Below, piece by piece: positions 1-64,000 of a stretch of 64,000 nucleotides of DNA. Numbering within the stretch: position 1 is the first letter of the stretch; each line of letters begins with the position of its first letter. Under the pieces are notes generated by a model that worked only from the letters and a program-made list of their open reading frames with translations, had not been told where the DNA came from and made no database searches. The stretch covers positions 8,369 to 72,368 of the forward strand of contig CALWEJ010000004.1 in the NCBI GenBank assembly GCA_944377165.1, written 5' to 3'. This stretch comes from an uncultured Clostridia bacterium (GTDB taxonomy: Bacteria > Bacillota > Clostridia > Christensenellales > UBA1242). Both the position numbers and the translations under genes were made by a program.

Positions 1-3
1 GGA

Positions 4-537
4 TTGATTTTTGACTTGATTGGTAGATGTTTAAAAAGAAAAAATCAAGTATTGATTTTTAATGTGATAGCTTCACTTTTTTATGTCTCGAGCTACTTGT
101 TTTTAACTAGTTGGCTAGCTGCAATAGCAAACGCATTAAATCTTATTAGAAATTTATGGTACATACACTTAACAAATTTAGGTAGTAGATATAATAAATT
201 CATTATTGCAATAATTAGTATAATGTCAATTTTTATATTAAGCCTATTCATATTTTGGAATAATAGTCTAGACTTAATACTTTTAGCATCTATGCTAATT
301 TCAACGATAGGATTTTCATTTAAAAATATGTTATATCTTAGGATTTTTATAATTATAAATAGTGCTTTATTCCTAACTTACAATTTTACGATACAAGGTT
401 ATGTAAATATGTTTTGTGATTTAATAGGAATAATGATTACTATAACTGCAATCATTATATATCATTTAATTCCTTATATAAAAAATAAAAAATTAAATAA
501 AATTTATAACAATGTCGATATAGAAGGCAAAATTTAA
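4..537 (+). CDS. Multi-pass inner-membrane protein, YgjV-like; probably truncated at the 5' window edge
   Basis: Open frame runs from the window edge. The product is a highly hydrophobic 177 aa with several predicted TM helices, and the pattern LIGRCLKRKNQVLIFNVIASLFY...ALNLIRNLWY resembles the YgjV family. Confidence 0.45.
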   Translation: MIFDLIGRCLKRKNQVLIFNVIASLFYVSSYLFLTSWLAAIANALNLIRNLWYIHLTNLGSRYNKFIIAIISIMSIFILSLFIFWNNSLDLILLASMLISTIGFSFKNMLYLRIFIIINSALFLTYNFTIQGYVNMFCDLIGIMITITAIIIYHLIPYIKNKKLNKIYNNVDIEGKI

Positions 538-644
538 AAGATATTAAGAATTTTTAATAAAATTTGATATTATTTGTTAAAAATAATTGACTTTTTTAAT
601 TTTTGTGATATTATTATTTGGTATGTGAATTAATCACATTCTAT

Positions 645-719
645 TGGGGTATCGCCAAGCGGTAAGGCACAAGACTTTGACTCTTGCACGCGGTAGTTCG
701 AATCTACCTACCCCAGCCA
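645..719 (+). tRNA. tRNA-Gln (anticodon UUG)
   Basis: Hand-folded cloverleaf. Acceptor tggggta/tacccca, anticodon arm caaga-cTTTGac-tcttg, T arm ggtag-ttcgaat-ctacc, encoded CCA. 75 nt. Confidence 0.9.
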
Positions 720-969
720 GACGATGTCCGTCATAAGTAGAGAGTGTACTGCAAAGATGGAACAAGTGCCCCACAAGACGAGTAAGACGAGAGTTAGAGA
801 TGAGGGACATAAGCAGTAGCTTAAAAGTAAAATTTTGTAAGTAGCAAAATTTTATTTTACTTTAATAAATAATCTTACTAGCAGATATGTGAAGTGAGAG
901 AAGGAGTGACCGACTAAAGAGCTGATTTGTAATTGAGTTTGAAATCGGTATAAAGTCGAGCCGCAACGT

Positions 970-1046
970 GGTGGCTATAGTTCAGTTGGTAGAGCGCCAG
1001 ATTGTGGATCTGGTTGTCGTGGGTTCGAGTCCCTCTAGCCACCCCA
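970..1046 (+). tRNA. tRNA-His (anticodon GUG) with G-1
   Basis: Acceptor gtggcta/tagccac with an extra 5' G opposite the C discriminator, as is typical of tRNA-His. Anticodon loop ttGTGga, T loop ttcgagt, encoded CCA. Confidence 0.9.
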
Positions 1047-1242
1047 TTAAGTCGTGCATAAGCACGATTTTTTTATGCTATAATTATGTTGATTGTATTA
1101 ATAAATATTAATTTTGTTAATTCTTTTCAAATATGTTTTTGAAATTAAATTAAAAATAAATTCAAATAAATATTGAAAATGATTTTAAGTTTAACGCAAT
1201 TATGATATAATAACTTTATTAATAAATCAATAGGGGTATTAT

Positions 1243-3603
1243 ATGGATAAATTTTCAACAAATGAATATTTAACGAAACTAGACGGATATTGGAGAGCTG
1301 CAAATTATCTTTCACTCGCACAATTATATTTACTAGACAATCCGTTAATGCGTGACCACGAGCTATGTATAGACGATATTAAGAAAAAACTCGTTGGACA
1401 TTGGGGGACAGTTCCCGGACAAAACTTTATTTATGCACATTGTAATCGTATAATCAACAAGTATGATTTAGATATGATATTGTTATCAGGGCCTGGGCAC
1501 GGTGGCAACTTTTTGACATCTAACTGTTATTTAGAGGGTACGTATAGCGAATATTATCCAAACATTTCGCGTGATAAGGAAGGTATGAAGCGCTTTTGTA
1601 AGCAATTTTCATTTCCGGGTGGGATTGGTTCGCATTGTGTTCCAGAAACTCCGGGCTCTATTCACGAGGGTGGAGAATTGGGTTATGTGTTAGCCCACGC
1701 GTATGGTGCGATTTTAGATAATCCGAATTTAATTTCAGTGGCGATTGTTGGTGACGGAGAAGCAGAGACTGGACCACTAGCGACATCGTGGCATAGCAAT
1801 AAATTCATAAATCCAAAGACAGACGGCGCAGTTTTACCAATTCTTCATTTGAATGGCTATAAAATTAGCAATCCGACAATTTTGTCGCGCTTAAGCAAGA
1901 AAGAATTGACCGATTTATTTAAAGGCTATGGATATAATCCACACTTTGTTGAAGGTAGTGATTATATGAAAATGCACGCACTTATGGCTAAAACTATGGA
2001 CGAATGTATTGAGGAGATTAAAGCTATTCAATCAATGGCGCGTGAAAATAAAACGTACGAGCGCAAGCCTTTCCCTATGATAATACTACGCACACCAAAG
2101 GGTTGGACAGGTCCAAAAGAAGTTGACGGAAAGCAAATTGAAGGAAGTTTCCGCGCACACCAAATTCCTGTCACAATGGATAAACCTGAGCATTTAGAAA
2201 TTTTAAAAAAATGGCTAAAATCTTATAAACCTGATGAATTGTTTGATAAAAATTATAGATTAAAACGTGAATATTTTAGCATTGTGCCAAAGCCTGAAAA
2301 GAGAATGTGCGCTAGCCCTTATGCTAACGGCGGAAGATTATTAAAACCGCTTAAGACTCCAAATATAGATGATTATGCGGTTAAATTTAAAGGTCACGGA
2401 ACGGTAAAAACACAAGATATGCTAGAGTTGGGCGCATACATTCGTGACATATTTAAACTCAATAAACGCAATAAAAATTATCGAATTTTTAGTCCAGACG
2501 AAGCAATGAGCAACCGATTATATAAGGCGTTTGAAGTTGAAAATCGTGACTTTAATGCGACAATTCTTCCTTCAGACGATAAGCTCTCACCGAATGGTAG
2601 AATAATGGATTCGTTTTTAAGTGAACACGCGTGTGAAGGTTGGCTAGAAGGCTACTTGCTTACAGGTAGGCACGGAATGTTTAATAGTTATGAAGCATTT
2701 ATACGAGTGGTAGATAGTATGGTTGCGCAACACGCAAAATGGTTAAAAGTCTGCAATGAAATCCCTTGGCGCGCACCTATATCTTCTCTAAACCTTATTC
2801 TGACTAGCAACGTTTGGCAACAAGACCACAATGGTTTCACTCATCAAGACCCGGGATTTTTAGACCATATGGCAAACAAAAAAGCGGACGTTGTTAGAAT
2901 ATATCTTCCAGCGGACGCAAACTGCTTACTTTCGTGCTACGACCATTGCGCAAATAGTAAAAATTATGTAAATTTAATAGTCGCTTCTAAGCACCCAACA
3001 TATCAATGGCTAACAATGAAAGAGGCAAAAGTTCATTGTAAGAAAGGGGCAAGTGAATGGAAGTGGGCTTCGGTCGGCGATAGCAAAAATCCAGACGTTG
3101 TAATAGCTTCGTGTGGAGATACAGCAACGATTGAGAGCCTTGCAACTGTAAGTTTAATTAAGAAATATTTACCAGAATTAAATGTAAAATTTGTAAATGT
3201 TGTTGACCTAATGAAATTAGTTTCGAGCGAATCGCACCCGCACGGTTTGACTGATAAAGAATATGATTCGTTATTCACAACTGATAAACCTATCTTGTTT
3301 AATTTCCACGGTTATCCTCAATTAATTCATATGTTAACATATAAGCGCCACAATCATAACAATATGCACGTGTCTGGATATATGGAAGAAGGCTCAATAA
3401 CAACTCCTTTTGATATGCGAGTTAGAAACCATATAGATAGATATCACCAAATTATAAAATTATTAAATTATATAAAAATTGACGATGATAGAAAGAATAA
3501 ATTAAGAACACTAATGGAAGAAAAATTAAAAGAACATAATGACTATATTGTTGAATATGGTGTAGATATGCCAGAGGTGGCAGACTGGAATTGGAATAAT
3601 TAA
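1243..3603 (+). CDS. xfp: Xylulose-5-phosphate/fructose-6-phosphate phosphoketolase
   Basis: 786-aa ORF of the right length, with characteristic XFP sequences (YWRAANYLS, GHWGT.PG, EGGELGY, GDGEAETGP, WQQDHNGFTHQDPGF). Confidence 0.93.
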   Translation: MDKFSTNEYLTKLDGYWRAANYLSLAQLYLLDNPLMRDHELCIDDIKKKLVGHWGTVPGQNFIYAHCNRIINKYDLDMILLSGPGHGGNFLTSNCYLEGTYSEYYPNISRDKEGMKRFCKQFSFPGGIGSHCVPETPGSIHEGGELGYVLAHAYGAILDNPNLISVAIVGDGEAETGPLATSWHSNKFINPKTDGAVLPILHLNGYKISNPTILSRLSKKELTDLFKGYGYNPHFVEGSDYMKMHALMAKTMDECIEEIKAIQSMARENKTYERKPFPMIILRTPKGWTGPKEVDGKQIEGSFRAHQIPVTMDKPEHLEILKKWLKSYKPDELFDKNYRLKREYFSIVPKPEKRMCASPYANGGRLLKPLKTPNIDDYAVKFKGHGTVKTQDMLELGAYIRDIFKLNKRNKNYRIFSPDEAMSNRLYKAFEVENRDFNATILPSDDKLSPNGRIMDSFLSEHACEGWLEGYLLTGRHGMFNSYEAFIRVVDSMVAQHAKWLKVCNEIPWRAPISSLNLILTSNVWQQDHNGFTHQDPGFLDHMANKKADVVRIYLPADANCLLSCYDHCANSKNYVNLIVASKHPTYQWLTMKEAKVHCKKGASEWKWASVGDSKNPDVVIASCGDTATIESLATVSLIKKYLPELNVKFVNVVDLMKLVSSESHPHGLTDKEYDSLFTTDKPILFNFHGYPQLIHMLTYKRHNHNNMHVSGYMEEGSITTPFDMRVRNHIDRYHQIIKLLNYIKIDDDRKNKLRTLMEEKLKEHNDYIVEYGVDMPEVADWNWNN

Positions 3604-3612
3604 TAAGAAAAA

Positions 3613-3643
3613 AACTACATTGAAATTCAATGTAGCTTTTTTT
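3613..3643 (+). terminator. Rho-independent terminator after xfp
   Basis: Inverted repeat actacattgaa/ttcaatgtag followed by a T-run, directly after the stop codon. Confidence 0.7.
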
Positions 3644-3931
3644 AACCAAATTATTTAATATAAAAATAAATGTTGTTAAAGTTATATTCAAAAAATTTAA
3701 AAAATTTTTAAAATTTTAACAAAAACAGTTAAATTTTCATTAAAAAGTTGTCGAATTTAATGATTTTTCTAATTTTTTATTAAAATTTCATTAAAAAACA
3801 AGCAATAAAAGCATATAAAAATTATTATAAAAAAGCCCTTTTTATATCTAATTTTAGTTTCAAAATTTTTGATATACAATAGATTATTTTCAGTTCTTAT
3901 ATCAATAATTCAAAAATGTTGTTTAAATAAA

Positions 3932-3953
3932 ATTGTATCTTAATGCATACAAT
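3932..3953. promoter_or_regulatory. Candidate MarR operator palindrome
   Basis: attgtat-N8-atacaat lies just upstream of and overlapping a TTGACA -35-like box (3958-3963) ahead of the MarR/ABC operon. Confidence 0.3.
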
Positions 3954-3992
3954 TTAGTTGACAACTCAACTTAAAATATATATCATATTAAT

Positions 3993-4421
3993 ATGAAGAA
4001 ATTATCTTTGAGTTTAGAATTAGAGAAGTCAATAATATCACTCATTAAGCGCATTACGAAAAAAGAAGATGAATTTTTGTCACAATATGGGCTTACTCAT
4101 TTTCACGCACTGTACTTAGGACATTTAAATTTATATGACGAGCTTACTATGGCTGAACTAACGAATATGATAGGTTTTGATAAAGCGAATACTACGCGTG
4201 TTGTTCGAGATTTGCTAAATAAGAATTACGTAGAAAAAACAGGAGGGGAAAGAAAATTCAAATTACATTTAACAAATTTAGGTAAAAATATTGCTAACGA
4301 TTTTAATAAAAAAATAAATATTTTTATGTCAAATGTTATGAAAAATTTTTCGCCTTTAGACCACGAGAATTTAGTCAATTTAATTGATAAATTAAAATTT
4401 GGAATAATAGCGAATACATAA
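3993..4421 (+). CDS. MarR-family transcriptional regulator
   Basis: 142 aa with a winged-helix core pattern (LT.AEL....G.DKANTTRVVRDLLNKNYVEK). Placed directly upstream of an ABC exporter. Confidence 0.8.
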   Translation: MKKLSLSLELEKSIISLIKRITKKEDEFLSQYGLTHFHALYLGHLNLYDELTMAELTNMIGFDKANTTRVVRDLLNKNYVEKTGGERKFKLHLTNLGKNIANDFNKKINIFMSNVMKNFSPLDHENLVNLIDKLKFGIIANT

Positions 4422-4430
4422 GGAGTAATT

Positions 4431-7034
4431 ATGTTAGAATTAAAATCAATCACCAAAGCTTACAAATTAAAAGAGCAATCAGTAATGGCGCTAGACGGAA
4501 TTAGTGTTTGTTTCCGCAGGAGTGAATTCGTATCGATTTTAGGGCCTAGCGGTTGCGGTAAGACTACACTTTTAAATATAATCGGTGGATTAGATAGATA
4601 TACGGACGGAGAGCTGATTATTGACGGTGTTTCAACAAAGAAATATAAAGATAAAGATTGGGACAATTATCGAAATCATCGCGTAGGTTTTGTCTTCCAA
4701 AACTACAACCTTATTCCGCACCAAACTGTATTGGAGAATGTTGAATTAGCGCTTACATTGTCAGGCATAAAAAGAAAAGAGAGAAAGGCGCGCGCAATAG
4801 AAGTGTTGAATATGGTTGGGTTAGGGGACAAACTTCGCTCGCGTCCTAATCAACTTTCTGGCGGACAGATGCAACGTGTAGCAATAGCGCGTGCGCTTGT
4901 AAATGACCCAGAGATAATACTAGCAGATGAACCGACAGGCGCGCTTGACAGTAAAACAAGTTTGCAGATAATGGAACTATTAAAGCAGGTGAGTAAAGAC
5001 CGCTTAGTGATTATGGTCACGCATAACCCTGAACTTGCAGAAAATTATTCGACACGTATTGTGCGCTTATTAGACGGGAAGTTAATTTCAGATTCGCTAC
5101 CATATAGTGAAGAGGAATCTAAAATTGAAGTTGAAGAGCATAATAAACTTTTAGAAGAACAAAAAGCGGAAAAAGATAATTTAAAGAATAGATTTGTAAA
5201 GACGGATAAGAAAAAATCAATGTCGCCACTCACTGCGCTTTCTCTTAGCTTGAAAAATCTTTTAACTAAAAAAGGCAGAACGACAATGGTTGCCTTTGCG
5301 GGAAGTATTGGCATTATAGGAATTGCGCTTATCTTATCAGTAAGCGCAGGTATGACTAATTACATAAATAATATGCAAGGAGAATCACTCGCGAATTATC
5401 CTGTCGCAATATCTACCGTTTCGTTAGATTTGAATAGTGCTATGGACGTTATTTCATCGGCAGGCTCTGGTAGTGAAAGTACTGCAGATGATAGTATAAA
5501 TGTCAATGACGAATCTACACAACTTATGCGAATGGGTAAAATAAATTATTTAGATTCAGATTTTGTTGAATACGTATATAATTATTATGAAGACGATAAT
5601 CACTCAGACGAAATTAACGCTTATTCAATAAGCTATGCCACTAATTTAAAACTAATAAGTCGCACGGAAAATACGGACACTAATGCAACAACTTATAAGA
5701 AAATATCTAGCAATTTATCGTTAGATATAACTTCTGGAACGTATAATTCGCTTTTCTTTGAAGGACTTAATAGCAAGTTTAACGATTACGTATTGTCTAT
5801 ATACGACGTTGTAGGCGGAGAGAATGCGCATTTCCCAACAAATAAAAATGAAGTAGCATTAGTAGTCAATTCTGGCACTGCTTCAAAATCACTTTTAGAC
5901 AGTTTAGATATAGCATACGAAACAGATAATGGAACAATTAAACCTATAAAGTATTCTAATATTATTGGTAAGACTTATCGACTTCTTCTAAATGACGGAT
6001 ATTATGATGAAACTGGTAAACCGTATGCAAGTTTTAGTGGAGATTTAGAGCAAGACACATTATCTAATCTATATAATAATTCGGACTCTACTAAATATGA
6101 AGACTTAACAATAAGTTGTATTCTTATTCAAAAAGACGATTCAGTCGGAACAATATTTAGTGACGGCATAATGTACACACACGAGCTCGCAGAATTTTAT
6201 CATAACGACGCGGTTAATTCTCAAGCCGTGGCAGGAGTTAAGGCAAAGTTCCTTGACGGCGAAGGCAACTTGTCAAATGGCGGGCTAGTTAATTTTGATG
6301 AACCTTATCTACTTAGTATAAGCGAATTGTCACTATTAGAAATTGACCCTGATATGTTTATATATGAAACTCCGATAGAGATGAAAACAGTTTTATCTAG
6401 TCCTATGTTTGATTTAAATATGACGGACAGCGATTTAATTGATTTTTATCTTCAAATGTATGGAGCAAGTCACGTACCTACGGGCATTTATATATACGCA
6501 AAGGATTTTGATTCTAAAGAGAGCATTACTGAAATGCTTGATAAGTGGAATAGTGACCCTGCTAATAGGGAAATTACATATAGCGACAACAGCGAATTTA
6601 TAACGAGCATATTAGGCGATTTGGTGAATATTATTTCGTATGTGTTGATTGCATTCGCTGCAATATCATTAGTGGTTTCTAGCATTATGATAGGAATTAT
6701 AACTTATACTTCAGTTATTGAAAGGACTAAAGAGATTGGTGTATTGCGAAGTATTGGTGCATCGAAGCGCGATGTTTCACGAGTATTCAATGCAGAAACA
6801 ATCATTATTGGCTTGCTTGCAGGTGTTATAGGAATAGTTGTCTCAGGATTATTCACAATTTTAATAAGTGTTATATTAAAATCATTAACAGGTATTGCGG
6901 GGCTAGCGACTATGGAAGTTTGGTCAAGTCTGATACTGATTGTCGTAAGTGTTGTATTGACATTTGTCGCGGGGTTAATTCCAGCACGCATTGCTTCTAA
7001 AAAAGACCCTGTCACAGCGCTTAGAAGCGAGTAG
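4431..7034 (+). CDS. Fused ABC transporter ATPase plus FtsX-type permease (MacB-like)
   Basis: Walker [10 protein letters not shown], signature LSGGQMQR, Walker [13 protein letters not shown] large extracytoplasmic middle region is followed by a C-terminal FtsX motif ([17 protein letters not shown]) and TM helices. Confidence 0.88.
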
Positions 7035-7258
7035 TTGATATTCTAAGTTATTTATTTGTAGAATGTAGTAATTTATAATTTCGATTTAATTTTAAAGATA
7101 ATTATGTAAAATATAAACACATAAATTAAATAAAATTGAAATTCATAAATAGTAAATAAATTATAAAAATTGTATTAAACAAAATAAAGAAATAAAGGAA
7201 TGAATTTTTCCTTTATTTTTTTGACAAAATATAATTAATTATTTATAATACATTCATT

Positions 7259-8560
7259 ATGAAAAAATATTATATATTGAGTTTACCACACGGCGGAAAG
7301 TTGTATTATGTAAAAAATAAGATTAGTAAGACAACCAAAGTTGATTTAGCATTTGATTGTGGTTCAAGGTGCGATACTATACCCGGACTTGCCCATTTTA
7401 CTGAGCATATGTTTTTCACTGGGACGGACGAGATGCCTAAAAAGCAACAGGTGGCGGACAAGTATTTTAGCTTCATAGGAGCGAACGCATATACTAACGC
7501 GTACAAAATTGCTTTTTCTGCGAACATATTTTCTAACGAGTTAGAAGATTATTTGAAGACGGTCGCAAATTTAATTACGCATAGCACTTTTTCTAATCAA
7601 TCAGTTAAAGAAGAAATTAAAGTTGTGCAACAAGAAATAGCTAATTACAAAGATGATAATAAAGAGATTTTAAGTTATATAGATGAATATAATATGTATA
7701 GAGAACCTGTATTTAAAAATACATTATTAGGTTCAGAAAAATCTGTTGCAACTATCAAAAGTAAAGATGTAAAGGAATTTGTAGCCAAATATTTTGTCGC
7801 AAACAACTTAGACGCGTTTATTGTGTCGCCACTACCTTTAAGGGAAGTAAAACGTATGGTAGAAAGAGAATTGTCAAACAAACTTCCTATTGATAACGAT
7901 TTCAAACGTCTTGAATACAATTTCATTGATATAAAAGACGACAATTTCTTTTCGATAACTAAGAAAAAACTTGGCAAAGCATATCTCATAATACATTTTA
8001 GCTTAAATAAAAATATGTATGACCGTGATTATCTTCGTAAATTAAGTCTAGTTATTGATATGATTAACGATTATTCACACGGTATGAATAAAAAACTTCG
8101 CCTTGATAAGAATTTAGTATATTATTCAAATATGAATTATTCTTCATTCAAAAATAGTGCGAATGTCACGTTCATAACAGAATGTGAAAACAAAAATGTT
8201 AATGAAGTTATATCGTCACTTTCAGAATACATTAAAGATACACTAAAAAACGGATTTACACAAGCAGAATTAGATAAAGTAAAACGTTATTTTGATTATA
8301 ATGATAAAAATAGTGAACCACGCACAAGCAAATTGCAAAATGGTTTATTATTTTATAAAAAATTTGGATTTATTGAAAAATATAGATTAATTAAAGAACT
8401 TGCTTTATCTACAACGCTTGATGAATGTAATACTATCTTTAAAGAGATTTTCACGTCGCCAAAAGTTAGTTTAACACTTATGAGCGACTTAGATAAAAAA
8501 TCAGTTATGAATAAAAAAGAATTTAATGAATTATTTAATAATTCTAGTTTAAGCGAGTAG
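7259..8560 (+). CDS. M16 (pitrilysin/insulinase) family zinc peptidase
   Basis: Inverted zinc motif HxxEH (HFTEH) near the N-terminus. The 433-aa size is typical of M16B. Confidence 0.75.
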   Translation: MKKYYILSLPHGGKLYYVKNKISKTTKVDLAFDCGSRCDTIPGLAHFTEHMFFTGTDEMPKKQQVADKYFSFIGANAYTNAYKIAFSANIFSNELEDYLKTVANLITHSTFSNQSVKEEIKVVQQEIANYKDDNKEILSYIDEYNMYREPVFKNTLLGSEKSVATIKSKDVKEFVAKYFVANNLDAFIVSPLPLREVKRMVERELSNKLPIDNDFKRLEYNFIDIKDDNFFSITKKKLGKAYLIIHFSLNKNMYDRDYLRKLSLVIDMINDYSHGMNKKLRLDKNLVYYSNMNYSSFKNSANVTFITECENKNVNEVISSLSEYIKDTLKNGFTQAELDKVKRYFDYNDKNSEPRTSKLQNGLLFYKKFGFIEKYRLIKELALSTTLDECNTIFKEIFTSPKVSLTLMSDLDKKSVMNKKEFNELFNNSSLSE

Positions 8561-8595
8561 TTAAGTTTGAAATAAATTGTTTTAATAAAGGATGA

Positions 8596-9363
8596 ATGAG
8601 AATGGAAACAATTAATAAATTTAGTAATGATGTATGTGAAGAAATAAAATATTATGTGTATAGGCTAGTTGATCCAACAAACGGGAATACATTTTATGTT
8701 GGGAAAGGAAAAGGGAATAGGGTATTTGCACATGCAAAAGGTGTAATAAAAAATTATAATGATATAAATTATTTTGACCAAGATGAAGATGATGAGTCAT
8801 TGAAAATAAAAACCATAAAAAATATTATAGATTCTGGTTTAGAAGTTATATACATCATACAACAATATGGTTTAACAGAAGAACAGGCATTTTGGATAGA
8901 AAGTGCATTGATTGATGCTTATTGTTTAGATAAACTTACTAATAAAATTAAAGGACATAGTTTTGGAGGATATGACTGTCCAATTAACGCAATTACACTA
9001 CAAAAAAACCATTCAATTAAAGAATATGAAGATGTATCCACTAATCCTAAGTATATTTTAATAAAGATTAAAAATTATTGGTTAAATGAGAGAAATGGCA
9101 ATGTCTATGAGACAGTTAGATCGGCGTGGAAGTTAAGTTTAGAAAAAGTAAAAAAATATAAATATGTACTAGCGGTTGTAGATGGTATTGTTAAAAAAGT
9201 ATTTGAAGTAGATAATTGGCATTATGCGAATGGAATTTCAGGAAGGGTAGAATTCGATGGTAAAGAAGCAAATGAATCAATTGCAAATATATTTTTAAAT
9301 AAAAGAATACCTGCAAGATTTAGAAAAAAGGGTCAAGCAAGTCCCGCTTTATATAGTGATTAA
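8596..9363 (+). CDS. GIY-YIG-like nuclease-domain protein with uncharacterised C-terminal domain
   Basis: N-terminal YYVYRLVDPTNGNTFYVGKGKGNRVFAH matches the GIY...YIG(K/R)G pattern of GIY-YIG family proteins. It has its own terminator. Confidence 0.55.
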   Translation: MRMETINKFSNDVCEEIKYYVYRLVDPTNGNTFYVGKGKGNRVFAHAKGVIKNYNDINYFDQDEDDESLKIKTIKNIIDSGLEVIYIIQQYGLTEEQAFWIESALIDAYCLDKLTNKIKGHSFGGYDCPINAITLQKNHSIKEYEDVSTNPKYILIKIKNYWLNERNGNVYETVRSAWKLSLEKVKKYKYVLAVVDGIVKKVFEVDNWHYANGISGRVEFDGKEANESIANIFLNKRIPARFRKKGQASPALYSD

Positions 9364-9473
9364 TGTAAAAAATATTTATTATCTTGATTAATAGATAAAA
9401 AATAGAGTGCAAGCTGAGTGCAAGCTCTATTTTTTTGTAAATTTGTCGAAAATAAAAAAGGTTTTATAAATAC

Positions 9474-9501
9474 TTGACATACAAAAAATTTTATGTATAA
9501 T
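9474..9501 (+). promoter_or_regulatory. Sigma-A type promoter for rnj with long leader
   Basis: TTGACA (9474-9479), a 16-nt spacer, then tgTATAAT (9494-9501). This leaves a ~150 nt untranslated leader before the rnj ATG. Confidence 0.55.
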
Positions 9502-9657
9502 TAAAATAGTTAGTTAATTAAGTGGCTGTTCACTTACCGATTTAATTTGAGCAAACTAGGTTTTTGCAAAATTTTGTGCGTGCAATACGCAATAACTACG
9601 GAATTAAAGGTTATGCCTTTTTAATAATTTACTAATTATAATTTTAAGGAGAAATAT

Positions 9658-11505
9658 ATGGATAATTTAATGACAAGTGAAGAATTTGATTCTAGTATTG
9701 TAAACAATGCAGAATTAAATAATTCAAAAAAGCAAGTTAGAACTAGACGTAAACTTTCTAGTTTTAAACCTATTGACGCACCTATTGATGCGACAGTTGA
9801 AGAAAGTGAAATAAAAGTTAAACCTGAGCGCTTAGGGAAATCACACGCTAAAAATTTAAAGGTTATGTTTTTAGGCGGTATAGGCGAAATTGGTAAAAAT
9901 ATGACAGTATTAGAGTACGGAGATGACATCATTGTTATTGACTGTGGTGTAATGTTTCCATCGGTTGATATGTTAGGAATTGATTTAGTTGTTCCTGATA
10001 TAACATACCTTGTTGAGAATAAAGAGAAGATACGTGGCTTTTTGATAACACACGGACACGAAGACCATATAGGCAGTGTACCGTACGTTATGAATGAAAT
10101 TAAAGCGCCTATTTATGCCAGCAAAATGACTTGCGGTCTTATCAAGAAGAAAATGGAAGAACATAAGCGCGTAGAATATAAGACCATTGCAGTAAAAGCT
10201 AAGCAAAAGATAAAATTAGGTTGTTTTGAAATCGAATTCATTCACGTAAATCACGCTATTCCGGGAGCTTTCGCTCTTGCTATAAAGACCCCAGTCGGAA
10301 TGGTTGTCCATACAGGCGATTTTAAGATTGATTTGACCCCAATTTATGACGAGAAATTTGATTTTCATACCTTTGCAGAGTTAGGTAAACAAGGTGTTTT
10401 ACTATATATGAGTGACTCAACAAATGCAGAACGTGAAGGATATTCACTATCTGAACGTGTTGTTGGAGATACTCTTGAAAAACTCTTTATCGAAAACAAA
10501 GATAGACGTATTATAGTAGCCGCCTTTGCGTCAAACGTGGATAGAGTGCAAGAGGTTATAAATTTAGCTGAAAAGTATAAACGTAAAGTTGTTTTGACTG
10601 GTCGTAGTATGGTCAATGTGACAGACGTAGCTTGCGAAATAGGCGAAATGAAAATCAATCGTGATAATATTATCGAAGTCGAAAAAATGAAAAATTATAA
10701 CGATAGTGAAATTTTGATTTTATCTACTGGTAGCCAAGGCGAACCACATAGCGCACTTTCGCGTATGTCAACAGGCGAATTTAAGGGTATAGAAGTGGGA
10801 GAAAATGATACTGTGATTTTCTCAAGTAGTCCAATCCCGGGCAACGAAAAATCTGTAAATAACATTATCAATAAATTAATTATTCTCGGTGCTAAAGTTA
10901 TTTACAGTCAACTAGAGCAAGTCCACGCATCTGGTCACGCCTGCAAGGAAGAAATGAAGATAATGTTAAATTTAGTACGTCCTAAATATTTCATTCCTGT
11001 GCACGGCGAGCAAAAGCACCTTTTAGCGCAACGTGATACGGCAATGGCTGTCGGTATGGATAAACATAATGTGTTGTTGCCAACTTTGGGTATGCGCGTA
11101 GAAGTAAACAAGAACTATTTAAAAGCAACTGGTACTGTTCCTTTCGGTAGTAGATTAGTTGACGGCGCAGGTATAGGTGATATTGAAAGTAATGTCCAAA
11201 AAGAACGTAAACAATTAAGCGAAGACGGATTGTGTATTGTTATCTTAAATGTAAATACAAATCGTGGAGAATTAAATTCTCGTCCTGAGATTGTTTCGCG
11301 TGGATTTACTTATATGGGAGAGGCTCAAACGTGGCTTGACGATGCACGTAGCACAATCGTGAATAGCATTGACCACGATAGCTTACGCGCACGCGACTAC
11401 GTGAATGTGAAAATTGCGCTTAGAAAAGCCCTTTCTAACTATTTAAATAAAAAGCTAAAACGTCGTCCAATGATTATCCCTATTATAATTGAAAGCAATG
11501 ATTAA
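9658..11505 (+). CDS. rnj: Ribonuclease J
   Basis: Metallo-beta-lactamase/beta-CASP motifs (FLGGIGEIGKNM, ITHGHEDHIG, HASGHA) and a good RBS. An N-terminal extension of about 65 aa precedes the conserved core. Confidence 0.9.
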   Translation: MDNLMTSEEFDSSIVNNAELNNSKKQVRTRRKLSSFKPIDAPIDATVEESEIKVKPERLGKSHAKNLKVMFLGGIGEIGKNMTVLEYGDDIIVIDCGVMFPSVDMLGIDLVVPDITYLVENKEKIRGFLITHGHEDHIGSVPYVMNEIKAPIYASKMTCGLIKKKMEEHKRVEYKTIAVKAKQKIKLGCFEIEFIHVNHAIPGAFALAIKTPVGMVVHTGDFKIDLTPIYDEKFDFHTFAELGKQGVLLYMSDSTNAEREGYSLSERVVGDTLEKLFIENKDRRIIVAAFASNVDRVQEVINLAEKYKRKVVLTGRSMVNVTDVACEIGEMKINRDNIIEVEKMKNYNDSEILILSTGSQGEPHSALSRMSTGEFKGIEVGENDTVIFSSSPIPGNEKSVNNIINKLIILGAKVIYSQLEQVHASGHACKEEMKIMLNLVRPKYFIPVHGEQKHLLAQRDTAMAVGMDKHNVLLPTLGMRVEVNKNYLKATGTVPFGSRLVDGAGIGDIESNVQKERKQLSEDGLCIVILNVNTNRGELNSRPEIVSRGFTYMGEAQTWLDDARSTIVNSIDHDSLRARDYVNVKIALRKALSNYLNKKLKRRPMIIPIIIESND

Positions 11506-12082
11506 TATAGATAAAGAAATTCAATCGTACGGACAAGAAACAAAAGTGCCAATAAGTTTATTCGACACAATAAGTTTTGTGTGCGATACGATAAATAAAA
11601 ATAGTTGTAAAGAAATTTTAGAGATAGGAACGGCGATTGGATTTGGCTCTATAACTATGGCAGAGAATACAAATTTAGCGCATATTGATACGGTAGAATT
11701 AGATGGAAATCGTTATAATTTAGCCTTAAAAAATATAAAAAATCACAATTTAAATGATAAGATAACAGTTTATCATATGAATGCAATAGATTATTTAAAA
11801 GCTAATAAAAAGAAGTACGATTTTATTTATCTTGACGGACCTAAGGGGCAATATATAAACTACCTTCCTTATTTGAAGAAAGCTTTAAAAAGTGGAGGTA
11901 TTATAGTAGCAGACAATTTGCATTTTCACGGTATGGTGACAGGTGAAATACCTGTATCAAAAGGCTGTAGAGCAATGATAAAGGGCTTAAAAAATTATAT
12001 TTTAGCTATAACTACGGATAATGAGTTAGAAAGCGAAATTCTAAATATTGGTGACGGACTAGGAGTCACAAAATTAAAATAA
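11498..12082 (+). CDS. trmR: SAM-dependent O-methyltransferase, YrrM/TrmR-like (tRNA mo5U34)
   Basis: ILEIGTAIGFGS SAM-binding motif, DGPKGQY and GDGLGV, closely resembling B. subtilis YrrM. The ATG at 11498 overlaps the rnj stop. The ORF track starts at a TTG at 11489. Confidence 0.75.
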   Translation: MINIDKEIQSYGQETKVPISLFDTISFVCDTINKNSCKEILEIGTAIGFGSITMAENTNLAHIDTVELDGNRYNLALKNIKNHNLNDKITVYHMNAIDYLKANKKKYDFIYLDGPKGQYINYLPYLKKALKSGGIIVADNLHFHGMVTGEIPVSKGCRAMIKGLKNYILAITTDNELESEILNIGDGLGVTKLK

Positions 12083-12096
12083 AATTTAAAACCATA

Positions 12097-12132
12097 AAGA
12101 TAATGTTTGTTTAAATTACATTATCTTTTTTT
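12097..12132. terminator. Hairpin terminator, copy 1 of a duplicated terminator
   Basis: aagataatgt/acattatctt 10-bp stem plus a T-run. It is near-identical to 14914-14949. Confidence 0.7.
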
Positions 12133-12350
12133 AATCTAACGATTATTTATACTACTAACTTAAATTGCAAAGCATTAAATATAGATGAAAAAGAAAGAGA
12201 TGAGTCATAAGCGACATTTAAGGTTTTTAAATTAATTTATCTATTAAACAACAATATAGACATTATTTCTATTGAATTAAATGTAAAATGATTAATTACA
12301 CTATTGAAATTCTGATTTAAATGTGTTATACTAACTTTAGTAGGTGAATT

Positions 12351-14864
12351 ATGGAAGATAAAAATTTAATTCAAGAATTAGCAAAGAAGAAAAAATTATA
12401 CTTTTATAATTATGAGCCAAATTTCGACGATGGTATTTTAAAAAAGCACAATATAGAAGTATATAAAAAGATTATTAAGGGCTTTACTAAAGGGAATAAA
12501 GTACTATTCGAGCAAGCGACAGGTACAGGCAAAACTTATGTCACTTTAAAATTTTTGCACGACCACGCGGTAGGTAAACGTGTATTAGTTGTGACTCCAA
12601 GTCACGCAATTAAAGATTCGTTTATCGATACATATCGTAGCACTCTAGGTAAAGATTTTGATTGTGACTTACATATGTCACTATATCAAGGATTAAAGTC
12701 AGTTAAAGACAAAAATTATGATATAATCGTTTTTGACGAAGCGCATAGACTTGGCGCAAAGACGTGGGGACAAAATGCGGAAGAACTTATTAAAAATAAT
12801 CCGAATGCAACAATTCTCGGAATGACTGCTACTTTAGAGCGCCCTGATAAAGTAGATGTAAAAAAATATTTTGACGGCAAAAACCCTGTCTCTAAAATTA
12901 CATTAGTGCAAGCGTTAGAAAGGGGAATATTGCCTAATCCAGATTATACTCTAGCAAAAGTTGACTTTGCCGACGATGACGAGTTTATCGATTCTTCAAT
13001 TCGTGAATTGAATGAAAGATTAAGTACAGCCGACACGGAAGAAAAAGAAGAAATTAAAAACTTCATTAAGAGATTAAAAGAAGCAAAGAACGAAATTCAT
13101 AAAAGTGATGAAATTGAAGACATATTCTATAAAGAACTTAATACAGACGAATTAAAACGTGGCAAATTCATTGTCTTTTGTCCAGCAGGTGAAGAGGAAG
13201 AAGAGACTATAGAATCCTTACACAAAATGAAAGGCATAATGAAAGAGTCTTCTAACTGGTTCGATAAAATTGACGGCATAAAGAAAATAAAAAAATATAG
13301 TGTATATTCAAAATTAGGTAGAAACCGCAATAAACAAATTATAAAGAATTTTGAGCGCGACGATTCTAAAGCATTAAAACTTTTGTTCTCTATAAATATG
13401 CTTAACGAAGGATTACACGTGCACGATATAGACGGCGTAATTATGATGCGCACAACTGGGTCGAGAATTATTTACCTTCAACAGTTAGGTAGAGCATTAT
13501 CAGTAGGACATAAGCATAAGCCTAAAATTCTTGACCTAGTAGCGAATTTGAATTATGTAGATGTCTTAGATTTACAAAAGAACACTAAAGCGATTAATAA
13601 AGCGAGAGGGGACGGTCACGGCGACGGCTTTGTCGATGGACCTATGGATGATGAAATCTTAGACTTTACACTTTCAATATATAACCTAGAAGCAATGCAA
13701 CTTATTGATACTTTAAAGAAAAATATATTTGATTTCGAACACAAATTTGATTTTGATTTCGAAGATTTTAAAAACAGAATAATTCGTTGGAAAGAAATGA
13801 ATGGTGATTTAAATATAAAGCAAACTGATACCGATATAGACGGTTATCCTATAGGTCTAAAAATATACAGTATAAAGCAAGGTAATATAAAATTAACAGA
13901 TGCACAGCGGGATGAGTTAATATCATTAGGTCTAGATTTAAGCATTAAAGAAGTCAAATTTCCATTTGAGTTTAAAGATTTTAGACAAAGAATAATAGAT
14001 TGGAAAGAAAGGACTGGAGATTTAAATATAAAACAAAGAGATACCGATATAGACGGTTATCCTATAGGTCGAAAATTAGTTTATATAAAGCAAGGGCAAA
14101 TAAAACTAACAGACGCACAGCGAGAAGATTTGATATCATTAGGTCTAGATTTAAGTTTTAAAAAAGTAAAATTTCCATACGAGTTTAAAGATTTTAGACA
14201 GAGAGTAAGTGATTGGAAAGACAGAGAAGGAGATTTGATAATTAAGAAAGGTGCCTTAGATATAGATGGTTATCCTATATATGAAAAATTACAAAGTATA
14301 AAGCAAGGACTAATAAAATTAACAGACACACAGCGAGAAGAATTAATAGCATTAGGTCTAGATTTAACGATAAAGAAAATAGACAAAAACAAGAGATTTG
14401 ACTATAAAGATTTTAGACAAAGAATAAGTGATTGGAAAGAAAGGACTGGAGATTTAAATATAAAGCAAACTGATACAGATATAGATGGTTATCCTATAGG
14501 TAAAAAAATAAATTACATAAAGCAAGGTCTTATAAAACTAACAGATGTACAGCGAGAAGAATTAATAGCATTAGGTCTAGATTTAACTATAAAAGAAGTA
14601 AACTTTCCATTTATATATGAAGATTTTAAAAATAGAATAATTGCTTGGAAAGAAAGGACTGGAGATTTAAATATAAAGCAAACTGATACAGATATAGATG
14701 GTTATCCTATAGGTAAAAAAATATCAATGATAAAGTACGGGGATATAAAATTAACAGATGCACAGCGAAATGAGTTAATAGCATTAGGTCTAGATTTGAC
14801 GGTAAAGAAAAGGAAAAATACTGTTGAAGATAGCAAAGAGAGTGGTAGCGAAATAAATCAATAA
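12351..14864 (+). CDS. SF2 DEAD/DEAH (ResIII-type) helicase with five C-terminal helicase-associated (HA) domain repeats
   Basis: Walker A ATGTGKT, DEAH box VFDEAHR and helicase-C motif QQLGRALS. The C-terminal half consists of five ~71-aa repeats (DF+.RI..WKE..GDLNIKQ.DTDIDGYPIG....IKQG.IKLTD.QR.ELI.LGLDL). Confidence 0.85.
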   Translation: MEDKNLIQELAKKKKLYFYNYEPNFDDGILKKHNIEVYKKIIKGFTKGNKVLFEQATGTGKTYVTLKFLHDHAVGKRVLVVTPSHAIKDSFIDTYRSTLGKDFDCDLHMSLYQGLKSVKDKNYDIIVFDEAHRLGAKTWGQNAEELIKNNPNATILGMTATLERPDKVDVKKYFDGKNPVSKITLVQALERGILPNPDYTLAKVDFADDDEFIDSSIRELNERLSTADTEEKEEIKNFIKRLKEAKNEIHKSDEIEDIFYKELNTDELKRGKFIVFCPAGEEEEETIESLHKMKGIMKESSNWFDKIDGIKKIKKYSVYSKLGRNRNKQIIKNFERDDSKALKLLFSINMLNEGLHVHDIDGVIMMRTTGSRIIYLQQLGRALSVGHKHKPKILDLVANLNYVDVLDLQKNTKAINKARGDGHGDGFVDGPMDDEILDFTLSIYNLEAMQLIDTLKKNIFDFEHKFDFDFEDFKNRIIRWKEMNGDLNIKQTDTDIDGYPIGLKIYSIKQGNIKLTDAQRDELISLGLDLSIKEVKFPFEFKDFRQRIIDWKERTGDLNIKQRDTDIDGYPIGRKLVYIKQGQIKLTDAQREDLISLGLDLSFKKVKFPYEFKDFRQRVSDWKDREGDLIIKKGALDIDGYPIYEKLQSIKQGLIKLTDTQREELIALGLDLTIKKIDKNKRFDYKDFRQRISDWKERTGDLNIKQTDTDIDGYPIGKKINYIKQGLIKLTDVQREELIALGLDLTIKEVNFPFIYEDFKNRIIAWKERTGDLNIKQTDTDIDGYPIGKKISMIKYGDIKLTDAQRNELIALGLDLTVKKRKNTVEDSKESGSEINQ
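13746..14810 (+). repeat. Five in-frame tandem repeats (213-219 bp) encoding HA-like domains
   Basis: Repeat anchors (K/E)DF fall at 13761, 13974, 14187, 14406 and 14619. Copies 4 and 5 share a run of about 75 identical nucleotides. Confidence 0.9.
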
Positions 14865-14913
14865 TTTAATATAATTATTCTTCGTTTTCTAAAAAATATA
14901 CTCGCAAAATAAA

Positions 14914-14949
14914 AAAGATAATGTACGTTTAAATTACATTATCTTTTTT
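14914..14949. terminator. Bidirectional hairpin terminator, copy 2 of a duplicated terminator
   Basis: Same aagataatgt...acattatctt hairpin as 12097-12132, flanked by an A-run and a T-run. It sits between convergent genes. Confidence 0.7.
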
Positions 14950-14966
14950 ATTATAGTGAATGTATA

Positions 14967-15518
14967 CTATGGATTAGCTAGATTATCTTCAGGAACTTTT
15001 TTATCTTCGTCCTTTTTGATTTCCATTAGGAAATAACCGTCGTCTTTTAATTTATTAGCATTAAACCCCGTTAAATCAACATTTTGCGATGCAATCCACG
15101 GGAAATACTGACATTTTACTATCAAAGTTCTACCACCGAAGTCAATGACTTTTTTATTAATTTTGTCATATTCTTGTTCGTGTTTGAACTTGACTGATAA
15201 GCCGTAAGGAATGCCATTTTCGTTAGGAATGAAGACCATATATTTTAATTCAGAAGAAGGAATTTCAATAGATATATATTCTGGATTTTCTTTAAATTCA
15301 TCTAGTTTAGAAATGTCATATTGTTTTAAGCAACCATTTTTAGAATTAAGTTTATTTTTACCGTTATAAAAACTATTACATAAATCTATTTGCTTATTTA
15401 TACTATTTTTATGTGAAAAATATTTGCTTGGGAGCCTTCCGAAATTTGCTTGTAAATCGCTATCATAAACGTAAAAATTAGATATTGCCTTGTTCTTGCT
15501 ATATATTATGTATTTCAT
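14967..15518 (-). CDS. Hypothetical protein (183 aa)
   Basis: Long ORF with a weak RBS. No motif recognised. Confidence 0.5.
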   Translation of the reverse strand: MKYIIYSKNKAISNFYVYDSDLQANFGRLPSKYFSHKNSINKQIDLCNSFYNGKNKLNSKNGCLKQYDISKLDEFKENPEYISIEIPSSELKYMVFIPNENGIPYGLSVKFKHEQEYDKINKKVIDFGGRTLIVKCQYFPWIASQNVDLTGFNANKLKDDGYFLMEIKKDEDKKVPEDNLANP

Positions 15519-15712
15519 AAATGTCCTTTATATTTAGTATGCTTTAAGTCTATTATATTTTATTTTCGTGGTAATTATTATTACTTTCAAATTTTAAATC
15601 TAATTATCGAAGCGAAAATTATTTTACCACATACATAACAATTTTTCAAGTCATTTAATAAAATACTTGAAAAAAAGTTTGTTTTAGTTTATAATCAACA
15701 TAAGGAGCGATT

Positions 15713-16909
15713 ATGGAATTACTTGCGCCGGCTGGCGATAAAGACAAATTAATTATGGCTATAAATTACGGCGCAGACGCGGTGTACTTAGCTTCCACGC
15801 GCTTTGGATTAAGGACATTCGCAGGGAATTTTGACTTAGACGGCTTAAAATGGGCGGTTGAATACGCGCACGCACATAATGTAAAAGTTTATGTGACAGT
15901 GAATATAATACCGCACGAAAGTGATTTGAACGATTTGCCTAAATATATAGAATACTTAAACGAGATTAAAGTAGATGCAATTATTTGCGCTGACTTAGGG
16001 GTTATAAGTATAGCAAGGCGAGTTGCTCCAAACCTACATATTCACGTAAGTACACAAGCAAATATTACCAATAGCGAATCTGCGCTCATATATGTCGCAT
16101 TAGGTGTTAAACGCTTAATTTTAGCTAGAGAGATGACTCTAGATGAAATTAAAGAATTGCGCGCAAAAATTCCTAGTGATATTGAACTTGAAGCTTTTGT
16201 CCACGGCGCAATGTGCATTAGTTATTCAGGAAGGTGTCTATTATCTAATTTCTTTACTGGGCGCGATGCTAACCGTGGCGCTTGTGTGCAGGCTTGTAGG
16301 TGGAACTATGCAATAAGAGAGATAAGTAAGGATAGCGAATATCCTATTGAGGAAGATAGTCACGGTACATATATTTTGAATAGCAAAGATTTATGTATGA
16401 TAGACTACCTTGATAAATTAAAGGAAGCAGGTGTAGATTCTATTAAGATAGAAGGTCGAATGAAGACCGAATATTATGTTGCAAATATCGTCAATGCATA
16501 TCGATTAGCCTTGAATTATCTAAACGAGCATAAAACTTATAACCTACCGGACGAAATCAGGAACGAAGTCTATAAATCTAGCCATAGAGATTATTCGTGC
16601 GGATTTTATTTTGGTGACCCTAAAGAGAGTCTGGATTCAAGTTTGCCTGTAAGCGAATACGAATTTGTAGCTGTTGTATTAGAAAATAGTAGTTCAGGCA
16701 AAACAAAAGTTGAAATGCGAAATAGATTCAAAAAGGGCGAAGAATTGCAACTTTTATCTACTAGCAATAACAATGCTGTAGTGAATATAGAAAAAATTGT
16801 TGATATGGACGGAAATGACTTAGACGAATGTAAAATACCTAAGCAAGAAGTCTATGTATATACAAAAACACCGTTAGTAAAATATGAGATTTTAAGAAGG
16901 AAAAAGTGA
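15713..16909 (+). CDS. Peptidase U32 family protein (YrrN/YrrO, TrhP-like)
   Basis: N-terminal ELLAPAG......A...GADAVY and the downstream Cys-containing core are typical of U32. Confidence 0.85.
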   Translation: MELLAPAGDKDKLIMAINYGADAVYLASTRFGLRTFAGNFDLDGLKWAVEYAHAHNVKVYVTVNIIPHESDLNDLPKYIEYLNEIKVDAIICADLGVISIARRVAPNLHIHVSTQANITNSESALIYVALGVKRLILAREMTLDEIKELRAKIPSDIELEAFVHGAMCISYSGRCLLSNFFTGRDANRGACVQACRWNYAIREISKDSEYPIEEDSHGTYILNSKDLCMIDYLDKLKEAGVDSIKIEGRMKTEYYVANIVNAYRLALNYLNEHKTYNLPDEIRNEVYKSSHRDYSCGFYFGDPKESLDSSLPVSEYEFVAVVLENSSSGKTKVEMRNRFKKGEELQLLSTSNNNAVVNIEKIVDMDGNDLDECKIPKQEVYVYTKTPLVKYEILRRKK

Positions 16910-17796
16910 AGAACCCAACTAGCATATTAGTTATATATAATCCGCACGCGATGCGTGGCAAAATTGACCAACATTTGCCAAGAATTAAGCAACGCTTATC
17001 TTTGCGCTACCCTGTTGTTGATTTAATGACAAGTATGGCGGATGACGGAGCGGAAGAACTTGCTTATAAGTATGCAGGGAAATATGATATAATTATTTCG
17101 TGCGGTGGTGACGGGACACTTCATCAGGTAGTAAATGGAGTCATAAAAAGCGGAGAAAATCCAATCATTGGCATACTTCCGTACGGTACGTGCAACGATG
17201 TATCAAGAACTTTAAATATTTCGCATAATATAGATAAAGCGATTGATTCAATTCTTAGGTTAAATACTACGAAATACGATGTTTTAACGGACGGAAAAGA
17301 TTACATAGTCTATGCTCTAGCAACTGGATATTTAACAAAAGTTGCTTTTCAGACGGCAAATTCTAAAAAGAAGCGATTAGGGAGATTTGCTTACTTTCTT
17401 TCTACTTTAAAGAATTTATTTAAATTCAAAAAATTGCCGATTACAATTAAAATAAATGATGAGCGAATTCACGAAAAATTTGTCTATTTTATGTTATTTA
17501 ATGGCAGTCACGTAGGTGGATTTCACGTCGATAGAAGCGAAACAGTAGATAATTCACATTTTAAATTAATAGCGATTAAAAAGGGTAAAGGTTTAATTGC
17601 ATATTTCAATTTAATAAATTTATTTTTATTTGGAGCGAAGTCAATTAGAAAGAGCAATAATGCAATTATTCGCGATGTTAAATCAATAGAAATAGAGAAC
17701 CATTCTAACGAACCTTTTACTGTCGATGGCGAAAAAATCAAGTTTTTGAAACAAAAATTCGAAGTAAATAAACAAATAACTATGATAAAAAATTAA
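16906..17796 (+). CDS. Diacylglycerol/lipid kinase family protein (YegS/DagK-like)
   Basis: GGDGTLHQVVNG motif and a 296-aa size. A GTG start overlaps the upstream stop. Confidence 0.8.
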   Translation: MKNPTSILVIYNPHAMRGKIDQHLPRIKQRLSLRYPVVDLMTSMADDGAEELAYKYAGKYDIIISCGGDGTLHQVVNGVIKSGENPIIGILPYGTCNDVSRTLNISHNIDKAIDSILRLNTTKYDVLTDGKDYIVYALATGYLTKVAFQTANSKKKRLGRFAYFLSTLKNLFKFKKLPITIKINDERIHEKFVYFMLFNGSHVGGFHVDRSETVDNSHFKLIAIKKGKGLIAYFNLINLFLFGAKSIRKSNNAIIRDVKSIEIENHSNEPFTVDGEKIKFLKQKFEVNKQITMIKN

Positions 17797-17841
17797 TGCT
17801 TATCTAAGCATTTTTTTTTATTATTAATAATAGTATTATTT

Positions 17842-18066
17842 ATGAGTTTAAATAATGTTAAGTTAAATACGCCTTGTATTATTAAAGAAATAAATGTAGA
17901 AGAAAAAACTAAATTGCGTTTAATGGAGTTAGGTCTAATAAATGGAGCGGTTATAACGGTCAAAAATAAAAGTGTTTTAAAGCACACGCTTTTAGTCGCT
18001 TTTAATTATTCTTGCTTTACATTAAAGGACAACCTTGCTCAATTAATTGAGGTCAATTATGTATAA
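17842..18066 (+). CDS. feoA: Ferrous iron transport protein A
   Basis: 74-aa FeoA-like protein (LMELGL..G..I.V) immediately upstream of and overlapping feoB. Confidence 0.8.
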   Translation: MSLNNVKLNTPCIIKEINVEEKTKLRLMELGLINGAVITVKNKSVLKHTLLVAFNYSCFTLKDNLAQLIEVNYV

Positions 18067-20194
18067 GGTCGCGCTTATTGGTAATCCGAATGTCGGCAAA
18101 TCAACTTTATTTAATTCTCTCACAAAATCAAGCGAGCATACAGGAAATTTCCACGGTGTGACAGTTGAAGAAAAACGAAAAATTATAAAATTCAATAATT
18201 CAGAATATGAGTTTATTGACTTGCCGGGAATGTATTCACTAAATTATTTTTCATTTGAAGAAAAGGTCGCACGCGATATTGTTGTAAATGAGAAAGCATA
18301 TCGTTTAGTAGTAGTTGACGCAAACTCAATAAAGCGTAATTTATATCTATGCTTGCAGTTAGACGAACTGAATTTAGACTACAAAATTTTAATCAACAAT
18401 TACGATTATTTTTCTAAAAATAAAAATACAATAAATATTGAAAAGTTATCTAAATTATTAAGCAAAGACATTGAAATAATCAATGCTAAAAAAATCAAGT
18501 TAAATGATAATTTATTAAAAAATTTAAAAATCAACAATAATTTTAATAAAAAAATCGATGAAAATCGTAATTTTTCAAATAATTTTCAAAATTTTAATAA
18601 AAATTTAATACATAACAATAATGAATTTAATTCAGATTTTAAAATAAAACCATACTTAATAGATATTGTAAATGAATTAAAATCTACTACAAATCTAGAC
18701 ATTAAATCAATAATTTATGCCCTAAATGGACTAGATATAGCAATAGATGAAAAGTACAAATCTATAATAAATAAATCAATAGAGCGCGCAATTAAAGCAC
18801 GTTATGATTATATTGATAAAGTTTTAAGCGAATGTGTGCATTTCAATAGAAACTATATTTATGGAAGTTCAAAGGCGGATAAATTTTTGTTAAATCCCTT
18901 TGTTATGACGATAGGGTTTTTAGCACTATTTTTGCTAAGCATTTATGTTATTTTTTTCCTTTTAGGACCAATTATCAGTGACGCATTAAATCTGCTACTT
19001 GACAAAATTTTATATACTCCGATTATGAACTTACTATATATGAATTTTGATAATCTATGGTTGATTGAATTTGTTGAGGGCGGAGTATTTTCTTCTTTTG
19101 CAACGGTTGTGAGTTTTCTACCGCAAGTCGTTTTGCTATTCATATTTTTAACACTTATTGAAGATAGTGGAATCATAGCGCGTATGGCTTATGTATTCGA
19201 TGATACTCTTTCAAGTTTTGGCTTAAATGGTAAGGCTGTTTATGTAATGCTAATGGGAATAGGGTGCAACACAATGTCGTGTATGGCTAGCAGAAATATG
19301 AATGGTAAAAATTTAAAAATCAAGACGGCGATACTTAATCCTTTTGTTAGTTGTATGGCGCGATTGCCCGTATTTGTTTTAATAGCTTCTGCATTTTTCA
19401 GTAAATTTGCGTTTTTAATTATTTCAGGATTATATATTTTAGGAATAGTACTTTTGCTCATAATTGCAAAGATATTAAACAAGACAATTTTGCCGACTAA
19501 GTCTAGCGAACTTTTGCTTGAATTTCCGCTACTTCGCGCACCTGACTTTAAACATATTTTAGTCGTAGCAAAGGTTAATGCAATAGATATGTTGAAGCGC
19601 GTGTTCACAATAGTGCTATCTGTTGGAATTATTGTATGGATACTAACTCATACAACATTTAAATTAATCTATACCGATACGATAACCGAAAGTATTTTAT
19701 TTAAGATTGCAGATAAAATCGATTTCATATTTACACCTATTGGGCTGAATTCTGCCGGAATTGTTTTAGCATTGATTGTAGGAATATTCGCTAAGGAAAT
19801 GATTTTATCCACCTTCTCAATATGCAACAATGCGCTCGACAATGCAAGTTTAATGCTCTCACTTTCACTTGCAACAAGTGTTATAAGTTTTACAAGCGCT
19901 AGCGCCCTATCATTTCTTATATTCTCATTAATTTACGCGCCTTGCATATCAACTATTGCAGTTATAAAAGCGGAAACAGGAAGATTCTATATGTGGCTAG
20001 GTATAATCGGAGAATTTACAATCGCATATATTTTATCATTCATCGTCTATCAAGCATTTACGCGCGGAATAGTATTCGCTTTAGTTAGTTGCATAATAAT
20101 TGCAATAATTTTATTTGCGGTGATTTATCTTATTAAACAAATTAAAAATAAAAAAATAAAATGCTTATTTTGTAGTAAATGTAATAGAAAATAA
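18059..20194 (+). CDS. feoB: Ferrous iron transporter FeoB
   Basis: G-domain GNPNVGKSTLFN and DLPG, followed by a polytopic membrane domain. A likely ATG at 18059 follows a GAGG RBS. The ORF track start is 18047. Confidence 0.9.
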   Translation: MYKVALIGNPNVGKSTLFNSLTKSSEHTGNFHGVTVEEKRKIIKFNNSEYEFIDLPGMYSLNYFSFEEKVARDIVVNEKAYRLVVVDANSIKRNLYLCLQLDELNLDYKILINNYDYFSKNKNTINIEKLSKLLSKDIEIINAKKIKLNDNLLKNLKINNNFNKKIDENRNFSNNFQNFNKNLIHNNNEFNSDFKIKPYLIDIVNELKSTTNLDIKSIIYALNGLDIAIDEKYKSIINKSIERAIKARYDYIDKVLSECVHFNRNYIYGSSKADKFLLNPFVMTIGFLALFLLSIYVIFFLLGPIISDALNLLLDKILYTPIMNLLYMNFDNLWLIEFVEGGVFSSFATVVSFLPQVVLLFIFLTLIEDSGIIARMAYVFDDTLSSFGLNGKAVYVMLMGIGCNTMSCMASRNMNGKNLKIKTAILNPFVSCMARLPVFVLIASAFFSKFAFLIISGLYILGIVLLLIIAKILNKTILPTKSSELLLEFPLLRAPDFKHILVVAKVNAIDMLKRVFTIVLSVGIIVWILTHTTFKLIYTDTITESILFKIADKIDFIFTPIGLNSAGIVLALIVGIFAKEMILSTFSICNNALDNASLMLSLSLATSVISFTSASALSFLIFSLIYAPCISTIAVIKAETGRFYMWLGIIGEFTIAYILSFIVYQAFTRGIVFALVSCIIIAIILFAVIYLIKQIKNKKIKCLFCSKCNRK

Positions 20195-20241
20195 ATAAAA
20201 AATGGGTTGAAAAGTTTTTTCTTATTTGCTATAATGAGAAT

Positions 20242-21558
20242 ATGAAGAAACCATTAGTTGCAATAGTAGGTAAGCCAAATGTTGGCAAATCAACATTTTT
20301 CAATAAAATCGCAGGCGGAAAAATTAGTATAGTTGAGGACGTTCCCGGTGTCACTAGGGATAGAATTTTTGCCAACGCAGAGTGGTGCGGATATTCGTTC
20401 CAAATAGTTGATACAGGCGGATTAGACTTTAATAAAGAAGATGAAATTAATAAACGAATAATAGAGCAAGCAAATCTTGCCATAGATTTAGCAGACGTTA
20501 TCGTCTTTTTCGTTGACGGTAAAGAGGGATTAACTGCACAGGACTTAGAAGTCGCTAATCACTTACGTAGAGCGAAAGCACCTAAAATTGTCGCCGTAAA
20601 TAAACTTGATAATTATGAAAAGGATAAAATTTATGACTTTTACGAGTTGGGCTTAGGCGACCCTATCGCAATATCGGCTGAGCAAAGTAAAGGTATAGGA
20701 GATTTGCTTGACGAAATAGTTAAATATATTAAAAAAATTGAAGTTTCAAAAGAAAGCGACGATGTAAAAATCGCGCTAGTTGGAAAACCTAATGCAGGAA
20801 AATCTTCTATAACAAACCGCTTGTTAGGTGAAGATAGAGTAGTAGTTAGTTCGGTGGCGGGCACTACTCGTGACGCGATTGACACTCCTTTTAGATGGAA
20901 CAATAAAGATTATTGCCTAATAGATACAGCAGGACTTAGACGGAAATCGAAAATCGAACCAGATAGCATTGAGCGATATAGTGTAATTAGAAGTTTGAAC
21001 GCAATAGAGCGCTGTGATGTCGCAGTTATTGTTATTGACGCAAGTGAAGGCATAACAGAGCAGGACGTACGCATCGCAGGGCTTGTGCACGAACAGGGCA
21101 AACCAAGTGTGATTGTAGTAAATAAGTGGGATTTAATCGAAAATAGCGAAGAAAAGCGCAAGGCATTCGAAAAGCAATTTGAAGTTGACCTAGCATTTAT
21201 GAAATATTATGTGACAGTCTATGTATCTAGTGTCACAGGGCAGAGGATAGGCAAAATTATGGAAATGGTTGACTATGTTCTTACCAATGCAAAACGCGAA
21301 ATACCTATGGCGCTATTCAACAATGTGCTTACTAATGCTATAAGTGTGACAGAACCACCATCTAAAAACGGTAAACGTTTAAAAATCATTTTTGGTAAAC
21401 AAGTGGCGACCTGTCCGCCTACTTTTGAAATTTATTGCAACAACTCTGCACTTGTAGAAAATTCTTATATTCGATATTTGGAAAATAGTCTTCGCAGAGC
21501 ATTTGATTTCAAAGGAACACCTATCAAAGTGGTATTTAAAAATAAAAATGAAGATTAA
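20242..21558 (+). CDS. der: Ribosome-associated GTPase Der (EngA)
   Basis: Two tandem GTPase domains (GKPNVGKST and GKPNAGKSS, DTGG/DTAG, NKLD/NKWD) plus a KH-like C-terminus. Confidence 0.93.
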   Translation: MKKPLVAIVGKPNVGKSTFFNKIAGGKISIVEDVPGVTRDRIFANAEWCGYSFQIVDTGGLDFNKEDEINKRIIEQANLAIDLADVIVFFVDGKEGLTAQDLEVANHLRRAKAPKIVAVNKLDNYEKDKIYDFYELGLGDPIAISAEQSKGIGDLLDEIVKYIKKIEVSKESDDVKIALVGKPNAGKSSITNRLLGEDRVVVSSVAGTTRDAIDTPFRWNNKDYCLIDTAGLRRKSKIEPDSIERYSVIRSLNAIERCDVAVIVIDASEGITEQDVRIAGLVHEQGKPSVIVVNKWDLIENSEEKRKAFEKQFEVDLAFMKYYVTVYVSSVTGQRIGKIMEMVDYVLTNAKREIPMALFNNVLTNAISVTEPPSKNGKRLKIIFGKQVATCPPTFEIYCNNSALVENSYIRYLENSLRRAFDFKGTPIKVVFKNKNED

Positions 21559-21667
21559 TTCTATTTTATCATTTAGCGAATAGAATTATGTTAAATATTA
21601 ATAAAAATATAAATTACCATATTGACAACCTTAAATTTTTAAATATAATATTTAAAAAGGTGTAAAT

Positions 21668-22441
21668 ATGGAGTATATAAACATTACAACTAATAAAAGA
21701 AAAATATCTTTAATAAAAAAGACTGAATTAATGGCTAAATATAGAAATATTTATAAAGCATTTTGCCCTAATATGCATAAGTTAACTAATGAAGGATACC
21801 AAGTGTATTTGGAATCTATTAATCAGGGGGACAAAGAGTCAAGAGTTAAGTTATTAAATGCTATGTTAATAAATATCTTTGAAACATTAGCAAATATTTA
21901 TGTCAACATTGATTTAGCAACACCGTTCGAAGATAATATAAGTTTTGCTTATGAAGTGTATTATGATAGGATTATGAAATGTGACGAATTTCCTAAAAGC
22001 ATTTCTAAGTTAACTTCAAGCACTGGCAAAATACTATTTCACCGTATTTGTCATAATGACGAATTCTATAAAAAACACAATATTGACCTTGAATTTGAAG
22101 ATATTGAAAGTAATGTCGATACAATTAAGGTCAACGAAAATAATGAATTTTATGATGTTATTTTTAACAATGATTTAAAAGAATTCTTAATAAGTCAAAT
22201 AAATAAAATTCATCAAGCTTCAACTAATCCTAATGACAATCATCAAAAGAAAGATTATCAAAGGCAAGTAGTATTAGATTATTTTGGGCTGTTAGACGGA
22301 GATATAGATAAAACGTTAAAAACTTTAGCAAAGACTTATAATGTGTCATCAGAAAGGATAAGAAAAATAATTAACATTTATTTTAGAAAACTAAGCAGCA
22401 GGCTTTTGCACAGATATTCAAAAGAGTATTTAAATTTTTAG
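21668..22441 (+). CDS. Divergent sigma-70-like protein (region 4 HTH recognisable)
   Basis: The C-terminus VVLDYFGLLDG...TLKTLAKTYNVSSERIRKIINIYFRKL matches the sigma-70 region 4 pattern. The N-terminal part is very divergent. Confidence 0.45.
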   Translation: MEYINITTNKRKISLIKKTELMAKYRNIYKAFCPNMHKLTNEGYQVYLESINQGDKESRVKLLNAMLINIFETLANIYVNIDLATPFEDNISFAYEVYYDRIMKCDEFPKSISKLTSSTGKILFHRICHNDEFYKKHNIDLEFEDIESNVDTIKVNENNEFYDVIFNNDLKEFLISQINKIHQASTNPNDNHQKKDYQRQVVLDYFGLLDGDIDKTLKTLAKTYNVSSERIRKIINIYFRKLSSRLLHRYSKEYLNF

Positions 22442-22692
22442 AAATAAATTAAATAATTTAAATAAAGCTTTCTAACTTTATAATATGTTATAATTAAATT
22501 AATGTAAATTATAAACTAATAAACAAATAGATATATACTAATTTAACTGCTAATACAATTATAATTGCATAATTTATAAGTAAGCATAAAAATCTTTCGA
22601 TAATCTAAAAGATCATACTAATGTTAAAAGAAAGCAATAATAGAACAATTAAATTAAAAAATCTCGCTTCTTGCGAGTTTTTTAATGTCTAT

Positions 22693-22947
22693 TTATAAAA
22701 TAGTAGGTTCATATGAGGATTTTCTTTTATCAATTCCAGATATATGCGCTAGCCATTTTTTAGTAAGAGCTTTATCTAACGTATCATTAACATAGACGTA
22801 ATCTTTAGAAAACTCTATTTCAATTTTTTCACCATTCTTATTAATAATAATCTTTACACTATCATCATAAGATTTAAATGAATGCACATCTAGATTGAAC
22901 TCATTTCCTATAAATTTTTGAATAATATCAAAAGATAATTCTTCCAT
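22693..22947 (-). CDS. Hypothetical small protein (84 aa)
   Basis: Strong AGGAG RBS with a terminator hairpin downstream. No motif recognised. Confidence 0.5.
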   Translation of the reverse strand: MEELSFDIIQKFIGNEFNLDVHSFKSYDDSVKIIINKNGEKIEIEFSKDYVYVNDTLDKALTKKWLAHISGIDKRKSSYEPTIL

Positions 22948-23032
22948 AATTTATCTCCTAAGAATATATTAACATAAAATTTTTAATTGTCAATATAAAA
23001 CTTTTAAAATTTCTTGCTTTATTTTCATTGAA

Positions 23033-23746
23033 GTGATAAAATCTATAAAAATGCAGTACTTATATTATATAATTTTAGCGATTGTTAGTTATTTTATCGG
23101 CAACATTAATTTTGCTCGTGTTATTTCACGCGTGAAGCACGGCGACGTCACAAAGTCCGGGAGTGGTAATCCGGGGACTCTTAATATGTGGAGGACATTC
23201 GGCTTCTGGCCCGGAGTTTGTACTTTTTTATTAGATATGATTAAAGGTGTTATACCTACACTTGTCGCTTTTTTAACATTTGAATATATTGGTTGCAGTG
23301 CGGAGATTGCAATGTATGTGGCTGGGTTTAGTGTCATTTTAGGGCATATTTTCCCTATAATATTCAAATTTAAGGGCGGTAAAGGTATTGCAACATCGGT
23401 TGGTGTTTTCTTAGTCGCTAATTGGTGGTGCGCGTTAATCGTCTTTCTTGTTATGATTATTTGTATGCTGTTTATTAAGTATGCTTCAATTCTTACAATA
23501 GGCTTTGTAGTGGTTATGTCTATCGTTGAGATTTGCCTTACTAATCCGATAAATTGGGTTAATTATATACTAATTAGCGGAATATTATTGCTCGTTTTGT
23601 ATGCTCATAGGTCAAATCTAAAGAAATTGTTTACAGGCAAGGAAAACAAAACCGAATTGCTTGCTATGGTTAAATCAATAGGCAAGAAAAAAGATTCGAC
23701 TAATTCAACGGATAATGAAAATAATACGAGCGAGAATACGAAATAA
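23033..23746 (+). CDS. plsY: Glycerol-3-phosphate acyltransferase PlsY
   Basis: GSGNPGTLN and FKGGKGIAT motifs with multiple TM helices. The true start may be the ATG at 23051. Confidence 0.88.
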   Translation: MIKSIKMQYLYYIILAIVSYFIGNINFARVISRVKHGDVTKSGSGNPGTLNMWRTFGFWPGVCTFLLDMIKGVIPTLVAFLTFEYIGCSAEIAMYVAGFSVILGHIFPIIFKFKGGKGIATSVGVFLVANWWCALIVFLVMIICMLFIKYASILTIGFVVVMSIVEICLTNPINWVNYILISGILLLVLYAHRSNLKKLFTGKENKTELLAMVKSIGKKKDSTNSTDNENNTSENTK

Positions 23747-23773
23747 ATTTTTGTTTTAGACAATATAAAATAT

Positions 23774-24553
23774 ATGATAGATACACATTGCCATCTTAAT
23801 GACGATAAATTAAAAGACGACTTAGATAAAGTCGTCAATAATTTTTTATCGGCAGGCGTAGATAATGCAATTTGCGTAGGTTGGGATTTTGGGTCAAGTA
23901 TAGAAGCAAAAGACATTTCAGACAAATACTCTTGTGTCTATTATGCTATAGGAGTGCACCCAGACGAATGCAATAGTTTTAATTATGAAGATATGGACGC
24001 ATTAATAAAAAAATGTCTAAGCGAAAGTAAAAATAAACTTGTGGCAATAGGGGAGATAGGATTAGATTATTATCACAATACTGAAAACAAAGAAAAACAA
24101 AAGCAAGTATTTGTTTCTCAAATAAATTTAGCAAAAAAATATAATTTACCTATAATAATTCATTGCAGAGATGCATATGGCGATATGTTAGAAATTTTGA
24201 AGGCAAATGCACCTTTTTCTTCCGGAGTGGTATTCCATTGCTATAGTGGGAGCTTAGAATATGCTCAGATTCTAATTAAAATGGGGATAAAAATTTCATT
24301 TACAGGCACGGTCACTTACAAAAACGCACATAATGTTCAAGCGGTTGCAACTAATCTTCCGCTGTCGAGTATCTTTTTCGAAACGGACAGCCCTTATTTA
24401 TCTCCAGTACCGCATAGAGGAGAGCGAAATGAACCTAAAAATGTTGTTGACATAGCTAAGTTTGTGGCAGATTTGCGCGGAATAGAAGTAGATGAATTAA
24501 TAAATATAACTAATAATAATGCGAGAGAGTTTTTTAAATTAATGAAAAAATAA
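23774..24553 (+). CDS. tatD: TatD-family metal-dependent hydrolase/DNase
   Basis: IDTHCHL start motif, GEIGLDY, IIHCRDA and ETDSPYL. Confidence 0.9.
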   Translation: MIDTHCHLNDDKLKDDLDKVVNNFLSAGVDNAICVGWDFGSSIEAKDISDKYSCVYYAIGVHPDECNSFNYEDMDALIKKCLSESKNKLVAIGEIGLDYYHNTENKEKQKQVFVSQINLAKKYNLPIIIHCRDAYGDMLEILKANAPFSSGVVFHCYSGSLEYAQILIKMGIKISFTGTVTYKNAHNVQAVATNLPLSSIFFETDSPYLSPVPHRGERNEPKNVVDIAKFVADLRGIEVDELINITNNNAREFFKLMKK

Positions 24554-24593
24554 TGCTTACTATAATCTTTATGATTATTTCAGCATTATTTTT

Positions 24594-25571
24594 TTAGTCA
24601 ATACGGGTTTCTTCTATCGTAGTTGGTTCACTTTTTTCTAAAATGTTGTTTACTTCGTTTGTAATATTTGATAGTAAACGTACTTTTTCTTCATTATCTA
24701 AATTAGAATCATTAAGTTCTTTAGCGGTCTTTTTAGCGCGATTTAGAGCCCTTGTCACTAAATTCGCAACTTTTTTCTTTTTATTCGCAATATCTATTTT
24801 CTTGTAAAGAATTTCTTTATATTTTTTATCATATTTATTAGCAAGAATTATATTAAGAACAGCATTTACAAAAACATCTTTACTAAACAATTCATCTTTG
24901 ACTTTTTCTAAGTTGTCGATAGATGCATTTATAAGTGCAAGCGCTTTAGTAATAGAGTCTTTGTTCTTTATAATTCTACCACTTAAATCTGCTAGATAAA
25001 TAGGACCATCTTTTTCTTTACGTACTTGTATGTATCCGTCTTTGTAATCGCCAACAATACAATAAAATTCTTCACCTAAATCGCCTAACATATTTCTGAA
25101 TTGGAACTTTCCGCGCTTATTCTTTTCAACTAGTCCATAGTAAGGTAAGTATCTACTATAATTTGTTGCAAAATAAAATTTTTCGCTTAAAATGCCATTA
25201 GTGTCGCGATATTGATATTTTCCGCCTTCCTTTTTCTGAACAACAGCATTAAAGTTATAATAGTTATCCGCTTTATTGTATGAATCTTCACTTAAATTAA
25301 AGTCTAAATCAAAGAATCTATATGGATATTTTGTGCCCCAAGATGGAACGACTACAGCAATACCAGCGATAGAGAAGTCGCTAGCAGATTTAAAAGTACG
25401 GCTTACATAAAACGTATTGTTTGTTTTTGCTTGTTCGCTCATAGGACGCTTAATAGTATAGAAATAGCCACCTAAATTTTCATTGTTTGACAAATATAAC
25501 TTTAAGCTGTCAATTTTAGTATTTTTATCTTTATAATTAAAATTTCGATTTGTATAACTCCAAACTAACAT
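24594..25571 (-). CDS. WG/KWG-repeat-like protein with C-terminal coiled coil
   Basis: Repeated G(K/G)(Y/F)Q(Y/F)R(D/N)..G.L.E.FY units resemble WG-containing repeats. A GGAG RBS is present. Confidence 0.45.
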   Translation of the reverse strand: MLVWSYTNRNFNYKDKNTKIDSLKLYLSNNENLGGYFYTIKRPMSEQAKTNNTFYVSRTFKSASDFSIAGIAVVVPSWGTKYPYRFFDLDFNLSEDSYNKADNYYNFNAVVQKKEGGKYQYRDTNGILSEKFYFATNYSRYLPYYGLVEKNKRGKFQFRNMLGDLGEEFYCIVGDYKDGYIQVRKEKDGPIYLADLSGRIIKNKDSITKALALINASIDNLEKVKDELFSKDVFVNAVLNIILANKYDKKYKEILYKKIDIANKKKKVANLVTRALNRAKKTAKELNDSNLDNEEKVRLLSNITNEVNNILEKSEPTTIEETRID

Positions 25572-25702
25572 AATTTCTCCAGTGATGCTACATTATATTG
25601 TATAATGTATGTTTTGTCAATATGTAATTTAACATAAAATAAAAAATGAAGAATGAGTTAAATCCCATTCTTCACCATCCAAAGTGGATGAAAGCATTTA
25701 GG

Positions 25703-26048
25703 TGGCAGTTTGGTCTATAAGCCGAGTTCTGTATTTGACGGTCATCTATCTAGTACATAAATTGCTCTATGTATCCAGCGGTGTTTATGTCCCGGCGAGC
25801 AACCATAATGGACATTTTACCTTGCTTCAGGTGGGGTTTACACGGACCAAGTTTGTCGCCAAACTCGCGGTGAGCTCTTGCCTCGCCTTTTCATCCTTAC
25901 TAACCACTCAGGGGTATAGCGGTTATTTTCTGTTGCACTTTCCTTCTAGTCACCTAGACTTGCCGTTAGCAAGCACCTTGCTCTATGAAGCTCGGACTTT
26001 CCTCAAACTGAGCTTTCACTCAACTTGCGACCATCTGACCAAGCTGAC
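25703..26048 (-). ncRNA. rnpB: RNase P RNA (rnpB)
   Basis: The minus strand carries the universal P4 elements GAGGAAAGTCCGAGC and ACAGAACTCGGCTTA, plus ACAGAAAATAACC. The region is GC-enriched relative to its flanks. A promoter lies upstream and a terminator downstream. End coordinates are approximate (+/-5 nt). Confidence 0.85.
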
Positions 26049-26054
26049 AATTAT

Positions 26055-26082
26055 ATTGTAGCACGTTTTTTTTATTTGTCAA
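26055..26082 (-). promoter_or_regulatory. Promoter for rnpB
   Basis: On the minus strand, TTGACA (26077-26082), a 16-nt spacer, then TACAAT (26055-60). This places the start near the predicted P1 5' end. Confidence 0.55.
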
Positions 26083-26165
26083 TACCCATTTTTAAAATTT
26101 TTTAAATTTGTCAAACTAATATAGTTTATTGCATTAGATTACAAAATCTTTGAATTTGTGATAAA

Positions 26166-26870
26166 TTAGGGGTCAATATTGAATTCTTTAAACTCTGTTT
26201 GCAAAAGCTTAATTGCTTTGCCTTCTATACGCGATATGTAGCTTCTACTAATATTCATTATTTGTGCGACCTCCTGCTGAGTATGCTCAATTCCGTCCAT
26301 AAGGCCATATCTAAGTGCAACTATCTTGAATTCTCTTTCATCAAGATGTTTTTCCATTTTATCTTTAATTTGTTCGATATATACGCGCTTAACCACAATT
26401 TTGTCTGGGTCGTCTTCTTCTTTTTGCGGTATAATATCACGCAAAGTAAGTTCACTTCCGTCTTTATCCGTGCCTATAGTTTCGTCTATACTCATACACA
26501 CTTTGTGTTTTTTATTAGCGCGAAGGAGCATTAATATTTCATTTTCTATACATCGGCTAGCATAGGTTGATAACTGCGAGCCCTTGTCTGGTTTAAATGA
26601 GTCTATGGCTTTAATAAGTCCGATTGAGCCAACAGAAATTAAATCATCAGCTTCGGCAGATTGACTATATTTTTTTGCCACGTGTACAACTAACCTAAGG
26701 TTATGATTAATTAATTTTTCTCTAGCGGATTTATCTCCAGATAACATTTGTTCTACTAATTTTTCTTCTTCGTCGTGTTTTAAAGGTTTAGGAAAACATC
26801 CTGCTTCATTTACGTACCCGTGAAAAAACATTAATTTGGACATAAATTGCCCTAAAGTTTCAAATACCAT
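26166..26870 (-). CDS. sigK: Sporulation sigma factor, SigK-like (pro-sigma; SigE not excluded)
   Basis: GYVNEAGCFPKPL after a ~20-aa hydrophobic pro-sequence, then HNLRLVVHVAKKY, YASRCIENEILM and ISRSYISRIE. It is monocistronic, with no spoIIGA upstream. The start at 26870 follows GGAG. The ORF track start is 26909. Confidence 0.7.
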   Translation of the reverse strand: MVFETLGQFMSKLMFFHGYVNEAGCFPKPLKHDEEEKLVEQMLSGDKSAREKLINHNLRLVVHVAKKYSQSAEADDLISVGSIGLIKAIDSFKPDKGSQLSTYASRCIENEILMLLRANKKHKVCMSIDETIGTDKDGSELTLRDIIPQKEEDDPDKIVVKRVYIEQIKDKMEKHLDEREFKIVALRYGLMDGIEHTQQEVAQIMNISRSYISRIEGKAIKLLQTEFKEFNIDP

Positions 26871-27104
26871 ATATAACTCCATTAGTTTATATGCCGAAAA
26901 CTGTCGCAATTTGTCTGTCCATAAGAAATATGATTATCTAAATAATTTAAAAGTAAAGTTATACTTTATATTAATTAAAAATAATTATGGAATATTTAAT
27001 AAATAATGAGTTCGTTTAAGAGAATCGATTGTTTCAATAAAAAAGCAAATGTTATTCATTTTATTTTTTTGACAACAATTAATCGTTTTGCTATAATAAA
27101 AGTT

Positions 27105-28904
27105 ATGGATAGACAGAGTAAAATACGTAATTTTTGCATTGTAGCGCATATTGACCACGGCAAATCTACACTTGCAGATAGATTAATGGAGAAGACAGGG
27201 GCAGTAAGTGCACGCGATATGGAAGACCAATTACTGGATAGTATGGATATTGAACGCGAACGCGGAATAACTATAAAACTAACTCCAGCCACTATGAAAT
27301 ATAAATATAATGGGGAAGAATATACCCTTAACTTGATTGATACTCCGGGGCACGTTGACTTTTCGTACGAGGTAAGTCGTTCGCTTGCTGCGTGTGAAGG
27401 GGCATTGTTAGTAGTTGACGCGAGTCAAGGAGTACAAGCGCAGACTCTTGCTAACGTTTATCTTGCACTTGATGCGAATCTTGAGATAGTACCCGTACTT
27501 AATAAAATCGACTTACCTAGCGCGGACGTAGAGGGGACCAAGAAAGAGATTGAAGACATTATAGGAATACCGTGCGACAATGCTTGTGAGATAAGTGCCA
27601 AAACAGGTTTAAACATTGAAAGTGTATTAAATGCTATAGTTAACGAGATACCAGCGCCTAAAGGTAATATTGACGCACCGCTAAAAGCACTGATATTTGA
27701 TAGTTTTTACGATAGCTATAAAGGCGCGGTAAGTATGGTACGCGTTTTTGACGGAAAAGTGAAAACTGGCGACGAAATTTTATTTATGCAGACAGGCAAA
27801 AGTTTCGTAGTGACAGAAGTTGGAATATTTGCACCACAGCAAATAGCAGTTGAAGAATTGTCTGCAGGAGATGTAGGCTATATTTGTGCTTCGATAAAAA
27901 CAGTTAGTGATACCAAGGTCGGCGATACTATAACTATAAAAAATAATCCGTTAGAAAAAGCACTTGACGGCTATAAGGAAGCGACTAGTGTTGTATTCTG
28001 CGGAATATTCCCAGTTGACGGCGACAAATATCAAGAGTTAAACGACGCGTTAGAGAAATTAAGATTAAATGATGCTAGTATTCATTTTACTAAAGAAACA
28101 TCGCTCGCGTTAGGTCACGGGTTCAGGTGCGGATTCTTAGGGCTTTTGCATATGGAAATAATTACCGAGCGATTAGAGCGCGAATTTAACCTAGATATTA
28201 TTACCACCGCACCAAGTGTAGAATATAAGATATATGACAATAAAGGTAAAGAATACGACGTCACTAATCCTAGCGAAATGCCACCTATGGCATCAATAAC
28301 ACGTATGGAAGAACCTATTGTAAAAATGGAAATAATTACACCTAAGGACTATTTGGGCGGAATAATGGACTTGTGCTCAGACAGGAGAGGGACATTCCAC
28401 GATATGCAATATATTGATGCGAACAGAACGCGATTGATATATACGATGCCACTAAATGAAATTGTATATGATTTCTTCGATAAAATTAAATCTATAAGCA
28501 AGGGCTATGCAAGTATGGACTATGAGTTAAGCGGTTATCAAGAGAGCGACCTCGTCAAATTGGACATATTGTTAAATGGTGAAATTTGCGATGCACTTTC
28601 ATTAATTGTCCATAAAGATAAAGCATACGCGCGCGGACGTGCATTGTGTGAAAAATTAAAGGCGGTTATACCGCGCCATTTGTTTGAAATACCTATTCAG
28701 GCAGTCATTGGCGGTAAAGTCATTGCACGCGAAACAATTTCTGCAATGCGAAAAGATGTGCTTGCTAAATGCTACGGCGGAGATGTGACGCGTAAACGTA
28801 AACTATTGGAAAAACAAAAAGAAGGTAAGAAACGTATGCGTAAATTAGGAAGTGTTGAACTCCCTAGCGAAGCATTCGTGACTATACTTAAACTAGATGA
28901 TTAG
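27105..28904 (+). CDS. lepA: Translation elongation factor 4 (LepA)
   Basis: [34 protein letters not shown] and the LepA C-terminal domain. Starting at the ATG at 27105 gives the canonical ~599 aa. Confidence 0.93.
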
Positions 28905-29062
28905 TTAATGCGTATTTTACGATAAATAATCATATTTAAGTTTATTAATAATTTACTGACAAGTAAAAAAATATTAAAATTTTTAAGGTTTTTACTTATA
29001 CGAAAAAACGGTGATTTTAATAATCACCGTTTTTTGAAAAATATTTTTTAATATTGCTTAAA

Positions 29063-29590
29063 TTAAATATTAAGTTTTTTGTCTTCTTCATTATAATCAA
29101 GATATTCATCATCTTTTTTAGAAAGCGATGTTTCATTTTCAGTTCTTTTTATGCTAATTTGAGTTCCTAAAGCTGTAAAAGAAGAAATACCCCATATACC
29201 TAGTCCGCCCATAAATCCAACCGTGTATATATCTCCAATCGAAGATGAAGCATTGTATTGTTCCAACACATCTGTTGGAACTGAATCATCGTTTTGCATA
29301 TATTCATACAAATTTAAATCAGGTATGCGGTTTATTTTGTGCTTATATGTTTGCTCACTAATTTCACCATTATTAAATTGTTCAACAAGGTTTTCAATGT
29401 AGGATTGTTGATACAAAGCGTTATCTTGTTCATAATTTGTCTTTGACTTTAAATTTTCTATTGTTTTGATATGTGTTAAGATAGCGATGAATGAAGCACA
29501 AGTGACCCCTGCACCAATTAACATTGCAACTTTTGCAATATTTAAAAATTTCATTCGTTTATAAATTACATTTTTTACTTCTTTTTTCAT
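29063..29590 (-). CDS. Hypothetical membrane-anchored protein
   Basis: One TM helix (IAKVAMLIGAGVTCASFIAIL) after a basic N-terminus. The start is chosen at MKKEVKN. The longer ORF-track extension runs antisense through a duplicated hemW fragment. Confidence 0.45.
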   Translation of the reverse strand: MKKEVKNVIYKRMKFLNIAKVAMLIGAGVTCASFIAILTHIKTIENLKSKTNYEQDNALYQQSYIENLVEQFNNGEISEQTYKHKINRIPDLNLYEYMQNDDSVPTDVLEQYNASSSIGDIYTVGFMGGLGIWGISSFTALGTQISIKRTENETSLSKKDDEYLDYNEEDKKLNI

Positions 29591-29735
29591 AATATTTAGA
29601 TTATAACATGCGATAGTGTATTTGTCAATATGATATAAACAATTAATATTGTTTGATTCTATTGCTTTGTTTAGTGAAAAAATGAAACACATTTTGACAA
29701 AATTTTCGAATGATGGTATACTTATAGCAGTGGCA

Positions 29736-29785
29736 AATTTGGGTTTATATATACACATACCATTCTGTTCGTCAAAGTGTGATTA
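29736..29785 (+). repeat. Upstream partial duplicate of the hemW 5' end (copy 1)
   Basis: 50 nt matching 29842-29891 with 2 mismatches. It encodes NLGLYIHIPFCSSKCD followed by a stop. Confidence 0.9.
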
Positions 29786-29835
29786 AGTAGAGTCACCCTT
29801 TGACTTTTTAAATAAATTAGGTTAAATTAAATAAA

Positions 29836-30972
29836 GTGAGTAATTTAGGTTTATATATACACATACCATTCTGCTCGTCAAAGTGTGATTATTGCGACTT
29901 TGTATCTTTTTGTATGGGGGAGAGTGAACAAGTAAATTATCTCAATGCGCTATTAAAAGAAATTGATTTGCGTGCGAACGAATTCAAAGGAAAAGTTTTT
30001 GATACAATCTTTATCGGTGGCGGAACGCCTAGCATTGTTTTTAATGGGTTTATCTCAAAACTTATGAATAAAATTTACAAGTCTTTTACTTTTTCAAAAG
30101 AGTTCGAGTTCACCATAGAAGTTAATCCTTCTTCTTTAACTGAAGAAAAATTAAATGAATACATCTTATCCGGTGTGAATCGAATAAGTATGGGGGTTCA
30201 AACATTAGATGAAAATCTTCTTAAACTGATTTCACGCAAGCAAACAAGGTCAGACATAGAAAGGGCTTTTGATATTTTAAAGTCTAAGAAATTTAACAAT
30301 ATTAATGCGGACGTCATCTTAGGGCTACCAACTCAAACACTTGAATCAGTTAAAGAAACGATAGATTATTTAGTCAAAAATCAGGTTAAACATATATCAG
30401 TTTACACATTGCAGATAGAAGAGAATACTCCTTTATATAACAAAATTCAATCAAAAATTTTATCCGCGCTAGATGATGACACCGTTGCCGAAATGTATTC
30501 AAAAGTTTATAAGGAATTAAAACGAGCGAACTATGTGAGATATGAATTATCAAATTTTGCTAAAAGTGGTTATGAATGTAAACATAATATTAATTATTGG
30601 GACAATTCTGAATACTTAGGGCTAGGACTTTCCTCTCACAGTTATATTAATGGGGTTAGATTTTGGAATACTAGAAATTTCAAGCAATATTTAGAAAAAA
30701 TTATGACAAACAATCTTGCGACAGAAGATGCGGAAACATTAGATTTTAATACAAAACGAACTGAGAGAATTATGCTTTCATTAAGGCGGAGAGAAGGGAT
30801 AGATTTAACCGCTTTTAAAAATGAATTTAATGAAGATTTGTTGACTAGTTGCTTTAAGCAGATAGAGAATCTAAGAAAACTAAATATGATTGAGATTAAG
30901 GACAACCATATTGTCGTAAAAGAAAGTAAATTTGAGCTTTTAAATTCAATTATTTTGCAATTTCTTAAATAA
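29836..30972 (+). CDS. hemW: Radical SAM heme chaperone HemW (HemN-like)
   Basis: GLYIHIPFCSSKCDYCDF radical SAM motif, GGGTPS and the HemN C-domain. It has a GTG start and the conserved position after lepA. Confidence 0.88.
   Translation: MSNLGLYIHIPFCSSKCDYCDFVSFCMGESEQVNYLNALLKEIDLRANEFKGKVFDTIFIGGGTPSIVFNGFISKLMNKIYKSFTFSKEFEFTIEVNPSSLTEEKLNEYILSGVNRISMGVQTLDENLLKLISRKQTRSDIERAFDILKSKKFNNINADVILGLPTQTLESVKETIDYLVKNQVKHISVYTLQIEENTPLYNKIQSKILSALDDDTVAEMYSKVYKELKRANYVRYELSNFAKSGYECKHNINYWDNSEYLGLGLSSHSYINGVRFWNTRNFKQYLEKIMTNNLATEDAETLDFNTKRTERIMLSLRRREGIDLTAFKNEFNEDLLTSCFKQIENLRKLNMIEIKDNHIVVKESKFELLNSIILQFLK
29842..29891 (+). repeat. hemW 5' coding segment (copy 2 of the 50-nt repeat)
   Basis: See 29736-29785. 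This copy is part of the intact gene. Confidence 0.9.
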
Positions 30973-31127
30973 ATTAATAAAGTTATATAATTTTAATATA
31001 TTTTTCTAAAAACTATTGACAAATTTTATAATAATGATAATATATTATATATGTTAGTTAAAACGAATGACCGATGGCTTTTCGGTCATTTTATAATCTA
31101 AAATTTTAAAAATTATTAGGAGAGAAT

Positions 31128-31619
31128 ATGTCATTAATAGGGAAAACAGCTAATAGAAGAAAGATGTCATTTACGGAGATAGGTAAGGCTAAAAGATTTG
31201 TTAATACATTGCAAGAAAGAGGTATTATATTACTAGGTGCTGAACAAGTAATAAGTGAACTAAACCAGAATAAATTTAAAAATTTTAATGAATTTTGTGT
31301 TGAAATGATTCTTGTTTGCAAGATTCCATATGTCGATATTTTGTCATTTAAACCATCAGTTAATATACCTTTAATTAAATGTGTATGTTTAGTTGATAAT
31401 GATTATTTTAAACAAGTTAAGAAAATCGATATTGCAAATTATAATAGATTAATATCTTCTTTAACAGACGAAGAAAAGGAATCTTTATCGCCAAAAGCAA
31501 GAAATATAATTAAAAAGGATTTAACTAAAATAATAAAAGCTAAGTCAACTCAACCTAAAGTATCTCCAATCGATGACTTAATACCAAATAAGAACTTTAA
31601 TTACAAAGATTTTACATAA
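31128..31619 (+). CDS. Hypothetical protein (163 aa)
   Basis: Good RBS (AGGAGAG). No motif recognised. Confidence 0.5.
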   Translation: MSLIGKTANRRKMSFTEIGKAKRFVNTLQERGIILLGAEQVISELNQNKFKNFNEFCVEMILVCKIPYVDILSFKPSVNIPLIKCVCLVDNDYFKQVKKIDIANYNRLISSLTDEEKESLSPKARNIIKKDLTKIIKAKSTQPKVSPIDDLIPNKNFNYKDFT

Positions 31620-31771
31620 TACGAAATCATAGTTAAATTAACGTAAATTAATACTTTAAACATATAGCAAATAAAAGATATAAGAATTATAATTAAGCAC
31701 AAATATAAATAGAGTTGAGAGTTTTTCTTCTCAACCTTTTTTAATAAAATGATAAGTGATTTATAATCATA

Positions 31772-32503
31772 TTAATTTTGATGATGTTTAAAAATCCTTT
31801 TTATAAAAGCTAATAAACCATTTTCTTTTAAAAATTTAAAAGATTTTACTAATATATTGTTTTTATAATAACAATCTCCTACAACGCTTCTAATTGCTTC
31901 GTGCCAACCATTAATGTCACCGCCTATTTCTGTTTCATTATCCTTTGCAAATTCTTTAATTGTATGAAATAGAACAAAATCACTATATATATTATTCTCA
32001 TAAAACTCAACAGGTACTTGTTTTTCAAATACGATTAAAATTTTAAAATTTTTACTTAGATAATTATTTAAAAAAAATTTAACAATGTCAAAGTAATAAT
32101 TAAAACTTTCATTTTTCTTATATTTGATAATAAATAATGTCTTATGTTTTGATTTTAACAACTTTTTAAATTTATGCACCAAATGCTTAAAACGCGATTT
32201 TAATTCTTCTATTTGCTTGTTATATCGTTCGTTCTCATCTTTAACATTTTTATAAATATTTTTTAAGTGGAACGAAATATTATATTTAACATCTTTTACC
32301 ATTCCGCTAGGGAGCAAAACTATTTCATTTTTTAAAATATCATCGATATTATTAAGCGCCTCAACAAATTTTTGAATTGAGCCAATATAGACCCACGAAA
32401 AAGGGAATGAATCAAACTCCGATTTAACAATATCTTTTATTCTAGAGGAAACTTCACAATTATATCCAAGCGAAACAATTTTGCAATTATTGTTATTTAT
32501 CAT
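31772..32503 (-). CDS. Hypothetical protein, possibly DUF1796-like
   Basis: The N-terminal IVSLGYNCEVSSRIKD....FDSFPFSW pattern resembles DUF1796 (SLG.nC......PFDW). Assignment is tentative. Confidence 0.35.
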   Translation of the reverse strand: MINNNNCKIVSLGYNCEVSSRIKDIVKSEFDSFPFSWVYIGSIQKFVEALNNIDDILKNEIVLLPSGMVKDVKYNISFHLKNIYKNVKDENERYNKQIEELKSRFKHLVHKFKKLLKSKHKTLFIIKYKKNESFNYYFDIVKFFLNNYLSKNFKILIVFEKQVPVEFYENNIYSDFVLFHTIKEFAKDNETEIGGDINGWHEAIRSVVGDCYYKNNILVKSFKFLKENGLLAFIKRIFKHHQN

Positions 32504-32771
32504 ATGTTAAAATATAACATTTTTAATATAAAAAGTCTAGTTTTGTATATAAATATTGGTAATTATCTAGACTTAATAAGGGATTATTATTATCTTTACG
32601 GATAAAGTTATTTATATTACAACTATGAACAATCAATATCTTCACTAAAAAATTTATCAAATTAAGAATAAACAATTTAATGGTTAAAGGCAATTTGAAT
32701 GAAAAAATAAAAAATTTAAAAAATTTTTGCAATTTTAGTTGACTTTTTTTAGCAATCTGCATAATATATAG

Positions 32772-32798
32772 TTAGCAATCTAAATAAAAGAGTGCTAA
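32772..32798. promoter_or_regulatory. CIRCE operator (HrcA binding site)
   Basis: TTAGCAATC-N9-GAGTGCTAA lies 23 nt upstream of hrcA. An extra TTAGCAATC half-site at 32748-32756 overlaps a TTGACT -35-like box. Confidence 0.85.
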
Positions 32799-32820
32799 AT
32801 ATGTATTAAAAGGACGAAAT

Positions 32821-33864
32821 GTGAATATTGACGATAAGAATAAGCGTAAGCACGATATTCTAATAGTTGCAGTTGATGAATATATAAAGACGGCGCAACC
32901 TGTCACTAGCGGTGGACTTAACAATCATTTTAAAGAGATAAGTTCGGCGACTATACGTAATGAATTAAATGCACTAGAAAGTATGGGTTATCTTAAACAA
33001 GTCCACACATCTGGAGGTAGAGTGCCTACAGCACTAGCATATAAAGAATACGTTAACTCGCTACTAGCAGACGATAAGTTGGATTATGAGTCTATTAAAA
33101 AAGTTGTAAATTCATATGAAGATAGGTCGGTTAGTTTAATAAGTACTTTATCTGCGTTGGCTAAACGTCTTAGTAGAGTGACTAATTGTCCGACTGTGCT
33201 TGTACAACACGGACTACAAAATTTGACTATCGAGAACATTCAAATTATTCCACTTATAAACAAAGATTCATTATTGCTAGTAGAAACGAATGCAGGTATT
33301 ATTGATGACAGTATGTCACTAGACAGCAACATTGATAGGCGCGCGTGTATTGAAGCAAGCGATTATCTAACTAAACACTTCAAAGGTAAAACTATTGAAT
33401 ATATGATAGATAACATCAATGCGGTATGCTTGAAGGCGGGCGGTCAAATAATCAATTTTAAAGAATTGATTGATAGTGTGGCAGAAGCCTTAATTGAAGT
33501 AATTCAGACGCGATGCAATGTGTCTAACGAAAATCCTACTAAACTTTTACAGGGACTTGATAGGTCAGATTTAGACGATGCTAAGAACGTTTTAGAATTT
33601 CTAGAAAATTCAGATAATGTAATTGACGTTGTCACAAATGAAAGTGATAATGAACTTAATTTCACAATCGGAGAGTCTAGTGAAAACAGCAAGTTAAAAG
33701 GCGGAATGATGATGAGTGCACCTATAGTAATAAATGGTGTGCCTATCGCAAGCCTTGCACTTGTCGGACCTAAGCGAATCGATTATGCGAATGTTGCTGC
33801 TGCGCTAAAATTTATAGTCAATCAAATTGATAATCAAGAAGGAGGCGGAAGTGAAGAAAAATAA
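32821..33864 (+). CDS. hrcA: Heat-inducible transcription repressor HrcA
   Basis: N-terminal winged helix (R...IL..VV..Y....PV.S), conserved position upstream of grpE-dnaK-dnaJ, and a CIRCE site upstream. GTG start. Confidence 0.9.
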   Translation: MNIDDKNKRKHDILIVAVDEYIKTAQPVTSGGLNNHFKEISSATIRNELNALESMGYLKQVHTSGGRVPTALAYKEYVNSLLADDKLDYESIKKVVNSYEDRSVSLISTLSALAKRLSRVTNCPTVLVQHGLQNLTIENIQIIPLINKDSLLLVETNAGIIDDSMSLDSNIDRRACIEASDYLTKHFKGKTIEYMIDNINAVCLKAGGQIINFKELIDSVAEALIEVIQTRCNVSNENPTKLLQGLDRSDLDDAKNVLEFLENSDNVIDVVTNESDNELNFTIGESSENSKLKGGMMMSAPIVINGVPIASLALVGPKRIDYANVAAALKFIVNQIDNQEGGGSEEK

Positions 33865-34525
33865 AGACTGCAAAATCGATAAAGAACACGAAGAAAAATG
33901 TAATTGCAAAGACGATTGTAATTGTAATGATAATTGTAAATGCGACGAAAACGATAAATGCAATGATGATTGTGATTGCAACGATAACTGCAAATGCAAT
34001 GATGATTGCGATTGTGGTAATGATTGTGAGTGCGACAGCGAACACAAATGTGATGACAAATGCGACTGCGGTTGTAATTCGCATAAAGAGAGTAGCAACG
34101 ACAATGAATCTACAAACATTAAACACGATTATTTAAACGATTTATTGCGTTTGCAAGCCGAATTCGATAATTATAGGAAACGTATGCAGACTGCATTGTC
34201 TGACGCGAGAAAGGACGGATTTGTAGATGCTATTGAGCAATTCCTTCCAGCGCTTGATAGTTTTAAAATGGCGACCGATATGATAACGGATAAAAATACC
34301 CTAATGGGAATTAAGTTCATAGAGAAAGGCATTTTAGATACATTAAGCAAAATGGGAGTAGAACCAATCGACTGCTCGGGCAAGTTCAATCCAGAACTTC
34401 ATCAGGCGATAGATACGGACAGCACCGCGGACGTCGAGTCAGGAATGATTGTAAAAGAAGCATACAAAGGATTTACCTATAAGGACAAAGTTATTAGATA
34501 TGCGCAAGTAATTGTAAAGAAGTAG
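33827..34525 (+). CDS. grpE: Nucleotide exchange factor GrpE with unusual Cys-rich N-terminal domain
   Basis: The C-terminal 140 aa is canonical GrpE (LLRLQAEFDNYRKR, ...GFTYKDKVIRYAQVIV). The N-terminal ~75 aa contains 20 Cys in CxC repeats. A GTG at 33851 follows GGAGG and is a plausible true start. Confidence 0.88.
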   Translation: MIIKKEAEVKKNKDCKIDKEHEEKCNCKDDCNCNDNCKCDENDKCNDDCDCNDNCKCNDDCDCGNDCECDSEHKCDDKCDCGCNSHKESSNDNESTNIKHDYLNDLLRLQAEFDNYRKRMQTALSDARKDGFVDAIEQFLPALDSFKMATDMITDKNTLMGIKFIEKGILDTLSKMGVEPIDCSGKFNPELHQAIDTDSTADVESGMIVKEAYKGFTYKDKVIRYAQVIVKK

Positions 34526-34531
34526 GACACT

Positions 34532-35164
34532 ATGATAGAGAGTGTAAAGACGTTTTGGAAATCAAACGAACTAAAGCAAAACACACACGTGATAATTTGT
34601 GACAATGGCTGTATAGTGATTGACGCAGGTTGTCCGATTAGTGAGATAAAGGGTGTATGTGATAAGCCGATAAGTGCAGTATTTATCACACACGGACATT
34701 ACGACCATATTAAATATATAGAAGAATATGATAGATTAAATGTTCCGATATATGCAAATAAAAATATAGTCGATATGTTAAATTCACCTCTGCTTAATGT
34801 GAGCGCAATCTTCGGAGTACCTACAAAATATAAAATTAATAATTTATCTTTTGTAGAAGATGGCGACACAATAAGTGTGTTAGGCAAAGTCGTAAAATGC
34901 TTCTACACTCCGGGACATTCCGTTGACGGTATGTGCTATTTGTGCGACGACTGCTTATTTACAGGAGATACACTATTTTCAGTGGCAATCGGTAGAGTAG
35001 ATTTACCTAGTGCTGACGAAGGACAAATGATTGAAAGCTTACAAAAGTTAAATTCGCTTGAGTATTCTACAATGTATACTGGGCACGGGCGAACAAGTAC
35101 AAAAAAAGAGCAAAACAGCAATATATCGCATTATATTGAACTATTAAAAAACAAATCTATTTAG
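34532..35164 (+). CDS. MBL-fold metallo-hydrolase
   Basis: ITHGHYDH motif, TPGHS and GDTLF. Confidence 0.8.
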   Translation: MIESVKTFWKSNELKQNTHVIICDNGCIVIDAGCPISEIKGVCDKPISAVFITHGHYDHIKYIEEYDRLNVPIYANKNIVDMLNSPLLNVSAIFGVPTKYKINNLSFVEDGDTISVLGKVVKCFYTPGHSVDGMCYLCDDCLFTGDTLFSVAIGRVDLPSADEGQMIESLQKLNSLEYSTMYTGHGRTSTKKEQNSNISHYIELLKNKSI

Positions 35165-35172
35165 GAGCTAAA

Positions 35173-35604
35173 ATGTCAAAAATATACTACGCACCACGAC
35201 CTATAATATTAGGCACATATACTGCAAATCATAGGACTATCGGTTATATTGTAGATTTAGTAGATATCAAGTCAGAAGAAACTATGTACAATCACAATGA
35301 AAAGAAATCAACGCATTTTAATGTAAACTTTCCTTACCGACGAGATACCTATTGCACTTACACAAATTTTAAAATAAAGAAAAATGAATTATGTGATACT
35401 TTTGATAGATGTGTTAAGTTAGTAAATGAAATGAATGATGACTTATATAAAGAATTGAAAGGTAATTATCCACTTGATAAACTAAACGAATATGAAGACA
35501 CAATAAAAGAATATAAAAGTATAACAGATAAAGAGCAAACCAATGCAAAAGCCTACTGGGAGTGGGAATCAAAACACATATTAGGAGAAGATTTGCATTC
35601 ATAA
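35173..35604 (+). CDS. Hypothetical protein (143 aa)
   Basis: RBS AGGAG. No motif recognised. It lies between grpE and dnaK. Confidence 0.5.
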   Translation: MSKIYYAPRPIILGTYTANHRTIGYIVDLVDIKSEETMYNHNEKKSTHFNVNFPYRRDTYCTYTNFKIKKNELCDTFDRCVKLVNEMNDDLYKELKGNYPLDKLNEYEDTIKEYKSITDKEQTNAKAYWEWESKHILGEDLHS

Positions 35605-35713
35605 CAAGCAAAATCTCTTAATAATCGGTTCACTTATATTTTAGACTTTTTGATAAGTGAACTATAATTAAAAAGTCAAATTCGCAATAGCGAGAATTAA
35701 AGGAGCAAAAATT

Positions 35714-37540
35714 ATGTCAAAAATTATTGGTATTGATTTAGGTACAACTAATAGTTGTGTCGCTGTTATGGAAGGTGGTCAACCTACCGTTATCCCTAAT
35801 AGCGAAGGCGGAAGAACTACACCAAGTGTAGTAGGATTCAAAGACGGCGATCGTCTAATTGGTCAGGTAGCGAAACGTCAAGCAGTCGCTAATCCAGACA
35901 AAACAGTTATTTCAATTAAACGTGAAATGGGTACTGATTACAAGGTTAATATTGATGGTAAATCATATAGCCCAGAAGAAATCAGCGCAATGATTTTGTC
36001 AAAACTTAAACAAGACGCAGAGGCATATCTTGGTCAGCCAGTGACTCAAGCAGTTATCACTGTGCCAGCATACTTCAATGACTCTCAACGTCAAGCAACT
36101 AAGAATGCAGGTAAAATTGCAGGGCTAGAAGTTCTTCGTATAATTAATGAACCAACAGCAGCCGCACTTGCATACGGTCTTGATAAACAAGATAGAAAGA
36201 ATCAAAAAATCCTAGTTTATGATTTAGGTGGCGGTACATTCGATGTATCAATCCTTGAAATCGGTGACGGAGTGTTTGAAGTTCTATCTACTAACGGTAA
36301 TACTCGTTTAGGTGGTGACGATTTCGATAATCGTATTATGGACCTATTAATTTCAGAATTTAAGAACGAAACAGGTATTGATTTGTCTAACGATAGACTT
36401 GCTAAACAACGTTTAAAGGAAGCAAGCGAAAAGGCAAAAATCGAATTGAGCACATTATCTCAAACTACAATCAGTTTGCCATTTATTACAGCAGACGCAA
36501 CAGGACCTAAGCACTTAGAATATACATTAACTCGTGCGAAATTTGAAAATATGATAGCAGACCTTGTTGACCAGACTCTTGTTTGCACACGTAATGCATT
36601 GAAAGACGCAGGACTTAGCAAAAATGATATTGCAAACGTAGTTTTAGTCGGTGGTTCTACTCGTGTACCTTGCGTAGTTGAAGCGCTTTCAAAAGAAATC
36701 CCTGTGACTCCATTTAAGGGTATTAACCCAGATGAATGTGTCGCTATCGGTGCAGCTATTCAAGCAGGTGTATTGGGTGGAGAAGTTAAGGACGTTTTAC
36801 TTCTTGATGTCACTCCATTGTCATTAGGTATTGAAACATTAGGTGGAGTATGCACTAAACTTATTCCAAGAAATACAACTATCCCTACTAAGAAATCTCA
36901 AATATTCAGTACCGCACAAGATAATCAACCAGGAGTTGAAATTAACGTATTGCAAGGTGAACGTGAATTTGCCGCTCAGAACAAATCACTTGGTAGATTC
37001 CAACTTACAGGTATTCCACCAGCTCCACGCGGTGTTCCTCAAATTGAAGTCACTTTCGATATCGATGCAAATGGTATTGTAAATGTTAGCGCTAAAGATT
37101 TAGGCACTAATAAAGAGCAAAAGATAACTATTACAGCTAGCACAAATCTTAGCGAAGACGAAATCAATAAGGCCGTTAAAGAAGCTGAACAATTCGCAGA
37201 AGAAGATAAGAAGAAACGTGAAGTAATTGATGCTAGAAATAACCTTGACGGTATGACTATGAATATCGGAAAAGTTATGAAAGAAAACGGCGACAAGTTA
37301 AGCGAAGAAGATAAAAAGGCGCTTACTGATGCGGTTGAAGAAGCTAAGAAGCATATTGCTAGCGATAATATGGACGAGATTAAGAAAGCAACTGAGGACT
37401 TAACTAAAGTTTCTAACGAAGTTTTCACTAAGATGTATCAAAATATGGCTAGTCAAAATCAAGCACAACCTAATGGTCAATCAAGTTCAAACGGCAATAA
37501 ACCTAAAGACGACGGCGACCCTGAAGTTGTAGTTGAATAA
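35714..37540 (+). CDS. dnaK: Molecular chaperone DnaK (Hsp70)
   Basis: [25 protein letters not shown] and VLVGGSTR motifs across a full-length 608 aa. Confidence 0.97.
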
Positions 37541-37548
37541 AGGAAGTT

Positions 37549-38673
37549 ATGGCAAATAATGATTATTATGCAACCTTAGGGGTGAGTAAGTCAGCGAGCG
37601 AAGATGAAATCAAGTCGGCATATCGTGCGCTTGCAAAAAAATATCACCCTGACCTAAATAAAACCCCTGAGGCGGCAGAAAAATTTAAAGAGATAAACGA
37701 GGCATATTCTGTTTTAGGAGATAAGCAGAAACGCGCTAACTATGACCAATATGGCAGTGCTGACGGACCGCAAGGCTTTGGCGGTGGTGGTCAAGGTTTT
37801 TCAGGCGGATTTTCTAGCGGTGATTTTGGCGGATTTGAAGATATATTCAATATTTTCTCTAATTTTGGTTCACGAGGCAATGCACGTGTAAGGGAAGAAG
37901 GCGACGATGTCAATATAAATCTAGTCATTTCGTTTACTGAAGCAGCTTTCGGTTGCGAAAAAGAAGTGACAGTGACAAGGAAAGAACGTTGTTCAGATTG
38001 CAACGGCACGGGCGCAAAATCTAGTAGCGATTACGTGACTTGTAGCGAGTGTAATGGTACGGGTAGAATGACCTATACTCAACAAACCTTGTTCGGTATG
38101 ACGCGAACGGTTGGAACTTGTAGAACTTGTGGTGGAAAGGGTAAAATCATTAAAAATAAATGCCCTAGTTGTCACGGAACAGGGCTAAAGACTACTACAA
38201 GCAAAATTAAAGTGAAAATCCCTGCAGGTATTGATAACGAACAAGTCATTCGCTTGAATGGTGAAGGTGACCAAACCGCATCTGCGGACGGAGTTGCTGG
38301 CGACCTTAGAATTGCTATAACCGTTCAACCTCATTCACTTTTGGTTAGGAAAGGTTTTGATTTGTATGTAGATGTTTATGTCCCTATCACTACTTTAATG
38401 TTGGGTGGCAAAGTCAAAGTTCCTACACTTAAAGGAACTACAACTATCGACGTTGCTCCACTTACACAATCTAACACAAAATATACATTGAAGGGAAAGG
38501 GTGTTAAATATCTAAAATCTATAGGAAGTGGTAATTTGATTGTCACTCTGAAAGGTGAAATGCCTAAAGATATAGATAAAAACACAATTAAACTAATTAA
38601 AGAGTTAGAAAGTTCTATTAGCGATAAATCTTATCCAAAGACAAATAATTATAATAAAAAATTAGATGACTAA
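37549..38673 (+). CDS. dnaJ: Molecular chaperone DnaJ
   Basis: J domain with HPD (KKYHPDLN), a G/F region and four CxxCxGxG zinc-finger repeats. Confidence 0.96.
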
Positions 38674-38698
38674 AAGGCAGAATTTATCTGCCTTTTTG
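38673..38698 (+). terminator. Rho-independent terminator after dnaJ
   Basis: aaggcag-N7-ctgcctt stem followed by a T-run. Confidence 0.7.
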
Positions 38699-39002
38699 CC
38701 ATTTAAATACATTTGTTATTTAGATTTGTTTAGATAAAAATCTACTTAAATAAACAAAAAATCATAAAGATATTTTATAATCATATACTTTATCTTATCT
38801 TTTTAATTGAGAAATTGATAGACTAAAAATTTTATTTACCTATATAATAAACATTTTTCTTAAAAATGAGTTTAATTATAGGACTTAAGAATTTAGGCAT
38901 TTTAAAACAATATATTTTCATACTATATATTATATTATTATTTGATATAAATTGCTATTCTTATTTAAAACAAGTTAGTAAATAAAGGTATAAAAAAAGA
39001 GA

Positions 39003-39188
39003 CTATTTAGCCTCTTTTTTCATAGTTTTTAAACATTTTGCACAAATATTCTTCTTACCTTTCTTTCCGTCTAACTCAACGTTAACTTTTTGTATATTAG
39101 GGTCGAAAGTAGTCTTTGTGTGACGCATACTATGGCTTACGTTATTGCCTGAAGTGCGACCTTTACCGCATATCTCACAAACTTTCAT
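39003..39188 (-). CDS. rpmB: 50S ribosomal protein L28
   Basis: MKVCEICGKGRTSGNNVSHSMRHTK... (61 aa), with a GGAGG RBS upstream of the ATG at 39188. The ORF-track N-terminal extension is not credible. Confidence 0.9.
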   Translation of the reverse strand: MKVCEICGKGRTSGNNVSHSMRHTKTTFDPNIQKVNVELDGKKGKKNICAKCLKTMKKEAK

Positions 39189-39460
39189 TGTTTTACCTCC
39201 GTTAAAATTTCTATTACTTGTAAATATTATCACAAATTTATCTAAAAAGCAAGTATTTTATAAAAATTTGCTAAAACTAATTTAATCATTTTATTATTAT
39301 TCTTTAATCACTATAATATAATAATTTATGGGTGAATAATTTATTGAGAGTCTTGTCCTAATTTTGTCTAATATGTCAAATTATTAGGAAATTTAGCAAA
39401 GTTTACAAAAAACGTTTGCTAAAATATTATTTATGTTATATAATAACATAGGAGAGTGAA

Positions 39461-39808
39461 ATGAACTTAAGCACTTTTAACTCATTCGGTAAGATTAGTA
39501 TCAGCAAGCGCGCTATCAGCAAGGTTGCTGCTGTTTCTGTTATGGAGTGCGTAGGTATCGTGGGCTTGGTTTCGCAACGTAGTTTTTTTAAAGGAAATGC
39601 GATTACCACTGCACATAAAGGTGTTGTTGTCACTAACCTAGAAAATGATAGTATGAAAATAGATGTCTATGTGATTATGCGTCACTGCGGTGTTTCAGCC
39701 TCTGCTGTCGCCGAATCTATCCGTCAAAGTGTTAAATATTCAGTAGAACGTTTTGCTGGTATGATTGTTAAAGATGTGACTGTTCACATAGTAGATGTTA
39801 AGATATAG
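39461..39808 (+). CDS. Asp23/Gls24 family envelope stress protein (YloU-like)
   Basis: 115 aa with the Asp23 pattern (ISKRAISKVAA....ECVGIVG) and the conserved rpmB / yloU-yloV arrangement. Confidence 0.8.
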   Translation: MNLSTFNSFGKISISKRAISKVAAVSVMECVGIVGLVSQRSFFKGNAITTAHKGVVVTNLENDSMKIDVYVIMRHCGVSASAVAESIRQSVKYSVERFAGMIVKDVTVHIVDVKI

Positions 39809-39823
39809 GAGTTTAATATAATT

Positions 39824-41458
39824 ATGATTAAAACAATTAACGGTTCTGCGTTGAGAAAGATGTTTCTTAGCGCGTTCTCATTGGTTGAAGAGAATAAGAA
39901 AGCTATTGATGCATTAAATGTATTCCCAGTCCCTGATGGTGATACTGGTACAAATATGAGTTTGACACTTAAAAGTGCGACTGCCGAGATGAATGCTTGC
40001 GAATCAAATGCCATAGAATCAATTTGTATAGCATTTAACCGCGGAGCATTAAAGGGTGCGAGAGGTAATAGCGGTGTTATCACTTCGCAAATCATTAAGG
40101 GTATTTGTACAAATTTAATGAATTGCCAAACTGAGATTAATATTAAAGATTTTGCTAAAGCAATTCAGAACGGTGCTGAAATGGCTTATAAAGCCGTTAC
40201 TGTTCCTAAAGAAGGTACAATATTAACTGTTATTAAAGCTATGGCTGATAAATCAAAGCAAGCTGCTAAATCAGCAAAGTGCTTTGAGGATTTTTTGAAT
40301 GAAATTATTACCCACGGCGAAACGACTTTACAAATGACTCCTGAAATGCTACCTGTATTGAAGAAAGCTGGAGTAGTTGATGCAGGTGGACGCGGATTGA
40401 TGTTCATATTCAGTGGATTTTATAAAGCGCTTACAGGCGAAATGACAGGTGTAGAATTCGTCGATAATGTAGAGAAAGACATTACTAGCGAAGACCTTCA
40501 CGTCAATTACGAGTCGCTTGCTGATATAAAATATGCTTATTGTACTGAATTCTTTGTTATAAATATTTTTGAGAAAACAACAGACGCTGACATTAACGCA
40601 TTGCGTTCTCGTTTGATGGAGATTGGTGACTGTGTGCTTTGTATAGGTGATTTGCAATTAATTAAAGTTCACGTTCATACTAATGAACCTAATAGAGCGC
40701 TTGGTTATGCTTTGCAGTTAGGAGAACTCAACGGTGTTAAAATTGAAAATATGCTAGAGCAGAACCGCCAATTAAGAAAGCAAAAAGAGAAGAAACCAGA
40801 TAAAGAATTTGGTATGATTGCTGTCGCTGCGGGCGAAGGCTTAGCAAGTGTATTTAAAGATATTGACGTTGACTACGTTATTAGTGGTGGACAAACTATG
40901 AACCCAAGCGCAAACGATATTGCGACCGCTGCAGATAAGGTTAATGCTAAAAATATTTTTGTTTTCCCTAACAATAAAAATATTGTTATGTCGGCTGAAC
41001 AGGCTAATGATATTACAGATAGAAATCTTATTGTTATTCCGACTAGAAGTATTCCAGAAGGTATTAGTGCAGTTTTAGCCTTTGATTCAACTGCTTCTTT
41101 GGACGAGAATAAGCAAAATATGATGGATATGATTTGCAATGTCAAATCAGGTTCAGTCACATATGCTGTTAGAACAACAAACGTTGATGGTATCGACGTC
41201 AAAGTCGGCGATATAATGGGACTTGATGAACATTCAGTTTTAACAACAGGAAGCGACGTGAATGATACAACCTTATCTCTTGTAGAGAAAATCATTACAG
41301 ATGATAGTAGCAATATCACATTATTCTATGGAGATGGAGTGACTGAAGAAGATAGCGCAAAATTACAATCAATGTTGGAAGAACGTTTCCCTGACGTAGA
41401 TGTATCAATGGTATATGGCGGACAACCAGTATATTATTATATTGTATCAGTTGAATAA
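39824..41458 (+). CDS. DAK2 domain fusion protein (YloV-like)
   Basis: DGDTGTNM and GARGNSGVI DAK2 motifs. The C-terminal domain and 544-aa length fit YloV. Confidence 0.85.
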   Translation: MIKTINGSALRKMFLSAFSLVEENKKAIDALNVFPVPDGDTGTNMSLTLKSATAEMNACESNAIESICIAFNRGALKGARGNSGVITSQIIKGICTNLMNCQTEINIKDFAKAIQNGAEMAYKAVTVPKEGTILTVIKAMADKSKQAAKSAKCFEDFLNEIITHGETTLQMTPEMLPVLKKAGVVDAGGRGLMFIFSGFYKALTGEMTGVEFVDNVEKDITSEDLHVNYESLADIKYAYCTEFFVINIFEKTTDADINALRSRLMEIGDCVLCIGDLQLIKVHVHTNEPNRALGYALQLGELNGVKIENMLEQNRQLRKQKEKKPDKEFGMIAVAAGEGLASVFKDIDVDYVISGGQTMNPSANDIATAADKVNAKNIFVFPNNKNIVMSAEQANDITDRNLIVIPTRSIPEGISAVLAFDSTASLDENKQNMMDMICNVKSGSVTYAVRTTNVDGIDVKVGDIMGLDEHSVLTTGSDVNDTTLSLVEKIITDDSSNITLFYGDGVTEEDSAKLQSMLEERFPDVDVSMVYGGQPVYYYIVSVE

Positions 41459-41619
41459 TAAAAATAGAAATACACAAAATATTGTGTATTTTTTATATTA
41501 AATACACTTTATTTATGATTATATTATGATTTAAAAGAATAAATATTCTATTTGAGCGAATAAAAACACAATATTTTCACATACTAAGGTTGTAGATATT
41601 CTACATAAAAGGAGATATT

Positions 41620-41871
41620 ATGTTTGGAAGAAAGAACAAAGCATCTAGTACAAGTACAAAAAACTCAAGCAATTCTTATGATTCTAAGTCTATGACTAAC
41701 GAAGCAACTAAGTCTTGTGGAGGAAAATGTGCTTCAAACTCAACTAGTACAAAGTCTAGCAGTGCATCAGCTAATAGTTCAGCTAAAGCTAGTGCAACAA
41801 AATCAGCATCGGCAAAGTCTAGTTCAGCAAAGGGATGCGGAGCGTGTGCTAACACGAAATCATCTAAATAA
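41620..41871 (+). CDS. Small Ser/Ala/Lys-rich low-complexity protein with two Cys pairs
   Basis: Strong RBS (AAAGGAGA), a clean terminator downstream and a palindrome (tgtaga-tat-tctaca) at 41591-41605. The product is 83 aa with CGGKC and CGAC. Confidence 0.55.
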   Translation: MFGRKNKASSTSTKNSSNSYDSKSMTNEATKSCGGKCASNSTSTKSSSASANSSAKASATKSASAKSSSAKGCGACANTKSSK

Positions 41872-41882
41872 CATAATCCGCA

Positions 41883-41915
41883 AAAAATCTCAGTTTAATT
41901 TGAACTGAGATTTTT
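41883..41915 (+). terminator. Rho-independent terminator
   Basis: aaaatctcagtt/aactgagatttt 12-bp stem plus a T-run. Confidence 0.75.
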
Positions 41916-42174
41916 AATATGCTTATCTTAAATTACATTTTTAATAATTGTTGTTTTTTGATGTTTTGAAATTATGAATAACATAAACAGATTGGTTTAA
42001 ACATTATTTTATTTTTTACATAACATTTAAATGTCAAAGATATTATTTATTATTAAATCAAAAAGTATGATTAGAAGCTAACTAAACTAAATATAATCAA
42101 TTTTCTGGTTAAAAAGTATAAATAAATTTATATTTTATATTGAGAAATAAAAAACACCACAAACTGTGGTGAGA

Positions 42175-42249
42175 TGGAGCGGAAGACGAGATTCGAACTC
42201 GCGACATTTGCCTTGGCAAGGCAACGCTCTACCACTGAGCCACTCCCGC
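42175..42249 (-). tRNA. tRNA-Gly (anticodon GCC)
   Basis: Reverse complement is GCGGGAGTGGCTCAGTGGTAGAGCGTTGCCTTGCCAAGGCAA...TTCGAATCTCGTCTTCCGCTCCA. It folds as a cloverleaf with encoded CCA. Confidence 0.9.
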
Positions 42250-42317
42250 AAATTTAAATGAATAATATAGTATATTCATTTTATGAAATTCTTGCTATAA
42301 AGCAAAATGCAATCAGG

Positions 42318-42393
42318 TGGTGGGAGATATAGGACTCGAACCTATGACCCTCTGCTTGTAAGGCAGGTACTCTACCAACTGCGCTAATCTCCC
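42318..42393 (-). tRNA. tRNA-Val (anticodon UAC)
   Basis: Reverse complement is GGGAGATTAGCGCAGTTGGTAGAGTACCTGCCTTACAAGCAG...GGTTCGAGTCCTATATCTCCCACCA, with anticodon loop cTTACaa. Confidence 0.88.
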
Positions 42394-42411
42394 ATACGCG
42401 ATTGCATTATT

Positions 42412-42440
42412 ACTATATCATATATGAAAAATTATGTCAA
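42412..42440 (-). promoter_or_regulatory. Promoter of the tRNA-Val/tRNA-Gly operon
   Basis: On the minus strand, TTGACA (42435-40), a 17-nt spacer, then TATAGT (42412-17). This lies ~20 nt upstream of the tRNA-Val 5' end. Confidence 0.55.
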
Positions 42441-42528
42441 CAATTTTTTACATATTTTATAAAATATTTTAATTTTTGATATTGACTATTTATACATCTT
42501 GTGATACACTAAAACAAGGAGATACTAT

Positions 42529-43524
42529 ATGGGAATTAATTATAATAAATCTATTTTATCATTATATAAAAATGAGCCGACAATAAGACCATTTTTTAGC
42601 GATTGCTTTGAAATAAACACTACTAAATCAAAAGTTTATATGTACATATTCAATTTGTTAAGTAGAGGTTATTACGATTCAATAACTGATATTAAATATG
42701 CTGAAATGAAACCTCTACTTAAAAAGATATCAAACCAAGAATTTGCAAATTCTATTGATTATCTTATAAAATTAACGGGAATTGATGTCAATTTCAAATG
42801 CTATCCTGAATATGATGAAGATTTTATGTTTAATGCTATGCAATATGGGAGTAAAGAAGATGTAGAAATGCTCCTTAAAAATGGTTATAGTGGTACTGAG
42901 ACTATATATGGTTCAATAATAGATGTCTTTTCAACTCGTACAAATATACGAGATTATGAAGAAAAAATCAAAATATTAAAAAAATACGGGATTGGTGACT
43001 ACAGCCATTTAGGGATACATAATGGTATAGATAATGCTGAAATAGAATACAATCACTGTATTACAGAAGGATTGAATAATTCTAAGATAGAATATACAGC
43101 CGAAGAAAAAGCAGGACTTATTGAGAAAAATACAAAATACTTTGATGACCATTTTAAAGAAATAAAATCATTATTAAGAGAAATGAGTTATAGAAAAATA
43201 ATTAATGAAAAAAGATTTGATTCTATAAATAATCAAATTATACGAGTGGAGTATACTGAATCAGCGCAAAATAGTAATTTGTTTAAAGAGATTGTAAAAC
43301 CTTTATTATCACTAGATAGAGACAAAGCAACAACAAAACTGCTAAATAGATTGATAGAATTGAAAATCCCACTAGATGACATACAAAAATTATTTATTGA
43401 ATGCCATATTCCATTAGGCGAAGACGGAGAGATATCTCCATTATTTGAAAAATTCTATGAGCAAGAGAATTTAAAATATAGTTCTAAATGTGATATTGAT
43501 AACAGCGAGCAGACAAAAATTTAA
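42529..43524 (+). CDS. Hypothetical protein (331 aa)
   Basis: Good RBS (AAGGAGA). One ankyrin-like segment (NAMQYGSKEDVEMLLKNGYSG), otherwise no recognisable motif. Confidence 0.5.
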   Translation: MGINYNKSILSLYKNEPTIRPFFSDCFEINTTKSKVYMYIFNLLSRGYYDSITDIKYAEMKPLLKKISNQEFANSIDYLIKLTGIDVNFKCYPEYDEDFMFNAMQYGSKEDVEMLLKNGYSGTETIYGSIIDVFSTRTNIRDYEEKIKILKKYGIGDYSHLGIHNGIDNAEIEYNHCITEGLNNSKIEYTAEEKAGLIEKNTKYFDDHFKEIKSLLREMSYRKIINEKRFDSINNQIIRVEYTESAQNSNLFKEIVKPLLSLDRDKATTKLLNRLIELKIPLDDIQKLFIECHIPLGEDGEISPLFEKFYEQENLKYSSKCDIDNSEQTKI

Positions 43525-43642
43525 TATTGATCAAACATAATTAATAATAATATAAAAATAAAATGAACTTAGGAATGTACTCTAAGTTTATTTTATTATA
43601 TTATGAAATTGATATCTTATTTTGTATTATTCACTATTATAG

Positions 43643-44613
43643 TTATAAATTATCTTCATGTGTTTGACTACATAATGGTTTATCGCGATTTTCATTTTTG
43701 TAGAATTTAAAATCTGTCAAATTTTTATAAATGTTTACGCTGTTAAAGCCTTTTTCTTTGAGCTCTTCTTCAGATAAATCTTTAAATGCGGGGCAAGGTA
43801 GAATTTGTCCATCATATCTTATATCGATTTTATCAAATCCGGCTGTACATTTGTGTTGATTTTGATTTTGTAAGGGAATACCGATTTTCAATTTAGTTTT
43901 AGTGGAAGTGATAGACATACAATCTTTAATAAAACTATCTAATTCACTATTTGAAAGTTGTAAAATAGATTGGTTATCCTTACCACGACCCTGAGGAACA
44001 AATTTCAATATTCTTACTTCACTTATTCTTGCAATTTCAGCTAATTCAAAAATATCATTGAATTGATTTATATTTACTTTATTTGGAACAAAATGAATTG
44101 AAGTTTTGAAATTAAATTTTGAAGCATTTAAAATTGATTTTAACAAATTTGCGAAATTGTTTTTTGTACCCATTAATAGATTATATTCATCGACTTCACT
44201 CGCTTGCATATCAAAAACAATTTTATTTAATCCTGCATTTTGTAATTTTAAAAGCAGATTACTTGGTATTTCAGAAAATTCTCTATTATTGTATTGGTCT
44301 AATATTTTATTATAAAGCGCATTATTTGAACTTTCTTCATTAACATTTTGAATTATTCCGCTAGTGTATAGAGTAGTATATATTCCTAAATCGTGACAAA
44401 ATGAAATTATCTCTTTAATATTAGGGTGTAATAAAGGTTCTCCGCCTGAAAATGAAATTTCTTTGACACCTCCATTAAGCATAAAAAATTTATGGTTTTC
44501 TTTATTGTTTTTAAGTCGATTATCCTATTTTGAACATAATTGCTTCTAGAAGAACAAAACATACAATTGTTCGGACATTTTTGTATTATTTCAAAACACA
44601 AATCTTTTATCAT
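43643..44613 (-). pseudogene. Radical SAM/SPASM(twitch)-type enzyme, split by a -1 frameshift in a T-run
   Basis: The N-terminal ORF (44407-44613) has the CPNNCMFC radical SAM cluster motif. The second ORF (43643-44482) continues with SFSGGEPLL and a C-terminal C.AGF...I..DG.ILPC motif. One extra T in the minus-strand T6 run (plus-strand aaaaaa at ~44473-44478) would fuse them: ...TINFFMLNGGVKEISFSGGEPLL. Confidence 0.75.
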
Positions 44614-45114
44614 ATCGTCATTATATCATAATATAAATAAATAATCAATATTTTACATTAGAAAAAATATGTCAACAATTTTTTAGATATTTTTTTAATT
44701 ATTTATACAAAGTGTCGTGTGCGGAAATTAAAAGAATTAAACAAGTTATTTTATTGTCCTATTATTTAGAATTATAGCAATAATTTACATATTGATATCT
44801 CTATTAAATTTTTCTTGATTTTAACACTAATATTGAATATAATTAAATTGTAAAATAATAGGTTAATATCAAAAATCTATCAGTATATTAATAAATTATA
44901 TTTTGTTCGATTAATTTGGTTTATCAATGCTAAATAGATTTTTACATATTGACAAATTAGCATAAATAAATCTAAAATGAAAGAAAACAAAATATTAATA
45001 TGTGATTATTTTTATATCAACAAAAGTATTTAATCATTACAAATTATAAAAATCATTTCATTCAATGATGAATATATATTAGTTGAAAGAAGTTTAAAAT
45101 ATGGCGGAGGGAAT

Positions 45115-45897
45115 ATGTTATTAGAAGAATTTGATAAAACGAAAACTGCAGTCTTAAATCCAGAGCATTTTCATTCAAAAGTCAAAGATATGCCTAAAAC
45201 GTGTGTGTTATTTTTTTCTAAATCAGTGATGAAATTTTTTTTAGAGAAGTACAAACCTGAACTAATTAGCGAGAAAATAGAGAATGCAACAGCAATGTTT
45301 CCAGTGTATAAAGTTAATGTGAAAGGGATAGATTTGGCAGTGTATCTTTCTGCCGTTGGAGCTCCTGCCTGTGTTAGTAATGCAGAAGAATTAATATCTA
45401 TGGGCGTAAGAAATATATTAACTGTCGGTTGCTGTGGTTGCTTAGAAAAAGATATGGAAGAATATTCAATTATAATTCCAACGAGCGCTATTCGAGATGA
45501 AGGAACGAGCTATCATTATGCACCAGTAAGTGATGAAACTATTTTAACTAAAAAAGTTATTAAAACTATAGAAGACGTAATGAAGCGCAACAACATACAT
45601 TATAGAAAAGGTAAAACTTGGACGACCGATGCTATTTTTAGAGAAACTAGAAAGAAAATTAATGATAGAATCAAGCAGGGGGCTATTACTGTTGATATGG
45701 AGTGTTCAGCTATGAATGTCCTATGTAAATTTAGAGGTGTAAACTATGGTCAAATTTTCTATGCTGCCGATATGTTGGCGAACGAAAAATATGACCCCCG
45801 AAATATATTGATAAAAGACCACGATGAAGAATGGAAAGAAAAACTTATAGATTTAGCCTTTGAGTGTGGTGCAGAAATTGACAAAAAATTTAAGTAA
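45115..45897 (+). CDS. Nucleoside phosphorylase, PNP/UDP family (uridine phosphorylase-like)
   Basis: SAVGAPA, IRDEGTSYHY, TWTTDAIFRET and VDMECSA motifs of PNP_UDP_1 enzymes. A GGAGGG RBS is present. Confidence 0.75.
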   Translation: MLLEEFDKTKTAVLNPEHFHSKVKDMPKTCVLFFSKSVMKFFLEKYKPELISEKIENATAMFPVYKVNVKGIDLAVYLSAVGAPACVSNAEELISMGVRNILTVGCCGCLEKDMEEYSIIIPTSAIRDEGTSYHYAPVSDETILTKKVIKTIEDVMKRNNIHYRKGKTWTTDAIFRETRKKINDRIKQGAITVDMECSAMNVLCKFRGVNYGQIFYAADMLANEKYDPRNILIKDHDEEWKEKLIDLAFECGAEIDKKFK

Positions 45898-46003
45898 TAT
45901 ATTGTTAAAAGAATATTATCTTTATACAAATTACTATTTTTTAATTATTATAAAATAAACGAACTTTGGATTATATATTATCAAAGTTCGTTTTATTCTT
46001 GTC

Positions 46004-46062
46004 TGGTGCCGGTGGTCGGGGTCGAACCGACACGTCCTTTTACGGACCCAGGATTTTAAGTC
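46004..46062. repeat. attL: 59-nt duplicate of the 3' part of tRNA-Leu(UAA)
   Basis: Base-for-base identical to 59599-59657, checked by eye. Identity stops on both sides. Confidence 0.92.
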
Positions 46063-46145
46063 TCAACAAATGGGATTTATAGTCGATTTTTATCTATATT
46101 ATAGATAGTTATAATTTGTATTTGGCTAAAATTTGTTAAAAATTT

Positions 46146-46167
46146 GGGGTCAAAATTGGGGTCAAAA
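46146..46167 (+). repeat. Two GGGGTCAAAA direct repeats (12-bp phasing), candidate integrase arm-type sites
   Basis: ggggtcaaaa at 46146-55 and 46158-67. The same pair occurs at 59500-59521, and an inverted copy at 55041-55050. Confidence 0.6.
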
Positions 46168-47124
46168 CTTAGGATATAAATCTTTATAAAGATTTAAAAT
46201 ATTATTTTTTGTTATTGTTGGGTCTAAGTGTGTATATATGTCGTTGGTTATAATTATACTTGTATGACCTAAATAATATTGTCTTTCTTTATCAGAAACA
46301 CCTAAATAATAAAGATTCGTACTGAACGTATGTCGTAAGTCATGTAGTTTGTGATTGTTTATCTTTAGCAATTTTAAATATTTAGCGAATACTTTAGAGT
46401 AGTGAGGGATTGTAAATTTTTTAAACATTGTATTAAAGTTTTGTTTTAATATTTGTTTAAATTCTTCAGATATAGGAACGTATCTTTTGGAGCTTTCTGT
46501 TTTAGTTCCTGGAATGTATATTTTATTATTTACAAAATCTATATCTTTTAATTTAATATTTTCAACTTCATTGCGCCTACATCCAGTAAGTAAGTAAAAT
46601 AAGATTTCATATTTCATATTTGATTTATCTAAATTATCTAATATTAGTTTTTGTTCTTTTAAGTTAAATGAATTTCCTTTTTTACTTTGATTTTTAGGTT
46701 TTGTAATTAATTTTGATAAATCTTCTTTTACAATTTTTTGTTTATAAGCTGTTTCAAATATTCCTTTGATAATATAATAACAATAAGCTTTAGTTCGAGG
46801 TTTATCTATTTTATTTAAAAATTCTTCTAAGTCAATATATGTAAGTTTTTGAATTTCTTTTTTAAATAATGGTATATTAAAATATTTGTGAATAGCTGAT
46901 GAGTATCTTTCATTTGATGCTAAATTTTTTTTATACATATTGTACCAATTGTTTATATAATCTAAAGCAATTACATTTGTATTAATTTTTGCTGACGTTG
47001 GTTTAAAGCTTTTTATTTTAGATAATAAAGCTTTTTGAGTTTTAGCATATAAATAATATCGTTTACCGTTTATAGATTTTTTATATTCCCATCTGCCATC
47101 GTTTCTTTTTCTTATATTTTTCAT
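46162..47124 (-). CDS. int: Tyrosine recombinase/phage integrase
   Basis: C-terminal catalytic pattern (...GCRRNE..., HDLRHTF, ...LGHTSI..T.DIYTH) and an N-terminal SAM-like domain. The start at 47124 follows AAGGAG. The ORF track start is 47211. Confidence 0.9.
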   Translation of the reverse strand: MKNIRKRNDGRWEYKKSINGKRYYLYAKTQKALLSKIKSFKPTSAKINTNVIALDYINNWYNMYKKNLASNERYSSAIHKYFNIPLFKKEIQKLTYIDLEEFLNKIDKPRTKAYCYYIIKGIFETAYKQKIVKEDLSKLITKPKNQSKKGNSFNLKEQKLILDNLDKSNMKYEILFYLLTGCRRNEVENIKLKDIDFVNNKIYIPGTKTESSKRYVPISEEFKQILKQNFNTMFKKFTIPHYSKVFAKYLKLLKINNHKLHDLRHTFSTNLYYLGVSDKERQYYLGHTSIIITNDIYTHLDPTITKNNILNLYKDLYPKF

Positions 47125-47288
47125 TGTTTCATCTCCTTCTAAAGAAGATGAAGTTAACTTTATGTAAATTGGTTGTTTAAGTTCTTGCCTAAATTGAAAG
47201 TAGTTTTTCAAATTATCGTAAACATTTATAATGTATGGTAAGTGTTCATTAAGAATATCAAATTGTTTTTATATATGATTCAAAATAG

Positions 47289-47507
47289 TTATTCATTTTC
47301 TGTATCCTTTTCATCTAGTAATTTTTGTGCAAGAGTCATACTTTTGTCCATAAAGGTAATATCTCTTTGACATCTATTAATAATATCGTTTTTCTTCTTT
47401 TCAATTTCTTCATTAGGATATTTGTTTATATCTTTTCTTAATTTTCTTATTTGTTGACTAGCTTCTTTTAGTCTTTGTGATATTAATTGTAATTTTTTAT
47501 TTAACAT
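47289..47507 (-). CDS. Hypothetical coiled-coil protein (72 aa)
   Basis: RBS AAAGGA. Charged and helical, with no motif recognised. It lies in the lysogeny-side operon. Confidence 0.5.
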   Translation of the reverse strand: MLNKKLQLISQRLKEASQQIRKLRKDINKYPNEEIEKKKNDIINRCQRDITFMDKSMTLAQKLLDEKDTENE

Positions 47508-47519
47508 ATTTATATCCTT

Positions 47520-48281
47520 TTATTTTTTACTATATTTCGCAATTAATCTGGGCATTATATCATCAAGCCTTTTTATATCTTGTTCGTTTAAGTCTATTCT
47601 ATTTAAATTGTTTTCTTCATATAATTTAATTTTAACAGCTTTTCTTTTTTCATATCTTTCGTCATTTTTTATTCCCCAAAACTCAATATATGTATTTGTT
47701 TTAGGTAAGTAAAAGTCTGAAATGACGATAGCATCGGGTTGACTATCCATATATACAGATTTTTCGTATGCATGTAGATATCCATTATTATATAACCAGT
47801 CATCTATATTTTTTTCTGAAAGTGATCTAACATAATGTCCGTCTGAACATTGATATTCTCTTGGCCATTGCTCTCTATAATCTCTATCATTAAATTCTTC
47901 AACTATTCGTTCATTTTTTTGAGTTTGATATTTTGTTTTGAATTGATTATACAGGGTTAATATGTCTTTTTCTACACGCTCAGATAAATATTCATTACCA
48001 TAGATAATTGTTAGTTCTTCTGATAGAGCAAACATTAATTTTACATTTTCAATAAATTTTTCAAAATCGTTTATTGTATTTGCTTTGTCTCTTAATTCAA
48101 AATAATGATTTTGTATATTTTTTTCTTTTCTATTATGATTAAAATCATTTCTTATATTTTTTATGTCTTGATAACAATTTCTACAAAATAAATATCCATT
48201 TATTGTTTCATTTGCACATTCTAAACAAAATTGATTAAGTTTTGATTCACTATAATTATTATAATCATTAGAGTATTTCAT
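47520..48281 (-). CDS. Zinc-ribbon protein with C-terminal restriction-endonuclease-like (PD-(D/E)xK-type) domain, putative
   Basis: N-terminal CLEC...CRNC ribbon. The C-terminus RSLSEKNIDDWLYNNGY.HAYEK......PDAIVISDFYLP....YIEFWG resembles nuclease modules of the S.E...L...YE...PDF...IE.WG type. This is pattern memory only. Confidence 0.35.
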   Translation of the reverse strand: MKYSNDYNNYSESKLNQFCLECANETINGYLFCRNCYQDIKNIRNDFNHNRKEKNIQNHYFELRDKANTINDFEKFIENVKLMFALSEELTIIYGNEYLSERVEKDILTLYNQFKTKYQTQKNERIVEEFNDRDYREQWPREYQCSDGHYVRSLSEKNIDDWLYNNGYLHAYEKSVYMDSQPDAIVISDFYLPKTNTYIEFWGIKNDERYEKRKAVKIKLYEENNLNRIDLNEQDIKRLDDIMPRLIAKYSKK

Positions 48282-48637
48282 TATTTTACCCCTTTTAAAT
48301 TTTTTATTATTTGTTCTTCATCTATTTGTGTTTGGATTAAAGCTTGAGCATAAGCTTCAAGCTTTTCGATATTTTTGTTGTTTAGATTTTTCATAATATC
48401 GAAAATGGATAGTTCAGTATCAGATAAAAGCCCTTTATCAATGATATTTGGGTGGTCTCTGCCTACTAGTTCATCGAGTGTTATGTGGTAGATGTCTGCT
48501 AATTTACATAATGTTTTTACATTTGGTTCGTTTCTTCCAGATTCATAAAATCCGTAGCCAGATTTTGATATTTTAAGTAATTTAGCTATATCTTGTTGTT
48601 TGTAATTATTTTTTAATCTAAATTCTTTAAGTTTCAT
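48281..48637 (-). CDS. XRE-family HTH repressor (cI-like)
   Basis: LKEFRLKNNYKQQDIAKLLKISKSGYGFYESGRNEPNVKTLCKLADIYHITLDELVG is a classic HTH_3. The start at 48637 follows AAGGAGG. Confidence 0.88.
   Translation of the reverse strand: MKLKEFRLKNNYKQQDIAKLLKISKSGYGFYESGRNEPNVKTLCKLADIYHITLDELVGRDHPNIIDKGLLSDTELSIFDIMKNLNNKNIEKLEAYAQALIQTQIDEEQIIKNLKGVK

Positions 48638-64000: not shown

Follow-up and report, generated by a model that had tools for sequence, protein, structure and literature searches.

GrpE of "Candidatus Onthoplasma" and of relatives in the family UBA1242 carries a cysteine-rich, metallothionein-like N-terminal tail

The heat-shock co-chaperone HspA of Helicobacter pylori, a GroES protein, carries an extension of about 27 amino acids. 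HspA has been described as a nickel-binding or nickel-scavenging protein (PMC5116745, PMC4671568, PMC7585873). The tails of GrpE are under active study as direct modulators of substrate release by DnaK (JBC 2026, PMC12915176). In E. coli, the disordered GrpE tails bind transiently in the substrate groove of DnaK through the residues 17-IIM-19, and acidic tails with two to three hydrophobic residues are a general feature of bacterial GrpE (Maqtedar et al., JBC 2026, PMC12915176). Our literature searches retrieved no description of a cysteine-rich GrpE, and databases label such proteins simply as "nucleotide exchange factor GrpE".

"Candidatus Onthoplasma" is a member of the GTDB family UBA1242 (Christensenellales), a family with reduced genomes (PMC12306168, Table 1). 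Its relatives are represented by metagenome-assembled genomes (MAGs) from the gut of chicken, rabbit, ruminant and human. UBA1242 genomes comprise about 1 Mb, and the source genome of the present locus, from chicken gut, has a size of 1.02 Mb and is 96% complete. The window, i.e. the whole stretch of 64,000 nucleotides that was analysed, contains the following elements, the order of which is that of a classical Gram-positive heat-shock operon:

32739..32767, + strand: sigma-70-like promoter match (TTGACT-17-TAATAT), a match to the consensus only, directly upstream of CIRCE
32772..32798, + strand: CIRCE operator (TTAGCAATC-N9-GAGTGCTAA), the HrcA binding site of the heat-shock operon, with 1 mismatch to the consensus (chance expectation 0.01 matches)
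32821..33864, + strand: hrcA, heat-inducible repressor (PF01628 at 9.5e-31; PF03444), its 3' end overlapping the grpE start by 14 nt
33841..33845, + strand: Shine-Dalgarno sequence GGAGG, read from the sequence, 5 nt before the GTG of grpE
33851..34525, + strand: grpE, 224 aa plus stop, GTG start (open reading frame, Pfam and homologues)
34115..34522, + strand: canonical GrpE core with the stalk helix from about residue 94, the helical bundle and the beta domain (Pfam, structure alignments, AlphaFold2)
34532..35164, + strand: hydrolase of the metallo-beta-lactamase (MBL) fold, between grpE and dnaK (Pfam)
35173..35604, + strand: 143-aa ORF without family match in the Pfam scan, also between grpE and dnaK
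35714..37540, + strand: dnaK
37549..38673, + strand: dnaJ, type I, with four CxxCxGxG zinc-finger motifs

By its position in hrcA-grpE-dnaK-dnaJ under CIRCE control the gene belongs to the grpE family, and this synteny is kept in 47 related loci. The MBL-fold insert was found in only eight Onthoplasma loci, all of which have Cys-rich GrpE tails, and is absent from other relatives. Being restricted to one Onthoplasma sub-lineage, it was rejected as an explanation of the tail.

Residues 89 to 224 of the encoded protein match PF01025 (profile positions 25-165) with 118.3 bits at a cut-off of 25.8, and residues ~94-97 to 224 align with the solved GrpE proteins 4ANI, 3A6M, 1DKG and 8GB3 (phmmer). 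For this core AlphaFold2, run with an alignment of 26 sequences, predicted the helix-bundle-beta architecture. The predicted helix begins at residue 94, the counterpart of which in the alignment with E. coli GrpE is residue 60, and the stalk thus appears to be about 20 residues shorter than in 1DKG; an equally short stalk is shared by the plain-tail relatives. The gene presumably encodes a functional GrpE nucleotide exchange factor, and this predicted exchange activity is part of the explanation which we regard as the best for the locus.

The region in front of the core comprises the following features:

33869..34075, + strand: Cys array with 20 Cys (C7 to C75), nine CxC units, Asp/Asn/Lys spacers and no aromatic residue
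33899..34008, + strand: tandem-repeat core of the tail, 18-nt period, 6.1 copies (Tandem Repeats Finder)
after 33910..33911, + strand: strain polymorphism, an in-frame 18-nt insertion GAAGATTGCAAATGTAGC encoding EDCKCS and thereby one extra CxC unit, found in two chicken-gut DNA runs of other studies and in an RNA run
33805-34119 (- strand), 33818-34126 (- strand) and 33927-34136 (+ strand): three spurious ORFs caused by the repeat composition, with low-complexity translations, inside the conserved coding frame

The first-pass annotation had described a metallothionein-like N-terminal extension with 20 Cys on a genuine GrpE, and the 20 cysteines are indeed encoded in frame with the PF01025 core. 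The interval 33866-34090 translates to DCKIDKEHEEKCNCKDDCNCNDNCKCDENDKCNDDCDCNDNCKCNDDCDCGNDCECDSEHKCDDKCDCGCNSHKE, in frame with the 224-aa grpE ORF; the Cys-rich string reported earlier is present, but had been given with a shift of one residue. The nine CxC units are in line with the "eight or more" counted before, and the three overlapping ORFs regarded as spurious are all present and of low complexity. The duplication of about 36 nt, which had been given as one sequence present twice, is real but imperfect: Tandem Repeats Finder detected a second repeat with a 36-nt period and 2.5 copies at 33919-34008 that matches to 81%, KCNDDCDCNDNC being followed by KCNDDCDCGNDC.

The cysteines begin at the positions 7, 17, 19, 23, 25, 29, 31, 37, 41 and 43, corresponding to a CxC-x3 spacing, and the tail includes peptides such as DDCNCNDNCK and CNDDCDCNDNCK. 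Shuffling the same 80 tail residues 2000 times resulted in a mean of 4.7 and a maximum of 10 CxC units, compared with the nine observed. Cysteine accounts for 26% of the residues 1-78 (20 Cys), the first aromatic residue is Y94, and residues 1-92 have the composition D20 C20 N15 K14 E8 S5 H4 with a pI of 4.4. Mammalian metallothionein also has 20 Cys. According to a six-frame scan the tail is the densest Cys stretch of the 1.02-Mb genome (13 Cys in 40 aa), the next recognisable proteins being ferredoxin-like with 8 Cys in 40 aa. Outside the window, the + strand of contig C5 (about nt 4850-5100) contains an 85-aa ORF, in which the Cys/Gly-rich sequences GNDCGCGNDFGCNGDC and CNCGCKVDPC flank a hydrophobic stretch, and which may encode a small membrane protein.

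Translation of grpE is predicted to start at GTG 33851, with GGAGG 5 nt upstream. The next in-frame ATG or GTG corresponds to M112 inside the conserved FDNYRKRM core, and the sole other downstream candidates are TTG codons within the conserved stalk helix. Since no usable start is located between tail and core, a functional GrpE must include the tail. An M-K-K start is conserved among orthologues, and the reading frame and the cysteines are conserved in hundreds of them. As far as sequence evidence goes, the tail is translated as part of GrpE and is not bypassed by a downstream start.

Nor does the tail represent an assembly artefact, as it was found in independent chicken-gut assemblies of three studies, one run being sequence-identical, and in one metatranscriptome. 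One of the insertion-carrying DNA runs also shows point differences, with every Cys kept, and protein P0001 matches the EDCKCS insertion variant. That the tail is transcribed as part of the operon hrcA-grpE-dnaK-dnaJ, which is under CIRCE/HrcA control, is shown by a 1083-nt metatranscriptome contig extending from the 3' half of hrcA through the Cys tail into the grpE core. The depth of the RNA run was patchy and amounted to 6-19 over hrcA to dnaJ, to ~0-2.5 in the 5 kb upstream and to zero in the spacer 3' of dnaJ, and this contrast between the operon and its flanks fits RNA rather than contaminating DNA. The spacer itself (38700-39000) is very AT-rich (GC 0.15-0.20). A second RNA run (X25) yielded fragments only.

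A homologue search returned 794 proteins, and most of the best 120 of these have a tail of variable length with 8-28 Cys and a core that is 60-90% identical. For the distribution within the family, GrpE was taken from 161 UBA1242 genomes of 57 genera, and tails with at least 6 Cys were regarded as Cys-rich. A Cys-rich (or Cys/His-rich) tail is encoded in 85 of the 161 genomes and in at least one species of 34 of the 57 genera; the tail is therefore not the single oddity it had first been taken for. All outgroups sampled (other Christensenellales families, other Clostridia, Bacillaceae and Acidobacteriota) have 0-2 Cys, which agrees with the earlier statement that ordinary GrpE tails contain no Cys clusters. 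The survey of orthologues which the first-pass annotation had suggested detected both the extension and a variation of the repeat number, between strains as well as between species.

The Cys number of the Cys-rich tails ranges from 6 to 45, their length varies, and many relatives mix Cys and His (11 Cys with 22 His, 13 with 15, 9 with 12). Some genera of the family have extreme tails: in L255 (G548), L182 (G442) and L272 (G477) we observed a tail of ~267 aa with 45 Cys, one of 198 aa with 28 Cys and a 30-aa Cys unit that is duplicated exactly within a tail, and open frames extend to 400-600 aa.

Approximately half of UBA1242, including close Onthoplasma species, has plain acidic tails, and the viability of these relatives indicates that the Cys tail is dispensable. 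The Cys-rich state is clustered in the GrpE-core tree, requiring 24 changes compared with 48 for shuffled labels. At least eight changes of the tail state are forced by well-supported branches, which implies repeated losses or gains of the Cys-rich tail. A core motif of 21 aa, CxCG[DES]xCxC-x4-5-[KRH]C-x3-CxC, was detected in 19 of the 73 distinct Cys-rich tails, originating from four genera, and in none of the shuffles, which argues for common descent of the tails and not for compositional convergence alone. Within UBA1242, with its reduced genomes, the Cys tail is of ancient origin and has been retained patchily. Several Onthoplasma MAGs from rabbit gut (L011, L029, L031, L033, L034, L016, L028) have acidic GrpE tails with a conserved E-E-P-I-P-P-P-E-E motif; these are free of Cys except for L016 and L028, which add a few Cys to the motif and therefore look like intermediates.

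The selection acting on the tail was assessed by comparing codons in 10 independent (disjoint) pairs of related species. The Cys codons showed 41 synonymous (TGT<->TGC) and 9 non-synonymous changes, whereas the other tail codons showed 84 synonymous and 142 non-synonymous changes (odds ratio 0.13, p = 1e-8), a result that was unchanged under flat alignment scoring. The cysteines of the tail are strongly conserved by purifying selection, in contrast to the freely evolving spacers and repeat number.

The tail probably binds metal ions. The reading that we consider the best, with modest confidence, is that this stress-induced co-chaperone has an integral buffer or sensor of the metal-thiolate type (Zn/Cu). 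In place of the usual disordered acidic N-tail, the protein has a CxC-xxx repeat array about 70 residues long (20 Cys, pI ~4.4). The reduced thiolates of this array, joined by His in many relatives, would fold round soft metals, namely Zn(II), Cu(I) and perhaps Cd or Ni, and form clusters of the metallothionein type. Histidine is the other common protein ligand for these metals. Each GrpE dimer would carry two such metal-buffering modules at the tip of the stalk, and the most likely function of the tail would be to buffer thiophilic metals in the cytosol or to serve as a sink for them. A secondary reading is that the metal or redox state modulates the action of the tail on the substrate-binding domain of DnaK.

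This interpretation is derived from the metallothionein-like composition and CxC spacing, the supplementation by His, the predicted disorder, the lack of metal genes and the association with HMA genes. AlphaFold2 gave a pLDDT <50 across the Cys tail and left residues 1-89 without predicted structure, as expected of an apo-metallothionein, yet this outcome is not diagnostic. The 96%-complete genome was found to lack HMA domains, and with them any protein of the CopZ, CopA or ZntA type, as well as CDF transporters and regulators of the Fur family, for which a single weak match fell inside hrcA; both P-type ATPases are P2-type. Each of HMA, CDF and Fur is present in all or almost all of the 14 control genomes. 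Since GrpE is abundant and stress-induced and the genome lacks an HMA/P1B-ATPase, a CDF exporter and Fur/Zur, the tail appears most likely to be a sink for thiophilic metals, although the missing genes could reflect mere general genome reduction.

Among the 161 UBA1242 genomes, HMA genes are present in 33% of the Cys-tail and in 57% of the plain-tail genomes (Fisher p = 0.004). Within the genus Onthoplasma the proportions are 3 of 15 and 6 of 7, respectively (p = 0.007), the association being weak outside the genus. In the 11 well-supported phylogenetically independent contrasts the inverse association was not significant, HMA differing in about three of them (2.6 opposite vs 0.5 same), and for this reason it is regarded as a lead only and not as evidence.

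The Pfam scan of the isolated tail assigned it to no metallothionein family (PF00131, PF01439, PF02069 and others), with no match at E <= 10. The tails of two relatives gave no family either, one of them matching only Metallothio_5 at E = 6.3. A word-seeded search with the tail alone for free-standing relatives resulted in 12 candidates, none of them significant.

Alternatively, the tail could function as a thiol redox switch or sacrificial antioxidant, in that the 20 thiols (with or without Zn) of a strict anaerobe are oxidised by oxygen or electrophiles and the tail either scavenges the oxidant or alters GrpE such that DnaK holds its clients longer. Such a function would resemble that of the Zn-Cys switches in Hsp33 or in Ruc of M. 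tuberculosis. The cysteines are conserved according to the codon evidence given above, the gene belongs to a stress operon, and redox-regulated Zn-Cys chaperones are known (PMC7448276, PMC11664415). However, in many relatives His partly replaces Cys or is added to it, which is easier to reconcile with metal ligation than with disulfide chemistry, and the known switches consist of one four-Cys centre and not of arrays of 10-35 Cys. We therefore regard a redox function as unlikely, even though it is compatible with metal binding.

It is also conceivable that the tail takes an active part in the chaperone cycle and is more than a passive metal sink. Depending on bound metal or on the oxidation of its thiols, each tail of the dimer might switch between a disordered polyanion and compact thiolate clusters and thereby gate the action of GrpE on the DnaK substrate-binding domain, or the tails might remove adventitious Cu(I), Zn or Cd from clients misfolded by metal as these are released. 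If this held true, the Hsp70 system would double as a sensor of metal or redox stress in 1-Mb genomes without metal exporters or Fur-type sensors, but we consider such a role distinctly unlikely. The adjacent hydrophobic residues by which canonical GrpE N-tails bind to the DnaK groove are not found in the Onthoplasma tail: the only hydrophobic residues in the segment 1-92 are M1, I9 and I90. Two adjacent hydrophobic residues occur in 19 of 73 Cys-rich tails, in comparison to 41 of 68 plain tails. On these grounds, GrpE proteins with Cys tails probably do not use the hydrophobic pseudo-substrate mechanism.

A neutral low-complexity expansion would imply slippage of the 18-nt repeat in a dispensable disordered tail in which CxC is merely tolerated. 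The region is built of tandem repeats, their number differs between strains, and the tail was lost repeatedly within a family whose plain-tail species are viable. On the other hand, the Cys codons are about eightfold less prone to non-synonymous change than the remaining codons of the tail, the Cys-rich state is retained in genera whose GrpE cores are only 35-45% identical, and the specific 21-aa motif is common to genera. The conservation of Cys amid drifting spacers and repeats rules out neutral expansion as the main explanation, and overall it seems highly unlikely.

Scarcely probable is, furthermore, an iron-sulfur or other cofactor site or a metal-bridged dimer clamp, by which the two tails would share a cluster that stabilises the short stalk and replaces the thermosensor helix pair. 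The stalk being about 20 residues shorter than in 1DKG (helix from residue 94) would be in accordance with a clamp, but the plain-tail relatives have the same short stalk, the CxC-xxx spacing is not a known Fe-S motif, and tail length and Cys number (6 to 45) vary in a way that a defined cofactor site would not. Finally, the possibility that the tail is not part of the protein, owing to a downstream start or an artefact of assembly, is essentially refuted by the start-codon survey (Shine-Dalgarno sequence at the upstream GTG, conserved M-K-K, no ATG/GTG before M112 in the core), by the independent assemblies and RNA, and by the conservation of frame and Cys among orthologues.

Cys-rich tails are also present on other proteins of the order. 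A scan of 401 Christensenellales genomes for the DNA pattern CxCx3CxCx3CxC was too noisy, as reversed-pattern controls scored similarly, and served only to draw attention to proteins, DUF1292 among them, that have Cys/Asp tails. Such CxC tails, rich in Cys and Asp and in some cases His, were observed in other families of the order at the C-terminus of DUF1292 (PF06949) proteins (L126, L130, L131), and similar C-terminal tails on a conserved ~230-aa protein without family (L133-L135), a small membrane protein (L132) and another unannotated protein (L128). Their occurrence on several unrelated proteins suggests that ligand-rich tails are a recurrent device in Christensenellales.

A family of gut bacteria in which a Cys array under purifying selection has taken the place of the GrpE tail provides a natural experiment on how Hsp70 cycling may be connected with metal or redox chemistry. 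More broadly, the tails suggest that uncultured anaerobes with reduced genomes, which lack the textbook genes of metal homeostasis, possess a class of metal-ligand tails that has so far escaped annotation. If a role in metal handling held true, GrpE would be a second co-chaperone, after H. pylori HspA, to double as a metal-handling protein.

Compared with the canonical bacterial GrpE of E. coli (1DKG), Geobacillus kaustophilus (4ANI), Thermus thermophilus (3A6M) and M. tuberculosis (8GB3), the Onthoplasma protein is alike in its core, its operon with CIRCE and its predicted architecture. The tail, in contrast, is a 20-Cys CxC array, whereas the canonical tail is Glu-rich and disordered and contains a hydrophobic DnaK-binding motif of two to three residues (PMC12915176), and the stalk helix appears to be shorter than that of E. 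coli GrpE by the ~20 residues mentioned.

Hsp33, Ruc of M. tuberculosis (PMC7448276) and the zinc finger of DnaJ likewise represent Cys-based metal centres tied to the DnaK network, that of the GrpE tail being putative. Theirs are single four-Cys centres of fixed spacing, whereas the GrpE tails are variable, with 6-45 Cys in CxC. A zinc centre of the Hsp33 or DnaJ type (CxCx27-32CxxC or CxxCxGxG repeats) was not found in the Onthoplasma tail, which contains no CxxC.

With 26% Cys and nine CxC, the tail agrees in composition with the operational definition of metallothioneins, i.e. a Cys content of 15-30% in CxC/CxxC/CC and few or no aromatic residues. It resembles metallothioneins (fungal Cu-metallothioneins, plant metallothioneins with CxC, bacterial SmtA/BmtA of PF02069) in its Cys content, its CxC and CxCxxxCxC, its lack of aromatic residues and the predicted disorder without metal. 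In contrast to these small free-standing proteins it is fused to GrpE as the N-terminal part of a 224-aa protein, the spacers between its cysteines are strongly acidic (Asp/Asn/Glu), and it stands outside the curated families.

The tails of the DUF1292 type share chemistry and spacing with the GrpE tail, e.g. ECGCGCGCGDECDCDDECDCDDECDCGC at the C-terminus of PF06949 proteins. They are, however, C-terminal and located on unrelated carriers in other families, and the likeness is chemical and not an established homology.

By analogy, the nearest functional precedent is H. pylori HspA with its His/Cys-rich nickel-binding extension. HspA is a GroES and not a GrpE, and its extension, which is short and located at the C-terminus, contains mainly His instead of Cys and is restricted to Helicobacter. 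Nevertheless, both proteins are heat-shock co-chaperones with a lineage-specific, low-complexity and ligand-rich appendage, which in HspA acts in metal homeostasis and in the GrpE of Onthoplasma putatively does so.
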